Shown: in pieces, positions 1 to 64,000 of the stretch | Layout: the number at the start of each line of letters is the position of its first letter | How positions within the stretch are numbered: the stretch's first letter is position 1 | Source of the DNA: Elsinoe ampelina | Taxonomy: Eukaryota | Assembly: GCA_010093995.1 (NCBI GenBank) | Contig: ML992505.1 | Location: 1,656,670-1,720,669 of the forward strand | Direction: 5' to 3' | Length of the DNA: 64,000 bases | Position numbers and translations under genes: made by a program | Notes under the pieces: model-generated | What the model was told of the DNA's origin: nothing | The model's input: only the letters and a program-made list of their open reading frames with translations | Databases searched by the model: none

Positions 1-829
<829 letters not shown>

Positions 830-1296
830 TTATACTCGCTCACCGATAATGTTGATTTGTAAGGTGTCAATAGCAGTCCATCCGTCTGAACATCGTCATT
901 GGATGGTCGTGGTTCGAAAAGTTTCGCCCCGTGTGTAGATCTGTCGTCATTTTGTTGAGGCTCTGGATCTACAGATCGGTCGCGGGACATTGGCTCCATT
1001 ATCCGAGTAAACAGTGAACAGCATTTGCATCGGATGGTGAAAGGGGGGACAGACTGATAAGCATGCAATGTTATAGTTCCATTGAACCGAAACTATGGTA
1101 GGGAATGTTGTGAGCAGATTCACTATGCTTCGGGAATAATACAACGGGAACAAGCCCTATGAGCTTGGTATATACAATGCCGCCTCCAACGCCTCAATCA
1201 ACCTCCATAACTCTGATGTGCTGTCTCAAGATACTGAACAGGGCGTCGACGACTCCAGATGACATATCGACAACAGGTCGTCAGCCTTCCCACCTC

Positions 1297-1732
1297 TCAC
1301 TCCTCCTCGTCCTCCTCCTCATCATGATGCCAGGGCGGCCTTGCAGACCACCCACACCTCTTCTCCAGCCGATCCTTACTCTCGAAACACCCACAGAAGG
1401 TAAGCTTCAACTTTCGCTGCGGATACCGTTTATGCCAATCAATCTGCTTCTTGTCCGCGTAGCACAAATCTCCGTCCCTGAAGCAAGTCGTCGTTTGACC
1501 TGCAGTGCGTGGCGAGACCGTAGTAGCCGACCGAGCTGAACGTGCACATCTGGTCGGCGACGGTGCAGGAACCCCAGGCTTTGTCTTCAGGAGTCCTGAA
1601 GGGGTCGTTGTATAGTGCCTCGTGGATGGTACGGTTGGCGGGTGGTGGGATTGTTGTTGGCATGGCGAGGGCGGCGGGCAGGGAGAGGAGAGCTAGGGTG
1701 GAGAGGGCAAGAGTAGCTTTGGTAGAAACCAT
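1297..1732 (-). pseudogene. Small secreted cysteine-rich (effector-like) protein with an apparent 1-nt frameshift near 1501
   Basis: Signal peptide MVSTKATLALSTLALLSLPAALA; frame 1 has 3 Cys up to ...ATHC; the +1 frame continues GQTTTCFRDGDLCYADKK...TFCGCFESKDRLEKRCGWSARPPWHHDEEEDEEE* (TGA 1297-1299). Confidence 0.6.
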
Positions 1733-2552
1733 GGTGGTGGTCGGTTGGTTGCCTGTTGGCGTTGGGTTGCAGATGGTTGAAGGTCTTTGTTGGTTGCGTA
1801 GCTGGCTGACAGTGGCAGAGGCAGCGCACGAACTTGGTATGTTGTGGAAGATGTGATGCTGTGGAAAATGTGAGAGAGACGGGCGTGGTGTGAGCGGCTT
1901 TACATAGACCGGCGAGGGAGAGACTTTGTTGCTTCATGAGAATGACTGAAACACTTCCATGCTTTTTCAGTCTACTTCTTTAGCATGGCTGGTCGGCTTC
2001 CATATGCTTTCCGGAAAAAGGAAAAAGGAAATGACAACAAACCTCGACCAAGTGCGGACAGACTTGCTTGCGCTGTGGTATGCTTTTAGAAAAAGGAAAA
2101 TGCAGAGAAAACAAACCTCGGACGAAGATTGCTTCTGATTCTTGTTTGTGGTTGGAATTGATTCTGCCAGCGGTGCTGTACAATGCTTGCTATACACCCT
2201 CTCAGTGCAATGCAGTGCTGGCTAATCGATTATTACAAGAAATAAGCCTCCATTTCCTTCTGTGTCCCTGCCATGTCACCCTCTATGTGCCGGCGGATAT
2301 GCTCGTCGTGACCTCATCAAATATCTGTAGTTGCTTGTCTTCTCAGTGTTGACCCTGTCCTGGTCCTGTCCCCTGTTCTTGGTGGCTTTCTAGCAGCTGA
2401 CGGTGCTGCCTGAGCCGTCGGTCTTTCCATGACTGTCGACCCAATTTGCCCTCCTTTGTGGCCAAGTCATGGCCTTGAATGCCAGCACACTGGATTCCTC
2501 GCGGTAGCAGTCCGCTATGCTCATCTGTGTTCTCTCCATCCAGCAATTCACC

Positions 2553-4490
2553 TCACACGTTCTCAACCCAGTAATTGTATCCCTGAAGCTCTGGCCCTGT
2601 CCACTTTTCTCCATACGGGTTTACTCGCTCTCCTCTGAAGAACCCGTCATGTGCTGCTTGCATGACTGCTAACCAACTCGACGGCTCCGGATGCTTGAGC
2701 CACTGGTTGTGGACGTGGTATGTCCAAGCACCACGGAAGAAGTTCTCAAGGGTGCGGTTATTGGGCGGGTACTTGTCTTCTTCTAGTATGTAGTCTTTCA
2801 CGGCGCCTGTCTTGCTCAGTGCGGTCAATTCCTCTGGCGTTGTGGTGAAGCTCGATAGAGGCTCGTCCATTGTGCTAATGTCAAGGCTCTCTTGGGATCC
2901 GCCGTGCGTGCGAACACTGCGGACAACGTGCTGGGAATGAGGCTCAGTGTCGCGACCGTGTAGCTTCTCGCGTAGACGATCGAGGAAGCTTGGTGTCCGG
3001 CGGAGGTCAATGTGCGGGATCTGAGGTCCGTCGTAGCTCTCCCATTCATCCTTGACAGCCGTAGGCTTGCCTTTGAAAACAGCGCCATAGTCTCGCAGAC
3101 ATGGTACTGTGCAGCGTCCTTCCCGATCCCAGTTGAACTCGGTCCAGATAGGGTCGAATGCGGCAGTCTCGAGCATGAGGAACTCCTTATCACGACCATC
3201 CTTCCACGCCATTCGGCCGATGACACGGGGATGAAAGTTTGTACCCATGCGGACACCACCACGAAGGAGATAAGATGATAGACTGCTGTTGGCCGTGAGT
3301 GACATGATTGCAGTGTTGTAATCGCCTGGGTGTTGATGAGCTGCCCACCGTTCTGCGAAAGCATGTTGCGCAGGGAGAAGAAGGGGTCGGAAGTCTCGCA
3401 GCATGAGCACATCCATGTCCATGTAGACACCACCGTAGATATGAAGGATGACGAATCGCACGGCATCAGAGATGGCTTGCGGAAGGAAGGTCATCTGCTT
3501 CGGCGTCAATGTGAGGTACTCTTGTCCGTCAGCGTCTCGGATGATTCCGTCTGCCACAGCGACTTCTCCTTTGCTGTTGGGACTGCCAGGATGTGTGTAG
3601 TAGCCGAGGCCATCAGTATTGTCCTCCTCATCCAATCTCGGCAGAGGTATTCGGGTGGGGAACTTCCAGGCTACCACTTTGATGTCACCTCGCTCGACAA
3701 ATGGCAAGAAGCGTGCGAACAGGGGGTCCTTGGTCAACATCTTCTCCACAGCATTCGGTGATCGGTCAGCATCTAGCCACAGCCATAGACGACTGCATGG
3801 TAGGTTCTGCGTGTGGAGATAAGCCTTGATGAAGACCTCGACCCGCCATGTTGCTGAGCCAGCCCAGTAGACGTGATATGGTATGATGGGTCCAGAGCAC
3901 TCGCCGATGGTGGTCTTGGAAGGTGTTTTGGCATGTTTGACCGAGGGATACTTGTGCAGAGTATTCCCATGCCCATCAGCGTCTTGATATTCTGCCTTTC
4001 TTGGGTCCTGCTCGCTTGCTCGATCTGCCTTTTCTGGCAGCTTGAAGTACTTGTCTTCTCCTTGAGCCATGAACTGTAAGCAGTCGAAGACGTTGCGCAT
4101 CTTCTCAATCCCATCGTATGTCCCCCGGCATGCTTCGACAAGCATGTTCAGGTCCGCTACCGTATCAATGTGCGGTCTCTTTCCCAGGAAGTCGTCCTTT
4201 GGCTCGACAATGTTCGAAGGTCGGTTGAAGACATTGGCGTGTGGGTTGATTGTGACCGTTCGTGGTAATCCTTCAAAGTTGACTCTATAGTGTCCTGCAT
4301 TCGTCTCTTCCACTGCCTTTGCCTGACCAAGGCTCCCTATGAAGGTGGGTACTTTTTGCTTTGCTTGTGCTCTCGCTGAAGGACTCGAAGCAAGTTGTAT
4401 TGTCGCGTATAGGATTGAATATAGTAGAACAGCCAGTGTGAGGTTCCTCACCAGCGAAAAGACCACGCGTAATCGGGTACCGGCCGGCAT
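2553..4490 (-). CDS. Glycosyltransferase family 32-like (DXD sugar-binding motif), type II membrane protein
   Basis: 645-aa ORF, N-terminal TM anchor, SDAVRFVILHIYGGVYMDMDVLMLRD motif. Confidence 0.8.
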   Translation of the reverse strand: MPAGTRLRVVFSLVRNLTLAVLLYSILYATIQLASSPSARAQAKQKVPTFIGSLGQAKAVEETNAGHYRVNFEGLPRTVTINPHANVFNRPSNIVEPKDDFLGKRPHIDTVADLNMLVEACRGTYDGIEKMRNVFDCLQFMAQGEDKYFKLPEKADRASEQDPRKAEYQDADGHGNTLHKYPSVKHAKTPSKTTIGECSGPIIPYHVYWAGSATWRVEVFIKAYLHTQNLPCSRLWLWLDADRSPNAVEKMLTKDPLFARFLPFVERGDIKVVAWKFPTRIPLPRLDEEDNTDGLGYYTHPGSPNSKGEVAVADGIIRDADGQEYLTLTPKQMTFLPQAISDAVRFVILHIYGGVYMDMDVLMLRDFRPLLLPAQHAFAERWAAHQHPGDYNTAIMSLTANSSLSSYLLRGGVRMGTNFHPRVIGRMAWKDGRDKEFLMLETAAFDPIWTEFNWDREGRCTVPCLRDYGAVFKGKPTAVKDEWESYDGPQIPHIDLRRTPSFLDRLREKLHGRDTEPHSQHVVRSVRTHGGSQESLDISTMDEPLSSFTTTPEELTALSKTGAVKDYILEEDKYPPNNRTLENFFRGAWTYHVHNQWLKHPEPSSWLAVMQAAHDGFFRGERVNPYGEKWTGPELQGYNYWVENV

Positions 4491-5979
4491 ATTGAGTTCC
4501 TGTGGGAGAGGCTTGTGGGAGGGGCACTGCGCCGCACCAAGACTACGACCGCTCCAATTGCATGAAAAACTGGCGATTTATTACAGTCCTTTTTTCTCCA
4601 GGACCAGCCTCGATAGTCGGTATGCTGTCGCCTACGCTTGCAAGGTATCTTCTCCCGTGGGCGACCTGAAAAGTGAATAGGGGGGAAGTAGGGCGTCCAG
4701 AAGTACAAGGGTACGGACAAAAGTCCAGCTGAATATTCGACCCAGGCACCAGAATTGAAGATGAGGAGTAGGTTGAAGGACGGTAAAGGAGTGTTGATCA
4801 AAGGAGTGACAATCGCAGAACAAGGCAAAGGGCCGTAGAAAGATGGTTGGCAAGGTCTGGACAAGGATGCGAAGTGTTGCGAATGTACTCTGGGGCTGTG
4901 TGTACCTGAAAGTGCGGGCTGCAGTAAAGTGCCAATAATTCTTTGGTTCTTGCGGGCAGCGGGCCCGAGATGAGCGCAAATGGCCTAGAGGCGACGATCT
5001 CCAGCAGCCTCAAACAAGTCGAGCTCCTCAAGGTCCCACTTTGACGGGCGTCTTCGGGGAATATTTGTGTTGTGGAGGTTCACATCCTTTACCTTCACAA
5101 AGGGTTCGTGGTTCAGGGAAATTCAACCGTCACACATGCGTTGGGGCTTTCCGAGACTCTTCTCGATGCTTTTCAGTGTCTCTTTTTCATTTAGGCACAT
5201 GTCACAACCGCCACGATGATTGATTCGCCAATTTAACAAACTACTCCAGCAATTTGCGACAGCCACGCCAGCCAAGCAGATTTGTGGCTCCTTAGTCTCC
5301 CATCGAGATCTATTTTTTGACTCGATTCATTGGTCGACTCGCAACTTGGAAGCCAAATCTACCAGCCAGCTACATCACCGGGCAGCTGTCAATCCGGCTA
5401 CCCATCTTTTTCATCTCTGTCCGGACTCGATGCCGATTCGTGTCAAACTGTCAATATCAAACCGGCACGTTGGCACATTGCCTTTTTTCCTGGTCGATCA
5501 ACGTCGAATTCGATCCCCAGCTTCCTTGACTTCTTTGGGCCAAGAGGACCAACGAGCTCCTCTTTGATGGGGCTTTGGGGTTGCGAGGCTGACGTGGCCA
5601 TGTCATTCGTGGTTACCTTAGGTTTGCCATGCCCGAGGGCACGACTCGGAATTTTCAGGTTGGCAAATATCACAGCAGCACTTTCGATCGTGGTAGTATC
5701 GTGATGATTACTATACAAGGTGACATGTTGTACCAAGCCCGTCAAGAAATATTGTATTGTACCGGTCCATTGGCAATGGACGATACACTGCCGAAAGTTG
5801 GACGGCACTTTTTGACAAGGTTTGCATGAATTGACTTTGTCGCTAATTTTCGGAATTTACGCTTAATACCATTCGAAAAACTATCATACACGCTGGCAGT
5901 CTGCGCTGCAATTGACTTCTATCTCGCAATGCTCTCTTCGACTATGACGAGTCTGTGTCCTCGTCGATAATCTGCTCAA

Positions 5980-6486
5980 CTAGGCTCGCACTGCCCTGGT
6001 CCGCTTGCTGGACCCGCTTCTCTTCAAGAAGAATGACAAAACCGCATTGATGAGGAATGCAAAGACTGCTATCAGTGCACAAGCAAAAGTGGCGACGTAG
6101 AGTCGGCAAGTATTGCTTCCATCACCACCGCATCCAAATCTGGCGTTGCGATTGAGAACCGCGATGGCGATCATGGCTGCCATGAGAACAATGTCGAAGA
6201 GGATTGCCAGAACAGCGAAGAACGAGATACCGGCCAGACAACAAGTGAATAGCATGGCGATGAATGAGTACAAGGCTGCCACTGAAGCCATGCCGATGAT
6301 GGCAAAGTCTCGAGTCGATCCGGAGAAGCTGGCAATGAACTGCGGGTATCAGTCGTGATCCAAGGTCGTGGATGCAGGAAACTTTACCCATCCTGTCGCT
6401 CCTACAATGACCATGGAGCAGATGAATGAGACAAAGTAGAGGAAGGTGGACAAGAGGCGGATTGCACCACCCTTGATGAGACCCAT
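5980..6486 (-). CDS. Small 4-TM membrane-associating (MARVEL-like) protein, 2 exons
   Basis: ATG 6486 MGLIKGGAIRLLSTFLYFVSFICSMVIVGATGW, intron 6340-6387 (GTAAAG..CTGAT..CAG), then FIASFSGSTRDFAIIGMASVAALYS... with further hydrophobic helices. Confidence 0.7.
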
Positions 6487-7168
6487 TGCTGTAGCGTTGC
6501 AAGAATGTTATGATTTCTTGAGAGGAGATTCGGCTTGAAGAGCAGTATAGATGTGAGATGACTGAATGACTGGTCTCTTCCATATGCCTACTTACCATTC
6601 ATACTTATACCCAGCTCCCATGATCTGAACCACCATACCTACGTCAACCTACCCATATTCGTGTCCGTTATACTCCAGGAGAGGACCCCGAGAACTATTG
6701 GCGTTCGTCAGAAGACGGCACGGGACGAAAGAATTCCTGCAGAGAACCTCCTACCTCCGTAGAGTATGCTTTAAAATGCTTGAATAATAAAAGACTGTGC
6801 CGCGTTGGCGTACGTGTATCGACGCGCATACCACGGCTGTACATCAGTAGAATTTGAAACATACGTGTGCCAATGCCCAACAGCGTGATTGAGCTGCTCG
6901 TCGACTTGTTCAGGATGCGATATAGCCAAGAGTGTGATTATGGGCATCGTGAGATGTCGTGCATCGTCCCAAGGATCTGTGTTACCAAGTGTTTGGTAGG
7001 AAAGTGAATTTGATCAACAAGGAAGATCAGGGGACAGGCCAAACGAGAGCTTCGGTAAAACTTGCCTGTAGCACCACCGAGGAAAAAGCTGCCGGTGCGC
7101 GTCTTCGTGGTATACGAATTGTCCTGGGCTGAGCAAATCTTAGATGCCAAACACGACAGCATGCTGGA

Positions 7169-8429
7169 ATGTGGATGAGGCGTCTTCATCGACCATGCTT
7201 CAAGTCGAAATGCTCTATCAGATTTAGAAACAATGAATCTCGTTACTATTCTATCACTGCATCTTCTGCTCCGGTCGAAGAGGTGACGGTGCCATGTGGA
7301 TCGAACGGTACTATCAAGCTTAGGTACGAGTCGAGTATGAGCAAGGCTGAACACTCAAATGACGTCTTCCAGGATTCATGGCATGCATGGCGCTACTTCA
7401 GCTACTCCTCCTCCACTAGTGCTGCACTTGTCTCCTAGGTCTTTGACAGGCATCTTCAAGACTCGAGATGACAGCGCCAGCGTGCTTGCACGTCTTATGC
7501 CGTCCGTTGTGGTCGAGATACTCTACAGAGCTGATAGTGTTCGAAAATACCCAACACCAATCCACGATGTGATGTTCGGTTACGACTGGGTACTAAAGCA
7601 TCTCGTCCCCAGCCGCTCATTCCTGGCTCCAACCTTCAATGACCATTCTCCTGCTAGGATCGGCGTCTATGGCGAAGGAAGTGGTGCCGGTCTTGCTGCT
7701 ATGCTCGCCCTGACCGAATGTCGTACGAAGGGTCACCGAATAGCTGCTGCGGCTCTTCATGATCCTCTACTGAATTGGGTAATGCCAGAGGAAGTGACTC
7801 AAGACCTTGATGAAGCAGCTATGAGGCGAGATAGCCGCAGGAGGCCAGCGTTCGTGCCTTCGAATGACACTGATACGTCAATTCTACGAGCTATAGTCTC
7901 TGCACGATCGGAACTCTTCAAAACCCCTGGCGACTGGTTCGACCCTTTTGCATCACCACTACTGTTCTTCCGCTCCTCCAATGCAGCCATTCCTACTTCA
8001 GATCCAAACGCACCTGTCGATGAATTCGCGGAGCTATCTGCCATGAACCAGCACGATTTCATGAGGCAGCAGCTCAAGCTCAGCGCGATGAGCAACTTCG
8101 CAGGACACGACACCGGCATTGATGTCGAGGACGACCCGGTGGGTTCTCTCAGACGATCTGCCCGCAGGTATCCGAGGATCGACAGCGGATTGACCCTGCC
8201 AAACTTTAGACTTACCATTGGTCCGGACGGAGTGTGGCGAGCCCAAGCGGAAGAGTTCACCAAGTATGTCTGGCGGAGTATGATCAGGACAGATGAGTTG
8301 AAGAAGCAGGACATGGCTGCTGCTGAATTGCATGCGGCAGAGAGGGTATTCCACGAGTCGTATGACGGAGAAATACAGGCTGAGGAGTGTCTTGCTGATA
8401 CCGCTGAGTGGCTGAGAGATGTTCTGTAA
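7169..8429 (+). CDS. Alpha/beta-hydrolase-fold protein, probable mitochondrial presequence, 2 exons
   Basis: Arg-rich N-terminus; intron 7324-7372 (GTACGA..CTGAA..CAG) joins TIKLR to IHGMH; YPTPIHDV and RIGVYGEGSGAGLAA resemble HSL-family motifs. Confidence 0.72.
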
Positions 8430-8641
8430 TCGATATGGTAGCAAATCTTATGTGTTTCTTTTGCACAATTATATATGCTCCATCTCATGTTTACCTCTGT
8501 TCTCCCCGATCACACATGTTCCACTAGCGGCAACGATGATTTCACATGCGGGAAGAAGTCCTAATACTCATAATTCACCTCACAATGCCAAAAACGGGAG
8601 GGGGTCCGAAGACAACTCGACATACTTTTCCCCAAGAGGCC

Positions 8642-8647
8642 AAAAAA
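8642..8647 (-). terminator. RNA polymerase III oligo-dT terminator of the tRNA gene
   Basis: TTTTTT beginning 7 nt after the discriminator base. Confidence 0.75.
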
Positions 8648-8671
8648 TGATGGTGGTCAATACGAGGGTCG

Positions 8672-8719
8672 CTGACTGGTATTAGCAATGCATCGTACAA
8701 GGACTATGGTTTAACCCAC
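8672..8719 (-). other. Spliceosomal-type intron 3 of the tRNA-Ile gene (48 nt, inside T-loop / B box)
   Basis: GTGGGT...GCTAAT ACCAGTCAG; exact removal restores GAGTT|CGACCC. Confidence 0.85.
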
Positions 8720-8737
8720 AACTCGCGACCTTGGCGT

Positions 8738-8760
8738 TAACTTGAGATGAGAGGTCATCC
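8738..8760 (-). other. Canonical-position tRNA intron (23 nt, after nt 37)
   Basis: GGATGACCTCTCATCTCAAGTTA, one base 3' of the anticodon; no GT-AG ends; internal GATGA/TCATC hairpin; boundary ambiguous by 1 nt. Confidence 0.88.
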
Positions 8761-8771
8761 TATTAGCACCA

Positions 8772-8821
8772 CTGACAGAAATTAGTGGATGTTTTAAGGC
8801 TAGATCTGATTTGTAACGAAC
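8772..8821 (-). other. Spliceosomal-type intron 1 of the tRNA-Ile gene (50 nt, between D arm and anticodon stem)
   Basis: GTTCGT...CACTAAT TTCTGTCAG; exact removal restores GAGCG|TGGTG. Confidence 0.85.
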
Positions 8822-8888
8822 CGCTCTAACCAACTGAGCTAATCGACCGATTTTTGAAATCATTTGGACCATATTCAACCGCATAATC

Positions 8889-8897
8889 AAATATATA
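8889..8897 (-). promoter_or_regulatory. Upstream TATA element of the tRNA gene
   Basis: TATATATTT about 41-49 nt upstream of the mature 5' end. Confidence 0.5.
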
Positions 8898-9658
8898 CTT
8901 TGTTTGCGTTGCTCGAAATTGCCAGATAGTGAGCAAATGTTGTCGTGATGTACCTCATGCAGCCTTCCTCTTTGGACCATGCGGATGCGGTCAAATAGCA
9001 GAGCTGTCACAGCCTCCCATAGTATCCTGCGCTGAATTTGTAGAGGGTTCATTCCACTGAGTTAATGCAGGCCCCAAAGATGGGTCAGAGAGTGGAGCAA
9101 ATGCGGGCATAGCAACTCAATAGATCGCAGGCAACTCTGACAGACTGCAGAAATGGGTGCTAGAACAATCAAGCACTGGTGCGCAAAGAAACGTGCTCGC
9201 TGCGCATGTCAAGTATCGTAAGATTACCGCATGAGAGCCACCAGGGTCACATCAGTGGCTGGTGAGGGCCGATGAAGGTCTCGCCCACTTGATTGTCCCT
9301 GACGTCATTTCCCCAGCTCCTCATTTTGTCCACATGGACATCCTCTTTCCCCCTTGACCGCCATCTGTTCTCTCAGTACATTCGGAGCGACCGAGCAAAG
9401 CAGTCAATTACAACAAGTCAGTTTAAAACAGAAACTAGAACGGCCTGGACTCCGAAGATCACAAAAAGGTGTGTCCCCTCGATCCTGACAAGCATGGGCT
9501 GTGCCCGAGAGCTCAATTGGGATCTCCCACCAGATCAGAGGATCTGCAAGACCCCGGCCAGGCTTGATATTGCTTTCCGCACCATTGGTATTTGTTTGAT
9601 CCCCACTAACAGATTTCTCTCCCTCAGGCATTAACTAATTACACGTCAATACATCACA

Positions 9659-11236
9659 ATGGCAGCAGCAGAGCAACACTTGCCCACGCGCACTACCACT
9701 ATGAGCACCGAGGACGATGCAGTCCCGGACGAGGACACCTCCGAAGTATGGCTACCCCGTCCTTGGATGCAACACGCAACTGATTGTCGCGTAGGTCACG
9801 AAGCTCTTCCTTGAGCGTCTGCAGGCTTGGAAGCATGCATGCGGCTACCTCGAGGACTACATTGAGGCCACAGAGAAGCTGCAGCACCACCACGGAAAGG
9901 AGTACGAGCGTGTACTAAAGGTAAGGCTGTATCTGGTTCCGTTGCAACGACATGGACTGACCCTCGTTCGCAGACTGTGTCGAACCCTTTGAAGGAAGGT
10001 CATCACTTCGATCAGACCCTTGGTGGTGTCGCTGGTCTGTTCGACAACATCAGGTCCAATACACAAGGTCTCGCCAACTCCCATACCGAGACCGCCAAAG
10101 TCCTCAAGGGCACTGTTCTCCCAATCCTCGAAAGACTGCACGCCGAGATCAAGAACAAGAACAAGGAGCTCACAAAGGGTGCCGGCAAGGGAGCAAAGCT
10201 TGTTGACAAGGCCCGTAACACTACGCAGAAGCATGTCGAGCTTCTCGGTCAGCACACCGCCACCTTCGACAGCACTGGTGGTAAGGTCACCGCTGCTGAT
10301 GACCCATACATCCTTCAGCGCGGCGTTTACCATAGGCTTAACAAGCAAATCGTCGAGGAGAACAACAACAGACAGGATTTGTTGACTGTCCAGAACTCGT
10401 TCGCGCAATTCGAGGCGCATGTGGTTCAGACCTTCCAGGATGCCATCAACCAATTCAACCAGACTGTCGGACACCAGGCTGATCAGCAGCGTACCATGTA
10501 CGGCGACATCACAGCCAACTCAAGCGCCATCAAGCCAGATTTCGAATGGAATGGTTTCCTTCAGCGCAACAGCCAGGTCATGATTGACCCGAATGGACCA
10601 TCTAGGCGCATCGATGATGTCAAGTTCCCCAACCAGGATCATCGCTCTACTCAACCAATGATTGCTGGCTCCCTCGAGAGAAAGAGCAAGATCTTGAAGA
10701 AATACGAGACAAGCTTCTACGTTGTCACCCCATCCAAATTCCTCCACGAGTTCAAGACCGACGACGACTTCGCCAAAGACCCGACCCCGGAGAACTCTCT
10801 CTATCTACCCGACTGTGTTGTCGGCGCGCTTGACGGCGTCAAATTCCAAGTCAAGGGCAAAGATGCATCCAAGGGCTTCGCCAGCAAGTTCAGCATGTCC
10901 CACGACTTTCAATTCAAGGCCCACACGCCGAATGATGCCCAGAAGTGGCATGAGATCATCAAGCAGGTAGCGGGTCAGAGCAGCAACGAGCTGCCTGACA
11001 GCGGACCAAACTCACCAGCCAGCAGGACTGGTAGTGGAAGCTTTCCCGAGAAGGCTACTGGAACGGAGGCTGTCCCAGGCCAGACTACTGGTACCACTAC
11101 TGGCACTACTGGCACGGCTGCTCCTACCCAGACCACTGGTACTGCAGCTCCCGTCAGTGCTGTTCCTCCCACTACCGGTACTCACCCAGAGACTGCTGGC
11201 GCTACCCACGGTGTGGCTACCAGTGAAAAGGTGTAA
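9659..11236 (+). CDS. SLM1: Slm1/Slm2-like BAR + PH domain protein, 3 exons
   Basis: ATG 9659; introns 9746-9794 and 9921-9973; LFLERLQAWKHACGYLEDYI helical region; PH domain GSLERKSKILKKYETSFYVVTPSKFLHEFK...FQFKAHTPNDAQKW; Thr/Gly-rich tail. Confidence 0.8.
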
Positions 11237-11756
11237 GAGGTGGATACGCAATGCAATCAGCTAGATACCCTTCTGCTTCTACAAGAGTGCGAAATGATGC
11301 TTAATGATACAAGTTAGTTCAGCGAACACAGATAGTAATACTTGAATGTTGATCAGTCCGCGCTCGTTTCGTTTGGAAACGGATCATTACCCGACGACAT
11401 CCATCTTTTCATACCATTACTCCTGGTTACTGTCACCATCATCTACCACAATCGATCTGCGCCCAGTAGGTAAGTCTCATGTTCTGCTCAATCTTGCCTT
11501 TACAGAACATCATCAAATATTCGAGGTACTGGTTGCAAGTGACATATGCCGATATCTATCTTCGAACTCGGTAAACGAGACGAACCACATCTCTGGCGGA
11601 CCCAAGGCCATACACAACGTGAGCAAGACCGACTGATCCCAATCAGAGACATCAAAGACACTCCTCGAATACCGAATTGAAATCTCCCTTTCACGATACC
11701 TTAGGAATCTCCCCTGACCATTTGCCACGGCATCAACCCAGCCCAACGCCTCCACC

Positions 11757-12614
11757 ATGCCCGGACCCATAAAGCCTCACTACCCACCCCCTGCCGACCT
11801 ACAGAACACCCTCCCCCTCGAGCCACCCCACCTCGCCTCCCTGATCCACACCCTCAACCTCCGCCCCCACATCGAAGGCGGCTACTTTGTCGAAACGGAC
11901 CGCTCGCCACTACGCATCCCCAACGCCTTCCTCAGCACTACCAATCCCGCCCCCTCATCTCCCCACGACCCAAGCAAAGTCCAAGGAACCCACGCCCTCC
12001 AACGCCACCTGGAAGCCAGCACCTCAGGTAAAAACACAGTGACCCAGCCCGGCCTGAGAGGAAGCTACAACCTCTCCCCCACCACCCGCTCCGCATCCAC
12101 CAGCATCCTCTACCTCCTCACCCCCGCCAACCCACAGGGGAATTTCCACAGGAACAAGTCCCGGGCGATCCACTCGTTGGTGAGCGGGAGGGGGAGGTAC
12201 GTCGTTATCCACCCCGTCGATGAGGGATCAGGTTCGCCTCAACCTCCATCTCCATCTCCATCTCCCGGTCTTGATGGTAGGACAGCGGCGGGTGGGGATC
12301 GATCGGGCGGGAGTCAAGCAGGGGAGGTACGAGTCGGGAGGGTGGAGACTTTTGTCGTGGGCAAGGACGTGGCTAAGGGGGAGAGGGTGCAGTGGGTTGT
12401 TGAGGGGGGGAGGTGGAAGGGGAGTTTCCTTTTGGGTGCGGAGGGAGAGGGGGGAAGTGAGAGGGAGGGGGACGGGGAGCAAGGGTTGTTGATTAGTGAG
12501 ACGGTGGTGCCGGGGTTTGAGTATGAGGATCATGAGTTTTTGACGCGGGAGAAGGCTAGGGAGGTACTGGGTGAGAGGGAGGGGGAGTTGGGGTGGTTGG
12601 TTAGGAAGGGGTAG
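11757..12614 (+). CDS. Cupin, DUF985 (YML079w-like) family
   Basis: LNLRPHIEGGYFVETDRS, ASTSILYLL, GNFHRNKS, QWVVEGGRWKGSFL, LISETVVPGFEYEDH. Confidence 0.88.
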   Translation: MPGPIKPHYPPPADLQNTLPLEPPHLASLIHTLNLRPHIEGGYFVETDRSPLRIPNAFLSTTNPAPSSPHDPSKVQGTHALQRHLEASTSGKNTVTQPGLRGSYNLSPTTRSASTSILYLLTPANPQGNFHRNKSRAIHSLVSGRGRYVVIHPVDEGSGSPQPPSPSPSPGLDGRTAAGGDRSGGSQAGEVRVGRVETFVVGKDVAKGERVQWVVEGGRWKGSFLLGAEGEGGSEREGDGEQGLLISETVVPGFEYEDHEFLTREKAREVLGEREGELGWLVRKG

Positions 12615-12900
12615 GTTGGGGATAGTAGATAAGTTGATGGTCTTGATACAGGTAGGGGAAGGTGAAGTGACTTAAGTGAAGGGTCGTGGAGAGGCGATAT
12701 CAAGGCAGATCACAGATGTTTGCGAGAAGGACATGAGGTACGAAAGACAGTATAGACAGGAAAGCATTATACCCAATTCGCTCGCTTTCATCTATGTACA
12801 CATTGTCTCGTTATGCTACGTTGATTACAGGTATCCTAACTTTTTTTTTACCAATTGAAACAGAGAATTCAAGATGTTCATATAGGCAGCTGCTAGGTGA

Positions 12901-14409
12901 TTACGTAGGTTGTGGTGTTTGGTGAGCACTATCAGGAGATGACGATGTGCTTGTTCCAGCGGCGCTCCAGCTGTCTCTTCGCATGCTAAAATTCGGAAAG
13001 GAGGGTCGTCGCAGTGGTTCACGATCAATGGGCGTTCCGGCTGTGATGTGGATGCTCGGGAGACGCTCAATGGCGGGTAACGATGGGGCATCGGAGACTG
13101 GTCTTGCTGCTGGAGCTGGGACTTGCGGTGTGAGAGACGTGAGAGGTGCAGATGCTCGTCGCGGGTTGACGGGACTGGTGTATGGTGGTGGATCAGCATC
13201 TGGCAGCTGGGTGGACCCAGCAACATCTGTATTGAGGCTGAGATGCCGTCCTCGACTGGCTGCTCGACTGCCAGGGTTTGAAGTCGCTCCGAGAGCATTG
13301 AACGATCTTGGTCGTGAAAGCGTCCTAGCTCTTGAGCTTGCTCTTGACCTCGATTGTGAGTGCGGCCTTGTCCTTGAGCCCTGCAGGGTCAATGTGTCAT
13401 AGTCGCTGTCATTGTCTGACCACGCGGACCCATCGTCTGAGCCGAAACTTGTCATGGAGACATTTGTAAAGGACGAACTACCCCTTCGATGACTTCCTAG
13501 ACTTTCTCGAGACACCCAGGGTCGGAGTGGTCCAGACATGCCAAGGGCTCCAGTGGCGTCAAGCAAAGGCCTTTCTGATTCGCCAGAGTTGCCTCTCACT
13601 CTGCTTCCATCATGTCGGGCGACTCCAAGATCTCCGTAGCTAACAGTGCTGACCCTTCTTGATCGAGGGCGTGACTCGTGCTCGAGAATAAGCGCTTCTG
13701 ATCCGCTGACCTCACGTTCTCTCGCCGCTCTTCGAGACTCTTGTCGCAAGTTTGCCAGTGTTTCATGGTCACCTCTGTCGCGTGCTTCCCTCCGTCTCCG
13801 CCGGCGATCCTGTCGTGCTTCTGCTTCTCTGCGTCGTGCCACTCGGATTTGGTATAAGGACTCCATCTCTTCATTTCGCCTTTCCTCTTCTCGCTCGTTT
13901 GTCTCCGGAAATTCGACCACTGTATCCATGCCCGCTCGCTCCCCTTCCCTACCAATTACTCCTTCATTCTCGCCAGGGACTGCTGAATATTTCGGTAAGG
14001 TCATGACACTCCGAATGCTTGTATTGCGGTTGAGACCTGCTCCTCCTTCGACATGCTCCATCCGGTGGCTGCTTGGAATCGAAAAGGTCGAGTCGCGGAC
14101 ATCGTCTCGCACATGTCCAATAGGGTGTATGTGGCTGAAGGCGGAAGCAAAGGACTGTATGCTTGCCCTCCACGACTTGCGCTTGGTATAGCCATGTTCG
14201 CGCTGTAATTGTTTCGCTCGGCGATTGAAATACCAGAAGAAGAAAATGATGCAAAAGACCAGAATGGAGATGACTACGACTAGGACCTAAGCACAGTCAG
14301 GGCTGTCTTCTGAAAGACAAGCACGTATGCATTGACATACAATAACAATCGTCTGTGTGCTGACACCTCCACTAGGCTGATCAAGCTGTTGTCGCGAAAC
14401 GAGTCGCAT
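12901..14409 (-). CDS. Single-pass membrane protein with long disordered tail carrying PY motifs, 2 exons
   Basis: ATG 14409 MRLVSRQQ...TIVI, intron 14287-14340 (GTATGT..CTGAC..TAG), VLVVVISILVFCIIFFFWYFNRR TM segment leading in frame into the 403-aa ORF; LPKY and PPPY motifs. Confidence 0.7.
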
Positions 14410-14855
14410 TGCGAAAACAACCCGCAGGTGAAGATCAGCCGGGTCGTTGGAAACGGTTTCGGGAGTGGCTCGTCGTTTGTCCTGCAGCCCAGGATGGGCG
14501 GGAAACTACAGCATGAAGAATTGAGTTGAAAAGAGGAACAAACAAATGTCAAGAGATAGCGAGCGACAGAAAGCAAAAGAAGGTAAGAGCTGAGAATAGG
14601 TGCACGTAAGATGGCGGCGTAAGAGCCAAGTGTGAGGGTCAGCGACCAGGATCAAGACTAAAAGGGGAATTGACCGGGGCGGGAGTGACGGGAACAGACG
14701 GGAAAGTCGATCGCGACGGTTCCTGGGGTGGGAATTGCCGGCGTTTCGCGTAAATTTGCCCCTACCACTTCTTCTGTCTTTATTTCATACCATCACACTT
14801 CCTGTCGGACTGGCGATTGGTGTCAAGGGGAAGTGGCAGAACAGTATCATTCAAG

Positions 14856-16478
14856 ATGAGTGCAGAAACAAAAGCTGCTGCTTCGGCATTGTCGACCCTG
14901 GCAGCTCAATCGACTCCCCAAACCGCCACGAGTACCACAAAGACACAGCCTCCACCTGAAACATCAGAGAGCATCAAGACCCGCAGATACATCTTGACTT
15001 CATTCTGGGTCATCATAATCTTGCTCGGACTGCCTATATGGATCTACACGACCACTGTACCTCGAGCTACACTGCCTCTGGATGTCATGAATCAATGGGC
15101 AAATGGACAGGCATGTCAGTTCGAGTTTCCTCTTCATGTTGCCATCGAGTCTGAGCGACCACAAGACAATCAGCAACTTGCACGTCTCGTACAACAGACA
15201 CTGGACGATCATGATGTGTCCGCATTGCATCATTTGCGAATCGCCCCTGGAGGACAGCTGGACAAAAGGCCAGCAGTCACCGTCAAGCTCACAGGAGATG
15301 CGGCGCTCAAGGATGCCAAAGTGACCACCCAAAGATATGATCCCGTTCTAGAGATCCGCCATGCGCCACTCTCTGGCTCCCCTCATGCCTCTGGACTGAT
15401 GCCACTTGCAAGCATAATTGCTGGAGAGCTTCGAAACATGTTCGAGGAGGAACAGTCCATGCTTACCGACCTGCTCATCAATGCTGGTAGACAAGTACCG
15501 AACGTCAAGAGATCTCAAGATACGATCGACACGCTCAGTCAAAGGTCCATGCGGACTTTCAAATATGCTCCTACATATCACCTCACCTTTTCTCTGTTCT
15601 CAGGAGACGCATCACCAGCTGCTTGGGAAATTAAAGCTGCTTTGGACGAGTACTTGCAGCCTCTTCTATCATCTTTCTCAGCAATCAGCTCATTCACTGT
15701 CGACACCCAAGTCCAGCTATACGCCTCTCTATCACCTTCCATGCAGGGTCCGACCCTCGACGAAAAATCAAAGCAGTGGACGTTGGAGAAGTCCGACCTC
15801 AGTGGGTTCATCAATGCTGCCGAATGGCCACTCAGTCCCAGTATAGGCGCTGGACCGACTATCAACTTTGTCCTTTACGTGCCATCGGAAAAGCAGAGAC
15901 CACTTATTCTACAGGAGAATGGTGGTACTAGCTGGCTGATTCCACAATGGGGTGGCGTTCAGATCTTGAATCCTACCTCGAACCAGGTCAAGCGTGGCGG
16001 ACTGACCAAAGATGATCTCCAGCCAGTCATGCTGACCTTTGCTGAGCAACTGGTCACTCTTCTTGGCTTACCCAAAACTCCATCTTCACTGCCGATACAA
16101 CTGGGAACTCTTACTCGAGAAAGGGCTGCTTCACTCATCCTGTCAGCCTCGTCGACTCTTGGGGCTCTATCGAGATTGACACTGAAGCTCACATCTATTG
16201 CAATCCCAGACAGTGTTGCTCAGTCGGTCGACAAAACTATCAGTCATCTTGATCAAGCCTGCAATGATCTCCGCAATGCTCGTTATGCATCAGCACTAGA
16301 GCATGCGCGGACTGCTGAGAATGAAGCTGAGCAGGCTTTCTTCGAACCATCCATGGTAGGACAAGTTTACTTTCCTGACGAACACAAGGTCGCCGTCTAT
16401 GTGCCCATGCTCGGTCCCATGGCTGTCCCACTGGTCATGGCACTTCTCAAAGAGCTCAAGAAGCTTCGTCAAAAGTGA
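14856..16478 (+). CDS. GPI17: GPI transamidase subunit PIG-S/Gpi17
   Basis: N-terminal TM LGLPIWIYTTTVPRATLP, SWLIPQWGGVQI, C-terminal AFFEPSMVGQVYFPDEHKVAVYVPMLGP. Confidence 0.93.
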   Translation: MSAETKAAASALSTLAAQSTPQTATSTTKTQPPPETSESIKTRRYILTSFWVIIILLGLPIWIYTTTVPRATLPLDVMNQWANGQACQFEFPLHVAIESERPQDNQQLARLVQQTLDDHDVSALHHLRIAPGGQLDKRPAVTVKLTGDAALKDAKVTTQRYDPVLEIRHAPLSGSPHASGLMPLASIIAGELRNMFEEEQSMLTDLLINAGRQVPNVKRSQDTIDTLSQRSMRTFKYAPTYHLTFSLFSGDASPAAWEIKAALDEYLQPLLSSFSAISSFTVDTQVQLYASLSPSMQGPTLDEKSKQWTLEKSDLSGFINAAEWPLSPSIGAGPTINFVLYVPSEKQRPLILQENGGTSWLIPQWGGVQILNPTSNQVKRGGLTKDDLQPVMLTFAEQLVTLLGLPKTPSSLPIQLGTLTRERAASLILSASSTLGALSRLTLKLTSIAIPDSVAQSVDKTISHLDQACNDLRNARYASALEHARTAENEAEQAFFEPSMVGQVYFPDEHKVAVYVPMLGPMAVPLVMALLKELKKLRQK

Positions 16479-16761
16479 AGCGATCATGGCTGCCGAAGAC
16501 ATATCCTATTGGCTCTCATGAAAGCCATAGACCAGCCCTATCACTGCTTCCCCGGGATTCTGGTGCTACGGTGATGCGGAAGAGTGATATAGAGTTGCGG
16601 CACTGGTGCGGGGTACAGTAAATGTCCAGGTCCACCAAGAACACAACAACCCCACCAAGATCGACATTGATCGAGTCAAAACATAAGAGCGAAGCTGCCC
16701 TCACCTTGGAGACTTCATCAATCATACAAGAAACATCTGCGAATATCTTCACATACACAAC

Positions 16762-18139
16762 ATGGGTCGTAGCGACATCCAGCAAGCCGTTCAAGGCGTT
16801 CTCGATGGCGTTACTCAGGATCCGCAGAAGGCGCCTGGCATAGTTTTTGTAGCTGTCGACAAGAACGGAGACACTCTCACAGCCAATGCATCTGGACACA
16901 GGAGCGTCAATGGCAAGAAACCAATGGATCTCGATACAATCTTCTGGATCGCAAGTTGCACGAAGTTGCTCGCGACTATTGCATGCTTGCAGCTGGTCGA
17001 GCAAGGCAAACTTCACTTGGATGACCCGAAGCATCTTTACCAACATGTGCCGGAGATTGAGAAACTCCAGGTGTTACAAGATGATTCGTCTCTCAAGCCT
17101 CGAGAAGGAGACATTACACTCCGCCAACTGCTCTCACACACCGCTGGCTTTGGGTACAGTTTCTTCAACAAGAAGCTGCGCGATTTTGGTCGCCCAATGG
17201 GCATTGATGAGTTTGACGGCGATGTCGACTCTATTCTGAATACACCTCTCGTCAATCAGCCTGGTAGTCGGTGGGAGTATGGTGTAGGTTGTCCTATCCC
17301 TGTAAAAAGGTCGAGCACTAATCAAATCAGACCAACATTGACTGGGCTGGCATCTATGCCGAACGAGTCTCCGGCATGACCTTGAATGATCTCCTCCAAA
17401 AGAACATCCTCGAACCGCTTGGTCTAAAGAACATCAACATGTTTCCCACCCCTTCCATGAAAGAAAACCTTGCTTCGATGCATCAACGCTGGCCTGGCAG
17501 CACCGAGCTTTCCGAACGTGACCACCCTTGGCGCAAGCCCCTCCTCGCCAACTCACCCGAGGCTAAGAAGCAGGTATTGAACTCGGGCGGTGCAGGCTGC
17601 TACGCAAGGCCAACGGAGTACGTCCAAGTACTGGCAACATTACTGAACGACGGCAAGCATCCAAAGAGCGGTGTCCAGATCCTCAAGAAAGAGACGGTGG
17701 AAGAGATGTTCAAGAACCAGATACCAGATTTCCCAGACTTTGCCAGGCAACACATCGAGGCGTCAAAGCCAGAGTGGAGTAACAGCCTTCCAGAGCTGTA
17801 TCCGCAAGCTGGAAACCCACCGCAAGGTAAGCAGATTCCACGGTTAGGATAAAGGATGTAGTACTGACATGCTCAGGCTGGGGTCTGTCATTCCACCTTC
17901 TCATTGAGCCTGGTCCAACAGGTAGAGGAGCCAACAGCGTCAATTGGGCTGGTATTGCTAATTTGTTCTACTGGATTGACCGAGAGAAGGGCGTCGCTGG
18001 TATGATTGCCAGTCAGGTCCTGCCTTTTGGTGACCCACATGTCATGGGTGCTTGGGGTATGTCAGAAGCCATGGTCTACCAGAACCTGGGTGATGTGTCT
18101 GAAGCCAAGGAGGGGGTGGATAAGTTAAGCCTGTCATGA
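16762..18139 (+). CDS. Beta-lactamase-family serine hydrolase (LovD-like transesterase/esterase), 3 exons
   Basis: IFWIASCTK (SxxK), ITLRQLLSHTAG, PGSRWEYG; introns 17284-17330 and 17827-17876; WAGIANLFYWIDREKG; TGA 18137-18139. Confidence 0.9.
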
Positions 18140-21100
18140 TTGTCTGGTGTGACCTTTCCGCTGCCATAGTCCTCTCTGTAGCAAGTACTAGCCCTGTACA
18201 AAACTCGAGTTTGACATTCGACTCTTTGTCTCATCGCTTAGCCATGACCAACAACATGCTCAAGGACGAGCAATGTTTGTCATCTCATCATGACCTCGAT
18301 CCATCACGCCTCCATCTCTCTTGCATACATCTACCACGCCAACCATCACGCCTTGAGGATCTCCACTCACCACCCCGGATCTGATCGATGCCATGCATGA
18401 AAAAGCAAAGGCAGAAGCAAGCACTACCGCTCCCTGATCCTCCTCCATTTTCCCCCGCCTCACTAGCCATGCAAATGCTGTCCCATCTCCCCGAACCCAA
18501 GTACCATTAGCCTGTGCCCTGTCAACCTTACAAAGAAGTGGAGAGACCAGCAAAAGTCAATTCGCATACCCCAACTGCCAGATCTGCTAAATCGAGAAGA
18601 TCTTTCAGACAGGCATGGGAAAGCAAGCATGAAGGAACCCAATAGGAGCCCCGGAGGTAGAGCTGTGAAGCCGAGCTAAAGAAAAGCTAATCAAGGGGAT
18701 GCAAGCACTACCGACCCCTGGACCTTGAGGTTATTCTCATGCAGTACCTACCGAGCATCCTTGACCCGGCGATCTGGTCTCTAGTCCCTACCTATCAATG
18801 GGAGGCAACCTTAGGTAGTAGACTTGCACGTGAAAGGAGACCTTCTACCTCCATCCAGTGTCCCGTTGCTGGTGTGCTGTCCACAGCGTGAAGCCTACCC
18901 AGCAATCCACGATCGTCCATACATAACGCCATGATCACTCAGCCCAGGACCTGATACCACCACCGTTACAACCCCCCCAAGAGGAAAATCAAAGTGCATG
19001 CATACCCTCCCTTCCCCCAACGCGTCCTGTCCGGCCAGGAACAGCTTCAGGCTTGAGGAGCGATAGTGCATGCATGCATGCCTCCCCCTCGGCCGCACGC
19101 GTGTCTCTTCCCCCTGAACCTTGGAGGGGGAAACGTCAGCCACGCATCCAATGAGGCATTCTCGACGGTGGGATGACGTTACGGAGGATGCGGGTGGGAG
19201 TGATAGTGGCAGATCAGCCAGCGGGAAGATCTAGGCTGCTTGGATGCGAGAGGGACGATCTCGTGCAGACGGGGGCTGCGCTGCCTGCGAGGCTGGAGCC
19301 GGGGTTGGAGCTTGAGCTTTTGAGCTGGGCGATGTGGGGAGAAGGATGAGGAGGCGACGGTTTCAGGTCTCCTGGCCTCTGCATAATCTTTAGACGGGGG
19401 AGTGGCGAGGGGAGTCGAGAATCGTGACGGCGACGAGGAAGAGGAGAACGGCGTTATCGAAGCAGTCTCATCCTGCCTGGATCTATCCTTCGACGGTGCT
19501 GCGTTTCCTCCTTCGTTCTGTTCTCCCATCTCAGACACAGACTGCGGCTCCCTCTTGATCGGCCTCGAGTCTCGGACTTACCGGCCTGAAGCAACTTTCG
19601 CCTTCGGTCCTTCTTTCACACCTAAAACGGTAAAGTCTCGGGACTGCAACACGCGGGGAGATCTCGTTTCGAGCCAAGCGGCAGATCTCCCGGTCGCGCT
19701 GGCGCTGGATCAGGTAACGCTCCCGTGTACCCGTCCAAGGGGATCGGTCTCGCGGCTCTGCTGAAACGTGCTGGTACGTGGCTCTTTCGAGATTCCTTTT
19801 TCTGACTCGTCTTGGATAGTAGCACAGCTGCATGAACGTTTCCCAACCAGGTCAATCGAGAAGGTCGGGTTGGAACAAAGGATCGAGGCAGTGGGATTGG
19901 GGAGAAATAGCCGGCCTCTTCAGGGCTGGGAATTGGAGCGACATGACGAAATTTCGAAATAGTTTGAGGTTGGGGGCTGAGTGTTCCACCTCGAAGCTCG
20001 ATGAGATTGGAATCTGCAATTGGGCCGGACATTTCGGGGCCTGTCACGCTCACGCACGCACCACGGGCACAGAAAATTTCCTACAGTGCTGTGTGCGGAT
20101 AGACATGTGCAACAGGGCCATTAATTACACCGGGTATGGTACCAAGATCTGAAGCTATTATTCTCCCGGATGGCAAGTATCAGATACTGCACTGTAATGT
20201 CGCCGAGACGAGATCTCAAATTTGATGCATGCATAGCAAGTAGACTCGAGTCTTGTGTCAGGTCCATGTCAACAGATCGAGACCCGACTTCCGATTGCCT
20301 TCTGGAACGCACAGCTGTTTTGCCATGCACGGCCGGTAGGCGCCACGGTTGGCCTCGGGCGATGAAGCTGTCGTGTGCGTGACAGAGACAATATGCGCGA
20401 CATGAGGAGATGTCAGTGTCACTCCTGCGAGGATGAGGATGGGACCCGCTTTGTCTGACCCGTTACGGAAAGATTATTAGCTCTACGCGTCTGCCCCCTC
20501 GAAGGCGCGTGAGAGACATACTCTATGCATGCTTGATTGACGGACGGCGGCGGCGGCGGCGGGCTTGCCCTTGAGCCTCCCTTTGTTTCTGAGACAACAA
20601 TGTCGTATGTCAAACTCGAGCAGGAGAATTACCGTGCCGGCTTGTCAGGAATTGACTTCTGCAGTGGAGATCTTTGGCCGATGGGGGTATTGGCGGTGTA
20701 TAGAAAATTTTCTGCTCGAGGTTTTTGATAGACCCGAGCGAGCACATGTGAAGGCGCAAGGACAATTGGATCTGGCCAAAGGATAACCCTCTCAGCGGCC
20801 AGCACGGCGGGGCATCAACGTAGACCGTTTGGGAGGAAGGCTGACGATTTACATAACGCCCCACGCCGTTGTCCCACACGATGCTCTCAATCTAAAAGCA
20901 ATGACAGTCGGTGACGATGCTAATGTATGGCTGCCTCGGTGATGGGGTGGGTATCAGAATGTCGGCTGCCAGGCAAAGTTTTTTGGTCTACGGGCAGCAC
21001 AGGCGGCCAAGCGAGAGGGCCGGCGGTGGCATGGCTGTAAGGAAGGTCGGGAGGTGGAGTCGTCGTAGTCAAGGGCATGAGCTGCAATATATCCGCATGG

Positions 21101-23752
21101 CGGGGGGTGAGCTGGTCTATTTCAGGCATCTCGTTGGTTAGTGACGTGACTGAGTGTGAGAGAGCTCCACAAAGATCGCGAGGTCTTGGACCATGTGGTG
21201 GTAATGCTTTTACACTACGTGTCAAGTCAGTAATAAGCGACTTGTCGGTCTGCAAGGTTGTCGATAGAGTGTTGCCATGTGCTCCACGATTGTTGAAGAC
21301 GTTTGTCATGAATATCGACAGGCCTTGACCCCATCGGCTGGGAGCAAAGTAAAAATTCTTGTCGGTGGAACGAACAAGTAAGGTGTAGATGCATTAGTTT
21401 CATGCCGGAAGTCGAGGCAAAAAGCATCCATAGTTCCATATAGCGTGCAAGGGCACGTGTCTCTTTGTCAGAAAGAGCTGTCTACCTCCAATCTTCAGCT
21501 GGAAGGATGAGCATCTGATTTGCTAGACGACTGGATCAGGACTATCATAATGACCGTCAATCGATTGCCAATGGAGGCAAAATATGTTTGACGAGATTAG
21601 CATCAGCCTCCCGAAACGCGTGCCATGCCATGACGCGAATTGGAGACGACGGTTTAAGTGCTCGCATGCGGGCAAAATTGGTGGATCCGGGATATTGGGC
21701 CAAGCGAGGTGTGATTTTCTGCAGCAGCTCAGCTCTTGTTGGATCGTCAAGGATCCTCTGCCAATGGTGTCTTTTGTGGCTCCTCTAATAATGTGAAAAC
21801 AGTGAAATGCACGACCGGTAGCTTTCCGTCTTTGTTTCGTTATGTCAGACTCGCCTCAAGGCGTTCCCCGTCTTTTCCACCACTTGGCCGCGTGAGAGTT
21901 GGCTTCGTGTGGCCGGCGTGATTGGTTCTGCCTCTACGGTCGACCGCATTTAGCGCCAGAGCTTGTGCCTGCATTTCCTGCTTCGACACCAAAGGATACC
22001 TGCCAGAAGAACGCGTTTGAAGGGCCTACGACCCGTGGTGGACGACTGGTCCGTCGTTTTCCACAGATTGCGATTGCCACAAGCCCGTTCCAGTTGGGCC
22101 GGTTTGGACGTGATTGCATGGAAAGTGATTGTCGATAGGCCTCGACGGGACAGATTGTTCAACGTGGTACAAGAGTGGCCAGTACTGGAATACTGCATGA
22201 TGATGGGGAATTACGCTGCAAGGACTGCATTTACAGGTCGGAACAACGCGTTTGTTCTCCATGCTCGACAAGATGAGACTGTCTGGTTTCCTGATTGATC
22301 CACGTCCGTGACAAGCGCTAGGCCACGCTCGGTGCCGTGGTGGATGGGTTTGGGTTGACGGGGCTTGAGAGACCGGGCGGCACCAGCGGATCTCTGCTCG
22401 TTCGTTGTGTCGCTAGATTAGCCCTCTTGCCCAGAGCTGGATCCTGGTCCTCTAGTCGTGCTCCACCGAGGCGTCTTGCGTCTGAGCGTGTGAGAAAGAG
22501 CGTGTTCGTGACTTTCGTGTGCGTGCTCCCTAACGTCTTTTCTCCCGACCACTCCCTCCTCTTCAACCTCACATCCTCCTCCCCCCCCGTGTCTCACCCC
22601 TCAATGGAGCTCTTGTAAAAAGGTCACGATTGGTGCAGCATTCGAGCCAGAACGTTTCGACGTCGAAGCTGTCCTGATCTGACTTGTACTCCTTCTCCTC
22701 CCACTGGTTTAGCTCCTACCAGTTCATCTTAATCTTACATTCTCTTTTCTTGAAGACTGTTCTTGATCAGTTCTTCTTACCATACCTCAACGAGACACGA
22801 CATCCTCCTCATCTACGGATTATCCTCATTCTGTGTCGACCTCTCCCTCTTCGTTGAACGTAGAGATCTTCGACCAGACCACGTTCACACGACCTCACAC
22901 GACTCATACTACGATATCATCGAGTATCACTCTCACTTACGCCTTCCGAAAGGTTGTCATCAGCTTCGAGGTAAGACTTTTCCTGTTGGAGTGACACGTG
23001 ACGATAGATGTTATCGATGCTGGCACCAACGCACTGCTTTGCTGGACCCGACTATATTTGCTGGAACTCGATTGAATGTGCTGGAGCTCGACATGAAACG
23101 CACTTGACCAGTAATGCAAGAAATGGGATACCGGATTGGTAGGAGATCATCGGTCATCGATATAAGAGTAGGATGACAATCACACCACGGGGTACTGCCA
23201 ACTCATCACCAAATTTCCTCGAGTCAAGGATCGAAAAATTGACGATCCTCTTCATCAAACGCGTTGGCACAAGCAATCACTGCCATACCTTCTTTTTCGA
23301 CGTTGCTTCATTGCATTCCTTCTCAAAGAATGCCATTTCTGAACAATCAGCCACAAATTTCGACAATCACAACCACAATCAACGACTCTGCTTGCTGCTG
23401 GCTACTGACTGCAATTGAGACATTGTTGTATCAAAAAGCTGACAATCATTATAGTTCCAAAGGATTCGGCTCTATCAAAAAGCTGAATTCTAGACTTGAC
23501 CTGACATCCTCCACCCCCACCAGTAAGTAAAAATCCCCCCTTTCGATGACGACGAATCTAGGTCGATCCAGTACTTACATTCCTTCAGGTTCTCCTGGCA
23601 AGAATAAAAAAAAGACTTTCGGGTCAAGCCGTTTGAACTTTTGCCCCTGCGGAGACGTTAGCTCGCCCTCTGCACCATCCACCGCGACTCTTTCAACGTT
23701 CAAGCCCCCCCTCCCCGATACCAGCTCCAATCTCCCACGCGGAAATTGATCT

Positions 23753-23788
23753 ATGACCGTGGTTGCTGTTACTGGGCAAGGGATCTGA
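23753..23788 (+). promoter_or_regulatory. Putative uORF (MTVVAVTGQGI*) in the cyclin leader
   Basis: Only ATG found in the predicted spliced leader between 22620 and 24000. Confidence 0.5.
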
Positions 23789-24000
23789 AGTCTGTCGCGT
23801 CTGTCAATCCAAAAAGGTATGCATCTACTTTCAACGTCCAAATGCCATTCATCTCGATCGTATTCTAACTTCCCGTTCCAGACCAATAGGATTGACCACT
23901 CTCTCTTTTATACTACCGTCTCCACCCTCTCTTTGAACATACCATCCAACTACATACAGTCTTTTCACCAACACAGTCATTCTCTTCAACCACACACATC

Positions 24001-25230
24001 ATGGCCTTCCAACAACAACAAATGCCTGCCTATGGCTACTGCGACTCCTACTTTGTTGAGAACCACGACGACGATGATGGATTCTTCGCCAGGGCTGCTG
24101 CTCAGCGTGAGCACGCACGTGCTGTCGCCCGAGCTCGATCACGACAATTTGCAGACGAACTTTCACGACTCACAGCTGACGAATATGAAGAGGATGTCCT
24201 CGATCATATGGAGCAGATGGAATCAGAAACCATGCCCGACATTCACTCGATCGAGATTCAAACTGAGATTCAATGGTTTATGAGGCCATACCTTCTCGAC
24301 TTTCTCCTCGAGGCCCACCATGCATTCCAGCTTCTGCCAGAGACTCTTTTCTTGGCTGTCAACCTCCTCGACCGATACTGCTCCCGACGTGTCGTCTATA
24401 AGCGTCACTACCAGCTGGTCGGTTGTGCTGCTCTTCTGATTGCCGCCAAGTACGGTGACCGCAAAGACCGTGTGCCAACCATTAGGGAGCTCAAGTCAAT
24501 GTGCTGCTCATTATACGACGAAGACATGTTCACACAGATGGAATGGCACGTGCTACAGACTCTCAACTGGATCGTCGGTCACCCTACCGTCTCAAGCTTC
24601 CTCGACCTCGCCTTGTCGGAATCTCCAGTCGACCCTGAGCTTCAGAACATGACTCTGTACATCTCCGAGATGGCTCTCTACCACAAGGATTTCATCTCGG
24701 TCCTCCCGTCAGTCATGGCCCGCTCGTCCTTAGCACTTGCAAGGTGCATTCTCAACCGTCCTCAACCTCAGCACTCCGAATGGTCTGCCAGGTACGATGC
24801 CAACGTTGTCGTCGACCTGTCCAATTACCTTGCACAGCCTTCTCAGGCACTCTTCAGAAAGTATGGATCAGCACACCTATCGTCATCGTCAAGCACAGTC
24901 GAGGCATTCCTCCAGCACCAGGCTATGATGCAACGACAAAGCATGCAAGCTGCTGTTGTTCAACCTCAAGATTCACCCATGTCGATGGTCGACAGCTTCC
25001 ACATGTCTCCTCAAACACCACAAAAGCCTGTCTTCCAACAACAGGTTGCCATCCAGGGTGTTCTGACTCCACCCATCACTCCAGACAAGGACTATGAGGG
25101 CACAACATACGGTGCTACACAACAAAACCTCATGCCCAAACTGAGTGCATGCGTTCCGACACCACCTCCCAGCATGGGATCCTTCCAGGCGATGCCCCCG
25201 TACGCACAACACACCTCATACATTCAATGA
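24001..25230 (+). CDS. CCN1: G1/S cyclin (Ccn1/Puc1/PucA-type)
   Basis: Cyclin box EIQWFMRPYLLDFLLEAH...ETLFLAVNLLDRYCS...LVGCAALLIAAKY; C-terminal SP/TP-rich tail (SPQTPQK, LTPPITP). Confidence 0.9.
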   Translation: MAFQQQQMPAYGYCDSYFVENHDDDDGFFARAAAQREHARAVARARSRQFADELSRLTADEYEEDVLDHMEQMESETMPDIHSIEIQTEIQWFMRPYLLDFLLEAHHAFQLLPETLFLAVNLLDRYCSRRVVYKRHYQLVGCAALLIAAKYGDRKDRVPTIRELKSMCCSLYDEDMFTQMEWHVLQTLNWIVGHPTVSSFLDLALSESPVDPELQNMTLYISEMALYHKDFISVLPSVMARSSLALARCILNRPQPQHSEWSARYDANVVVDLSNYLAQPSQALFRKYGSAHLSSSSSTVEAFLQHQAMMQRQSMQAAVVQPQDSPMSMVDSFHMSPQTPQKPVFQQQVAIQGVLTPPITPDKDYEGTTYGATQQNLMPKLSACVPTPPPSMGSFQAMPPYAQHTSYIQ

Positions 25231-25850
25231 GGGTTGTAACACTACATCATCTGCTTTTGAGTTTCACCACACCAGCATTGCAAGCGAGCGTCTTTCATTT
25301 TCCGTCAACAATTTCACGAGCCGGTCATACAAAAAAGGGACGCAGGCATTTGCACAGACTGCACTACACGACATGTTTTGGAATGTCAAGGCCCAAGAAT
25401 TGAAGGAGAGCCTACTCGAGAAGAGTAAAGGCTGGGGATCTTCTCCTCCCATGGGCCTGAATATGATGATGGCAAGGACACTGTTCCGCAGAGGCATCCA
25501 TAGAGAGCCAGCGTTGACTTTTGAGATGGATCCAGAGTGGGATTCATCTGGGCGAGATCTTTTCCGGCTTCAACTGCATGTATAACATAGCTGCCACCGG
25601 CTAATAGAACCTCGTCAAACAAATTGCTGTTCCAATTGACCCTCTCGTGTCACAATCTCACCATTTCCAATCGTTCGCTGATGTAATATTCAATGTTCCA
25701 TGACTCGCACCAATCACGTTAACCACGTGGGGGTCTGACATCCCACCTCCAAAAAAATCCCCAACTTCAATGCCCCTCCTCTCATCCTTCACCAAGCCAT
25801 TGCCCACCACCACACTCCTCCACCGCTCAATCCGCCTCCGCACGCCCATC

Positions 25851-26837
25851 ATGGCATCCACAGCAACCTCCTACCCAGGTCCGTCCCCTCCCCCCCCCCT
25901 TCACACCCGCACTGACCCCCGTCCGCCAGACCCCGTCCGCATCGCCGTAATAGGCGGCACAGGCCTCCAATCCCTCCCAGGCTTCACCCCCGTCGCGACC
26001 CTCTCCCCCACCACGCCATGGGGCGCCCCCTCCTCGCCCATCTCCATCCTGCACCACCCGTCCCCGACCACCGGCGCGCCCATCCCCATCGCCTTCCTCT
26101 CCCGCCACGGCCTCCACCACCAATTCGCGCCCCACGAGGTGCCGAACCGCGCCAACATCGCCGCCTTGCGCCACCTGGGCGTGCGCACCGTCATCGCCTT
26201 CTCCGCCGTCGGCAGTCTGCAGGAGGAGATCAAGCCGCGGGATTTCGTGGTGCCGGACCAGATCATCGACCGGACGAAAGGGGTGAGGGCGTTTACGTTT
26301 TTCGAGGGGGGGATGGTGGGACACGTTGGGTTCGCGGACCCATTCGACGCGGGGCTGGCGGAGGTGGTGAGGCGGTGTGGGAGGGCGTTGCAGGGTGACG
26401 GGGTGAGGTTGCATGAGGAGGGAACGGTGGTTTGTATGGAGGGACCGCAGTTTAGCACGCGGGCGGAGAGTAATCTCTACAGGAGCTGGGGTGGGAGTGT
26501 GATTAACATGTCGGCGTTGCCCGAGGCAAAGCTGGCGAGGGAGGCTGAGTTGGGGTATCAGATGATTTGTATGAGTACGGATTATGATTGTTGGAAGAAT
26601 AGCGAGGATGTGAGTGTGGAGATGGTCATGGGGCATATGAAGGCGAATGCGGATAATGCGAGGAGGTTTGTGGCGGGCGTGTTGGATGAGTTGAGTAAGG
26701 AGGAGAATCAGGCTTTGGTTGAGGCGAGGCATTTGGTGGGAGGGACCAAGTTTGCGGCGAGTATGACGGGCGAGGCGGGGAGGTCGCAGGAGGCGAAGCA
26801 GAGGTTGGGATGGTTGTTCCCGGAGTACTTTGGGTGA
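25851..26837 (+). CDS. MEU1: S-methyl-5'-thioadenosine phosphorylase (alternative upstream ATG at 25770)
   Basis: IAVIGGTG, FLSRHG, RANIAAL, MEGPQFSTRAES, INMSALPEAKLAREAE, STDYDCW. Confidence 0.96.
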   Translation: MASTATSYPGPSPPPPLHTRTDPRPPDPVRIAVIGGTGLQSLPGFTPVATLSPTTPWGAPSSPISILHHPSPTTGAPIPIAFLSRHGLHHQFAPHEVPNRANIAALRHLGVRTVIAFSAVGSLQEEIKPRDFVVPDQIIDRTKGVRAFTFFEGGMVGHVGFADPFDAGLAEVVRRCGRALQGDGVRLHEEGTVVCMEGPQFSTRAESNLYRSWGGSVINMSALPEAKLAREAELGYQMICMSTDYDCWKNSEDVSVEMVMGHMKANADNARRFVAGVLDELSKEENQALVEARHLVGGTKFAASMTGEAGRSQEAKQRLGWLFPEYFG

Positions 26838-27036
26838 AACGAATACTGGCATGCGATGGAGAGGTCATATGAGATTCCATGTGTGGCCTGGGGCCAGGAC
26901 TGGAACACAGGTAGTGCATCCTGCTTTCGTCCAGCCATCGCTGTTTGATGATCAACAGACCGACCGTGTCGTTGATACAATATCAATACAGCTACCCGAA
27001 CCATGTCTTTCCAACCACACACACACTCTCTCTCTC

Positions 27037-27795
27037 TCATCCTTGACTGCCGAACCCATATCCACCCCATAACCAGAACGCTTCGAGGTCGACAGGTGGC
27101 ACCTGCCTTGGCTCCCACTCCATCCACTCACTCCGCCCCTCCCACCCCCACTCCCTCATCTCCAACGCCCACTTCACCCCCGCCAGCTCCCGCTCGAACA
27201 AAACACTGACCACCCTTGCCCTCGTCCAATCGCTCTGTTCCGCCAACTCCACGACCAACGGCAGCAAGTACTCATCTGCCCACCGGCCCACCTCCTCCGG
27301 GCCTGCGACTATGCTGCCAGTGGTAGGAATGTTACGGAGCAAATCGCGGTACAAAAGACGAGCGCGATGGCGGGCGCGGAGTTGGTCGACGGTGAGGGGT
27401 GAGTGCCCGTAGAGGTGGGCGAAGCCGCGGTCGGGGAGAGGGTTGGAGAGAGAGGATTGGAGGCGGGGATTGAGGGGGGCTTCGGTGGGGGTTGGTTGGG
27501 AGACCTGGTCTGGTGGAGATGGCTGTCCCTCTGGTAGTGGTTGCTGTTGTGTTGGTAGGACGGGCTCTCCTGCTGGTGGGGCGAGTGCTTGTCCTGGCTG
27601 GATAGGTTGGGGTTCTGATGGGGTTAGTTGCTGTTCTGTCAGGGGTAGGTGTTGTTCTGGGAAGTACTGACGTTGGTCTGGTAGTATTGTTCGGCTTGTG
27701 TGGAGCGGTCGGCCGAGCGCAGCACGTCGGACGCGTGGCGCCCTTTGTCGTACTGGTAGTTCTAGCGTGCGTGGGGTGCTCCTATCGGCTGGCAT
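27037..27795 (-). CDS. Hypothetical Pro/Gln-rich protein
   Basis: 252-aa ATG-initiated ORF, low-complexity N-half, no family recognised. Confidence 0.5.
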   Translation of the reverse strand: MPADRSTPRTLELPVRQRAPRVRRAALGRPLHTSRTILPDQRQYFPEQHLPLTEQQLTPSEPQPIQPGQALAPPAGEPVLPTQQQPLPEGQPSPPDQVSQPTPTEAPLNPRLQSSLSNPLPDRGFAHLYGHSPLTVDQLRARHRARLLYRDLLRNIPTTGSIVAGPEEVGRWADEYLLPLVVELAEQSDWTRARVVSVLFERELAGVKWALEMREWGWEGRSEWMEWEPRQVPPVDLEAFWLWGGYGFGSQG

Positions 27796-28298
27796 ATTGA
27801 TTGGTATATGATGGAGAGGTCGTAGCGGTGTTGAAGGAGTGAGAAGATGGGAGACATTGCTGTATCATCCGGTTTTAAATCTCACGTCCATTTGGCTTCA
27901 TAACGAAATGAGAGGTGACACAAAAGCAATACTTTGCTTTCGTCCCTATGAACCATCTGCATGACTCTTTCTGGGAATGCGGCCACGGTGGCAGCGATGA
28001 GATCAACACGAAAGTCCATAAGAAGCTGTAAAGGAGAGGGAGGATACTACTAGGCATGAAAATTGATTCCAGGTTGACACGATTAGGGACGTTTAGGTAA
28101 GAAATAAAGCGTGTTTGCTTTTGTATGCTTACGCGGAGGGCGTCTAGCGACTCGTCCATCACCACTGCAGATATTCTAAGTCCCTCGCACCGGAAATTAC
28201 GCTCCAAGGCGGGTCCGCTTATTCATTGACCATCTAAGAGCTGTGTGAAGTGTCAATTGAAAGTGTGAGCTATCTCCTTGAACGCAACAACTCACTGC

Positions 28299-28790
28299 TT
28301 AATATGCAACTTGTAGTACGAGTTGGGATACTCTGAGCTGATCTTCTCCAGACCAATCTGTAACATTGTCAGGACTGGTAGTTAAATACCCCATCGTGAT
28401 GACTAACTTAGATCGCTCAAAGTTGTTTGTGCCCCAGCTGCCTACATTCTTGTAGATGTTGTCCGCCCATCCATTTACACGCAAGCGGTCCAAGTCGTTG
28501 TTGATAAGCGTAGTGGCATCGATGAGCTTGACGTCGACGGTGCTGCCGGATGAAGCAGGCATGGTGGCCCAGACGGTGAACGGAACATTCTTGGAAGAAT
28601 CTGGGCCATTGGCTGCCACGAAAGACAGTGCGGTAAAGAGCCCGTCGGTGCCTCCCGATTCGCTGGTCTTGACAGTCGTGATGTTGCCGTCGGTGACAGT
28701 TTGAGTGGTGCCATCGAGGCTGCTGAGGGTGGAGGGACCGACGAAGGCAATGTAACGATCACTCTCGTTCTTGAAAGAGCTGGAAAGGTG
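28299..28790 (-). CDS. Terminal exon of a hypothetical protein; 5' exons not resolved
   Basis: Open frame with protein-like composition (DRYIAFVGPSTLSSLDG...RVSQLVLQVAY*), preceded by a possible TTTCCAG acceptor. Confidence 0.45.
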   Translation of the reverse strand, partial: HLSSSFKNESDRYIAFVGPSTLSSLDGTTQTVTDGNITTVKTSESGGTDGLFTALSFVAANGPDSSKNVPFTVWATMPASSGSTVDVKLIDATTLINNDLDRLRVNGWADNIYKNVGSWGTNNFERSKLVITMGYLTTSPDNVTDWSGEDQLRVSQLVLQVAY

Positions 28791-30042
28791 TGCTTCTACC
28801 CAGGTATATATAGCCAGGTTTGATATAGGATATGGGAACGATGGAATGCAGGAGATCACATCGTCACAGCAGGCGACCTGAACCTGCCTCATTAACTCCC
28901 GTCATAGAGCTCCAGTTCGAGCATGTGAAGGACTGATTGGATGATCAACATGCAGTGCGAGGCTTGCTGCTGGGTTTCTCGTCTCCCCATACGTGCGTGT
29001 ACGGGGTAGCATAGCGAGAATGCGTCCCGAATGACGACCGACAGTGAATTGAAGCGACCGCCTGATCCAATAGATAGCATACACCGCTCAATGGATCCGC
29101 GGATGTGTGGCGTTGGCAGCGTTAGGGAAGCAGAGTACTACTAGCACGGAGCTGACCACGCAGGAGGATCCGAATCTCGTGTCAATGCAAGCCATAGCAT
29201 GCTTCTTTAAGGAGGGATCAGCCGCGAAGTCGCTCCACCCGGTTCTCCCAAAGTAAGAGAATCGTGCATATTCAGCTGGATGTGGATCAGCCACGAAAAC
29301 GAGATGTAGTAGAGCTTCACAAGCGATCAACGTCAACCCCCTTCAGCATCGCTGAAGACCATCACCATGACGTCCGATCCAACTCGTCATGATCTGATCG
29401 GATGCAGACGAGTCGTTTGGCCATGCAAAATGTCCTTTGTGGCAAGAGACTGCAACACAGGCTGGTCAGACTTGCTCCTTGAATGCTGTGGACCACGGAG
29501 CTTTGATGCATCGGATAGCTGTTGCTTGTTCGATTGAACGGCGTCATTGCTAGCCGCGGAGCGCCGAAGATAGGATCGTTAGGAATGAGGTGCAGCTTGT
29601 GATCGATGGAGGTGATTGAGGGACAGCTTGCAAATGACAAAGTCTCAGTCCTCAGTCACCTCAGCGCTTTGGGAATGCGTCTGAGGCAATGACATGACGC
29701 GTGGGTGAGCTCCGAAGCTTGGCACATGCATCGGAGCGTTATGGACTTTGACAAAGCTGGTCTCATGACAATCGTTTGCACTACCATCTACAACACCTAA
29801 CATCACCTCTGCGCTTGTCGCATCCATCCGAATTCATCTCCAGTCACTTCTGCAGCACTCACAGCGCCGGTTTCGGGAGTTCAGGACTTTCAGCTGGGAG
29901 CTCCGGGGCCTTGCTGAGCTTGCCGCAGCGCCTTGTCCATCACCCGAGAAGACATCTCTCACCTGTCCGATCATCACAACGATAGAGTCACTGGTCATCT
30001 TACGTTCCACATCACATCAGCCTTCCTCCAGGCTATTTAATA

Positions 30043-33000
30043 ATGGTCTTCCCATCCGCCGCCGGCCTGGTTGGCTTTCTCTCAGAGCCCGATCACGCGC
30101 TTCAAGTCTTTGCTTTGGAGAAGCTCAATGAAGAGATAGACAATATCTGGACAGAGGTCTCGGGCTCGATTGGACAAATGTGAGCACTCCAAGACATGCA
30201 GGGATGGGAAAGCGGCTTGCCGCGATGACCCTCAGCTTCATGCTGCTACATCAACGATGAACATTTGCTGATACGGGTACAGAGAGGCGCTATACGAAGA
30301 TGAATCGTTCCCAGCTCGCGAGCTGGCCGCGCTCGTCGCCGCAAAGGTCTACTATCAGCTACAAGAGTACAATGAGAGTATGGTCTTTGCTTTGGGTGCC
30401 GGCAAACTGTTCGATCTCGACCGAGCAGGAGAATTCGAGGAGACGATAGTTGGTAAGCCAACGCACTAATCCAGGGATGGTCTGATGCTGATACTCTCGC
30501 AGCAAAATGTATCGACACATATATCGCCTTGTCCGCCATGCACAATCCTCCTGCTCCAGCAAGCTCGACAGGACAAAACTCCGGTCATCTCTCTGAAGCT
30601 TTCCCCAGCAATGCAAATGGGTCGGCTACATCGAATCAGAACATAATGTCTCCTACCACGCCCTTCTCGCAATCCACCTTACCGTCCAAGAGCTTGTTGT
30701 CTAGAGAGAACACATCCACATTCGATTCGTCGGCTCCTGGAGGGGGAAATGCCGGTATCGCTGGTGCACACCCTTCGCCTCTGACGCTGTCCCGAAACAC
30801 TCAAAAGAACCTGCAGCAAGTCATTCGTCAAATCTTCGAATCATGCTACTCGACGGGTGCTTATCGTCATGTGGTCGGCATCGCGGTGGAGGCAAGGAAC
30901 AGGGACATCCTACGAGAGGCCATCATGCGTTGCAGTCAAGACGAAAAGTCGAAGGGCAAGAAGTCTGCCACATCTGGCGTCACACAAACAGAAGATCTCA
31001 TGGAGTACATCTTGGATATCTGCATGAATGTCGTGCAAGAGCGTGGTCTCCGCAACGAGGTATGGCTCATGCAAGCTGGATTCTCTGACCAAGGCTAACG
31101 TTCTCTAGATTCTCCAACTTATCCTGGACCTCCTCAACGATATCCCAAGCCCCGACTACTTTGCCATTGCACGATGCGTCGTCTACCTCGGCCAGCATGC
31201 CATGGCTACTGATATCCTCCGTCAACTTGTTCAAAAAGGTGATGGCAAGTCATTAGCTATCGCTTATCAGTTATCTTTCGATCTGTATGAGAATGGCACA
31301 CAAGAGTTTCTGAACAAGGTATGGGAAGAGCTGCCAGACGTGGATGGACATGAGGGAAATGGCAACGGTAACCACATCGGCAATGGAGCACCTGTACCGC
31401 CACAAGAGTCCTCAAACGGCGCCGACGAGCCCAACGAGTCAACACAATTACTGTCGGAGCTTGAGCAGAGCTCGAATGCGCCGAAGACGACGGTTGTGAC
31501 AGGCTTGACCAAGCCACACTCCCTGTCAGAAGAAGAGAAGAAAGCATACAAGGCGATCGATAGCATCCTCAAGGGCACAACGAGCATCGAATTGGAGTTG
31601 GAATTCTTGTTCCGCAGCAGTCGAGCTGACAGGACAGTCCTCAACAAGATTCGGGACAGCCTCGAAGCCAGAAACTCCATCTTCCACACCGCCGTCACAT
31701 TCGCGAACGCCTTTATGAACTCAGGAACGACCATAGACACGTTCTTCAGAGACAATCTTGAATGGTTAGGCAAGGCTGTCAACTGGTCCAAGTTCACAGC
31801 TACAGCAGCACTTGGTGTCATTCACCGCGGTAATTTGGGTCAAGGACAGAAGCTACTTGAACCCTACCTTCCACGAGAGGGCAACCCATCTGGTTCAGCT
31901 TATAGCCAAGGTGGATCTTTGTATGCCCTCGGTCTGATCTACACAAACCATGGCAGCGACGTCCTCGACTACCTTCGAGCTCAATTCAGGGGCACCAACG
32001 AGGAGGTCGTTCAACACGGTGGAGCCCTTGGTCTTGGTGTCGCTGGCATGGCTACTGGTTCCGAGGCCATCTATGAAGAGCTCAAGCAGGTTCTGTACTC
32101 TGACTCGGCTATCAATGGTGAGGCTGTCGGTCTGGCCATGGGTCTCGTCATGTTGGGAACAGCCAATTACCGGGCGCTGGAGGACATGGCACAATACGCT
32201 CACGACACCCAGCACGAGAAGATTGTCCGTGGTCTGGCTATGGGCATGGCCTTGATCGTCTACGGGCAGCAAGAAGAGGCTGATGAGCTTATCAACGGGA
32301 TGCTGGACGACGCTGATCCGACCCTAAGGTACGGTGGTATCTTCGCCGTTGCCATGGCGTATTGCGGAAGCAGCAGCAACAAGGCTGTAAGGAAGCTGTT
32401 GCACGTTGCCGTCAGTGATGTCAGTGATGATGTCCGACGAGCAGCAGTCATGAGCTTGGGCTTTGTGCTCTTCCGCAAGCCCACCAGCGTTCCTCGCATG
32501 GTCGAGCTTCTCGCCGAGTCATACAACCCACACGTCAGGTATGGTGCTACCATGGCTCTTGGTATCGCCTGCGCTGGTACCGGCCTTGATGAGGCTGTCG
32601 ATCTTCTTGAACCGATGATGAAAGACTCTGTCGACTTTGTCAGACAAGGTGCGCTCATCTCACTCGCCATGATTATGGTCCAGCAAAACGAGACGATAAA
32701 CCCCAAGGTTGCCAGCATTCGCAAGACACTCAGCAAGATCATCAGTGACCGACATGAGGATGCCATGTGTAAATTTGGCTGCGCTCTGGCGCTGGGCATC
32801 ATCGACGCTGGTGGCCGCAACTGCACTATCGGGTTGCAGACCCAGACTGGCCAACTCAACATGTCTGCCATTGTCGGTATGGCAGTGTTCACACAATACT
32901 GGTACTGGTTTCCACTCACCCACTTTTTGTCTCTCGCCTTTACACCTACCGCCATTATTGGTGTTGATCAAGATCTCGAGATCCCGTCGTTTAAGTTCCA

Positions 33001-33739
33001 CAGCAATACACGGCCGAGCATGTTCGACTACCCACCAGAGCAGGAGATTAAGACAGAGGAAGTGCCAGAGAAGGTCAAGACTGCCGTACTGAGTACAACT
33101 GCACAAGCCAAGCGTCGTAAGCAAGCAAAGGAGAGGCAGGCAAGACGCGAGAGCATGGATGTCGACACGAGTCCGACCACGCCAAAGGTCGAGGGCATTC
33201 CAGATAGCGACAAGATGGATACGGATGAGAATGTCATCGAGACAACCAAGGACGTCGAGAAGGATGGCGATCAACCAACAGAGACGGAGAAGGTGAAGAA
33301 GCGGGTCGAACGTGAAAAGGTTGGCTACGAGCTCGAGAACATGTCGAGAGTCTTGCCAGCCCAGATCAAGTATATCAGCTTTGCACAGGAGGGACGGTAT
33401 CAGCCGGTCAAGAAGGTACGTCGTCGCTGGTCTTGAAGTTGAGCTACGTCACTAACGCAACTATAGCCTACGGGAGGAGTCATCCTACTCAACGACACGC
33501 AGCCATCCGAGAAGAAGACGCTCATGGAGCTCAAGTCGAAGAAGAAGCCCACACAACCTGCCGCCCCTGTACCTGGCCAGCGATCTGGAGAGTTGCCACA
33601 GACACCCGTTCGGGACATGGACGTCGATCGGAGCCGGAATGAAGCCGCCGAGGTGCTCAACGCTGTCGACGAGGGTGAGGGTGAAGCTGAGGTGCCCAAC
33701 GAGTTTGAGGTAGAGCCAGATGAGGACGACGTGCAGTAG
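30043..33739 (+). CDS. RPN2: 26S proteasome regulatory subunit Rpn2, 5 exons
   Basis: ATG 30043 MVFPSAAGLVGFLSEPD; introns 30180-30282, 30453-30502, 31060-31108, 33416-33466; PC repeats; NWSKFTATAALGVIH, FTQYWYWFPL, LENMSRVLPAQ. Confidence 0.97.
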
Positions 33740-34066
33740 ACTACTCTCTGGGGGTTGGTCCACAGTCTGGGATCAGGCAGGCACTTTCACACACTGTATT
33801 AGCATCACTGAGGCGAGGACGCGAGTTTCACCGGCCGCATCATCTGGTGTTGGCGCAGGTCTTGTAGAAATCAAATCACTGCCAGAATTACTGAGACATC
33901 TCTTGAATTTCCCCGTCGGGATCTGCTTGTTCCACTCGCCGGGCAAGGGTCTGCATCGCGTGTGAGCACGGACCGCCCAGAGCTTCTCCACAATTTCATC
34001 TCTCAGACCATTTCCCTCTTTTCTGTCCACACCACCAACACACCAACCACTCTGCTGCGCCGCGCC

Positions 34067-34141
34067 ATGATACGATGATTTTCAAGTGACGATTTCTGAT
34101 TCAACATTCAGACCAGTTCCTTTGATATTAGGCCATACGAT
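34067..34141 (+). promoter_or_regulatory. Two sterol-response-element-like motifs upstream of ERG9
   Basis: ATGATACGAT (34067) and CCATACGAT (34133), close to the SREBP/SrbA-type ATCATACGAT and containing the TCGTAT core on the opposite strand. Confidence 0.35.
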
Positions 34142-34210
34142 AAACGCGCCTGAGATTTACACCCTTCTTCTGTCCTAGATAATATCTTTTCAACCTCTTC
34201 AACCTCCACC

Positions 34211-35738
34211 ATGCCTTCTCTCAGCGAAATCGGTTACTATCTCATTCACGTTCAAGAACTCAGATCGATCGTACAATGGAAGTTATGGCACGACGCAGTA
34301 CATGAGAGGAATGAAGCAAAAGAATCGCCAGAATTGAAGCAATGTTTCGTCTACCTTGACATGACTAGTCGCAGTTTCGCTGCCGTCATCAAAGAGCTTC
34401 ATCCAGAACTTCTGGTACCAGTATGCCTCTTCTACCTTGTTCTACGCGGCTTGGATACCATCGAGGATGACATGACAATCGACATTGAAGAGAAGGAACC
34501 ATTATTACGCGACTTTGAGAACATCATTGAGAAGTCTGGCTGGACCTACAATGGGAATGGACCCAATGAGAAGGACAGAGAATTGCTCGTACACTTTGAT
34601 GTCGTGGTCGCCGAGTTCTTGAAGATTAAGGACGAGTATCGGGTCATCATCAAGGATATAACGAAGAGAATGGGCAATGGAATGGCCGACTACTGCAAGA
34701 ATCGGGATCACAATCTGCATGGTGTCAGCACGGTCAAGGACTACGAGTTGTACTGCCACTATGTCGCTGGGCTTGTCGGCGAGGGTCTGACGCGGTTATT
34801 CGTCGAGGCAAAGCTTGCAAATCCAGCACTGCTGAAGCGGACGGATCTGCACGAGTCCATGGGTCAATTCCTACAACAAACTAATATCGTTCGAGACATC
34901 AGGGAGGATCATGACGACAAGCGATACTTCTGGCCACGTGAAGTGTGGTCAAAGCATGTCGACAAGTTTGAGGATCTTTTCAAGCCAGAGAACAAGGAGA
35001 AGGCGCTTGCTTGCAGCTCAGAGATGGTCTTGTTGGCGCTTCGACGAGCGGATGACTGTCTCTTCTATTTGGCTGGTATCCGCGATCAGTCAGTTTTCAA
35101 CTTCTGCGCTATCCCACAAAGCATGGCCATTGCCACGCTAGAGCTCTGCTTCCAGAATCCCGCCATATTCGAACGCAACGTGAAGATCACAAAAGGAAAA
35201 GCTTGCGAGCTCATGACGAAGAGTACACAGAATCTGCAATTGGTGTGCGATGTCTTCCGGGACTATGCGAGGAAGATCCACAAGAAGAACAATCCACTGG
35301 ACCCCAGCTTTATCGATATCAGCGTGGCGTGCGGACAAATTGAGGTATTCATTGAGAGCATCTTCCCAAGTCAGACTGCACAAGCTCTCAAGGCTGGTCA
35401 ACAATTACAGCCAGGCAGACCAGCATTGACACCGGAGGAAGAGAAGAAGAAGGCAGAGCAAGACGCAGAGGCGAGACGGGATGTCGCGCTACTGATGGGT
35501 GCTACCTTTGGCGTCTTGATACTCATCACGCTTCTGATGGTAAGTCGACTATCTTACAGCTTGCTCTCATTCCTGACAATTCTAGCTCGTCGTCGCCTGG
35601 TATCTCGGTGCTCGCTTTGATCTCGTCTGGGAGCAAGTCAAAGAGCTCAATATCTGGCCTTCATCAAACAAAGGTCAGGTTTCCGCCATCATCGAAAACG
35701 CCAAATCAACAGCCAGCGCCATCAAGGACGAGCTCTGA
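34211..35738 (+). CDS. ERG9: Squalene synthase, 2 exons
   Basis: [58 protein letters not shown]; intron 35540-35585; ends ...SAIKDEL*. Confidence 0.97.
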
Positions 35739-36546
35739 ATGATTACCTCTTCTCTTCACTGTATCAGCTATTACACACGCGAATCGGGCGGCAACGGTCT
35801 CCAGTCCCTAGAGGGAAGGCATTCATGGTCTGTATATCTACATATGCGCGCTGCTAAATACCCGAGAATTTCTAATGCGATGTCCATACTGGCTTCTGAC
35901 TATACTGACAAGTGACTCCATTTCCGACGGGGACAAGGGGGTTTCTTTCCTTAGCACGGATGTCAAATTGCAATGTGGCCGTATCCTTTGTGGTACCTCG
36001 ATCCATGGCCTCTGTTGTGCCGAGAAGTGCTGATATTGATCTCGTCTGACCCGGCGACGGGGCGGCTTCTTCTACTCTTGCTCACCTGTTGATGGCCCAT
36101 CTCGAGTTGCGCTGGGCTATTGTCCGGAGCTGAGTGAGATGGGGATGAGGGATGGTCAAGTGAGGTGGAGGGAGGCGGCGATGGACATTTATTTGATGTG
36201 GTGATTCTGATCTGAGGCAATTCATTGGGTGGGAATCACATGCAGAGTCACACGGACAACTGTTCATGTGTAACTTATGGCAGCTGTAGATTCATTCTTG
36301 ATACATAAGAACACTTCTCCTCGCAATCGTCACTACCATTTGCCTCCTCCTTCGTGAAAGAGCATCATCCAAAGTCCGTGCGCAGAGCCGCATTCGCTAC
36401 TTCCAAAAGATTTCGGCCAGCCAGGACTTCTTTCAGCAGTTGTTAATCGCAATCTACCTTTACGCCTCACACCATCTTTCATTGCCCGCAACTTTACGTC
36501 AGTCACCGAATAGCACGCAGAACTCATATCCACATCACTCGCAATC

Positions 36547-37404
36547 ATGGCTGAAGTTCAGTCAATGCCCAAGTCGCCAGTCCCTCTCGACTCCATCCCC
36601 ATCTCACCCGACGGCGACGATACCGGTGACTCGAATGGAGCTTCAGCTGGCGAGACTGTCACCGTCTTCCACGATCCCGAGAACTTCAACGTCAAGCATC
36701 CACTGCTTCATGAGTGGACTCTGTGGTTCACCAAACCCCCTTCCGGAAAGGTACAATCTCGATTCATTTGCTCCTTTGTCTGCTGGCTGAGCAAGACTCG
36801 TCACAAGCAGAAGGAAGGCAAACCATTTTGTCGAGCACGTGCTGATAGATGCGCAGCAAGATTGGAACGAGCTTCTGAAGGAAGTCATCAGCTTCAACAG
36901 CGTCGAGGAGTTCTGGGGCATCTACGTAAGCGTTCTGCCCCTTCAACCCTTCTCTACTGACACATTCAGAACAACATCACCCCTGCCTCTGATCTCGGTC
37001 CCAAGTCCGACTACCATCTCTTCAAGAAAGGCGTCCGCCCCGAATGGGAAGACCCTCAGAACCGCCACGGTGGCCGCTGGGCCTACACTTTCAAGGAGAA
37101 GAAGCCCAACGACGACGTCTGGCTAGCTGTCCTTCTCGCCGCCATCGGTGAACAGCTCGAAGAAGAAGGCGACAATGAAGTCATGGGCGTAGTCGTCAAC
37201 CTCCGCAAGAGCTTCTACAGAATCTGCCTCTGGACCAGGACTGCCGGCAAGGGCGCTAACAGTAGCAAGCAGACCTTGGAGAACATCGGGAGGAAGTTCA
37301 AGGATGTCCTGACCCTTAGGGAGGGAGAGCAGGTTGAGTTCATGGGACACCAGGACTCGGCCAATTCGGGGAGCAGTAGGGCAAAGGCGAAGTTTGCCGT
37401 GTAA
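36547..37404 (+). CDS. TIF45: Translation initiation factor eIF4E, 3 exons
   Basis: KHPLLHEWTLWF, SVEEFWGIYNNI, DYHLFKKGVRPEWEDPQNRHGGRW; introns 36751-36856 and 36926-36969. Confidence 0.95.
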
Positions 37405-37859
37405 GAGAGGAGCAAGGATAATGGGCAAGGAGGTTTGCTTGCATGGCAGGCGGCGTTTCTGGCGTAGGCAAAAGCATGGCAAAGGCACAGCATGTTACGA
37501 ACATATGAATATCGGGGATGGCAAAGGGAGGTTGAACAAGTGGCCCTCCGGGTGATAATGATGGGTGGACAGGCAGAGACTTTATACCCCATGATAGCTG
37601 TGTGTTTTGACGAATCAGAGTTTTGAAAGCAAATCTATTCGACCGACCTCACCGTCTGATCGGCCATCGAGACGCACACGTGATGGGGGTGAATGGAAAT
37701 AACAACAGTGACCATTACGCTCCCTTGGAGCCTTCCTAACCATACAGTCTCCATTGCAATGCAAACCTTTCCCCCTCCAATCCAATCCTCCAACAGACCA
37801 TCCCAATCCCACATCCTACCAACCCCTTCATCATCTCTCGAGCCCAAAAAGAAACCAAG

Positions 37860-40800
37860 CTAATCACTCCCCCGCCCCCTCAACCTCCCACTCCTCCTCT
37901 CCCTCCCCTGCCCCTTGCCCTGCGCCTGGCCCAATCCAGCACCCACCAACCCCGCTCCCGGCCCTTCAATCCCCCTCACCTTCTCCCCGGCCACCCCCGT
38001 CCCCGCAGCAAGAGGGAGCTGATTCTCCTTCTCCCCTCCCCCTCCTGCTCCTGCGCCCTCCCTCCCCAGACCAGCGAGTCCCGAGACGGTAGAAGCGAGG
38101 AGCGACAGGGGGGCGGTCATGCGTTTCCCCCTTGCTGCGGGCCTGTCGTTTCCTGCCTTGGGTTTGTCGGAGGGGTTTGGTAGGTGAGACGGGAGGGAAG
38201 AGGAGGAGGAGGAGGAGGTCATGCTGCGCCCGAATGTCGGGAGCTTGGTCGTGCCTTTTGGTTCGGGTTTCCCGTCTGCTGGGGTGGAGGTGGAGGTGGA
38301 GGGTGATGGTCCCCCTGTGGTTGGGCGGGAGAATTCAGCGGGTGGTGTAGGTAGGGGCATTTCGAGGTTGAGTGTTGGTTGGGCGGAGGTCGGCTGCGAG
38401 GATAAGGGCCTGTTAGGGTCGAGGTCGCGGAGGGAGGAGGTGCGGCTTAGGACTCCTCGTTGGGGGAGGGTGTCGTCTTCGGAAGCTGGAACGGGAGGGG
38501 CGTCGATGAAGACGTCCATGTTCTTTTGTGGTTGGGTGGTGTCTTTTGTTGGAGAGCGGTGGGGGCTGGGTGGGGAAAGGCGAGGGGATTTGGCGCCGCG
38601 GTGGAAGTGGTCGAGGAGGTCGTCTCGGGCGGAGGTGCGTGGAAGGGTGGTGGGGTAGGTGTAGACTTGTTTGGCTGGGGTGGTGCCGGTGGGTTGATAC
38701 TCGGTTAGATCGTGGGTGGAGATGTCGTTCTTGATGGTGGACAGGGCGGAGCGGACTGGACCGGCTTCTGAAAGGGCTGGGAAGGTCGAGGAGAGATCGC
38801 TCGTTCGGGAAGACATGTCTGCGTGGAGGGTTTGTGTCCTATCGTAGGATGACTTCATATGTGCACCAATGCTGGCGTAGCCTTCCTGGACGTCGCGACC
38901 GAGTAGCTCGAGAGACTGGCTATGTGCTGCATGGTGCGTCTCGTTTTGAGCCTTGACGCGAGCAATGATCTCATCCAAGGCACCGAGCTGGTGATCCATC
39001 GCTGACATTTGAGCGTTGACAATGTCCAGAGTCTGGCCGTGAACTGCTTGTGTGGTAGCTTTGATATTGTCGGTCGTCGCATTAGCCCCTGACCAGTCAG
39101 CCTTGATCTTCGTCTTGATGCTGTCACGCGAGGAGAGCAATTGTGTGACCAGAGCAGTAGAAGAGTTCGCCCAGGTAGACATGCTGTCAGTGTATCCAGT
39201 CTGTGCTGCAGCATGAGTAGCTTCTGATGAGATTGCTGAGGATGTCAGCGCATCGATGTGCGACTGAACTCTAGCTTCTTGGGCAGAAGCACTACTCTGT
39301 ATGAGAGCGCCGATTTGGGAGACCAATTGTGTCCTCTCAGTCGCAGCCGTCTCGCGTTCAGCGGTCATCGCCTCGATCAGTGATCGTCTTGAGTTGACCT
39401 GCGATTGAACCAAACCCTCGTTTGCCTGTGCCAGTTCCATCTGCAGTCTCTGGACCTCGCTTCTTTGCTCATTCATCTGCCGAGTGACATCCTCAAAGAT
39501 CGACTTGAAGTCTCGACCCAGAGACGAGTATGAGCCATGGAGTTGTGTGTGGAAAGCTTCGAGTTCTGAAGAGATACCGGCCGAAATACGTTGAGCAGCT
39601 GCTGTCAAATCTTGCATGCCAGCGCCAACTTTCTCCTTGACATCCTCTCGAAGTGTCTGAATCTCGGATAACAGCGTGTTCATGTCATCTTTTGCCTTTG
39701 TCGTCTGCACATCCACCTCGGCCTGTGATTTCTGGAACGCCTCGACCTTCTGAGCCAAGAACGACTGTGATTGTTCCAGCTCACAAAGCTCGTCGGATAC
39801 AAAGCCTTCCATGCGAGAACACAGGCCAAGCAGTAGTTGCTCCTGCTGGGCTTTGAGTTTGTCGATTCGAAGATCGAGCTCTGACACTGCTTGAACGACA
39901 TTTGTCCGTCGGTCCGACCAGGCATCTCGATTGCTGGTCTGCAAATCTGATCTCCTGCGAAGTTTTGCATGTAGACCCCGAATATCGCCAGTGGTCGACT
40001 CAAGCGTGGAAAGGAGCTCTCCGCCTACCCCAAGGAGCTGGGTCTCGGTCGCTTGATGAGACATGCGCACAAAAGTCTCCTCTGCAAGATGCTTCTTCGT
40101 GTGGGATAGGACGAGTTCTGTCTTTTCCAGTAAGCTCTGTGTACCATCTAGATTCATCCTTGTCGACTCATTCTCTTTTTTGAGCGAGCTGAAATTGTTT
40201 GTGAGGGTGAATAGCTCCTGGACCTTGTTTCGCAGACTCGTCTCCATAATCTCAATCTTGTCCCTCTGCTCTTCACTGAGAATGCGACGCGATTCGCTCT
40301 CGGTCGTGATCTCTTCGTACGCCTCCTGGGTGAGATAGACACCGTTTCTTTGTCTCGTCGCCATCAGCTCACCCTTGAGCTTTTCAATCTCGGTCGTAAA
40401 TTCCTTGAGCATTGTCTTTTTCGACACCATGGCATTCGCTTGCGGCTTGTTCTTAATATTCTTCGCTCGGAAAGCATAATCGAGTGTCGAAATGGTCTCC
40501 TCCAGATTGCTCTTCGCAGGCGAGAGAGTTGCAATGATGCAGGTCTTTGTCCGTCCACCAAGCGAGTCTTGCAGCAGACGGGTGAGCTTTGACTCTCTGT
40601 ATGGAATATGTGTGCTTCGCTCGACCAGCGCGTTGATGACACGACCCAGGGTCAGTAGAGACTTGTTGATCAGCCCAGCTTCTGCTGCCCTCTTGTTCTC
40701 TGCTCCTGATCTTTGAATGTTCTCACTCCCAGCCAGATCTACCAGGTTGAGCTTTCCGGCACTAACAAAGTCCTCTCCGGTATCTGAGGTCTTCTTCATG

Positions 40801-41684
40801 TAGACTGTGATCGTAAAGACAGTATGACTTCGAGAAGAGAGATCGTTGCATTTGGTCGCCGCGACTTGTCGTCGGTAGCTGCCTTGCTTGAGCAGCTCGA
40901 GACCTTTCGATGCGGATTTGATGTGTGACTCTTCCATTCCCTGCACGAGTGTCGTCGTCTGTCCTTTCTTGCTGTTGTCATCGTAGATTTTGAGCTTCGC
41001 ATTTTCTTCCTGTGACAGCAGATCTCTTAGTTCCTCGTTGTAAAGTTCGATAAACGAGCATTTGACCGAGCTTTCCCCCTCGTCCTCTCCAAGTCGGTCG
41101 AAGAGCGAGTACAATACTCGAGGAATGATACCAGCTGCTTCTGGTAGTGGTCGCATATCTGTAATGTCACCTGACATTGTGTATGTCTTTCCAGTACCCG
41201 TTTGCCCGTATGCGAAGATGGTGCAATTGAAGCCAGATACCACCTCGTCCAGGATTGGTGACACGACCTCATTGAATACCATCTCTTGATCTGCTGCAGG
41301 CGAAAAGACCTTGTCGAAATTGTACGTCTTATTGCTGAGCGCACTTGGGCCCATGGATAGATCCACCTTGCTTCCCTTCACTCCACTTGTAGACACAACC
41401 ACACCACTGTTCTCCCGCACCTCCCTGTCGTTGCGCCCTCGACATCTTACTACCACATTGATGTTGGTCTCTTCCTCGGCTTCGAAATCCCGCTCCTTTC
41501 TCTTGGTCCCACCACTAACGGACCGCGCAGGAGACTTAGTCGGGACGCTCGTTGTGGTAGTATCAGCAGGTGACGCCCTACCAAAGGTGGGTGTCGCTGT
41601 GTTAGCGCGCGAAGGTGGTGGGCGCATAGTTTGACGTGCATTGCTCTTTCTAGAAGCTATTGCAGGCCTGTTTGTTGCTGCCAT
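37860..41684 (-). CDS. bimC: Kinesin-5 (BimC) mitotic motor
   Basis: NINVVVRCR, GQTGTGKT, SSRSH, LVDLAGSE, coiled-coil stalk, BimC box PTGTTPAK; likely ATG at 41684. Confidence 0.96.
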   Translation of the reverse strand: MAATNRPAIASRKSNARQTMRPPPSRANTATPTFGRASPADTTTTSVPTKSPARSVSGGTKRKERDFEAEEETNINVVVRCRGRNDREVRENSGVVVSTSGVKGSKVDLSMGPSALSNKTYNFDKVFSPAADQEMVFNEVVSPILDEVVSGFNCTIFAYGQTGTGKTYTMSGDITDMRPLPEAAGIIPRVLYSLFDRLGEDEGESSVKCSFIELYNEELRDLLSQEENAKLKIYDDNSKKGQTTTLVQGMEESHIKSASKGLELLKQGSYRRQVAATKCNDLSSRSHTVFTITVYMKKTSDTGEDFVSAGKLNLVDLAGSENIQRSGAENKRAAEAGLINKSLLTLGRVINALVERSTHIPYRESKLTRLLQDSLGGRTKTCIIATLSPAKSNLEETISTLDYAFRAKNIKNKPQANAMVSKKTMLKEFTTEIEKLKGELMATRQRNGVYLTQEAYEEITTESESRRILSEEQRDKIEIMETSLRNKVQELFTLTNNFSSLKKENESTRMNLDGTQSLLEKTELVLSHTKKHLAEETFVRMSHQATETQLLGVGGELLSTLESTTGDIRGLHAKLRRRSDLQTSNRDAWSDRRTNVVQAVSELDLRIDKLKAQQEQLLLGLCSRMEGFVSDELCELEQSQSFLAQKVEAFQKSQAEVDVQTTKAKDDMNTLLSEIQTLREDVKEKVGAGMQDLTAAAQRISAGISSELEAFHTQLHGSYSSLGRDFKSIFEDVTRQMNEQRSEVQRLQMELAQANEGLVQSQVNSRRSLIEAMTAERETAATERTQLVSQIGALIQSSASAQEARVQSHIDALTSSAISSEATHAAAQTGYTDSMSTWANSSTALVTQLLSSRDSIKTKIKADWSGANATTDNIKATTQAVHGQTLDIVNAQMSAMDHQLGALDEIIARVKAQNETHHAAHSQSLELLGRDVQEGYASIGAHMKSSYDRTQTLHADMSSRTSDLSSTFPALSEAGPVRSALSTIKNDISTHDLTEYQPTGTTPAKQVYTYPTTLPRTSARDDLLDHFHRGAKSPRLSPPSPHRSPTKDTTQPQKNMDVFIDAPPVPASEDDTLPQRGVLSRTSSLRDLDPNRPLSSQPTSAQPTLNLEMPLPTPPAEFSRPTTGGPSPSTSTSTPADGKPEPKGTTKLPTFGRSMTSSSSSSSLPSHLPNPSDKPKAGNDRPAARGKRMTAPLSLLASTVSGLAGLGREGAGAGGGGEKENQLPLAAGTGVAGEKVRGIEGPGAGLVGAGLGQAQGKGQGRERRSGRLRGRGSD

Positions 41685-41814
41685 TCTTGCAATCTGGTAG
41701 TTGCAGAAAATATGTCCTACCATACTGAAGTTCCAAGCATGAAGCTTTGAGAATCTGTGTTGACAGTAATGTTTACGATCGGCACTAGCGCCGGCGTTTG
41801 CGGAATTTACAAAT

Positions 41815-41952
41815 CCTTGGCGGTTAGCACACACTTTTAACTACCAGGCAGGTCAGGCTGCTGGTAGTTCCTCGTCGTATACTCCACAGCTCAAGATGCC
41901 ACATGTGCTTTCTTCTGTCGTTGCGTCGTCAAAGCTTGACAAGTTCCTACCA
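41815..41952 (+). repeat. Diverged direct repeat, copy 1 (copy 2 at 44185-44312)
   Basis: ccttggcggttagca..ctaccagg..gctggtagtt..actccaca..gtgctttcttctgtcgttgcgtcgtcaaagcttgacaagttcctacca. Confidence 0.85.
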
Positions 41953-42204
41953 CATTGTTGCTCCTGTCACATATCTGTGTGTATTCTCCATTCAATGGCG
42001 GAGGAGTGGGTCGCCTGACTTTCCTACTCAGTCATTTGATGTCTCCGGGAAAAGTCACCTCAGAGATTCAACAGCAGTCATGGTGTCTTCTGGTAGTGAG
42101 TAGATCTATTCTGGACGTAGGATCCAAGCTCCAACTTGAAAGAGACGAAACTACGCCGTGCAGTTGATGACTTTTGTAGCCCATGTCGAACCCAACTCGC
42201 AACA

Positions 42205-43902
42205 CTAGCAAATTTTACAACTATAGAATGCTCCGTTCGCGAGTACGCTCTGTGCCACTTCGTAGTTCTCGTTAGAAACCCACCCGTCTCTACTGACCAT
42301 GTCGCCGATCCCATCCCACTTCGCAGCGGCAGCGTTCCAATCATCCATAGTCGAACAGGATTTCTCCATTTCCGTCTCACTATACTCGACTGGGCAGTCA
42401 GAGTTGGAAAACTCGTCCCAATGCCTGCATGCATGTTAGCAACTCAAGAGTGAGAATGCGATACCACTGACTGAGCCAGCTCGATCAAGGTCCACAGCAA
42501 GATACCAGGATTGTTGTCGTCGCTTGCTGCCAAATTCACCGTTCGTCTAAGACGAGAACAAAAGTCCGAATTCAATGTGCGATTGAGTAGATCGCAACGT
42601 GACTCAACGCAGTCTCCATAAAGCAGCGACACCCGTCCATCATATTGAACGAAATCTGGGCGAGTCGCCAAGAACGGCAATGGACATATTGAAGAGGCCC
42701 GCCATCCGGTGATGCTAGTAACTCTGTCTCCAGTGACGAAAATACTGTCCGCTCGGAAATCGTTGCCATGCCAGAGTCGCGGTAGAAAATCTTCTCCGAG
42801 CAGCTCTCTTGATTTTGCCAGGCTTTGGACTTTCTGATGAACTGCGCTGCACGGATTAGCACTCTGCGGAACGCCATCGATTGATTTAAGGCGGGCGCTA
42901 TAATGTGTGATCCGATTGTCCGCGATAGCTCGAAGCCAGTCTTGCGCGGTGGACCCTGCCATTCGGGTTAGCGATCTCGGTACAAATCTGGTATGTATCC
43001 ATATTTGACGTACACGGGCCTCGGTTTGGAGTCCTCGCACGGTATTCATCGAGATCTGCAAGAGACCCAATTTGATAGTCCGTCGACAAGGGGGAAGAGC
43101 TGTCACGTTGGACTCTCACTACCGCATCATTAGGTTGACCACGTCTTCGAGCATCAACAACTCGGTATAAGCTCCCATGCCTATGCCAGATTAGTAACGA
43201 ATTGGCATATACTCGACAGAGGATTGGCTGACGTGGCAAAGGTATTCGACAGCAGCGTAGCCTGAATGTCAACAACTTGTTCGAGGATCGCCGCCTTCTC
43301 CCGAGGATTCTTTAGGTGCCATGTGTCCAGTATAGACTCGCCACTAGCTTCGTCCATCATGAGATACTCAGTTCCGACGGCATTTGCTACGGAGGATTCC
43401 CAGTGCAATAGGCGAGGTACCGGTAGTCTAAGCACGTCTCTAGCCTGTGCTCATTAGCTCTCTCCACTTTAAAGTTACTCGATATATCTACAAAGGACAT
43501 GACGGCTACTTCCGAATCGATCGATGCTGAGGCGTCTAGCTGTAATAGGTAAGGGATTCGCACAACAACACTTTGTGCATTGTCCAGAACGAGGCGGAGC
43601 ACTCGACTATGGTGACCTTCGGCCAGCTTGGTGATTAAAGTGCATCGCTGCGCATCCTTGACTTCTACAGCCTTTTTCATCAGCGCTGCAACATTAAACC
43701 ATCGTTGTCGTTTCCATAGCTGCTCGGCTTCAGCCCAGAGCCAGCGGCCGGAGGTATAGCGGTAGAGGTCCTCATCAACTCCGAGTCCACGGCTTTTGCT
43801 GAAGTGCCTCAGTGCGGAGCTACCTTGGCTTGCCTGGGACAAGTGTCTCAGGTATACAGGTAGAGCTGTGGGGCTTCTGCGGCAGATATAGCCAAATTGC
43901 AT
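42205..43902 (-). CDS. AIM9-like / aminoglycoside-phosphotransferase-fold protein, paralogue A, 5 exons
   Basis: LYRYTSGRWLW, KLAEGHHSRV, VVVRIPY, NAVGTEYLMMDEASG, HGSLY; four GT-AG introns keep the frame; 3' end less certain. Confidence 0.78.
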
Positions 43903-44184
43903 CGTGATCTTCTGGTGGACGCTGTACTGCTAAATTCGGGGGGTCCAAAGATATCGCAACAACTGGGTCATATTACAAGAGAATAGCTGAAATGTCAATA
44001 TAAAGGGTATGGCAAGCATGTTTACTTATTAAAAAAAAGACACTCATAGGTACAAACCAACGAGTGACAATCTCTTCCTTCATTCGATCAATTCAGAAAA
44101 CTTTGCACCGTAAGAGGGAAGCTTGTGGAGTGTAAAGAAGAAGACGTAGAGTTCTCAAGCTACCCACCGGCATATATATCGTCG

Positions 44185-44312
44185 CCTTGGCGGTCAGCAG
44201 AACTTTTTACTACCAGGTTGCTGGTAGTTTTCCTTCATTCACTCCACAATCCAAGTCATCAAAAGTGCTTTCTTCTGTTGTTGCGTTGTCAAAATTTGAC
44301 AAGATCCTACCA
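44185..44312 (+). repeat. Diverged direct repeat, copy 2
   Basis: ccttggcggtcagca..ctaccagg..gctggtagtt..actccaca..gtgctttcttctgttgttgcgttgtcaaaatttgacaagatcctacca. Confidence 0.85.
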
Positions 44313-44395
44313 GAAATGTGTCAGGTAAGTATACATTTTCGCAATCGGATTTTCGACACTTTGTACCCAACCGAATTCGGTCTACTCTCTCCATT

Positions 44396-46134
44396 ATGGC
44401 GCTACTACTGCATTCCTCTCGCATGAGTCTCAGAAGCCCGCAAGCGAGGGTCACCTACAGATCATTATCTCACAGCGTCCACGGAAACTCGATTGACCTC
44501 TACAACTATACATCAGGTCGTTGGTTATGGGACGAGGAGAGACAACTCATGGCCCGACAGAAGTGGTTCAACGTCAAAGCACTTGCAACCGCTGCGGCTG
44601 ACGTGAAGGGGGCTGGTAGTTGTACTGCAATCACCAAGATAGCTGATGGAGATCACAGTCGAGTGCTTCGACTTCTTCTGGACAATGAAGAGTCCGTCGT
44701 GGTACGGATACCATATCCGAGGCAGCCAGATGCCACATCGTCCATCAAATCGGAAGTGGCAGTAATGTCCTTTGTAGATCTATCCCAAGTCTCTGCACTG
44801 CGATAGTTGCTGATCGGGGCAGGTTGAAGAAGTCCTTGGAGTACCAGTGCCTCGGCCTCTTCTATGGGAGCCGACCGCGGACAACCCTGTCGGATCGGAG
44901 TATCTAATGATGGAGGAAGCTCAAGGCTCATCGCTTTACGACAGCTGGCATCTCAAGAACATAGAGAAGAAGACCAAGATCATTGACCAACTCGTCAGCA
45001 TTCAAACCGCACTTGCATCAACAGACTTTGCTGCGTTCGTCGTCCTTAGCAAATCTATGCGAATGTTTCTCTGACAATTTGTAGTCACGGAAGTCTCTAT
45101 TTCTCTGCCGAAGCTCCTAAGGGCAGCCTCGATGTACCACCGGTGACGACTGTCCTGGACAGCAAGGGCGAGATGCTTGCTGCAAGATACAGAATTGGAC
45201 CGCTTGCAGATCTTGACAGATATCGAGCGAGGAGCCCAGATCGTGGACCGTGTGGGTTTTTTTGGATGCAGGAGTCTCGCTTGATGACTGACTTAACCTC
45301 AAGGGTGCACGGCACGAGATTGGCTGAAAGCCATAGCGGAGAATCAGATCTCCCATCTTGATGCTCACAGCAAGTGGTCCAAGAAGCCAAATCAATACAA
45401 CGATGCTCGGAGAGATCTTTATCAGAAGTTGATCCACTTATCAGGAATGAGCACCATGCACCAAGGAGACTGTCTTCCCCGACTTTGGCACGGGAACAAT
45501 TTCAGCCCGCACAACATCTTCATCACCGACGACAGAGTGACCAGTATCACTGGCTGGAGGGGATCAACGATAGGCCCACTACCATTCCTCGCTACTTATC
45601 CTTACTATATGGAACACGACGGTCCGCACGTGTACGATCTGCCACCCGACTATTTGACGGATGAGAGGCAAGGCTGGAGGCTAGGCAGCGCATGGCATGC
45701 TACGATGGTGTCATTGATCTACGACCAGAAGCTCGAGCTGCGATCTCCCATGCTCCATCAGGTACTACATTCACCGCTCTATCCCATTCTGAGACGCCTC
45801 GCCATGTTTGCGTCATGGAACTCGTCTCATCCTGGTTTCATGTTTGGTTGCATGGTTGAGCTCACCCAGTAAGTGGCAGAAATGATCACTCGGACTTGAC
45901 TGACATTGATACAGACGCTGGAATGAATTCTCCTCAGTCGAGTGTCCGATTGAATGTACCTGGGATGAAGCCGAACGGTACTTTTCGGACCTTGACAGAT
46001 GGAATTTGTTGACAGACAAGTGGGAGCAGGTCATGGAGATGATAAGCAAGGATGGGTACACATCGAACGAGGATTATGATGAGGCACGAAAAGCGTTCTT
46101 CGGAGGTTCATTCTATAGCTGTAGAGTGACCTAA
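44396..46134 (+). CDS. AIM9-like / aminoglycoside-phosphotransferase-fold protein, paralogue B, 5 exons
   Basis: LYNYTSGRWLWDE, NPVGSEYLMMEEAQG, HGSLYF; introns 44774-44822, 45035-45084, 45252-45303, 45869-45914 at the same positions as in paralogue A. Confidence 0.8.
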
Positions 46135-46714
46135 GGTAGTGCGGTTGATGCTCCATGATGCAGCTCTTGACCTGTAGTTGTGGCAGCAGTCCTTGGTTTC
46201 GACAGAGAAGATAATTACAGTACATTGATCGATCACACACTCACTCTGTCTATTGTCATTTTGAAGTACTTCTGTAGCTGCCATCGACTCCGAAGTGCTC
46301 TCCGACCTGTTGGTGATATGATTGGCGGCTAGCGCCGGTATTTATCGGCTTTTGGAGATCCTTGGCAGAAGGGTCTGGCATGTGACCGACGGGGACGCGT
46401 CTGTAGGCCAGAGCCGACTGCGATAGAACCTCCCTCAAATATTGTGCATCTGGTGTCGCAGCAGAGGAATATCTTCCAGCGCTCTGTCACAGTCCTTCGG
46501 TGCAATAGAGCCACGGAGCATGATGTGAGAAGGTCTGGCAAGTTGTAAGCAACAATGGTTCACCTGACAGGTCCCGCCGTGCACCTGACGCCTCCGAGAC
46601 AGTCACTCTTCCAATCCCATTGCTGAACAAACAAATACATCATTACTTCTTTGATTTCGCGAATATTCTCTCCATTACGATTACCCTCCTGGATTTCGAG
46701 TAGTTTCAGAAAAC

Positions 46715-48211
46715 ATGCCTCCATTCGGCTTGTTCCCCGGTCATGGTGTGGGCTTCCTTCGTACGTTCGGCGCCTGCAATGCTTGACCTGTACTGACCAT
46801 TATAGGTTTGGGCGCTGGACTATACGACGTTCTCACAGCTCTAAAGGTCGATCAGAAACGATTCCCCAAGCTGAACATATCATACGATTCGAGGACTCCT
46901 CTCATTACGCCGGTCGTTATTGAGCTACCTGACAATGGACTACGCCTTCGTTTTGATGGACCAGAGCAACGACTACGACTGTTAGAGATCTTGAGTTTGG
47001 ACAAGGATCAGTTCACGCACAAGAATGACCCCATCATACCACCTAACGACCAGGGAACAGGTCCGAGCCAGCTCATGTATCGACGAGTATATCAGCTCTT
47101 CGGTGCATCATACCCTGGCGAATACATACCACCCTCGAATGGATCCAGAACTGGAACATATGTAGTGTCGTATCCTGGAATCGCGCTATCATTCCCATTG
47201 TCTCCTTCAGCATGGTCACCGAAAGTCGATCATGCGAAGATGCTTGCCGAATCTGGGTCGTCAGTATCTTCGATAGCCATCTTTGACGGCAAATCATGGG
47301 CAGAAGCAAGGACGGACCTCTTTACTCGCAAACCACCGCTACCACAAACGCTCCTACCAATTACTCGACACAAGGAAGGACACCCCGACGAGGTCGAATC
47401 CATCTCTGTCCAATCCGGCAATATCCTACAATTTGCACGTCGTTCCAGCCCGCCAGTCAGTATCAGACTAGGCGAGACCACGGCGCAAGACCTCATCAAT
47501 GACTTTGGTCCACCTGAATCTGTCTACAAGAGGCCGAATGACTCCTCAGATACAACAGTCAGGCCGACTAGAGGTGCCCGACGACGCTCATCGAGTGTGG
47601 TACCTCGGTCGTTTGGCTCTACCCCCTCCAGCATCTCGTCGACCAATACCGACACCTACGATGCTGACTTTGAGGAAGATGATGGTATCGATGGGCCGGA
47701 CGTGGTACGACACGAGGATCAATACTACTGCTACTTTCAACACGGCTTTGATGCCCTTGTAGGGCCAATAGAGACCACAGGTCTGGTATCGACATCGGCT
47801 CAGCCTGTGGTCACGAGGGTCATTTTCCACGGTAATGTTCCGGGCTCATTTGAGTTCAACAGACACCGCCGAAGTCGCTGGACATTAGAGCATGTGACAG
47901 GCCACGAAACCATTACATCAGAGTCAAGATTTCCCGAGGTACACGACCAACTGATCGGTAACTTTGCCAACCAATGGCCAGAAAAAGACATGAAGGAAGG
48001 AATGGTCGTTGTCAGGGATTGGGCAGGAGACAGTCCGAGTGGTTCAGCCATCCTCATCGGAGAGGGGGCAGAATCGGAAGAAGAAGAAGCGTGGGGAAAA
48101 GATGGAGAGCAGTGGCTCAAGAACACACAATTGTACAAGTTTCCGGGGCTGATGTTTGAGGTGATGCACAACGGGGCGATCAGTGCTCTGACAGTCTACT
48201 GGTACGGATAG
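46715..48211 (+). CDS. UPF0183 / PHAF1-family protein, 2 exons
   Basis: MPPFGLFPGHGVGFL, intron 46761-46805, NGLRLRFDGPEQRLRLLEI, FGASYPGEY, HGNVPGSFEFNRHRR, FPGLMFEVMHNGAI. Confidence 0.85.
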
Positions 48212-48672
48212 TTGCTTTTGACCCCGCGGAACCGGGTGCGAGGTCCTTTGTCCAATGACGTCGGTCGTTTGGTGGGGGATTTGCAACTACTGGAGATCAT
48301 TTTCATTAGGCAGGAGAATGCAAGTGAACGACATGTGATCAGTTTCGTATAGCTCCGGGAACAAAAGGACAGCTGTTGCGTGGATGAAACTTAATGAATG
48401 TCGCGATCGAGATTTTGGCTGCAGTAGTGTCTGGACTGAGTCTGACCGCTGTGGCAACGGACGTGAGAGCGCCACCAGGCATCGACTCGTCCGGCGGTAT
48501 GCGCAATTTTAGCACGAACAGACGACAACAGGTGGCTCGGAATGGCCTAGCGTAATGGTCGCTATGGAGCACTTCTGTGGATTGCGCAGTGACAGCCACA
48601 AAATCGCGATCGAAAATCGCTGCAAGCAGAAGCTGTGGCATCACAGAAACGTCATCGCCCGTGGAAAGAGCT

Positions 48673-48730
48673 CCCCTCACATGACAACAAAACGTACCTG
48701 CCTGGAAGCTGCCGTTAGCGTATGGTATAA
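48673..48730 (+). promoter_or_regulatory. STRE (CCCCT) and TATAA upstream of grg1-like gene
   Basis: CCCCT 48673-48677, TATAA 48726-48730, followed by CT-rich tract and CAA-rich leader. Confidence 0.4.
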
Positions 48731-48839
48731 AGAGAATCCTTTTTCACATTTTGTTCTCTTCTTCTTCTTCATCCACGACTCACTTCCATCAAGACTATAC
48801 CACTACTCAACCAACAAACCCACCAACCAAACAATCAAC

Positions 48840-49109
48840 ATGTCTGCCCCTAACGCCGATAAGCCTGGTGAGGGTATCGTTGGCCAGATCTCCAACTCGG
48901 TTACCAACGCCGCCAACTACGTCTCCGAGACCATCCAGGGCAAGAGCTCCGAGGCCAGCAAGGAGGCCAACAAGGAGCAGGCCAAGGGCAACGTCCCAGG
49001 CAACTCCTCCGTCTCTGACCGTGTGTCCGGTGCTCTCGGTGCTGCCGGCGACAAGCTCGACCAGTCCAAGCACGAGACCTCTGCCAGCGCCAACAAGCAG
49101 GGCATCTAA
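48840..49109 (+). CDS. grg1: Glucose-repressible protein Grg1/ccg-1-like (89 aa)
   Basis: NAANYVSETIQG..SEASKEANKEQAK..GDKLDQSKHE; strong codon bias. Confidence 0.88.
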   Translation: MSAPNADKPGEGIVGQISNSVTNAANYVSETIQGKSSEASKEANKEQAKGNVPGNSSVSDRVSGALGAAGDKLDQSKHETSASANKQGI

Positions 49110-49692
49110 ATGTCGGATCAGACTGTCTTTTGACACAAGGTATGTGAGCTTCAGTTGATGGCATTGGGCAGTGACTGACAGCTTGACAGATCGCGTTCAT
49201 CACCCATCATGATACCACCGAGGAGGATGGAGTTACGGGAATGACAATGGAACACTTCGACAGTGGGCTAGTTTCAGCTGCTTGCCAGAGATAGCATTCT
49301 ATGGAATCAACACGTTAACCATCAATGTTTGAGCTTTGCTTGTGCTGTTACTGCGTGATCTGTGATTCGATTCACCCTCACCAATTGTGACTTCGATAAC
49401 CACCACCGGACAAACAATATCGAACAAAACCATCAACATCCCACTTTGCCATCAAGCGGGGGATCCTCAGGTACCCTCTTCCCCTCTTGGAGCTAGGACC
49501 AGCCTCAATCAAACAGTCTTTCCACTCGGAGCTCTTCCACCGCCGATCACCCGCATGCTTCTCCGAAAAGCTAAAATTTCAGAAGCTTCAGTCTTGGACT
49601 GCATCAACGGCATCCATACAGCAGACCCATACTGCTTCATACCATCCCGCAGCATGTGCTCCTACTCACCAAATTAATCTCTGCATCTCATA

Positions 49693-52600
49693 ATGGGCAT
49701 CCTCCGCCCCACCCGCCTCCTCCGCGCCGCCTCCTCCCTCTCCGACGTCAACTGGTCCGCCACCCTCTCCCTCCCCAAAACCACCTTCCCGGCCCGCGCC
49801 ACGCCAGAAGACTTTGCGCGCTACCGCCAACGCTGTGCCATCGATCTCTACGCGTGGCAGAAAGAGTATAGACCCGACCGCACGGAGAGCGGGGAGGATA
49901 ACACCTTCGTGCTTCACGATGGGCCACCGTACGCGAATGGCGCGGTGCACGTGGGACATGCGGTGAACAAAGTGCTGAAAGATATGGTGCTGCGGACGGA
50001 GATGGGGAGGGGAAAGAGGGTCGTGTACAGGCCGGGGTGGGATTGTCATGGGTTGCCGATCGAGTTGAAGGCGTTACGGGAGGGGACGGGGAAAGAGCAG
50101 ACCGAGGTGCCGCGGGTGGATGCCATGGAGGTGAGGCGGAGGGCGAGGAAGTTGGCCGAGGAGACGGTGAGGGAGCAGGGGGAGGCGTTTAGGAGTTGGG
50201 GCGTGATGGGGGATTGGGAGGCGCCGTATTTGACGATGGAGAAGGGGTTTGAGGTTAAGCAATTAAGGGTTTGGAGGGAGATGGTCAGTAAGGGTATGGT
50301 ATGGCTCGTCGAGTGGAGGAAGAGAAGAAGGGCTGACGGGAGATAGGTTTGATCTACAGGCAGAATAAGCCGGTGCATTGGTCGCCTTCGAGTCGGACGG
50401 CGTTGGCCGAGGCGGAGCTGGAGTATGATGATGCGCACAAGGTTACCGCTGCGTATATCAAGTTTCCGATCACGAAGCTGCCGCCGGTGTTGAAAAAGAA
50501 TGGGTACGTGGATGCGAATCGATTGACAGCGTTGATTTGGACGACGACGCCTTGGACATTACCGGCGAACACGGCGATCGGAGTACGGAGGGATATCGTG
50601 TACACACTGATTGACTTGCCGGATGAGGGCCAGATGCTGGTCGCAAAAGATCGGTTGGAGGATCTGAAGGCACATTTCAATGGTGTACCCCCTGATATTA
50701 TCATTGAGGAGATACTTGGGTCGGCACTTCTAGAAGGACCAACAGAATACGTCAATGTGCTATCCGGTAAGACGTCGAGGATCATAGATGCCGACTTTGT
50801 CACGTCAACGTCTGGAACTGGCCTGGTACATCTCGCTGCTGGACACGGGATGGACGACTATCTGGTTCTGCAGTCACAAGGATTCAAGGATGTCTTCGCA
50901 CCAGTAGACGATGAGGGCAAATTCACAGCAGAAGCACTACCCAGTGACCCTACTCGACTTCAAGGATTGTACGTCGAGTCCAAAGGAACCAAGGCAGTGC
51001 TGGACATTCTTCAAAATCGCCCAGCCACACTACCTGTCAATACCCACAAAGACCTTTCCCTGGTGTTATCGACAGAGAACTTTGTGCACAAAAATCCCAT
51101 CGACTGGCGGACGAAGCAGCCCGTCATCGTAAGGGCAACACATCAGTGGTTTGCAAATGTCGGAAGTATCCAGGATGCTGCTACCCAAGCGCTGGAGGCA
51201 GTCAAATTCATCCCGGAGACTGGAAAGACAAGATTGCAAAGCTTTCTGAAGGGACGAAGCCAGTGGTGTGTATCGAGACAAAGAGCTTGGGGAGTGCCAA
51301 TACCTGCGTTGTACAATAAGGAGACCGGCGAGGCTATCATGACGACCGAGAGCATCGATCATATCATTTCTGTGATCGAGGAAAGAGGAACTGATGCGTG
51401 GTGGTCAGATCCAGCGGATGAAAAGGCGTGGGTGTCGCCCAGTCTGCCATCTGGTGACTACATTCGTGGCACAGACACGATGGATGTGTGGTTCGACAGC
51501 GGCACTAGCTGGACCAGTCTCTCACTTCGAGAGGATAAACCTGTCGCTGATGCCTATGTCGAAGGGACCGATCAACACCGCGGATGGTTCCAGTCCTCCG
51601 TCTTGACCTTTATCGCTTCCCAGGACAACGCGAATCCTGCGGCTCCTTTCGGAAACCTCATCACCCACGGCTTCACGCTAGACGCTCAGGGCCACAAGAT
51701 GAGCAAGTCACTCGGCAACGTGGTTACACCTGACGAAATACTCAGAGGGGTACTCAAGACAGCTTCCAAGAACCCTCCAAACGCCAGATCCGCCATCTCG
51801 CTACCTAGCCAGACCAATCGACCTTCGACATTAGGTCCTGACGCCCTACGTCTCTGGGTAGCCTCATCCGACTACACCAAAGACATTTCCATTTCCCAGC
51901 CTGCATTACTAGCCGTCCACCAATCCCTGGCCAAATACCGCACAACCTTCAAGTTCCTCCTCGGCGTGACCTCCGACTATCCCTCCGCGCACGCCGACGA
52001 AGGTCTCCTCGAAGATCTCACCTTCGTCGACCAAACCCTCCTCCACGCCCTCGCCAAAACCTCCGCTACCGTCCACTCCCTGCAGGGCAAATACGACTTC
52101 TCCCGCTCCCTCCAAGCCCTCAACGCCTTCATCTCTACCGACCTCTCCGCCACTTACCTCGAAACCGTCAAAGACCGCCTCTACGCCTCCACCTCCGAAG
52201 CCCGCCTCCACACGCAAACCGTCCTCATGATCGTCCTCGACGAGCTCCTCCTCATGCTCGCCCCCATCGTCCCCCACCTCGTAGAAGAAGTATGGCACCA
52301 TTCCCCCGCCGTTCGTCGGAAAGAAGGATTCCACCCGCTGCACCGCGTCTACGACGGCCCATTCTCCGCCGTAGACGAAGAAGACGCCGACGCAGTAGCC
52401 ACTCTCGAGCGCGCGATCAAGAGCATGAAACGCGTGACCGACGCCGTCAAAGCGGCGCAAGAAGACGCGCGCAAGCGCGGCAAGCTGGGCTCCGGACTCG
52501 CGTGTCAGGTGGAGATTCTCGTCCCCGAGGACGCGAGCGAGGAGTTCAAGTTGACGATCAGCAATCTCGAGGCCAACGCCGAACTGGACGATCTGCTCAT

Positions 52601-53132
52601 TGTGTCTGCGAGCGAGGTACTACCCCGCGAAAAGGAGCTTAGGCGGGCGATACAAGAAGAGGAGGAAGCGCAGGAGGGTATGGGGGAGATTGTGCGCGGG
52701 ATGAGGGAGTGGAGGGAGAGTGTGGAGTGGGAGGTCAAGAGGGAGTTTGTGATTGAGAATGAAGAGGAGGGTGAGACGATGGGGGAGGTGAGGGTATTTC
52801 CGTCGGTGGGCGACAAGTGTGAGCGGTGTTGGAAGTATAATGTTTTGCAGATTGAGGGGGAGGAGGGGGAGGAGGAGGATGAGAGGGTGCCGATTTGTGA
52901 TCGGTGTGAGGAGGTGCTCGGGCTTGATGAGGAGGGGGAGGATGAGGAGGATGAGGAAGATGAGGAGGGGGAGGAGGGCGATGAGGAGGATGAGGATGAC
53001 GAGGATGAAGAAGGTGAAGATGACGAGGATGACGAGGAGGAGGATGAGTTGCCGGAGAGAGGAGGTAGGGATTTGAGGGAGCAGAGGAAAAGGGGTTGGA
53101 GGGAGAGATTTGGGATTGGTGGGAAGAGGTAG
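49693..53132 (+). CDS. ISM1: Mitochondrial isoleucyl-tRNA synthetase, 2 exons
   Basis: Presequence MGILRPTRLLRAASS; LHDGPPYANG..HVGH, PGWDCHG, WTTTPWT, EGTDQHRGWF, KMSKS, C-terminal CERC..CDRC; intron 50294-50346. Confidence 0.95.
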
Positions 53133-53267
53133 ACTGTGTATAACATGCTGTGTAATCTACTCAATTCTCCTCCGACCACATTCGAAAAAGAGCACCGTAA
53201 GCCATGTCGCCTGTCATTGTCGATGACGATCGTTGAAAACACTCGCTGAACTCGCTCGTTGAAAAAA

Positions 53268-53810
53268 CTAGCAGTGCCTCCTCCAAAACCCTGTTCTTCT
53301 TATTTTTTTTTCTGAGAAGGCAGCCGTCATGATGATCTTGGGGGCCGATTCCGTGCGTGGGAAGACTGGGCGCCTGCGCTGCTTATCGGCCTGCTGAGTG
53401 GCGTACGGTACAGGGAGGGAGTCGCGACGCTTCGGGGGAGGCTCTTCGGCGTATACCTCAGCCAGCAGCTCTTGGGTATCCACCGATGACCTGTCATCAA
53501 GTGCCTGATTCAAAATCTTCCTGTCCCTGAACTTGCACATGGCTTCCCAGAGATCGTCCTCGTAATCACCGTCGTACTGCCAGAGGAGAGTGGCGGGAAA
53601 AGGACCGTGACGACCGAAGGGATCGCGTTCGGTAACCCCGGGGCCCTTGTTCCACATTGAGAGAGGGGTGAAAGGGCGTGGCGGGGTGGACGACGGATAC
53701 CTAGCCAGGGGGTTCCAATCTTCGGCGGCTGCAATACTGGCTGGCGGGGAGTTCACAGGAGTGGAAGCAGCTGAGGGGGCTGGTGGTGTGCGGTCTGGTA
53801 GGAAATCCAT
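53268..53810 (-). CDS. Hypothetical Pro-rich protein
   Basis: ATG 53810 MDFLPDRTPPAPS..., 180 aa, no family recognised. Confidence 0.5.
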   Translation of the reverse strand: MDFLPDRTPPAPSAASTPVNSPPASIAAAEDWNPLARYPSSTPPRPFTPLSMWNKGPGVTERDPFGRHGPFPATLLWQYDGDYEDDLWEAMCKFRDRKILNQALDDRSSVDTQELLAEVYAEEPPPKRRDSLPVPYATQQADKQRRRPVFPRTESAPKIIMTAAFSEKKIRRTGFWRRHC

Positions 53811-54507
53811 GACGACAGCTGGTGCGGGAGGTTGAGTTGGAGGAGGGGTGGTGGCTGGTGGTGCGTGATCTGGTAGGATTTCCTTGATGGCAGTGAATGT
53901 GATGTGAACAAAAAAGTCGGCGAGAGAGAAGTGAAGAAAATTGTAGACGATTCTTGCATCACGTGCATCACAGGTGGCGACCTCTCCGGTAGCATTATCA
54001 CATGCTCCTTCTACCACGCCTCATCCCTGGTCAATCTCCGTAGGCTCGACCGACAGGTCTACAGGCACTGTCAAACGAAGCCCTTCAATCACTTCAATGA
54101 GCCCATGATTGAGGAATGATCAGGATTTAGAGTATGTGAGTGGACTCGTTGCATATGGTCGTCAGCGTCTCCCTGTTAATGCGACCTACCAGAACACCAA
54201 GAACTAATCACTGGAAGCATCTTCTACATTGAAACGCGCCATTAACCCTTTGGCACGTTGATTAACAGCACGTCTGGTGACATGTAGTTCTACTCGCATG
54301 AATGGAGGTCTAGATAGCAACGATGTTGAAGTTGCAGAACGTCGGGCTAAAGATCAAGCGACGTCGGGACAGCTCCCGATCCGATGGACTCCACCTCATG
54401 AGATGGACCCCGCTCTATGTTGCCCATGATCCCGCAACCATGTGAGCAAGCTATATATCACAGCATACATCTGCTGTGGCCCATTGAGCCTTCAATACCA
54501 CCTTGAC

Positions 54508-55497
54508 ATGCCTCGAGCTCCTCCTCAGGGCATCTATGCCCCGTCCATCACTCTTTTCAATCCGGACGACACCCTCGACCTCATCTCCCAATCCCTCTAC
54601 TTCTCCCATCTCTCGCGGACAGGACTCGCTGGTCTAGTCGTTCTCGGAACCAATGCGGAGACCTTCCTGCTTACGCGCTCCGAACGAGCTCAATTGCTCC
54701 AGACAGCTCGCGATTCTGTCCCGGCAGACTACCCGATCATAGCAGGCGTCTCAGGCCACAGCACGGCCCAGGTCCTCGAATTCATTGCTGACGCTGCCGA
54801 AGCAAAGGCCGACTACGCATTGCTTCTTCCGCCAGCATACTTCCGTGCTGCGACTACGCCTCAGGTCATCGAAGACTTCTTTCTCGATATTGCAGCCAAG
54901 TCACCGATCCCCATCGTACTGTACAACTTCCCTGGCGTCTGCAACGGAGTGGATCTGGACAGCGCGACAATAGCCAAGTTGGCCGAGAAGAGCGAGAATA
55001 TCGTGGGAGTCAAGCTAACGTGCGGATCCGTGGGCAAGGTGACACGGCTTGCTGCTCAATTCCCGCCCGAGAGGTTCGCCGTTTTCGGAGGCCAGAGTGA
55101 CTTCTTGGTTGGCGCCTTAGCAAGTGGGGGAGCAGGGTGTATCGCCGCCTTCGGGAATGTGGCTCCAAGGTCTGTCGTGGAGGTGTACAAGCTCTGGAAG
55201 GCTGGCAAGCAAGATGAGGCACTGAAGATACATGCTCGGGCTGGGCTGGCGGAGGGTAGCGTGAAGGGCGGCATCGCAAGTATCAAGTTCGGAGCGGGAC
55301 TACACAGCATGTTGGTCGCAGGCGTGGGCAAGGACTTGTCATCCGAGAAGAAGCAGGAGTTCGTGCTGGAAAGGACGAAGCCAAGGAAGCCATACCCTGG
55401 TGTGCAAGGGCCGGCCGCGAAGAACATCGAGGATGGACTTAATCCTATCCTAGAATTTGAGAGGGAGCTGGAGAAGAAGAAGGCGCAGTCGGCGTAA
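54508..55497 (+). CDS. gaaC: DHDPS-family aldolase, L-threo-3-deoxy-hexulosonate aldolase-like (D-galacturonate catabolism)
   Basis: GLVVLGTNAETFLLTRSER, LLLPPAYF, YNFPGVCNGVDLDS, GVKLTCGSVGK, GGQSDFL. Confidence 0.85.
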   Translation: MPRAPPQGIYAPSITLFNPDDTLDLISQSLYFSHLSRTGLAGLVVLGTNAETFLLTRSERAQLLQTARDSVPADYPIIAGVSGHSTAQVLEFIADAAEAKADYALLLPPAYFRAATTPQVIEDFFLDIAAKSPIPIVLYNFPGVCNGVDLDSATIAKLAEKSENIVGVKLTCGSVGKVTRLAAQFPPERFAVFGGQSDFLVGALASGGAGCIAAFGNVAPRSVVEVYKLWKAGKQDEALKIHARAGLAEGSVKGGIASIKFGAGLHSMLVAGVGKDLSSEKKQEFVLERTKPRKPYPGVQGPAAKNIEDGLNPILEFERELEKKKAQSA

Positions 55498-55660
55498 ATA
55501 TAATGTAAGATGCAAGGTGAGTTTCTGATGCTTGTCGACTGATAACGTGACTGCCTGGTGGTGAGCTTTGAACAGTGACATGTGACAATCACGACTCTCA
55601 TAAAGGTTCCTGAAAATTTCTCCCCCTCACACCGAACAGATCGGGGAACTCAACACCAAC

Positions 55661-56897
55661 ATGAGTAATTTGGCACGAGAGCTGACTCTGGAGAAGGAGT
55701 CGCATCAGAAGACCAACAGCACTCTAGAGGAGCAGAACCGGATTGTGGCAGAGAGAGATCAAATCATTAAGGAGCGAGATGCTTCTCTGGACAACATGCG
55801 GAAAGAGACGACTGATTCAGGCGAAGCTTGAAAACGCCACAGGACACTTGGAAAACCTTCGAAAGCAGGCGAACACTGACTCCACCACGATCAGGGACCT
55901 TGAGAGTAAAATCAAGACGGCCGAGGCTGAGGCGAGGAATGCGTCGACCAGCATGGAAATCATGTCAAGGGATATGTCAAACCTGTCCACCACCCTGAGC
56001 GAAGCAAATGAGCGCAACGGCAAGCTGCAAACGCAGAATCAGGACCTGATGAGGGAGAAGGACAGCCTTGTAACTGCGGTTGGACAGCATGCCGATGCCA
56101 TGACCGACAAGGAAGCAGAGCTGACGATTGTCAACGAGTCCGTTGGGAAGCTTACCACCAAGAATGAGGAGCTCGGAAAACGAATGCAGACCTTGGACCA
56201 GGAGGCGTCCACACTGAGACATGAGAAGTCGGAAGCTCATTCGGAGATTGTCAAGCTGAAGGATCAAAAGACAGACTTGGAGAATCAGACTTCAGGGTTG
56301 CAGAGCCAGAAGGCCGATTTGGAAATGCAAAATACACAGCTGGAGAGCCGAAATACTGAGCTGGAGAACCAGATGAGAGAGTTGGAGAGCCTGAATGGAG
56401 GACTGGAAACACACAAGGGAACGTTGGAGGAGCGCATCACGGCTCTCGAATCTGAAAGGGAGCTGCTTCAACAGGATAAGTCCACGCTGACATCGCGACT
56501 GGACACAGCCAATAGAGAGAAGGGCCAGCTGGAAGAGAAGACGATCCGACTTGAGACAGCGTCCGAAAGTCACACGAAGGAAACTGAACATATCAGTACC
56601 CTCATTCAGGATCGGGAAACAAGGATCACAGAGCTGGAGACCAACATACAGAACCAGGCCAATGACCTTGGGGGTCAGATATACAATCTTACTACCATGA
56701 TTCAGGATCAGGGCAGCGCCCACACAACCGAGATAGGTATCCTTCAGAGTCAGGTCAACGATCTCAAAGGCGACTTGACCACTCGTGATAGCCGTATCAC
56801 CCTGCTCACCCACCAGAGGGCCTCTCTGTTTCAGGTGGTCTTGAGGCACACACCTGAAGGAACACACGCAACTCTCCGCCGTATGTATGAACGGTAA
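55661..56897 (+). pseudogene. Long coiled-coil protein with apparent frameshift near 55816
   Basis: ATG 55661 frame MSNLARELTLEKESHQK...MRKETTD stops at 55829-55831; heptad sequence continues in +1 frame QAKLENATGHLENLRKQ... Confidence 0.55.
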
Positions 56898-57573
56898 TTG
56901 TCACACACCTCCCATCCGGCGCCATGACCGTTTCTCGTTCTGCACTCACTATGCAACCCGGGAGAGGCTTCATCGACGCCTCAGGATTCACCGATTCTTT
57001 CGACCTGAACGATACACTTGCTGGATCAGCATACAAGGGTTCAGGGCAGTAGCGTTGCAGTTCTTTTTTCGATGGGTAATGGGACGGGGCAACGTGGATT
57101 TCACAGGCGTTCTTGAAATTAAAATAAAGCTACAAAGGCCCAGCAATACAATCATTGTTGGATGAGGTTCCTTCCAGATGCTTGACTGTGTTTTCGTTTT
57201 GGGCACTATAGGGCAGATGGCTAAACACGCTTGTACTCGACCATGAAAACTACCATCAATCAATCTCATGGTGGCACTCTCCACACCTGCTCGCCACATG
57301 TTAGGGTATGCCGTCAGGAGAGTCAGAAGATAACGCCGATTTGGAACGGCCAATCATGGCCGCACCGTTTGTCCGTGGCCAAATCGGAGGGTATGAGGCG
57401 AGTTTAGCAGGCCTTCTTGCGGATGGATATTCGAATGGGATGGGGGATTCAAACGAGACTTTCAAAGACTAGAAGCTAACAGGGTTATCCCACGCTGCGT
57501 AAATTACATGCCTAGCACCCAGTGAAAAGAGATTCTGTCGTTGCCTCATACCTCGCTCCCTGGTGTCGACACC

Positions 57574-60500
57574 TCACGAGCTCGTACCATTGTTCACAAA
57601 CACCTGAATCCTGTTCGCCCCACCACACGCCTCGGTGCTATTCCCCTTGCACTTGTAGTTACACCCCTGCGCCAACGCATCCCCACTCAACGCCCGACTC
57701 GCCAACGGCGCCGTCTTCGCCCCATAACACTCAGAGTAGTACTCCACTCCGCACCAGCCCATGCCCGCCGCCGCACAAGCGTCCAGACAATTTCCCACAG
57801 TAGCGTTGTTCCCCCCGCCGCGAAGAGGAGTGAGCCCAGTCGCCAAAGTGCGCGTGCCCGAGTCGGAGTAGCACCCCATGCTCGCCCAGGTATTGTAGGT
57901 ATCCCTCGCGAAGAAGGTTTGAACCCAGGTGGAGTCGACAGCGACGGAGAGACGGTTGGGTCCGCCGCAGATTTGCGACTTGTCGCCGGCGCAGGTCATG
58001 GAGCAGGTTGTGGTCGAGGTGGTGGGGGCCGTGTTGGAGCACCAGCATTCCGAGGTGTATTCGGTGCCCGAGTACTTGTAGCCGGAGGCGCGGCAGGCGA
58101 GGGCGCATTGGGTGGGCGTGTTGGTGGAGTTGGAGTAGAGTTGGAGGGGGAAGGTGCGGGGGGTGTTGTCCACGTAGCAGCCTAGGGAGGAGACACCGGA
58201 GGGGAGGGTGATGGAGGCGGATGTTGAGGAAGGAGTGGAGGAGGTCGTGGTCGTTGTTGTTGTGGTGGTGGTGGTGGTAGGTGAAGGGGTCGTGGTGGTC
58301 GTGGTCGTGGTAGTTGGGGCGGGAGTAGTAGTTGATGTGGTCGTGGTAGTTGGGGCGGGAGTAGTACTTGTTGTGGTCGTGGTAGTAGTGGCCGGGGTTG
58401 TAGTCGTGGTTGTGGGTGAGGAAGAAGTGGTCGTGGTGGTAGTGGTGGTCGAGGAGCTCACAACGGTCGCGAGCGTGGTAGGTGCAGTCGTGGTAGTTGA
58501 TGGGGAGGGAGCGTTGATGACTGGCGAGACTGTCCCTGGAGCGGAGGTAGTAGTAGTAGTGCTCGTGGTTGTCGTGGCCGGACTTGTCGTAGTGGTGGTA
58601 GTGAGGATCGGGCTGGTTGTGGTCGTTGTCGTAGTCGTCGGCACATCTGTTGTCGTTGATGTGGTGGTGGCACTCGTCGTGGTGCTCGTTGACGCGATCG
58701 TGGTCAGACTACTGCTTGCGGAGGTAATGGTCGAAGAAGTAGTGGTCGATGTCAAGCTTGACGAAGGCCCGAAGCCAGCTACAGGGCTCACAGTGGCTAG
58801 AGTAGTCGTAGTCGAGGATGAAGCGGGACCAACCAGTTTTGCACCCCAAATGACCGAGTTCGAGTTGGCATCACCAAGAGTGCCCTTGAGATAGCAAGCA
58901 TTGCCTGATAGAGAGACGTCGACGCACTTGCTATTGGCTGCGCAGGCTTCGATGCAACCAGCAAAATTCTGGACTGACAGCGAAGCAATGTCGCCGCCAT
59001 AATGATCAATACCGCATTCGATCAGGAAGTTGACACCGGTGGATGCCGTGTAGATTGTATTGTTGCTTCCTGGACATCCGACGGTGCTCGTTGGAGCTGC
59101 TGCGGTCGTGGTAGTGGTTGAGACTGACGTCGACGCGGCACCAGACGAGGTCGTGAGCGAAGTCGAACCGGACAGGCTAGATGTGGAAGCGCTGCTGCTA
59201 GCTTTGACAGCAGCGACATAGTTGCTACCTGAAGGAGTGAATGAGCCGACGTCGCTCTTCAGCCAACATGTACCAGAGCCGGCACCATTGGCACCTCCGA
59301 CATAGACAAAACCCTTGCAACCTTGAGCCGACTGTGAATCACATGTAGTCATGCAGTCGAGGTAGGAGGCGGAGGCACCGACACCAGAGTAAGCACCAAC
59401 GGAGCTATCGGAGCTACACTTGACTGTGTATCCATTGACAACCTGGCCATCGGCAGTAGGGCAGAGATTGCTTGACGGTATGGCGGAAGTGGTGGATCCA
59501 GCAGCTGCAGAAGTGGTCGAGGTGGTGGTAGTGGATCCCTGAGTAATGGTCGACACGGGTGCACTACCATCGAGCTGATAGACAGTGAGACGATTGCCTG
59601 CACCACAGAGCTGTCTGTTGTTCCCAGGGCAGGTCATGGAGCAGTCGGAGTCGGCCGCGATCCCAGCCCCATCTCCGAAATAGCTCCCGCAGTAGCACTC
59701 GGCGCCGAATTCGACACCAAAATACTTGTAGCCATTACAAAAGGAGGCACAGTTGTCCAAGGTCATGTTCGCGCCGTCAGTGTAGGACTTGGCGCTCAGA
59801 GAACGACCCGTGGTCGCCTCGGTGTAGCATAGCAGCGCGTTGTAGTTTCCGACGGTCTCGGGCATGCCGGGGATTGGAGCCTGAGCAGGCGTGCCATTGG
59901 AGTAGAGGGAGAGACGGTTGCCTTGACCGCAGATCTGTGAAGAGTTTCCAGCACAAGGCTGAGTGCAGCCAGCGGCGATGGTCTGCTGCGCGAAAGGACC
60001 AAGGGTTGAGCCACAGTAGCACTGAGATCCGAACTCAAGACCAGCGATGGTGTATCCAGCAGCAGCGCAAGCAGAAGTACAACTTTCAATAGTAGCGGTC
60101 TGGCTGTCAAAGGCGGCGAAGGGTAAGCTGCGCTGATTGCGAGTATTGTCCGTCCAGCATCCAGCGGCGGTCATGTTCCCAGCATAGACTGTCTTGTCCA
60201 GACCATTGTCAGTAGAGTTGCGGGCGGGATCCGGGTAAGGATCATCGCCAGCCTGCTGACGGGTGCCAAAGTCGTAGGCCCTCTTCCCATCACCATAAAA
60301 GTTATCGAGGAAGAGACGAGCTTGTCCAGCAGGTGATGCCATGATGGCACCAGCATCGTGACCGGCGTTGACGTAGTCGACAGTGTCGCACTGACCGGTG
60401 GCAGGATTCGGACAGCTGGGAGGGAATGCCTTGATGAAGTTGAAGAATCGCTCGTTGCGGTTTGCTCCTTGGGTGAAGGGTGCGCAGTTGGAGGAGTCGT

Positions 60501-61395
60501 CTCCGAGATCTTGAGTACCACGGACATACGCCTTGGACTTGGAATTGAAATTAGCCACGATAGCTGGGCGACCGGAGGCGACGAGAGAGGTTGCGTAGCT
60601 CATCGGATAGGCAGTAAAGTTTGTGAAACCGTCGCGGTATGTGTCGTAGACAGAGCAAGTGGTGGTGTCTAATGGTCGGGTGGTGGCCATCCATGTCCAG
60701 CTGTTGGGGTTACCAATCCAGTAAGTCACTGGCGAGCTGGTCGTGAAAGAGTTGCCAATCTCAGCATATCGATTGACAGTCTGTCCACCCAGCGAGTGAC
60801 CTGCCACAACAATCTGCTTGAGGTTGGGATACCTGGATTTGTCGTCAAAGTACTTGACCAGCTGATCGAGGACCTCAAAGGACGAGACTGTGGTTGCGTT
60901 CCAAGGATACTGGTTGTTAGCACCTGCGGACCACTGCGAGCCAGCCCAGACCAGTGCGTTTGTGATAGAGCCACGACCAGCTTTGAGACCGTCCTGCCAC
61001 GGGTAGGTGATGTTCTTGTCGTTCCCGTTGGTGAAGAGTGGTGCGAGAATCTGGACAGTCTTGAAGTTGACGTTGGCATCGTTGGGAGTAGTCTGAGCAA
61101 GAGCGCTCAACATGTTGCTCATGTAGGTACCGGGGTCGCGATTGAGGCCGTGAATGATGATGACACCACGCTGGACATCTGCGTTGTTGAGACGCTGTCC
61201 ATTACCGTTCTGTGACCAGTAGTTTGTGAGTGTGAGCTGATTGTTCTTGCCGGCAGGATCGGTGATGCGCCAGTATCCGAGCTCGGATCCGGGGACATTG
61301 GGCATCTTGTTAGGGATAACATCGCCGGCAAACTGCTGTGCAGAGGTGAGCCAAGACAGGCCTGCCAACAGGCAAGCCGAAATTGTGAATTGCAT
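57574..61395 (-). CDS. Secreted multidomain protein: alpha/beta-hydrolase-like domain, four WSC domains, two PAN/apple-like Cys modules, Ser/Thr linker
   Basis: Signal peptide; VAGHSLGG; WSC signatures (GLEFGSQCYCG, GVEFGAECYCG, GTEYTSECWC, GVEYYSECYG; CGxxNRL/I). Confidence 0.88.
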   Translation of the reverse strand: MQFTISACLLAGLSWLTSAQQFAGDVIPNKMPNVPGSELGYWRITDPAGKNNQLTLTNYWSQNGNGQRLNNADVQRGVIIIHGLNRDPGTYMSNMLSALAQTTPNDANVNFKTVQILAPLFTNGNDKNITYPWQDGLKAGRGSITNALVWAGSQWSAGANNQYPWNATTVSSFEVLDQLVKYFDDKSRYPNLKQIVVAGHSLGGQTVNRYAEIGNSFTTSSPVTYWIGNPNSWTWMATTRPLDTTTCSVYDTYRDGFTNFTAYPMSYATSLVASGRPAIVANFNSKSKAYVRGTQDLGDDSSNCAPFTQGANRNERFFNFIKAFPPSCPNPATGQCDTVDYVNAGHDAGAIMASPAGQARLFLDNFYGDGKRAYDFGTRQQAGDDPYPDPARNSTDNGLDKTVYAGNMTAAGCWTDNTRNQRSLPFAAFDSQTATIESCTSACAAAGYTIAGLEFGSQCYCGSTLGPFAQQTIAAGCTQPCAGNSSQICGQGNRLSLYSNGTPAQAPIPGMPETVGNYNALLCYTEATTGRSLSAKSYTDGANMTLDNCASFCNGYKYFGVEFGAECYCGSYFGDGAGIAADSDCSMTCPGNNRQLCGAGNRLTVYQLDGSAPVSTITQGSTTTTSTTSAAAGSTTSAIPSSNLCPTADGQVVNGYTVKCSSDSSVGAYSGVGASASYLDCMTTCDSQSAQGCKGFVYVGGANGAGSGTCWLKSDVGSFTPSGSNYVAAVKASSSASTSSLSGSTSLTTSSGAASTSVSTTTTTAAAPTSTVGCPGSNNTIYTASTGVNFLIECGIDHYGGDIASLSVQNFAGCIEACAANSKCVDVSLSGNACYLKGTLGDANSNSVIWGAKLVGPASSSTTTTLATVSPVAGFGPSSSLTSTTTSSTITSASSSLTTIASTSTTTSATTTSTTTDVPTTTTTTTTSPILTTTTTTSPATTTTSTTTTTSAPGTVSPVINAPSPSTTTTAPTTLATVVSSSTTTTTTTTSSSPTTTTTTPATTTTTTTSTTPAPTTTTTSTTTPAPTTTTTTTTTPSPTTTTTTTTTTTTSSTPSSTSASITLPSGVSSLGCYVDNTPRTFPLQLYSNSTNTPTQCALACRASGYKYSGTEYTSECWCSNTAPTTSTTTCSMTCAGDKSQICGGPNRLSVAVDSTWVQTFFARDTYNTWASMGCYSDSGTRTLATGLTPLRGGGNNATVGNCLDACAAAGMGWCGVEYYSECYGAKTAPLASRALSGDALAQGCNYKCKGNSTEACGGANRIQVFVNNGTSS
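58230..58820 (-). repeat. Thr/Ser codon (ACN) low-complexity repeats with tandem TTTTSTTPAP-like units
   Basis: gtggtcgtggtagttggggcgggagtagta occurs twice 36 nt apart near 58300-58370. Confidence 0.8.
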
Positions 61396-63683
61396 GACGT
61401 GAAGAGGTATAGTGAACGAGTGGAGGCTGTTGAACGAGTGGGAACCTCTTGACTTCTTACCTTTCGGTCGGAGGGGAGAGGGACATGTTATACTTCGCAG
61501 AGCCAGTAAAGACTATCAAAACGTGGCGCACTCATGTTCAGGAGTGTTCTTCAGTAACTCACTGCGAGCACAGACAGAGCTAGTCCACTAGACGAGGTAT
61601 ATTGGCTAGTGACGTGCGAAACCGAGCTGGAAGAGTCGGCAGAGATGGAGACTAGACGAATGAGAGGTCGCGTTTCGAGTGCTGGTGTGGACGCAAAACG
61701 TTGTTGCACGTTGTGGCACGCTGTGGCACGTTGTCTGCCGAAGGGTTCTACTTCTGGGCCGTTGGAGCCAAAGACAAGGCGCAGGGTGAAATTGTGAGAA
61801 AGCACGAAGGAGCTACCAATATTAGCGTATCGTACAGCCAGACTTTGGCAGATATGGGGCGTTAGTGAATGACCTATCGATGGAAAAGGGAGCTTATGCA
61901 AGCTTGAGCGTTCGGCGGCGATAGCGGAGTGTGGTCCACGGGACAGTATCATCTCAACCAGGTCTGGGTTGGGCGAGAAGGGTCGTGGTTGATGTCAAAC
62001 GCAAAGCGATAGCGGGAGGAGGCGCTGAAATCAAACACCCGTGCCCGGTTGATGTCCATGTCAAGATGAGAGAAGCAGGGGATGTTCTTGTCAGGAGAAT
62101 CGAGGAAGAAGAAGCGACCGAAAAAACGCCGGCAAAGGCGAGCCAGCGCCGCGGTTGGTAGGGGCGGAAGCGTCCCGAATCGGCACATCCCAGATCCAAG
62201 GTGGGCACGCTGTCAAGATGTGGCTTGCGTAGCATCATTCTATCGTGGACCTGCAGCATGCATCGTGCCGCATGTATTCAATTTTGTTCCAATTTTGCGG
62301 ATGCTTTTGTTTCTCAGTCGATTCGACAGCATCGAAATGCGACTGTATGTGTCTCTCAAGACTTTGCCCCCCAGACGAAACACAACGGTATGACTATCAA
62401 GCGGCAAGTAGAACCGGCGGCATCTGGACGCATCATGTCGACGTCGCAACAGCCTTGGACCTCGACTGTTTGACTGAATGTACCCAGCACTGAACAACAA
62501 TCTGTAATTCCCATTGGATGGGAAAAGTCAGAGATACCGTATCATCGGATTTGCTGATGGTGGACCTAGCTTGACCTTTGACGTGCATGAATAGCCGCAG
62601 CCACTTTTTCCTGATTGAGTGATTGAGAGGCGAGCCAAAGTCCCGTCGTCCCAGAACGTTTTGCTCCCTAAATTTTGTGTCGACTTTGGGTTGACTGGAA
62701 ACGACAGAAACGATCACAACGACGTGAAGAGGCTCTGAGCTCCGCGCGACTTGCCGTCAACGTCGCTGACCCCGAAATCTAAAAGGCTTACGACGCTTCG
62801 TCTCTCAAACAGAATTGACCTTTGTGGCGCTAACATGGGTGTTGAATCATGAGACCTGGTCCTGTTGCGGCGGGCTGGGAAGCCACTATCATTCATACTC
62901 AGTATCATGTGCTGAGACGAGGCCGCCAAACAGACCACTCCTCAGCCATCTCATTGTTGATCAAACGAATTCGTCGCGCGTGACCGGGGTCTAGCTTCTG
63001 CTGTTACAGACTCCTGTTGATTCCCGAACGAAAGACGGAAAGGGGACACGGCCGATTCAAGTCGAAAACCATTTGATGGAAAAGGAGCAAAATTGCGAGT
63101 CAGGCATGGCCGAACACACAAAGTCATGACAGGTCTTGGCAGGAACTGGCGGCTCTTCTTGTCTTGTCACTTAGTCCCATTGGATAAGATCTTTGACAAT
63201 CAAGTGGAAGGTCCCGATGTATAGTTGAGCTGCAATACAGGAGGCTCTCGTGCCTGACATGAGTGTCATGCAAATTTAGGACGGCGACGTTAGACCTTTG
63301 TCACTTTCCACGCCGTGCGTGCCAAGCATTTCTTCCCGCTCTCGTCGGAATACCACAACTTCTCAGCTTCACGAGCTATGCCGCACATCAGATTATTCTC
63401 CATCCCAGACGACAGATAAGGCCCAAGACCCCCCCATAATGAGAGGCAACGCCACGTATTGATAATTGGTAATACCGGATACATCACGCGACCGCTGCGC
63501 AACTGCAGATTGCTCGTTCTTCCTCCTCGGCCTCTTCGCTCACCCCCATCCCAACTGATACGTTCGCTTTGTGTCAAGAGCTTGTCATACAACCGATCGC
63601 ATGGTACATCGGTGCTGATTGCATGCGCGACAAAGGCTTCTTGACATCGGTCAAAGCCTGCGCGTCCGCGCCGACCGCCCGTC

Positions 63684-64000
63684 ATGGATATCAATGCTCT
63701 CATGAACAAAGAGCCCACCGCATCTGGCGACCAGCATCAAAGAGGCCCACCACCAGTTCAAAGACAGCCGTCAGTGGCGCGCTCAGCCTCTGATAACTAT
63801 GGCACTCCTCCGCCGCCCCAACAATTCCAGAGGCCATCGATATCAGGATATCCAGCTCAACCACCACCACTCGATACACGTGCATCGACTTTTTCCAATC
63901 CAGGTTCAGTCAGCGCTCAGTATACCCCAATCAGGACCCCACAAGCGCAGCACACTCAGCAGTACCCATTTCCGCCTCAGTACCCGAGTCCAGTTCAAGC
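63684..64000 (+). CDS. 5' part of a Pro/Gln-rich protein running off the window; possibly mRNA-capping RNA triphosphatase Cet1
   Basis: Open from ATG 63684 to window end: MDINALMNKEPTASG...QQYPFPPQYPSPVQ; N-terminus recalls filamentous-fungal Cet1 from memory only. Confidence 0.55.
   Translation, partial: MDINALMNKEPTASGDQHQRGPPPVQRQPSVARSASDNYGTPPPPQQFQRPSISGYPAQPPPLDTRASTFSNPGSVSAQYTPIRTPQAQHTQQYPFPPQYPSPVQ

Follow-up and report, generated by a model that had tools for sequence, protein, structure and literature searches.

Can a nuclear tRNA gene carry introns of the kind that the spliceosome removes from mRNA precursors, and still function? The types of nuclear introns are treated as separate, the spliceosomal ones belonging to RNA polymerase (Pol) II transcripts in the available text of PMC12530127, and the tRNA introns being cut out by a protein endonuclease at position 37/38 in fungi and animals in that of PMC10485636. 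The question is raised by a tRNA-Ile(AAT) gene located in the window, i.e. the whole 64,000-nucleotide stretch of Elsinoe ampelina DNA that was analysed. This gene is interrupted by three introns, two of which look like short fungal mRNA introns. The best reading of the sequence is that this gene and its relatives are working Dothideomycete tRNA genes whose transcripts would have to be processed by the spliceosome as well as by the tRNA endonuclease. The presence of spliceosome-type introns in a functional tRNA gene can be assigned a probability of about 0.78, whereas the whole chain of events, including transcription by Pol III, appears only slightly better than an even bet.

Structure of the gene

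The gene occupies positions 8848..8654 on the minus strand, and so do all of its parts described below. Direct reading and a script parse both yield four exons (27, 11, 18 and 18 nt) that, when joined, form a perfect 74-nt tRNA-Ile(AAT) cloverleaf with T33, A37, the discriminator A73, the anticodon AAT and every stem paired; ARAGORN identifies this joined form as tRNA-Ile(aat). The anticodon AAT is read as IAU, and tRNA-Ile(AAT) is the major isoleucine tRNA. A protein encoded next to the gene is identical to one listed by NCBI under Elsinoe ampelina.

Exon 1 (8822..8848, 27 nt) encompasses the 5' strand of the acceptor stem, the whole D-arm with the A-box region, and position 26. It is followed, at site 26/27, by intron 1 (8772..8821, 50 nt), which is of the mRNA type, with the donor GTTCGT, the acceptor CAG and the branch site CTAAT at 8785..8781, where the branch A (8782) lies 10 nt from the end of the intron. 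Exon 2 (8761..8771, 11 nt) consists of the 5' strand of the anticodon stem and the loop up to A37, including the anticodon, and is invariant across the genes compared here. Intron 2 (8738..8760, 23 nt) is a canonical tRNA intron at site 37/38, without GT-AG ends. Exon 3 (8720..8737, 18 nt) extends from position 38 through the 3' strand of the anticodon stem, the variable loop and the 5' strand of the T-stem to T54 and T55. Intron 3 (8672..8719, 48 nt), again of the mRNA type, is inserted at site 55/56 inside the T-loop, splitting the B-box region; it has the donor GTGGGT, the acceptor CAG and the branch site CTAAT at 8685..8681, with the branch A (8682) also 10 nt from the intron end. Exon 4 (8654..8671, 18 nt) supplies the remainder of the T-loop, the 3' strands of the T-stem and the acceptor stem, and the discriminator A73. 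The preliminary description of the locus, which had proposed the four-exon, 74-nt cloverleaf and placed introns 1 and 3 with their GT, CTAAT and CAG signals at the non-canonical sites 26/27 and 55/56, is confirmed on these points, by the reading and the parse and, for the joined form, by the ARAGORN call.

Visibility to tRNA finders and chance controls

It had been anticipated that standard tRNA finders would miss such a gene, and this is indeed the case: ARAGORN reports no genes in the whole 64-kb window, Rfam at the gathering threshold produces no matches in the window, and the Rfam tRNA model gives the genomic form 17.3 bits, short of the gathering score of 29. When six constructs with the spacers removed in various combinations were submitted to ARAGORN, calls were obtained for three and none for the genomic form. 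Removal of introns 1 and 3 yields the same cloverleaf with a 23-nt intron in the anticodon loop, the anticodon being mislabelled because the boundary of intron 2 can slide; the call made after removal of intron 3 alone is a spurious alternative fold.

Chance resemblance or an assembly artefact is refuted by several controls and has a negligible probability; no points in favour of this explanation were found. A single copy of the 27-nt exon 1 is present in the window, and none of 100 shuffles yields a match. The full set of splicing signals (GTNNGT, CTRAY with the branch A 9–13 nt from the end, and YAG) is found in 10 of the 1,023,176 spans of 48–55 nt on both strands of the window, the two tRNA spacers included. 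In a local exhaustive test of 633 constructs, from which one or two GT..AG spans were removed, ARAGORN made three calls with the right 5' end; intron 3 was removed in all three, and the correct stems were restored by the proposed pair only. As a window-wide control, 16,033 GT..AG spans of 40–70 nt were deleted one at a time, which gave a single, doubtful junction-spanning call elsewhere; this call (plus strand, with 12953..13003 removed) is antisense to part of a coding region and was dismissed as a false positive. The contigs of a DNA sequencing run match the locus letter for letter, with no other letters, and four independent loci with similar interruptions come from other assemblies.

Splice signals and the class of the introns

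Together with these four loci, which are described in the next section, the window gene provides seven mRNA-type spacers in five genes, all within the range of 48–55 nt. Each of the seven starts with a GTNNGT donor (GTTCGT, GTGGGT, GTTAGT, GTAAGT, GTTAGT, GTAAGT and GTGAGT) and ends with a YAG acceptor (CAG, CAG, TAG, TAG, TAG, CAG and TAG). Six of them contain CTAAT or CTAAC, the branch A being 10–12 nt from the 3' end; the exception, in which CTRAY is absent, is the T-loop intron of the metagenomic locus L001.

The RNA-verified mRNA introns in the window are 48, 49, 49, 53, 60 and 159 nt long, with GT-AG ends at six of the seven joints. The lengths of the two spacers in the window gene (50 and 48 nt) match this size class, in agreement with the earlier statement that they are as long as mRNA introns found here. 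As had also been stated, GTTCGT and GTGGGT occur at 45035 and 45252, where both introns are predicted only. Neither hexamer is among the commonest forms of fungal donors. Three RNA-like runs (X3, X4 and X7), which contain spliced joints in neighbouring genes, include no contig over 8467–9372; since libraries of this kind lose short structured RNAs, the lack of coverage counts neither for nor against splicing.

The two introns at unusual sites might, alternatively, be ectopic protein-spliced tRNA introns, with the endonuclease cutting at motifs that resemble the bulge-helix-bulge (BHB) and the GT and AG ends being incidental. Elsewhere, tRNA genes are known to contain several introns, which may lie in the D-arm and in the T-loop. 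Non-canonical tRNA introns in some red algae are mentioned in the accessible part of a 2023 review (PMC10485636), which also states, against this alternative, that the heterotetrameric enzyme of fungi and animals excises 37/38 introns only. In a home-made test for the BHB (3-nt bulge, 4-bp helix, 3-nt bulge), run without a positive control, no arrangement in any of the seven spacers was better than those in shuffled sequences, 26–99% of which scored as high or higher. A 4-bp central helix flanked on either side by more than one pair is not found in any of the seven spacers, and the local folds put the 3' splice sites inside helices. Furthermore, the GT..AG ends, the GTNNGT donors and the CTAAY at a fixed distance (in six of the seven) would serve nothing in the endonuclease pathway. 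Endonuclease-cut introns at these two sites are thus very unlikely.

Related genes in other fungi

A scan of metagenomes with a search pattern that required neither GT nor AG detected four further tRNA-Ile(AAT) genes (L001–L004) with a spacer at 25/26 or 26/27; in prokaryote genome contigs, the same pattern found no loci, as expected. All four metagenomic loci have a fungal donor, a CTAAC branch site and YAG at the intron-1 site, so the tRNA fragments joined by GT..CTRAY..YAG spacers that the preliminary description proposed to seek in relatives do exist. The identity of intron 1 between the genes is 0.55–0.65, compared with 53–56 identical nucleotides among 56 exon positions. In three genes, the GT-AG frame of this intron falls at 26/27, and in the other two at 25/26; therefore, it is the signals rather than the sequence that are conserved. 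The T-loop intron of L001 (53 nt, GTAAGT...ATAG) is located at 54/55, one nucleotide from the 55/56 site in the window gene. An intron of 8–23 nt at the canonical 37/38 site is present in all five genes.

Exon 1 is identical in the five genes except for position 6. Among the four complete genes, the exon differences are confined to two base pairs, each of which is changed on both sides: 6:67 is A-T, C-G or G-C, and 52:62 is A-T or G-C, so that all 84 stem cells are paired. The fifth gene, L002, has no 3' exon in the available sequence of at least 250 nt, and a T7 run comes straight after the 5' strand of its T-stem. Judging by its sequence, this intron-bearing copy, at least, looks truncated or dead.

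The gene also appears to have further copies in its own genome. The contig graph of the DNA run branches within the gene: a 40-nt unitig (8814..8853) has a depth of 620, compared with 222–240 in the flanks, and a second contig is common over 8824..8853 and then diverges. Contig depth and graph, from a DNA run that may itself be the source of this assembly, suggest that exon 1, along with the initial 8 nt of intron 1, is common to about three genome copies. The locus is therefore probably not unique in the genome.

These observations bear on the possibility that the gene is a silent or decaying copy, i.e. that the introns were inserted into a disused tRNA gene whereas uninterrupted paralogues supply tRNA-Ile. 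The missing 3' exon of L002 is compatible with this scenario, the split B-box region may block transcription, and intact tRNA-Ile(AAT) paralogues elsewhere in the genome are possible. However, neutral decay would preserve neither the complete pairing of the stems, with compensatory changes at both variable pairs in four genes from different fungi, nor the splice signals in introns with diverged interiors, nor the terminators that follow all four complete genes (see below), nor the common intron start in the approximately three genome copies. The pattern that the preliminary description had named as speaking against its reading, loss of the splice signals accompanied by decay of the exons, is absent: the signals are kept while the spacer interiors have diverged, and the exon changes are compensatory. 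Decay is accordingly an improbable explanation, and the comparison points to functional tRNA genes with spliceosome-type introns.

Transcription

A T6 run, a terminator of the Pol III type, is located at 8642..8647 on the minus strand and starts 7 nt after the discriminator. In all four complete genes, a run of T4–T7 is found within +1 to +10 of the 3' end; the background frequency, measured on 18-nt stretches of the window, is 3.2%. Exon 1 has an intact A-box region that does not vary among the genes, as judged from the general box consensus. In the window gene and in L001, the T-loop intron splits the B-box region, which is intact in L003 and L004; by textbook rules, such a split at the DNA level should weaken Pol III transcription. 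The TATA-like element TATATAT (8891..8897, minus strand) is found 49 to 43 nt upstream of tRNA position 1, where it may serve as a promoter, and similar elements precede L001 (at −39) and L002 (at −36). No TATA-like element is found upstream of L003 and L004, in which the T-loop is intact.

Two other features of the T runs were considered and set aside. Avoidance of T runs inside the introns was rejected as evidence of Pol III transcription, the verified mRNA introns also having runs of three at most. The absence of T4+ runs within the genes is uninformative, given that 72% of random 170-nt stretches lack them as well.

The same spliceosomal introns could also reside in a tRNA that forms part of a small host RNA, transcribed by Pol II and capped. 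In that case, mRNA-like co-transcriptional splicing would be followed by the release of the tRNA by RNase P and RNase Z; only the first step would differ, and the core claim of a functional tRNA gene with introns of the spliceosomal type is compatible with this variant. The spliceosome normally acts on Pol II transcripts, according to the available text of PMC12530127. The TATA-like element 36–49 nt upstream of three of the five genes fits this variant, and the split B-box in two of the genes argues against classical TFIIIC-dependent initiation by Pol III. However, the T runs right after the 3' ends of the four complete genes are expected for Pol III and unneeded for Pol II, two genes combine an intact T-loop with the lack of a TATA-like element, and no gene model is visible on the flanking minus strand. 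Moreover, upstream TATA elements serve Pol III genes in some fungi too. Transcription by Pol II thus seems rather unlikely. Pol III, as in the case of the fission-yeast U6 gene, is the most likely polymerase. The A-box region is intact and a T-run terminator comes right after the 3' end; initiation may rely on the TATA-like element because intron 3 splits the B-box region.

Comparison with known systems

The closest precedents are other non-coding RNA genes. The accessible part of PMC5855946 describes spliceosomal introns in ascomycete rRNA genes (Bhattacharya et al. 2000) and in the genes for the U6 (a Pol III transcript), U1, U2 and U5 snRNAs; the mRNA-type introns in U6 genes are known from Schizosaccharomyces pombe and other fungi (Tani and Ohshima 1989, 1991; Canzler et al. 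2016). The similarity to fungal U6 is extensive: in both cases, the gene of a small, highly structured non-coding RNA, transcribed by Pol III for U6 and most likely so for the tRNA, has a conserved functional sequence broken by a short intron with GT-AG ends and a branch site, so that spliceosomal removal would be needed before the RNA works, and the gains are lineage-specific, at slightly different positions. The differences are that U6, unlike tRNA, is located at the catalytic centre of the spliceosome, reverse splicing being the usual explanation of its introns, and that the tRNA considered here also has a protein-spliced intron, so that two machineries would act on one molecule. The rRNA introns are likewise of the spliceosomal type, in genes of filamentous ascomycetes that are not transcribed by Pol II, but rRNA, unlike tRNA, is a long Pol I transcript with a different processing pathway.

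Genes for tRNAs that contain several introns, including non-canonical ones of the BHB type, occur in Thermoproteales, DPANN archaea, Cyanidioschyzon merolae and nucleomorphs. These genes resemble the present one in that introns in the D-arm region and the T-loop divide them into several exons, and in being invisible to standard finders; however, their introns adopt the bulge-helix-bulge fold and are cut by the endonuclease, whereas here this fold is absent and spliceosomal signals are found instead. Intron 2 is of the same kind as the canonical eukaryotic 37/38 intron, and introns 1 and 3 are not.

The introner-like elements of Dothideomycetes, the fungal class to which this gene belongs, are proposed as a source of new short spliceosomal introns in the available text of PMC4457414, but they are multi-copy, near-identical introns. 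No look-alikes of the tRNA introns were detected within the 64-kb window. The similarity between introns 1 and 3 is matched by 129 of 1000 signal-preserving shuffles; these introns are alike in their signals only.

No description of a spliceosomal intron in a tRNA gene was found in the literature searched, i.e. outside subscription journals and supplements, and an older report may exist. The one text in which the phrase turned up speaks of 'non-spliceosomal tRNA introns', and PMC3879985 contains nothing on spliceosomal introns in tRNA genes. To this extent, the search agrees with the earlier statement that no case in a tRNA had been described.

Proposed maturation pathway and implications

From the features described above, we infer the agent that cuts introns 1 and 3, the order of the steps and the polymerase. 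The nuclear gene for the major isoleucine tRNA would produce a primary transcript with three introns that belong to two unrelated types. Introns 1 and 3 would be ordinary short U2-type GT-AG introns, excised by the spliceosome in the nucleus through lariat formation at the branch A of CTAAT, 10 nt from the acceptor. Only after their excision would the transcript form the L-shape that is recognised by RNase P, RNase Z and the tRNA splicing endonuclease, and intron 2 at 37/38 would then be excised by the endonuclease, with the participation of tRNA ligase.

A tRNA that requires both machineries would break the separation between the types of nuclear introns. The most abundant Pol III product would join the U snRNAs and rRNA, the few non-coding RNAs in which spliceosomal introns are known. 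[quoted passage not shown] In practical terms, tRNA finders would miss essential tRNA genes in some fungi, and the recipe is to remove GT..CTRAY..YAG spacers before scanning.

A broader proposition, which we put forward only tentatively and consider less likely than its negation, is that most or all of the major isoleucine tRNA genes in a lineage of filamentous ascomycetes, including at least Dothideomycetes, are interrupted by spliceosomal introns. If so, the tRNA sets annotated with standard tools would be systematically incomplete in such fungi, and Pol III initiation at the genes in which a T-loop intron destroys the B-box would have come to depend on an upstream TATA promoter. In such a lineage, Pol III transcripts would need the spliceosome as an indispensable enzyme of tRNA maturation, and the decoding of the commonest isoleucine codons would be tied to splicing capacity, creating a direct link between splicing and translation.

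Gene structure and genomic context

The minus-strand sequence at 8848..8654 agrees exactly with the layout put forward in the preliminary description, a tRNA-Ile(AAT) gene with exons of 27, 11, 18 and 18 nt separated by spacers of 50, 23 and 48 nt. When the four exons are joined by script from their coordinates, ARAGORN identifies the 74-nt product as tRNA-Ile(aat) with all stems paired. Removal of spacers 1 and 3 alone yields the identical cloverleaf, its anticodon loop now interrupted by a 23-nt intron; ARAGORN labels the anticodon of this form wrongly because the boundary of the 23-nt intron can slide by a few bases. The gene escapes the standard finders, as had been anticipated: ARAGORN makes no call on the unspliced genomic form and finds no tRNA gene in the whole 64-kb window, Rfam gives no match in the window at the gathering threshold and, with the cutoff relaxed, its tRNA model scores only 17.3 bits (gathering score, 29), with exon 1 aligned to a false 3' half. 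According to passages of a 2023 review, the eukaryotic mode of tRNAscan allows for introns at 37/38 only (PMC10485636).

The tRNA gene is flanked by two plus-strand genes, one for an alpha/beta-hydrolase-fold protein that ends near 8429 and one for a BAR/PH-domain (Slm1-like) protein with its first exons from near 9400, and no minus-strand gene model enclosing it was found. An NCBI-named Elsinoe ampelina protein matches the BAR/PH protein at 100% identity, and proteins of other Elsinoe species match it at 94%, 85% and 79%; the window thus originates from E. ampelina or a very near relative (Dothideomycetes, Pezizomycotina). Three public RNA-like runs contain seven spliced joints in the neighboring genes, six of them with GT-AG ends. 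The RNA-supported introns near the locus measure 48, 49, 49, 53, 60 and 159 nt, so that the 48-nt and 50-nt tRNA spacers belong to the size class of mRNA introns, as previously proposed. The 159-nt intron, in the 5' region of the BAR/PH gene (9467-9627, plus strand), is seen in two RNA runs and is three times longer than usual in the window. An RNA contig from one of the runs (X3) omits 53 nt at 6543-6595 on the minus strand, a gap that starts with GTAAGT and has no AG within 4 nt of its 3' end either way, explained by a non-canonical acceptor or else by a quirk of the contig. The contigs of the three runs represent the neighboring genes and not 8467-9372, which is neutral for the tRNA.

In a DNA run (X1), the contig graph forks within the tRNA gene. 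One unitig of 40 nt (8814..8853) takes in 5 nt upstream, exon 1 in full and the initial 8 nt of intron 1; its depth is 620, compared with 222 and 240 in the flanking contigs, and a separate 1,883-nt contig (depth 209) has 8824..8853 in common before continuing into unrelated sequence. The simplest reading of these depths, in a run that is possibly the source of the assembly, suggests about three genomic loci with the same exon 1 and intron 1 start and different sequence beyond, so that the interrupted gene would be a member of a small family rather than a lone accident.

Chance controls

Several independent controls show that the tRNA gene with its spacers is more than a chance assemblage. The window contains exon 1 only once, and no match appears in any of 100 shuffles. 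Among 633 single or double removals around the locus, three give calls with the correct 5' end; spacer 3 is removed in all three, and only the proposed spacer pair restores proper stems. The full set of signals (GTNNGT, YAG, and a CTRAY whose branch A stands 9-13 nt before the end, in spans of 48-55 nt) is present in 10 of the 1,023,176 spans in the window, and these 10 include both tRNA spacers, with precisely the boundaries needed to restore the tRNA. Across the whole window, removal of each of 16,033 GT..AG spans (40-70 nt) produced a single junction-spanning ARAGORN call; this 84-nt tRNA-Thr (ggt), obtained by removing 12953..13003 on the plus strand, falls on the antisense strand of a long coding frame; it is doubtful, probably a false positive.

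Interrupted tRNA genes in other fungi

The preliminary description had proposed a search of relatives for tRNA parts split by mRNA-type spacers. Metagenomes were scanned for a D-arm followed, at a distance of 35-65 nt of any sequence, by the tRNA-Ile(AAT) anticodon stem-loop, with no GT or AG demanded, and the four loci recovered on four contigs (L001-L004) all carry mRNA-type signals. The D-arm intron is 48 nt in L001 (donor GTTAGT, branch ACTAAC, acceptor TAG, position 26/27), 52 nt in L002 (GTTAGT, TACTAAC, TAG, 26/27), 55 nt in L003 (GTAAGT, CTCTAAC, CAG, 25/26) and 54 nt in L004 (GTGAGT, CCTAAC, TAG, 25/26); with the window gene included, the branch A lies 10-12 nt from the acceptor in all five D-arm introns. 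A 53-nt T-loop intron (GTAAGT...ATAG, without CTRAY) interrupts L001 at 54/55, one nucleotide from the 55/56 site of the window gene, and the T-arm is uninterrupted in L003 and L004. L002 (593-730) keeps both its D-arm intron and its canonical intron intact and has no 3' exon in the available sequence, the 5' strand of its T-stem running straight into seven T; this copy is probably truncated or dead. The canonical 37/38 intron is found in all five genes (23, 8, 10, 16 and 13 nt). Next to L004 lies a Bcp1 fragment with best named matches in other Dothideomycetes (92-96% identity), not in Elsinoe, and hence the interrupted tRNA-Ile trait spans more than one genus. In the window gene, CCA directly follows the discriminator (8651-8653, minus strand); as L001, L003 and L004 lack it, this is probably fortuitous rather than an encoded CCA end.

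The first 56 exon positions are nearly invariant between genes (53-56 of 56 identical), and intron 1 shows 55-65% identity in global alignments that include the common signals. In the four complete genes (the window gene, L001, L003 and L004), the exons differ in two base pairs only, each altered on both sides: 6:67 (A-T, C-G, G-C, A-T) and 52:62 (A-T, A-T, G-C, G-C). All 84 stem cells show standard pairing, and no unpaired position differs. Decaying exons with lost signals, the outcome that would have spoken against the original interpretation, are not what is seen: the splice signals are kept, the intron interiors drift and the exon changes are exclusively compensatory. Judged from the sequences compared, the pattern is that of purifying selection on a working tRNA, combined with selection on the splice signals, the remainder of each intron being left to drift. 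In every gene, the 25/26 and 26/27 boundaries give the same mature sequence and just one of them yields GT-AG, which one differing by gene; GT-AG itself thus seems to be what matters, the gene-to-gene boundary switch being otherwise hard to explain.

The main rival, in which these spacers are removed by the tRNA endonuclease via bulge-helix-bulge (BHB) motifs, is highly improbable. A test of our own design, run without a positive control, covered every arrangement that sets each splice site within a 3-nt bulge or at its margin and has a 4-bp helix joining the two bulges; the flanking helices were scored, and 500 shuffles were made per intron. The share of shuffles that score equally well or better is 26-99% across the seven mRNA-type spacers. 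In none of the seven is a complete central helix flanked by two or more pairs on either side, and the 3' splice sites fall within helices in local folds. Furthermore, as the 2023 review describes in the passages cited, the heterotetrameric endonuclease of fungi and animals reads the folded tRNA body and cuts 37/38 introns only (PMC10485636). Overall, the comparative evidence from relatives supports the initial interpretation, and we assign a probability of roughly 0.78 to the reading that functional tRNA-Ile genes of Dothideomycete fungi carry spliceosome-type introns.

Transcription and processing

Across the five genes, the A-box region of exon 1 is intact and shows no variation, and a T4-T7 run begins within 10 nt past the discriminator in all four complete genes (background, 3.2% of 18-nt stretches in the window). 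Together, these features point to RNA polymerase III, which is more likely than Pol II to be the transcribing enzyme. The B-box region is split where the T-loop is interrupted, that is, in the window gene (by intron 3) and L001. A TATA-like element lies 36-49 nt upstream of the window gene (8891-8897), L001 and the truncated L002, and none is present in L003 and L004, where the T-loop is intact. This association with a split or missing T-loop, in five genes, hints at a possible promoter switch to TATA-dependent Pol III initiation, a mode used by U6 and by fission yeast Pol III genes.

In the proposed order of processing, the spliceosome would excise introns 1 and 3 in the nucleus, the internal exon that it sees being 52 nt (11 + 23 + 18) and not a micro-exon. 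The T-arm and the junction of D-arm and anticodon stem would form only after this step; because end-processing and the endonuclease both read the folded tRNA body, they would follow the spliceosome. The 23-nt intron 2 would be the last to leave, cut at 37/38 by the endonuclease, with a ligase acting thereafter; in both yeasts studied, this endonuclease is located on the mitochondrial surface, according to the same review passages (PMC10485636). U6 of fission yeast and other fungi is likewise a Pol III transcript with spliceosomal splicing, and spliceosomal introns are reported in U1, U2 and U5 genes and in ascomycete rDNA, in the portions cited of one article (PMC5855946).

Origin and novelty

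No look-alikes of the tRNA introns occur in the window, nor do introns 1 and 3 resemble each other beyond the signals (129 of 1000 signal-preserving shuffles align equally well); the 64 kb give no hint of a repeated introner. The usual model of intron gain in U6 and rRNA has an intron reverse-spliced into an abundant RNA, with reverse transcription and recombination as later steps, and a similar origin of the tRNA introns is a matter of speculation.

The preliminary description was aware of no spliceosomal intron in a tRNA gene, and likewise no paper on one was found in a full-text literature search with most subscription journals outside its scope, so that an older report is possible. Recent work, in the passages cited, still keeps the intron types apart, with spliceosomal introns assigned to Pol II transcripts (PMC12530127). 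Spliceosomal introns in non-coding, non-Pol II genes are known; what would be new here is the tRNA host and the presence of a protein-spliced intron in the same gene.
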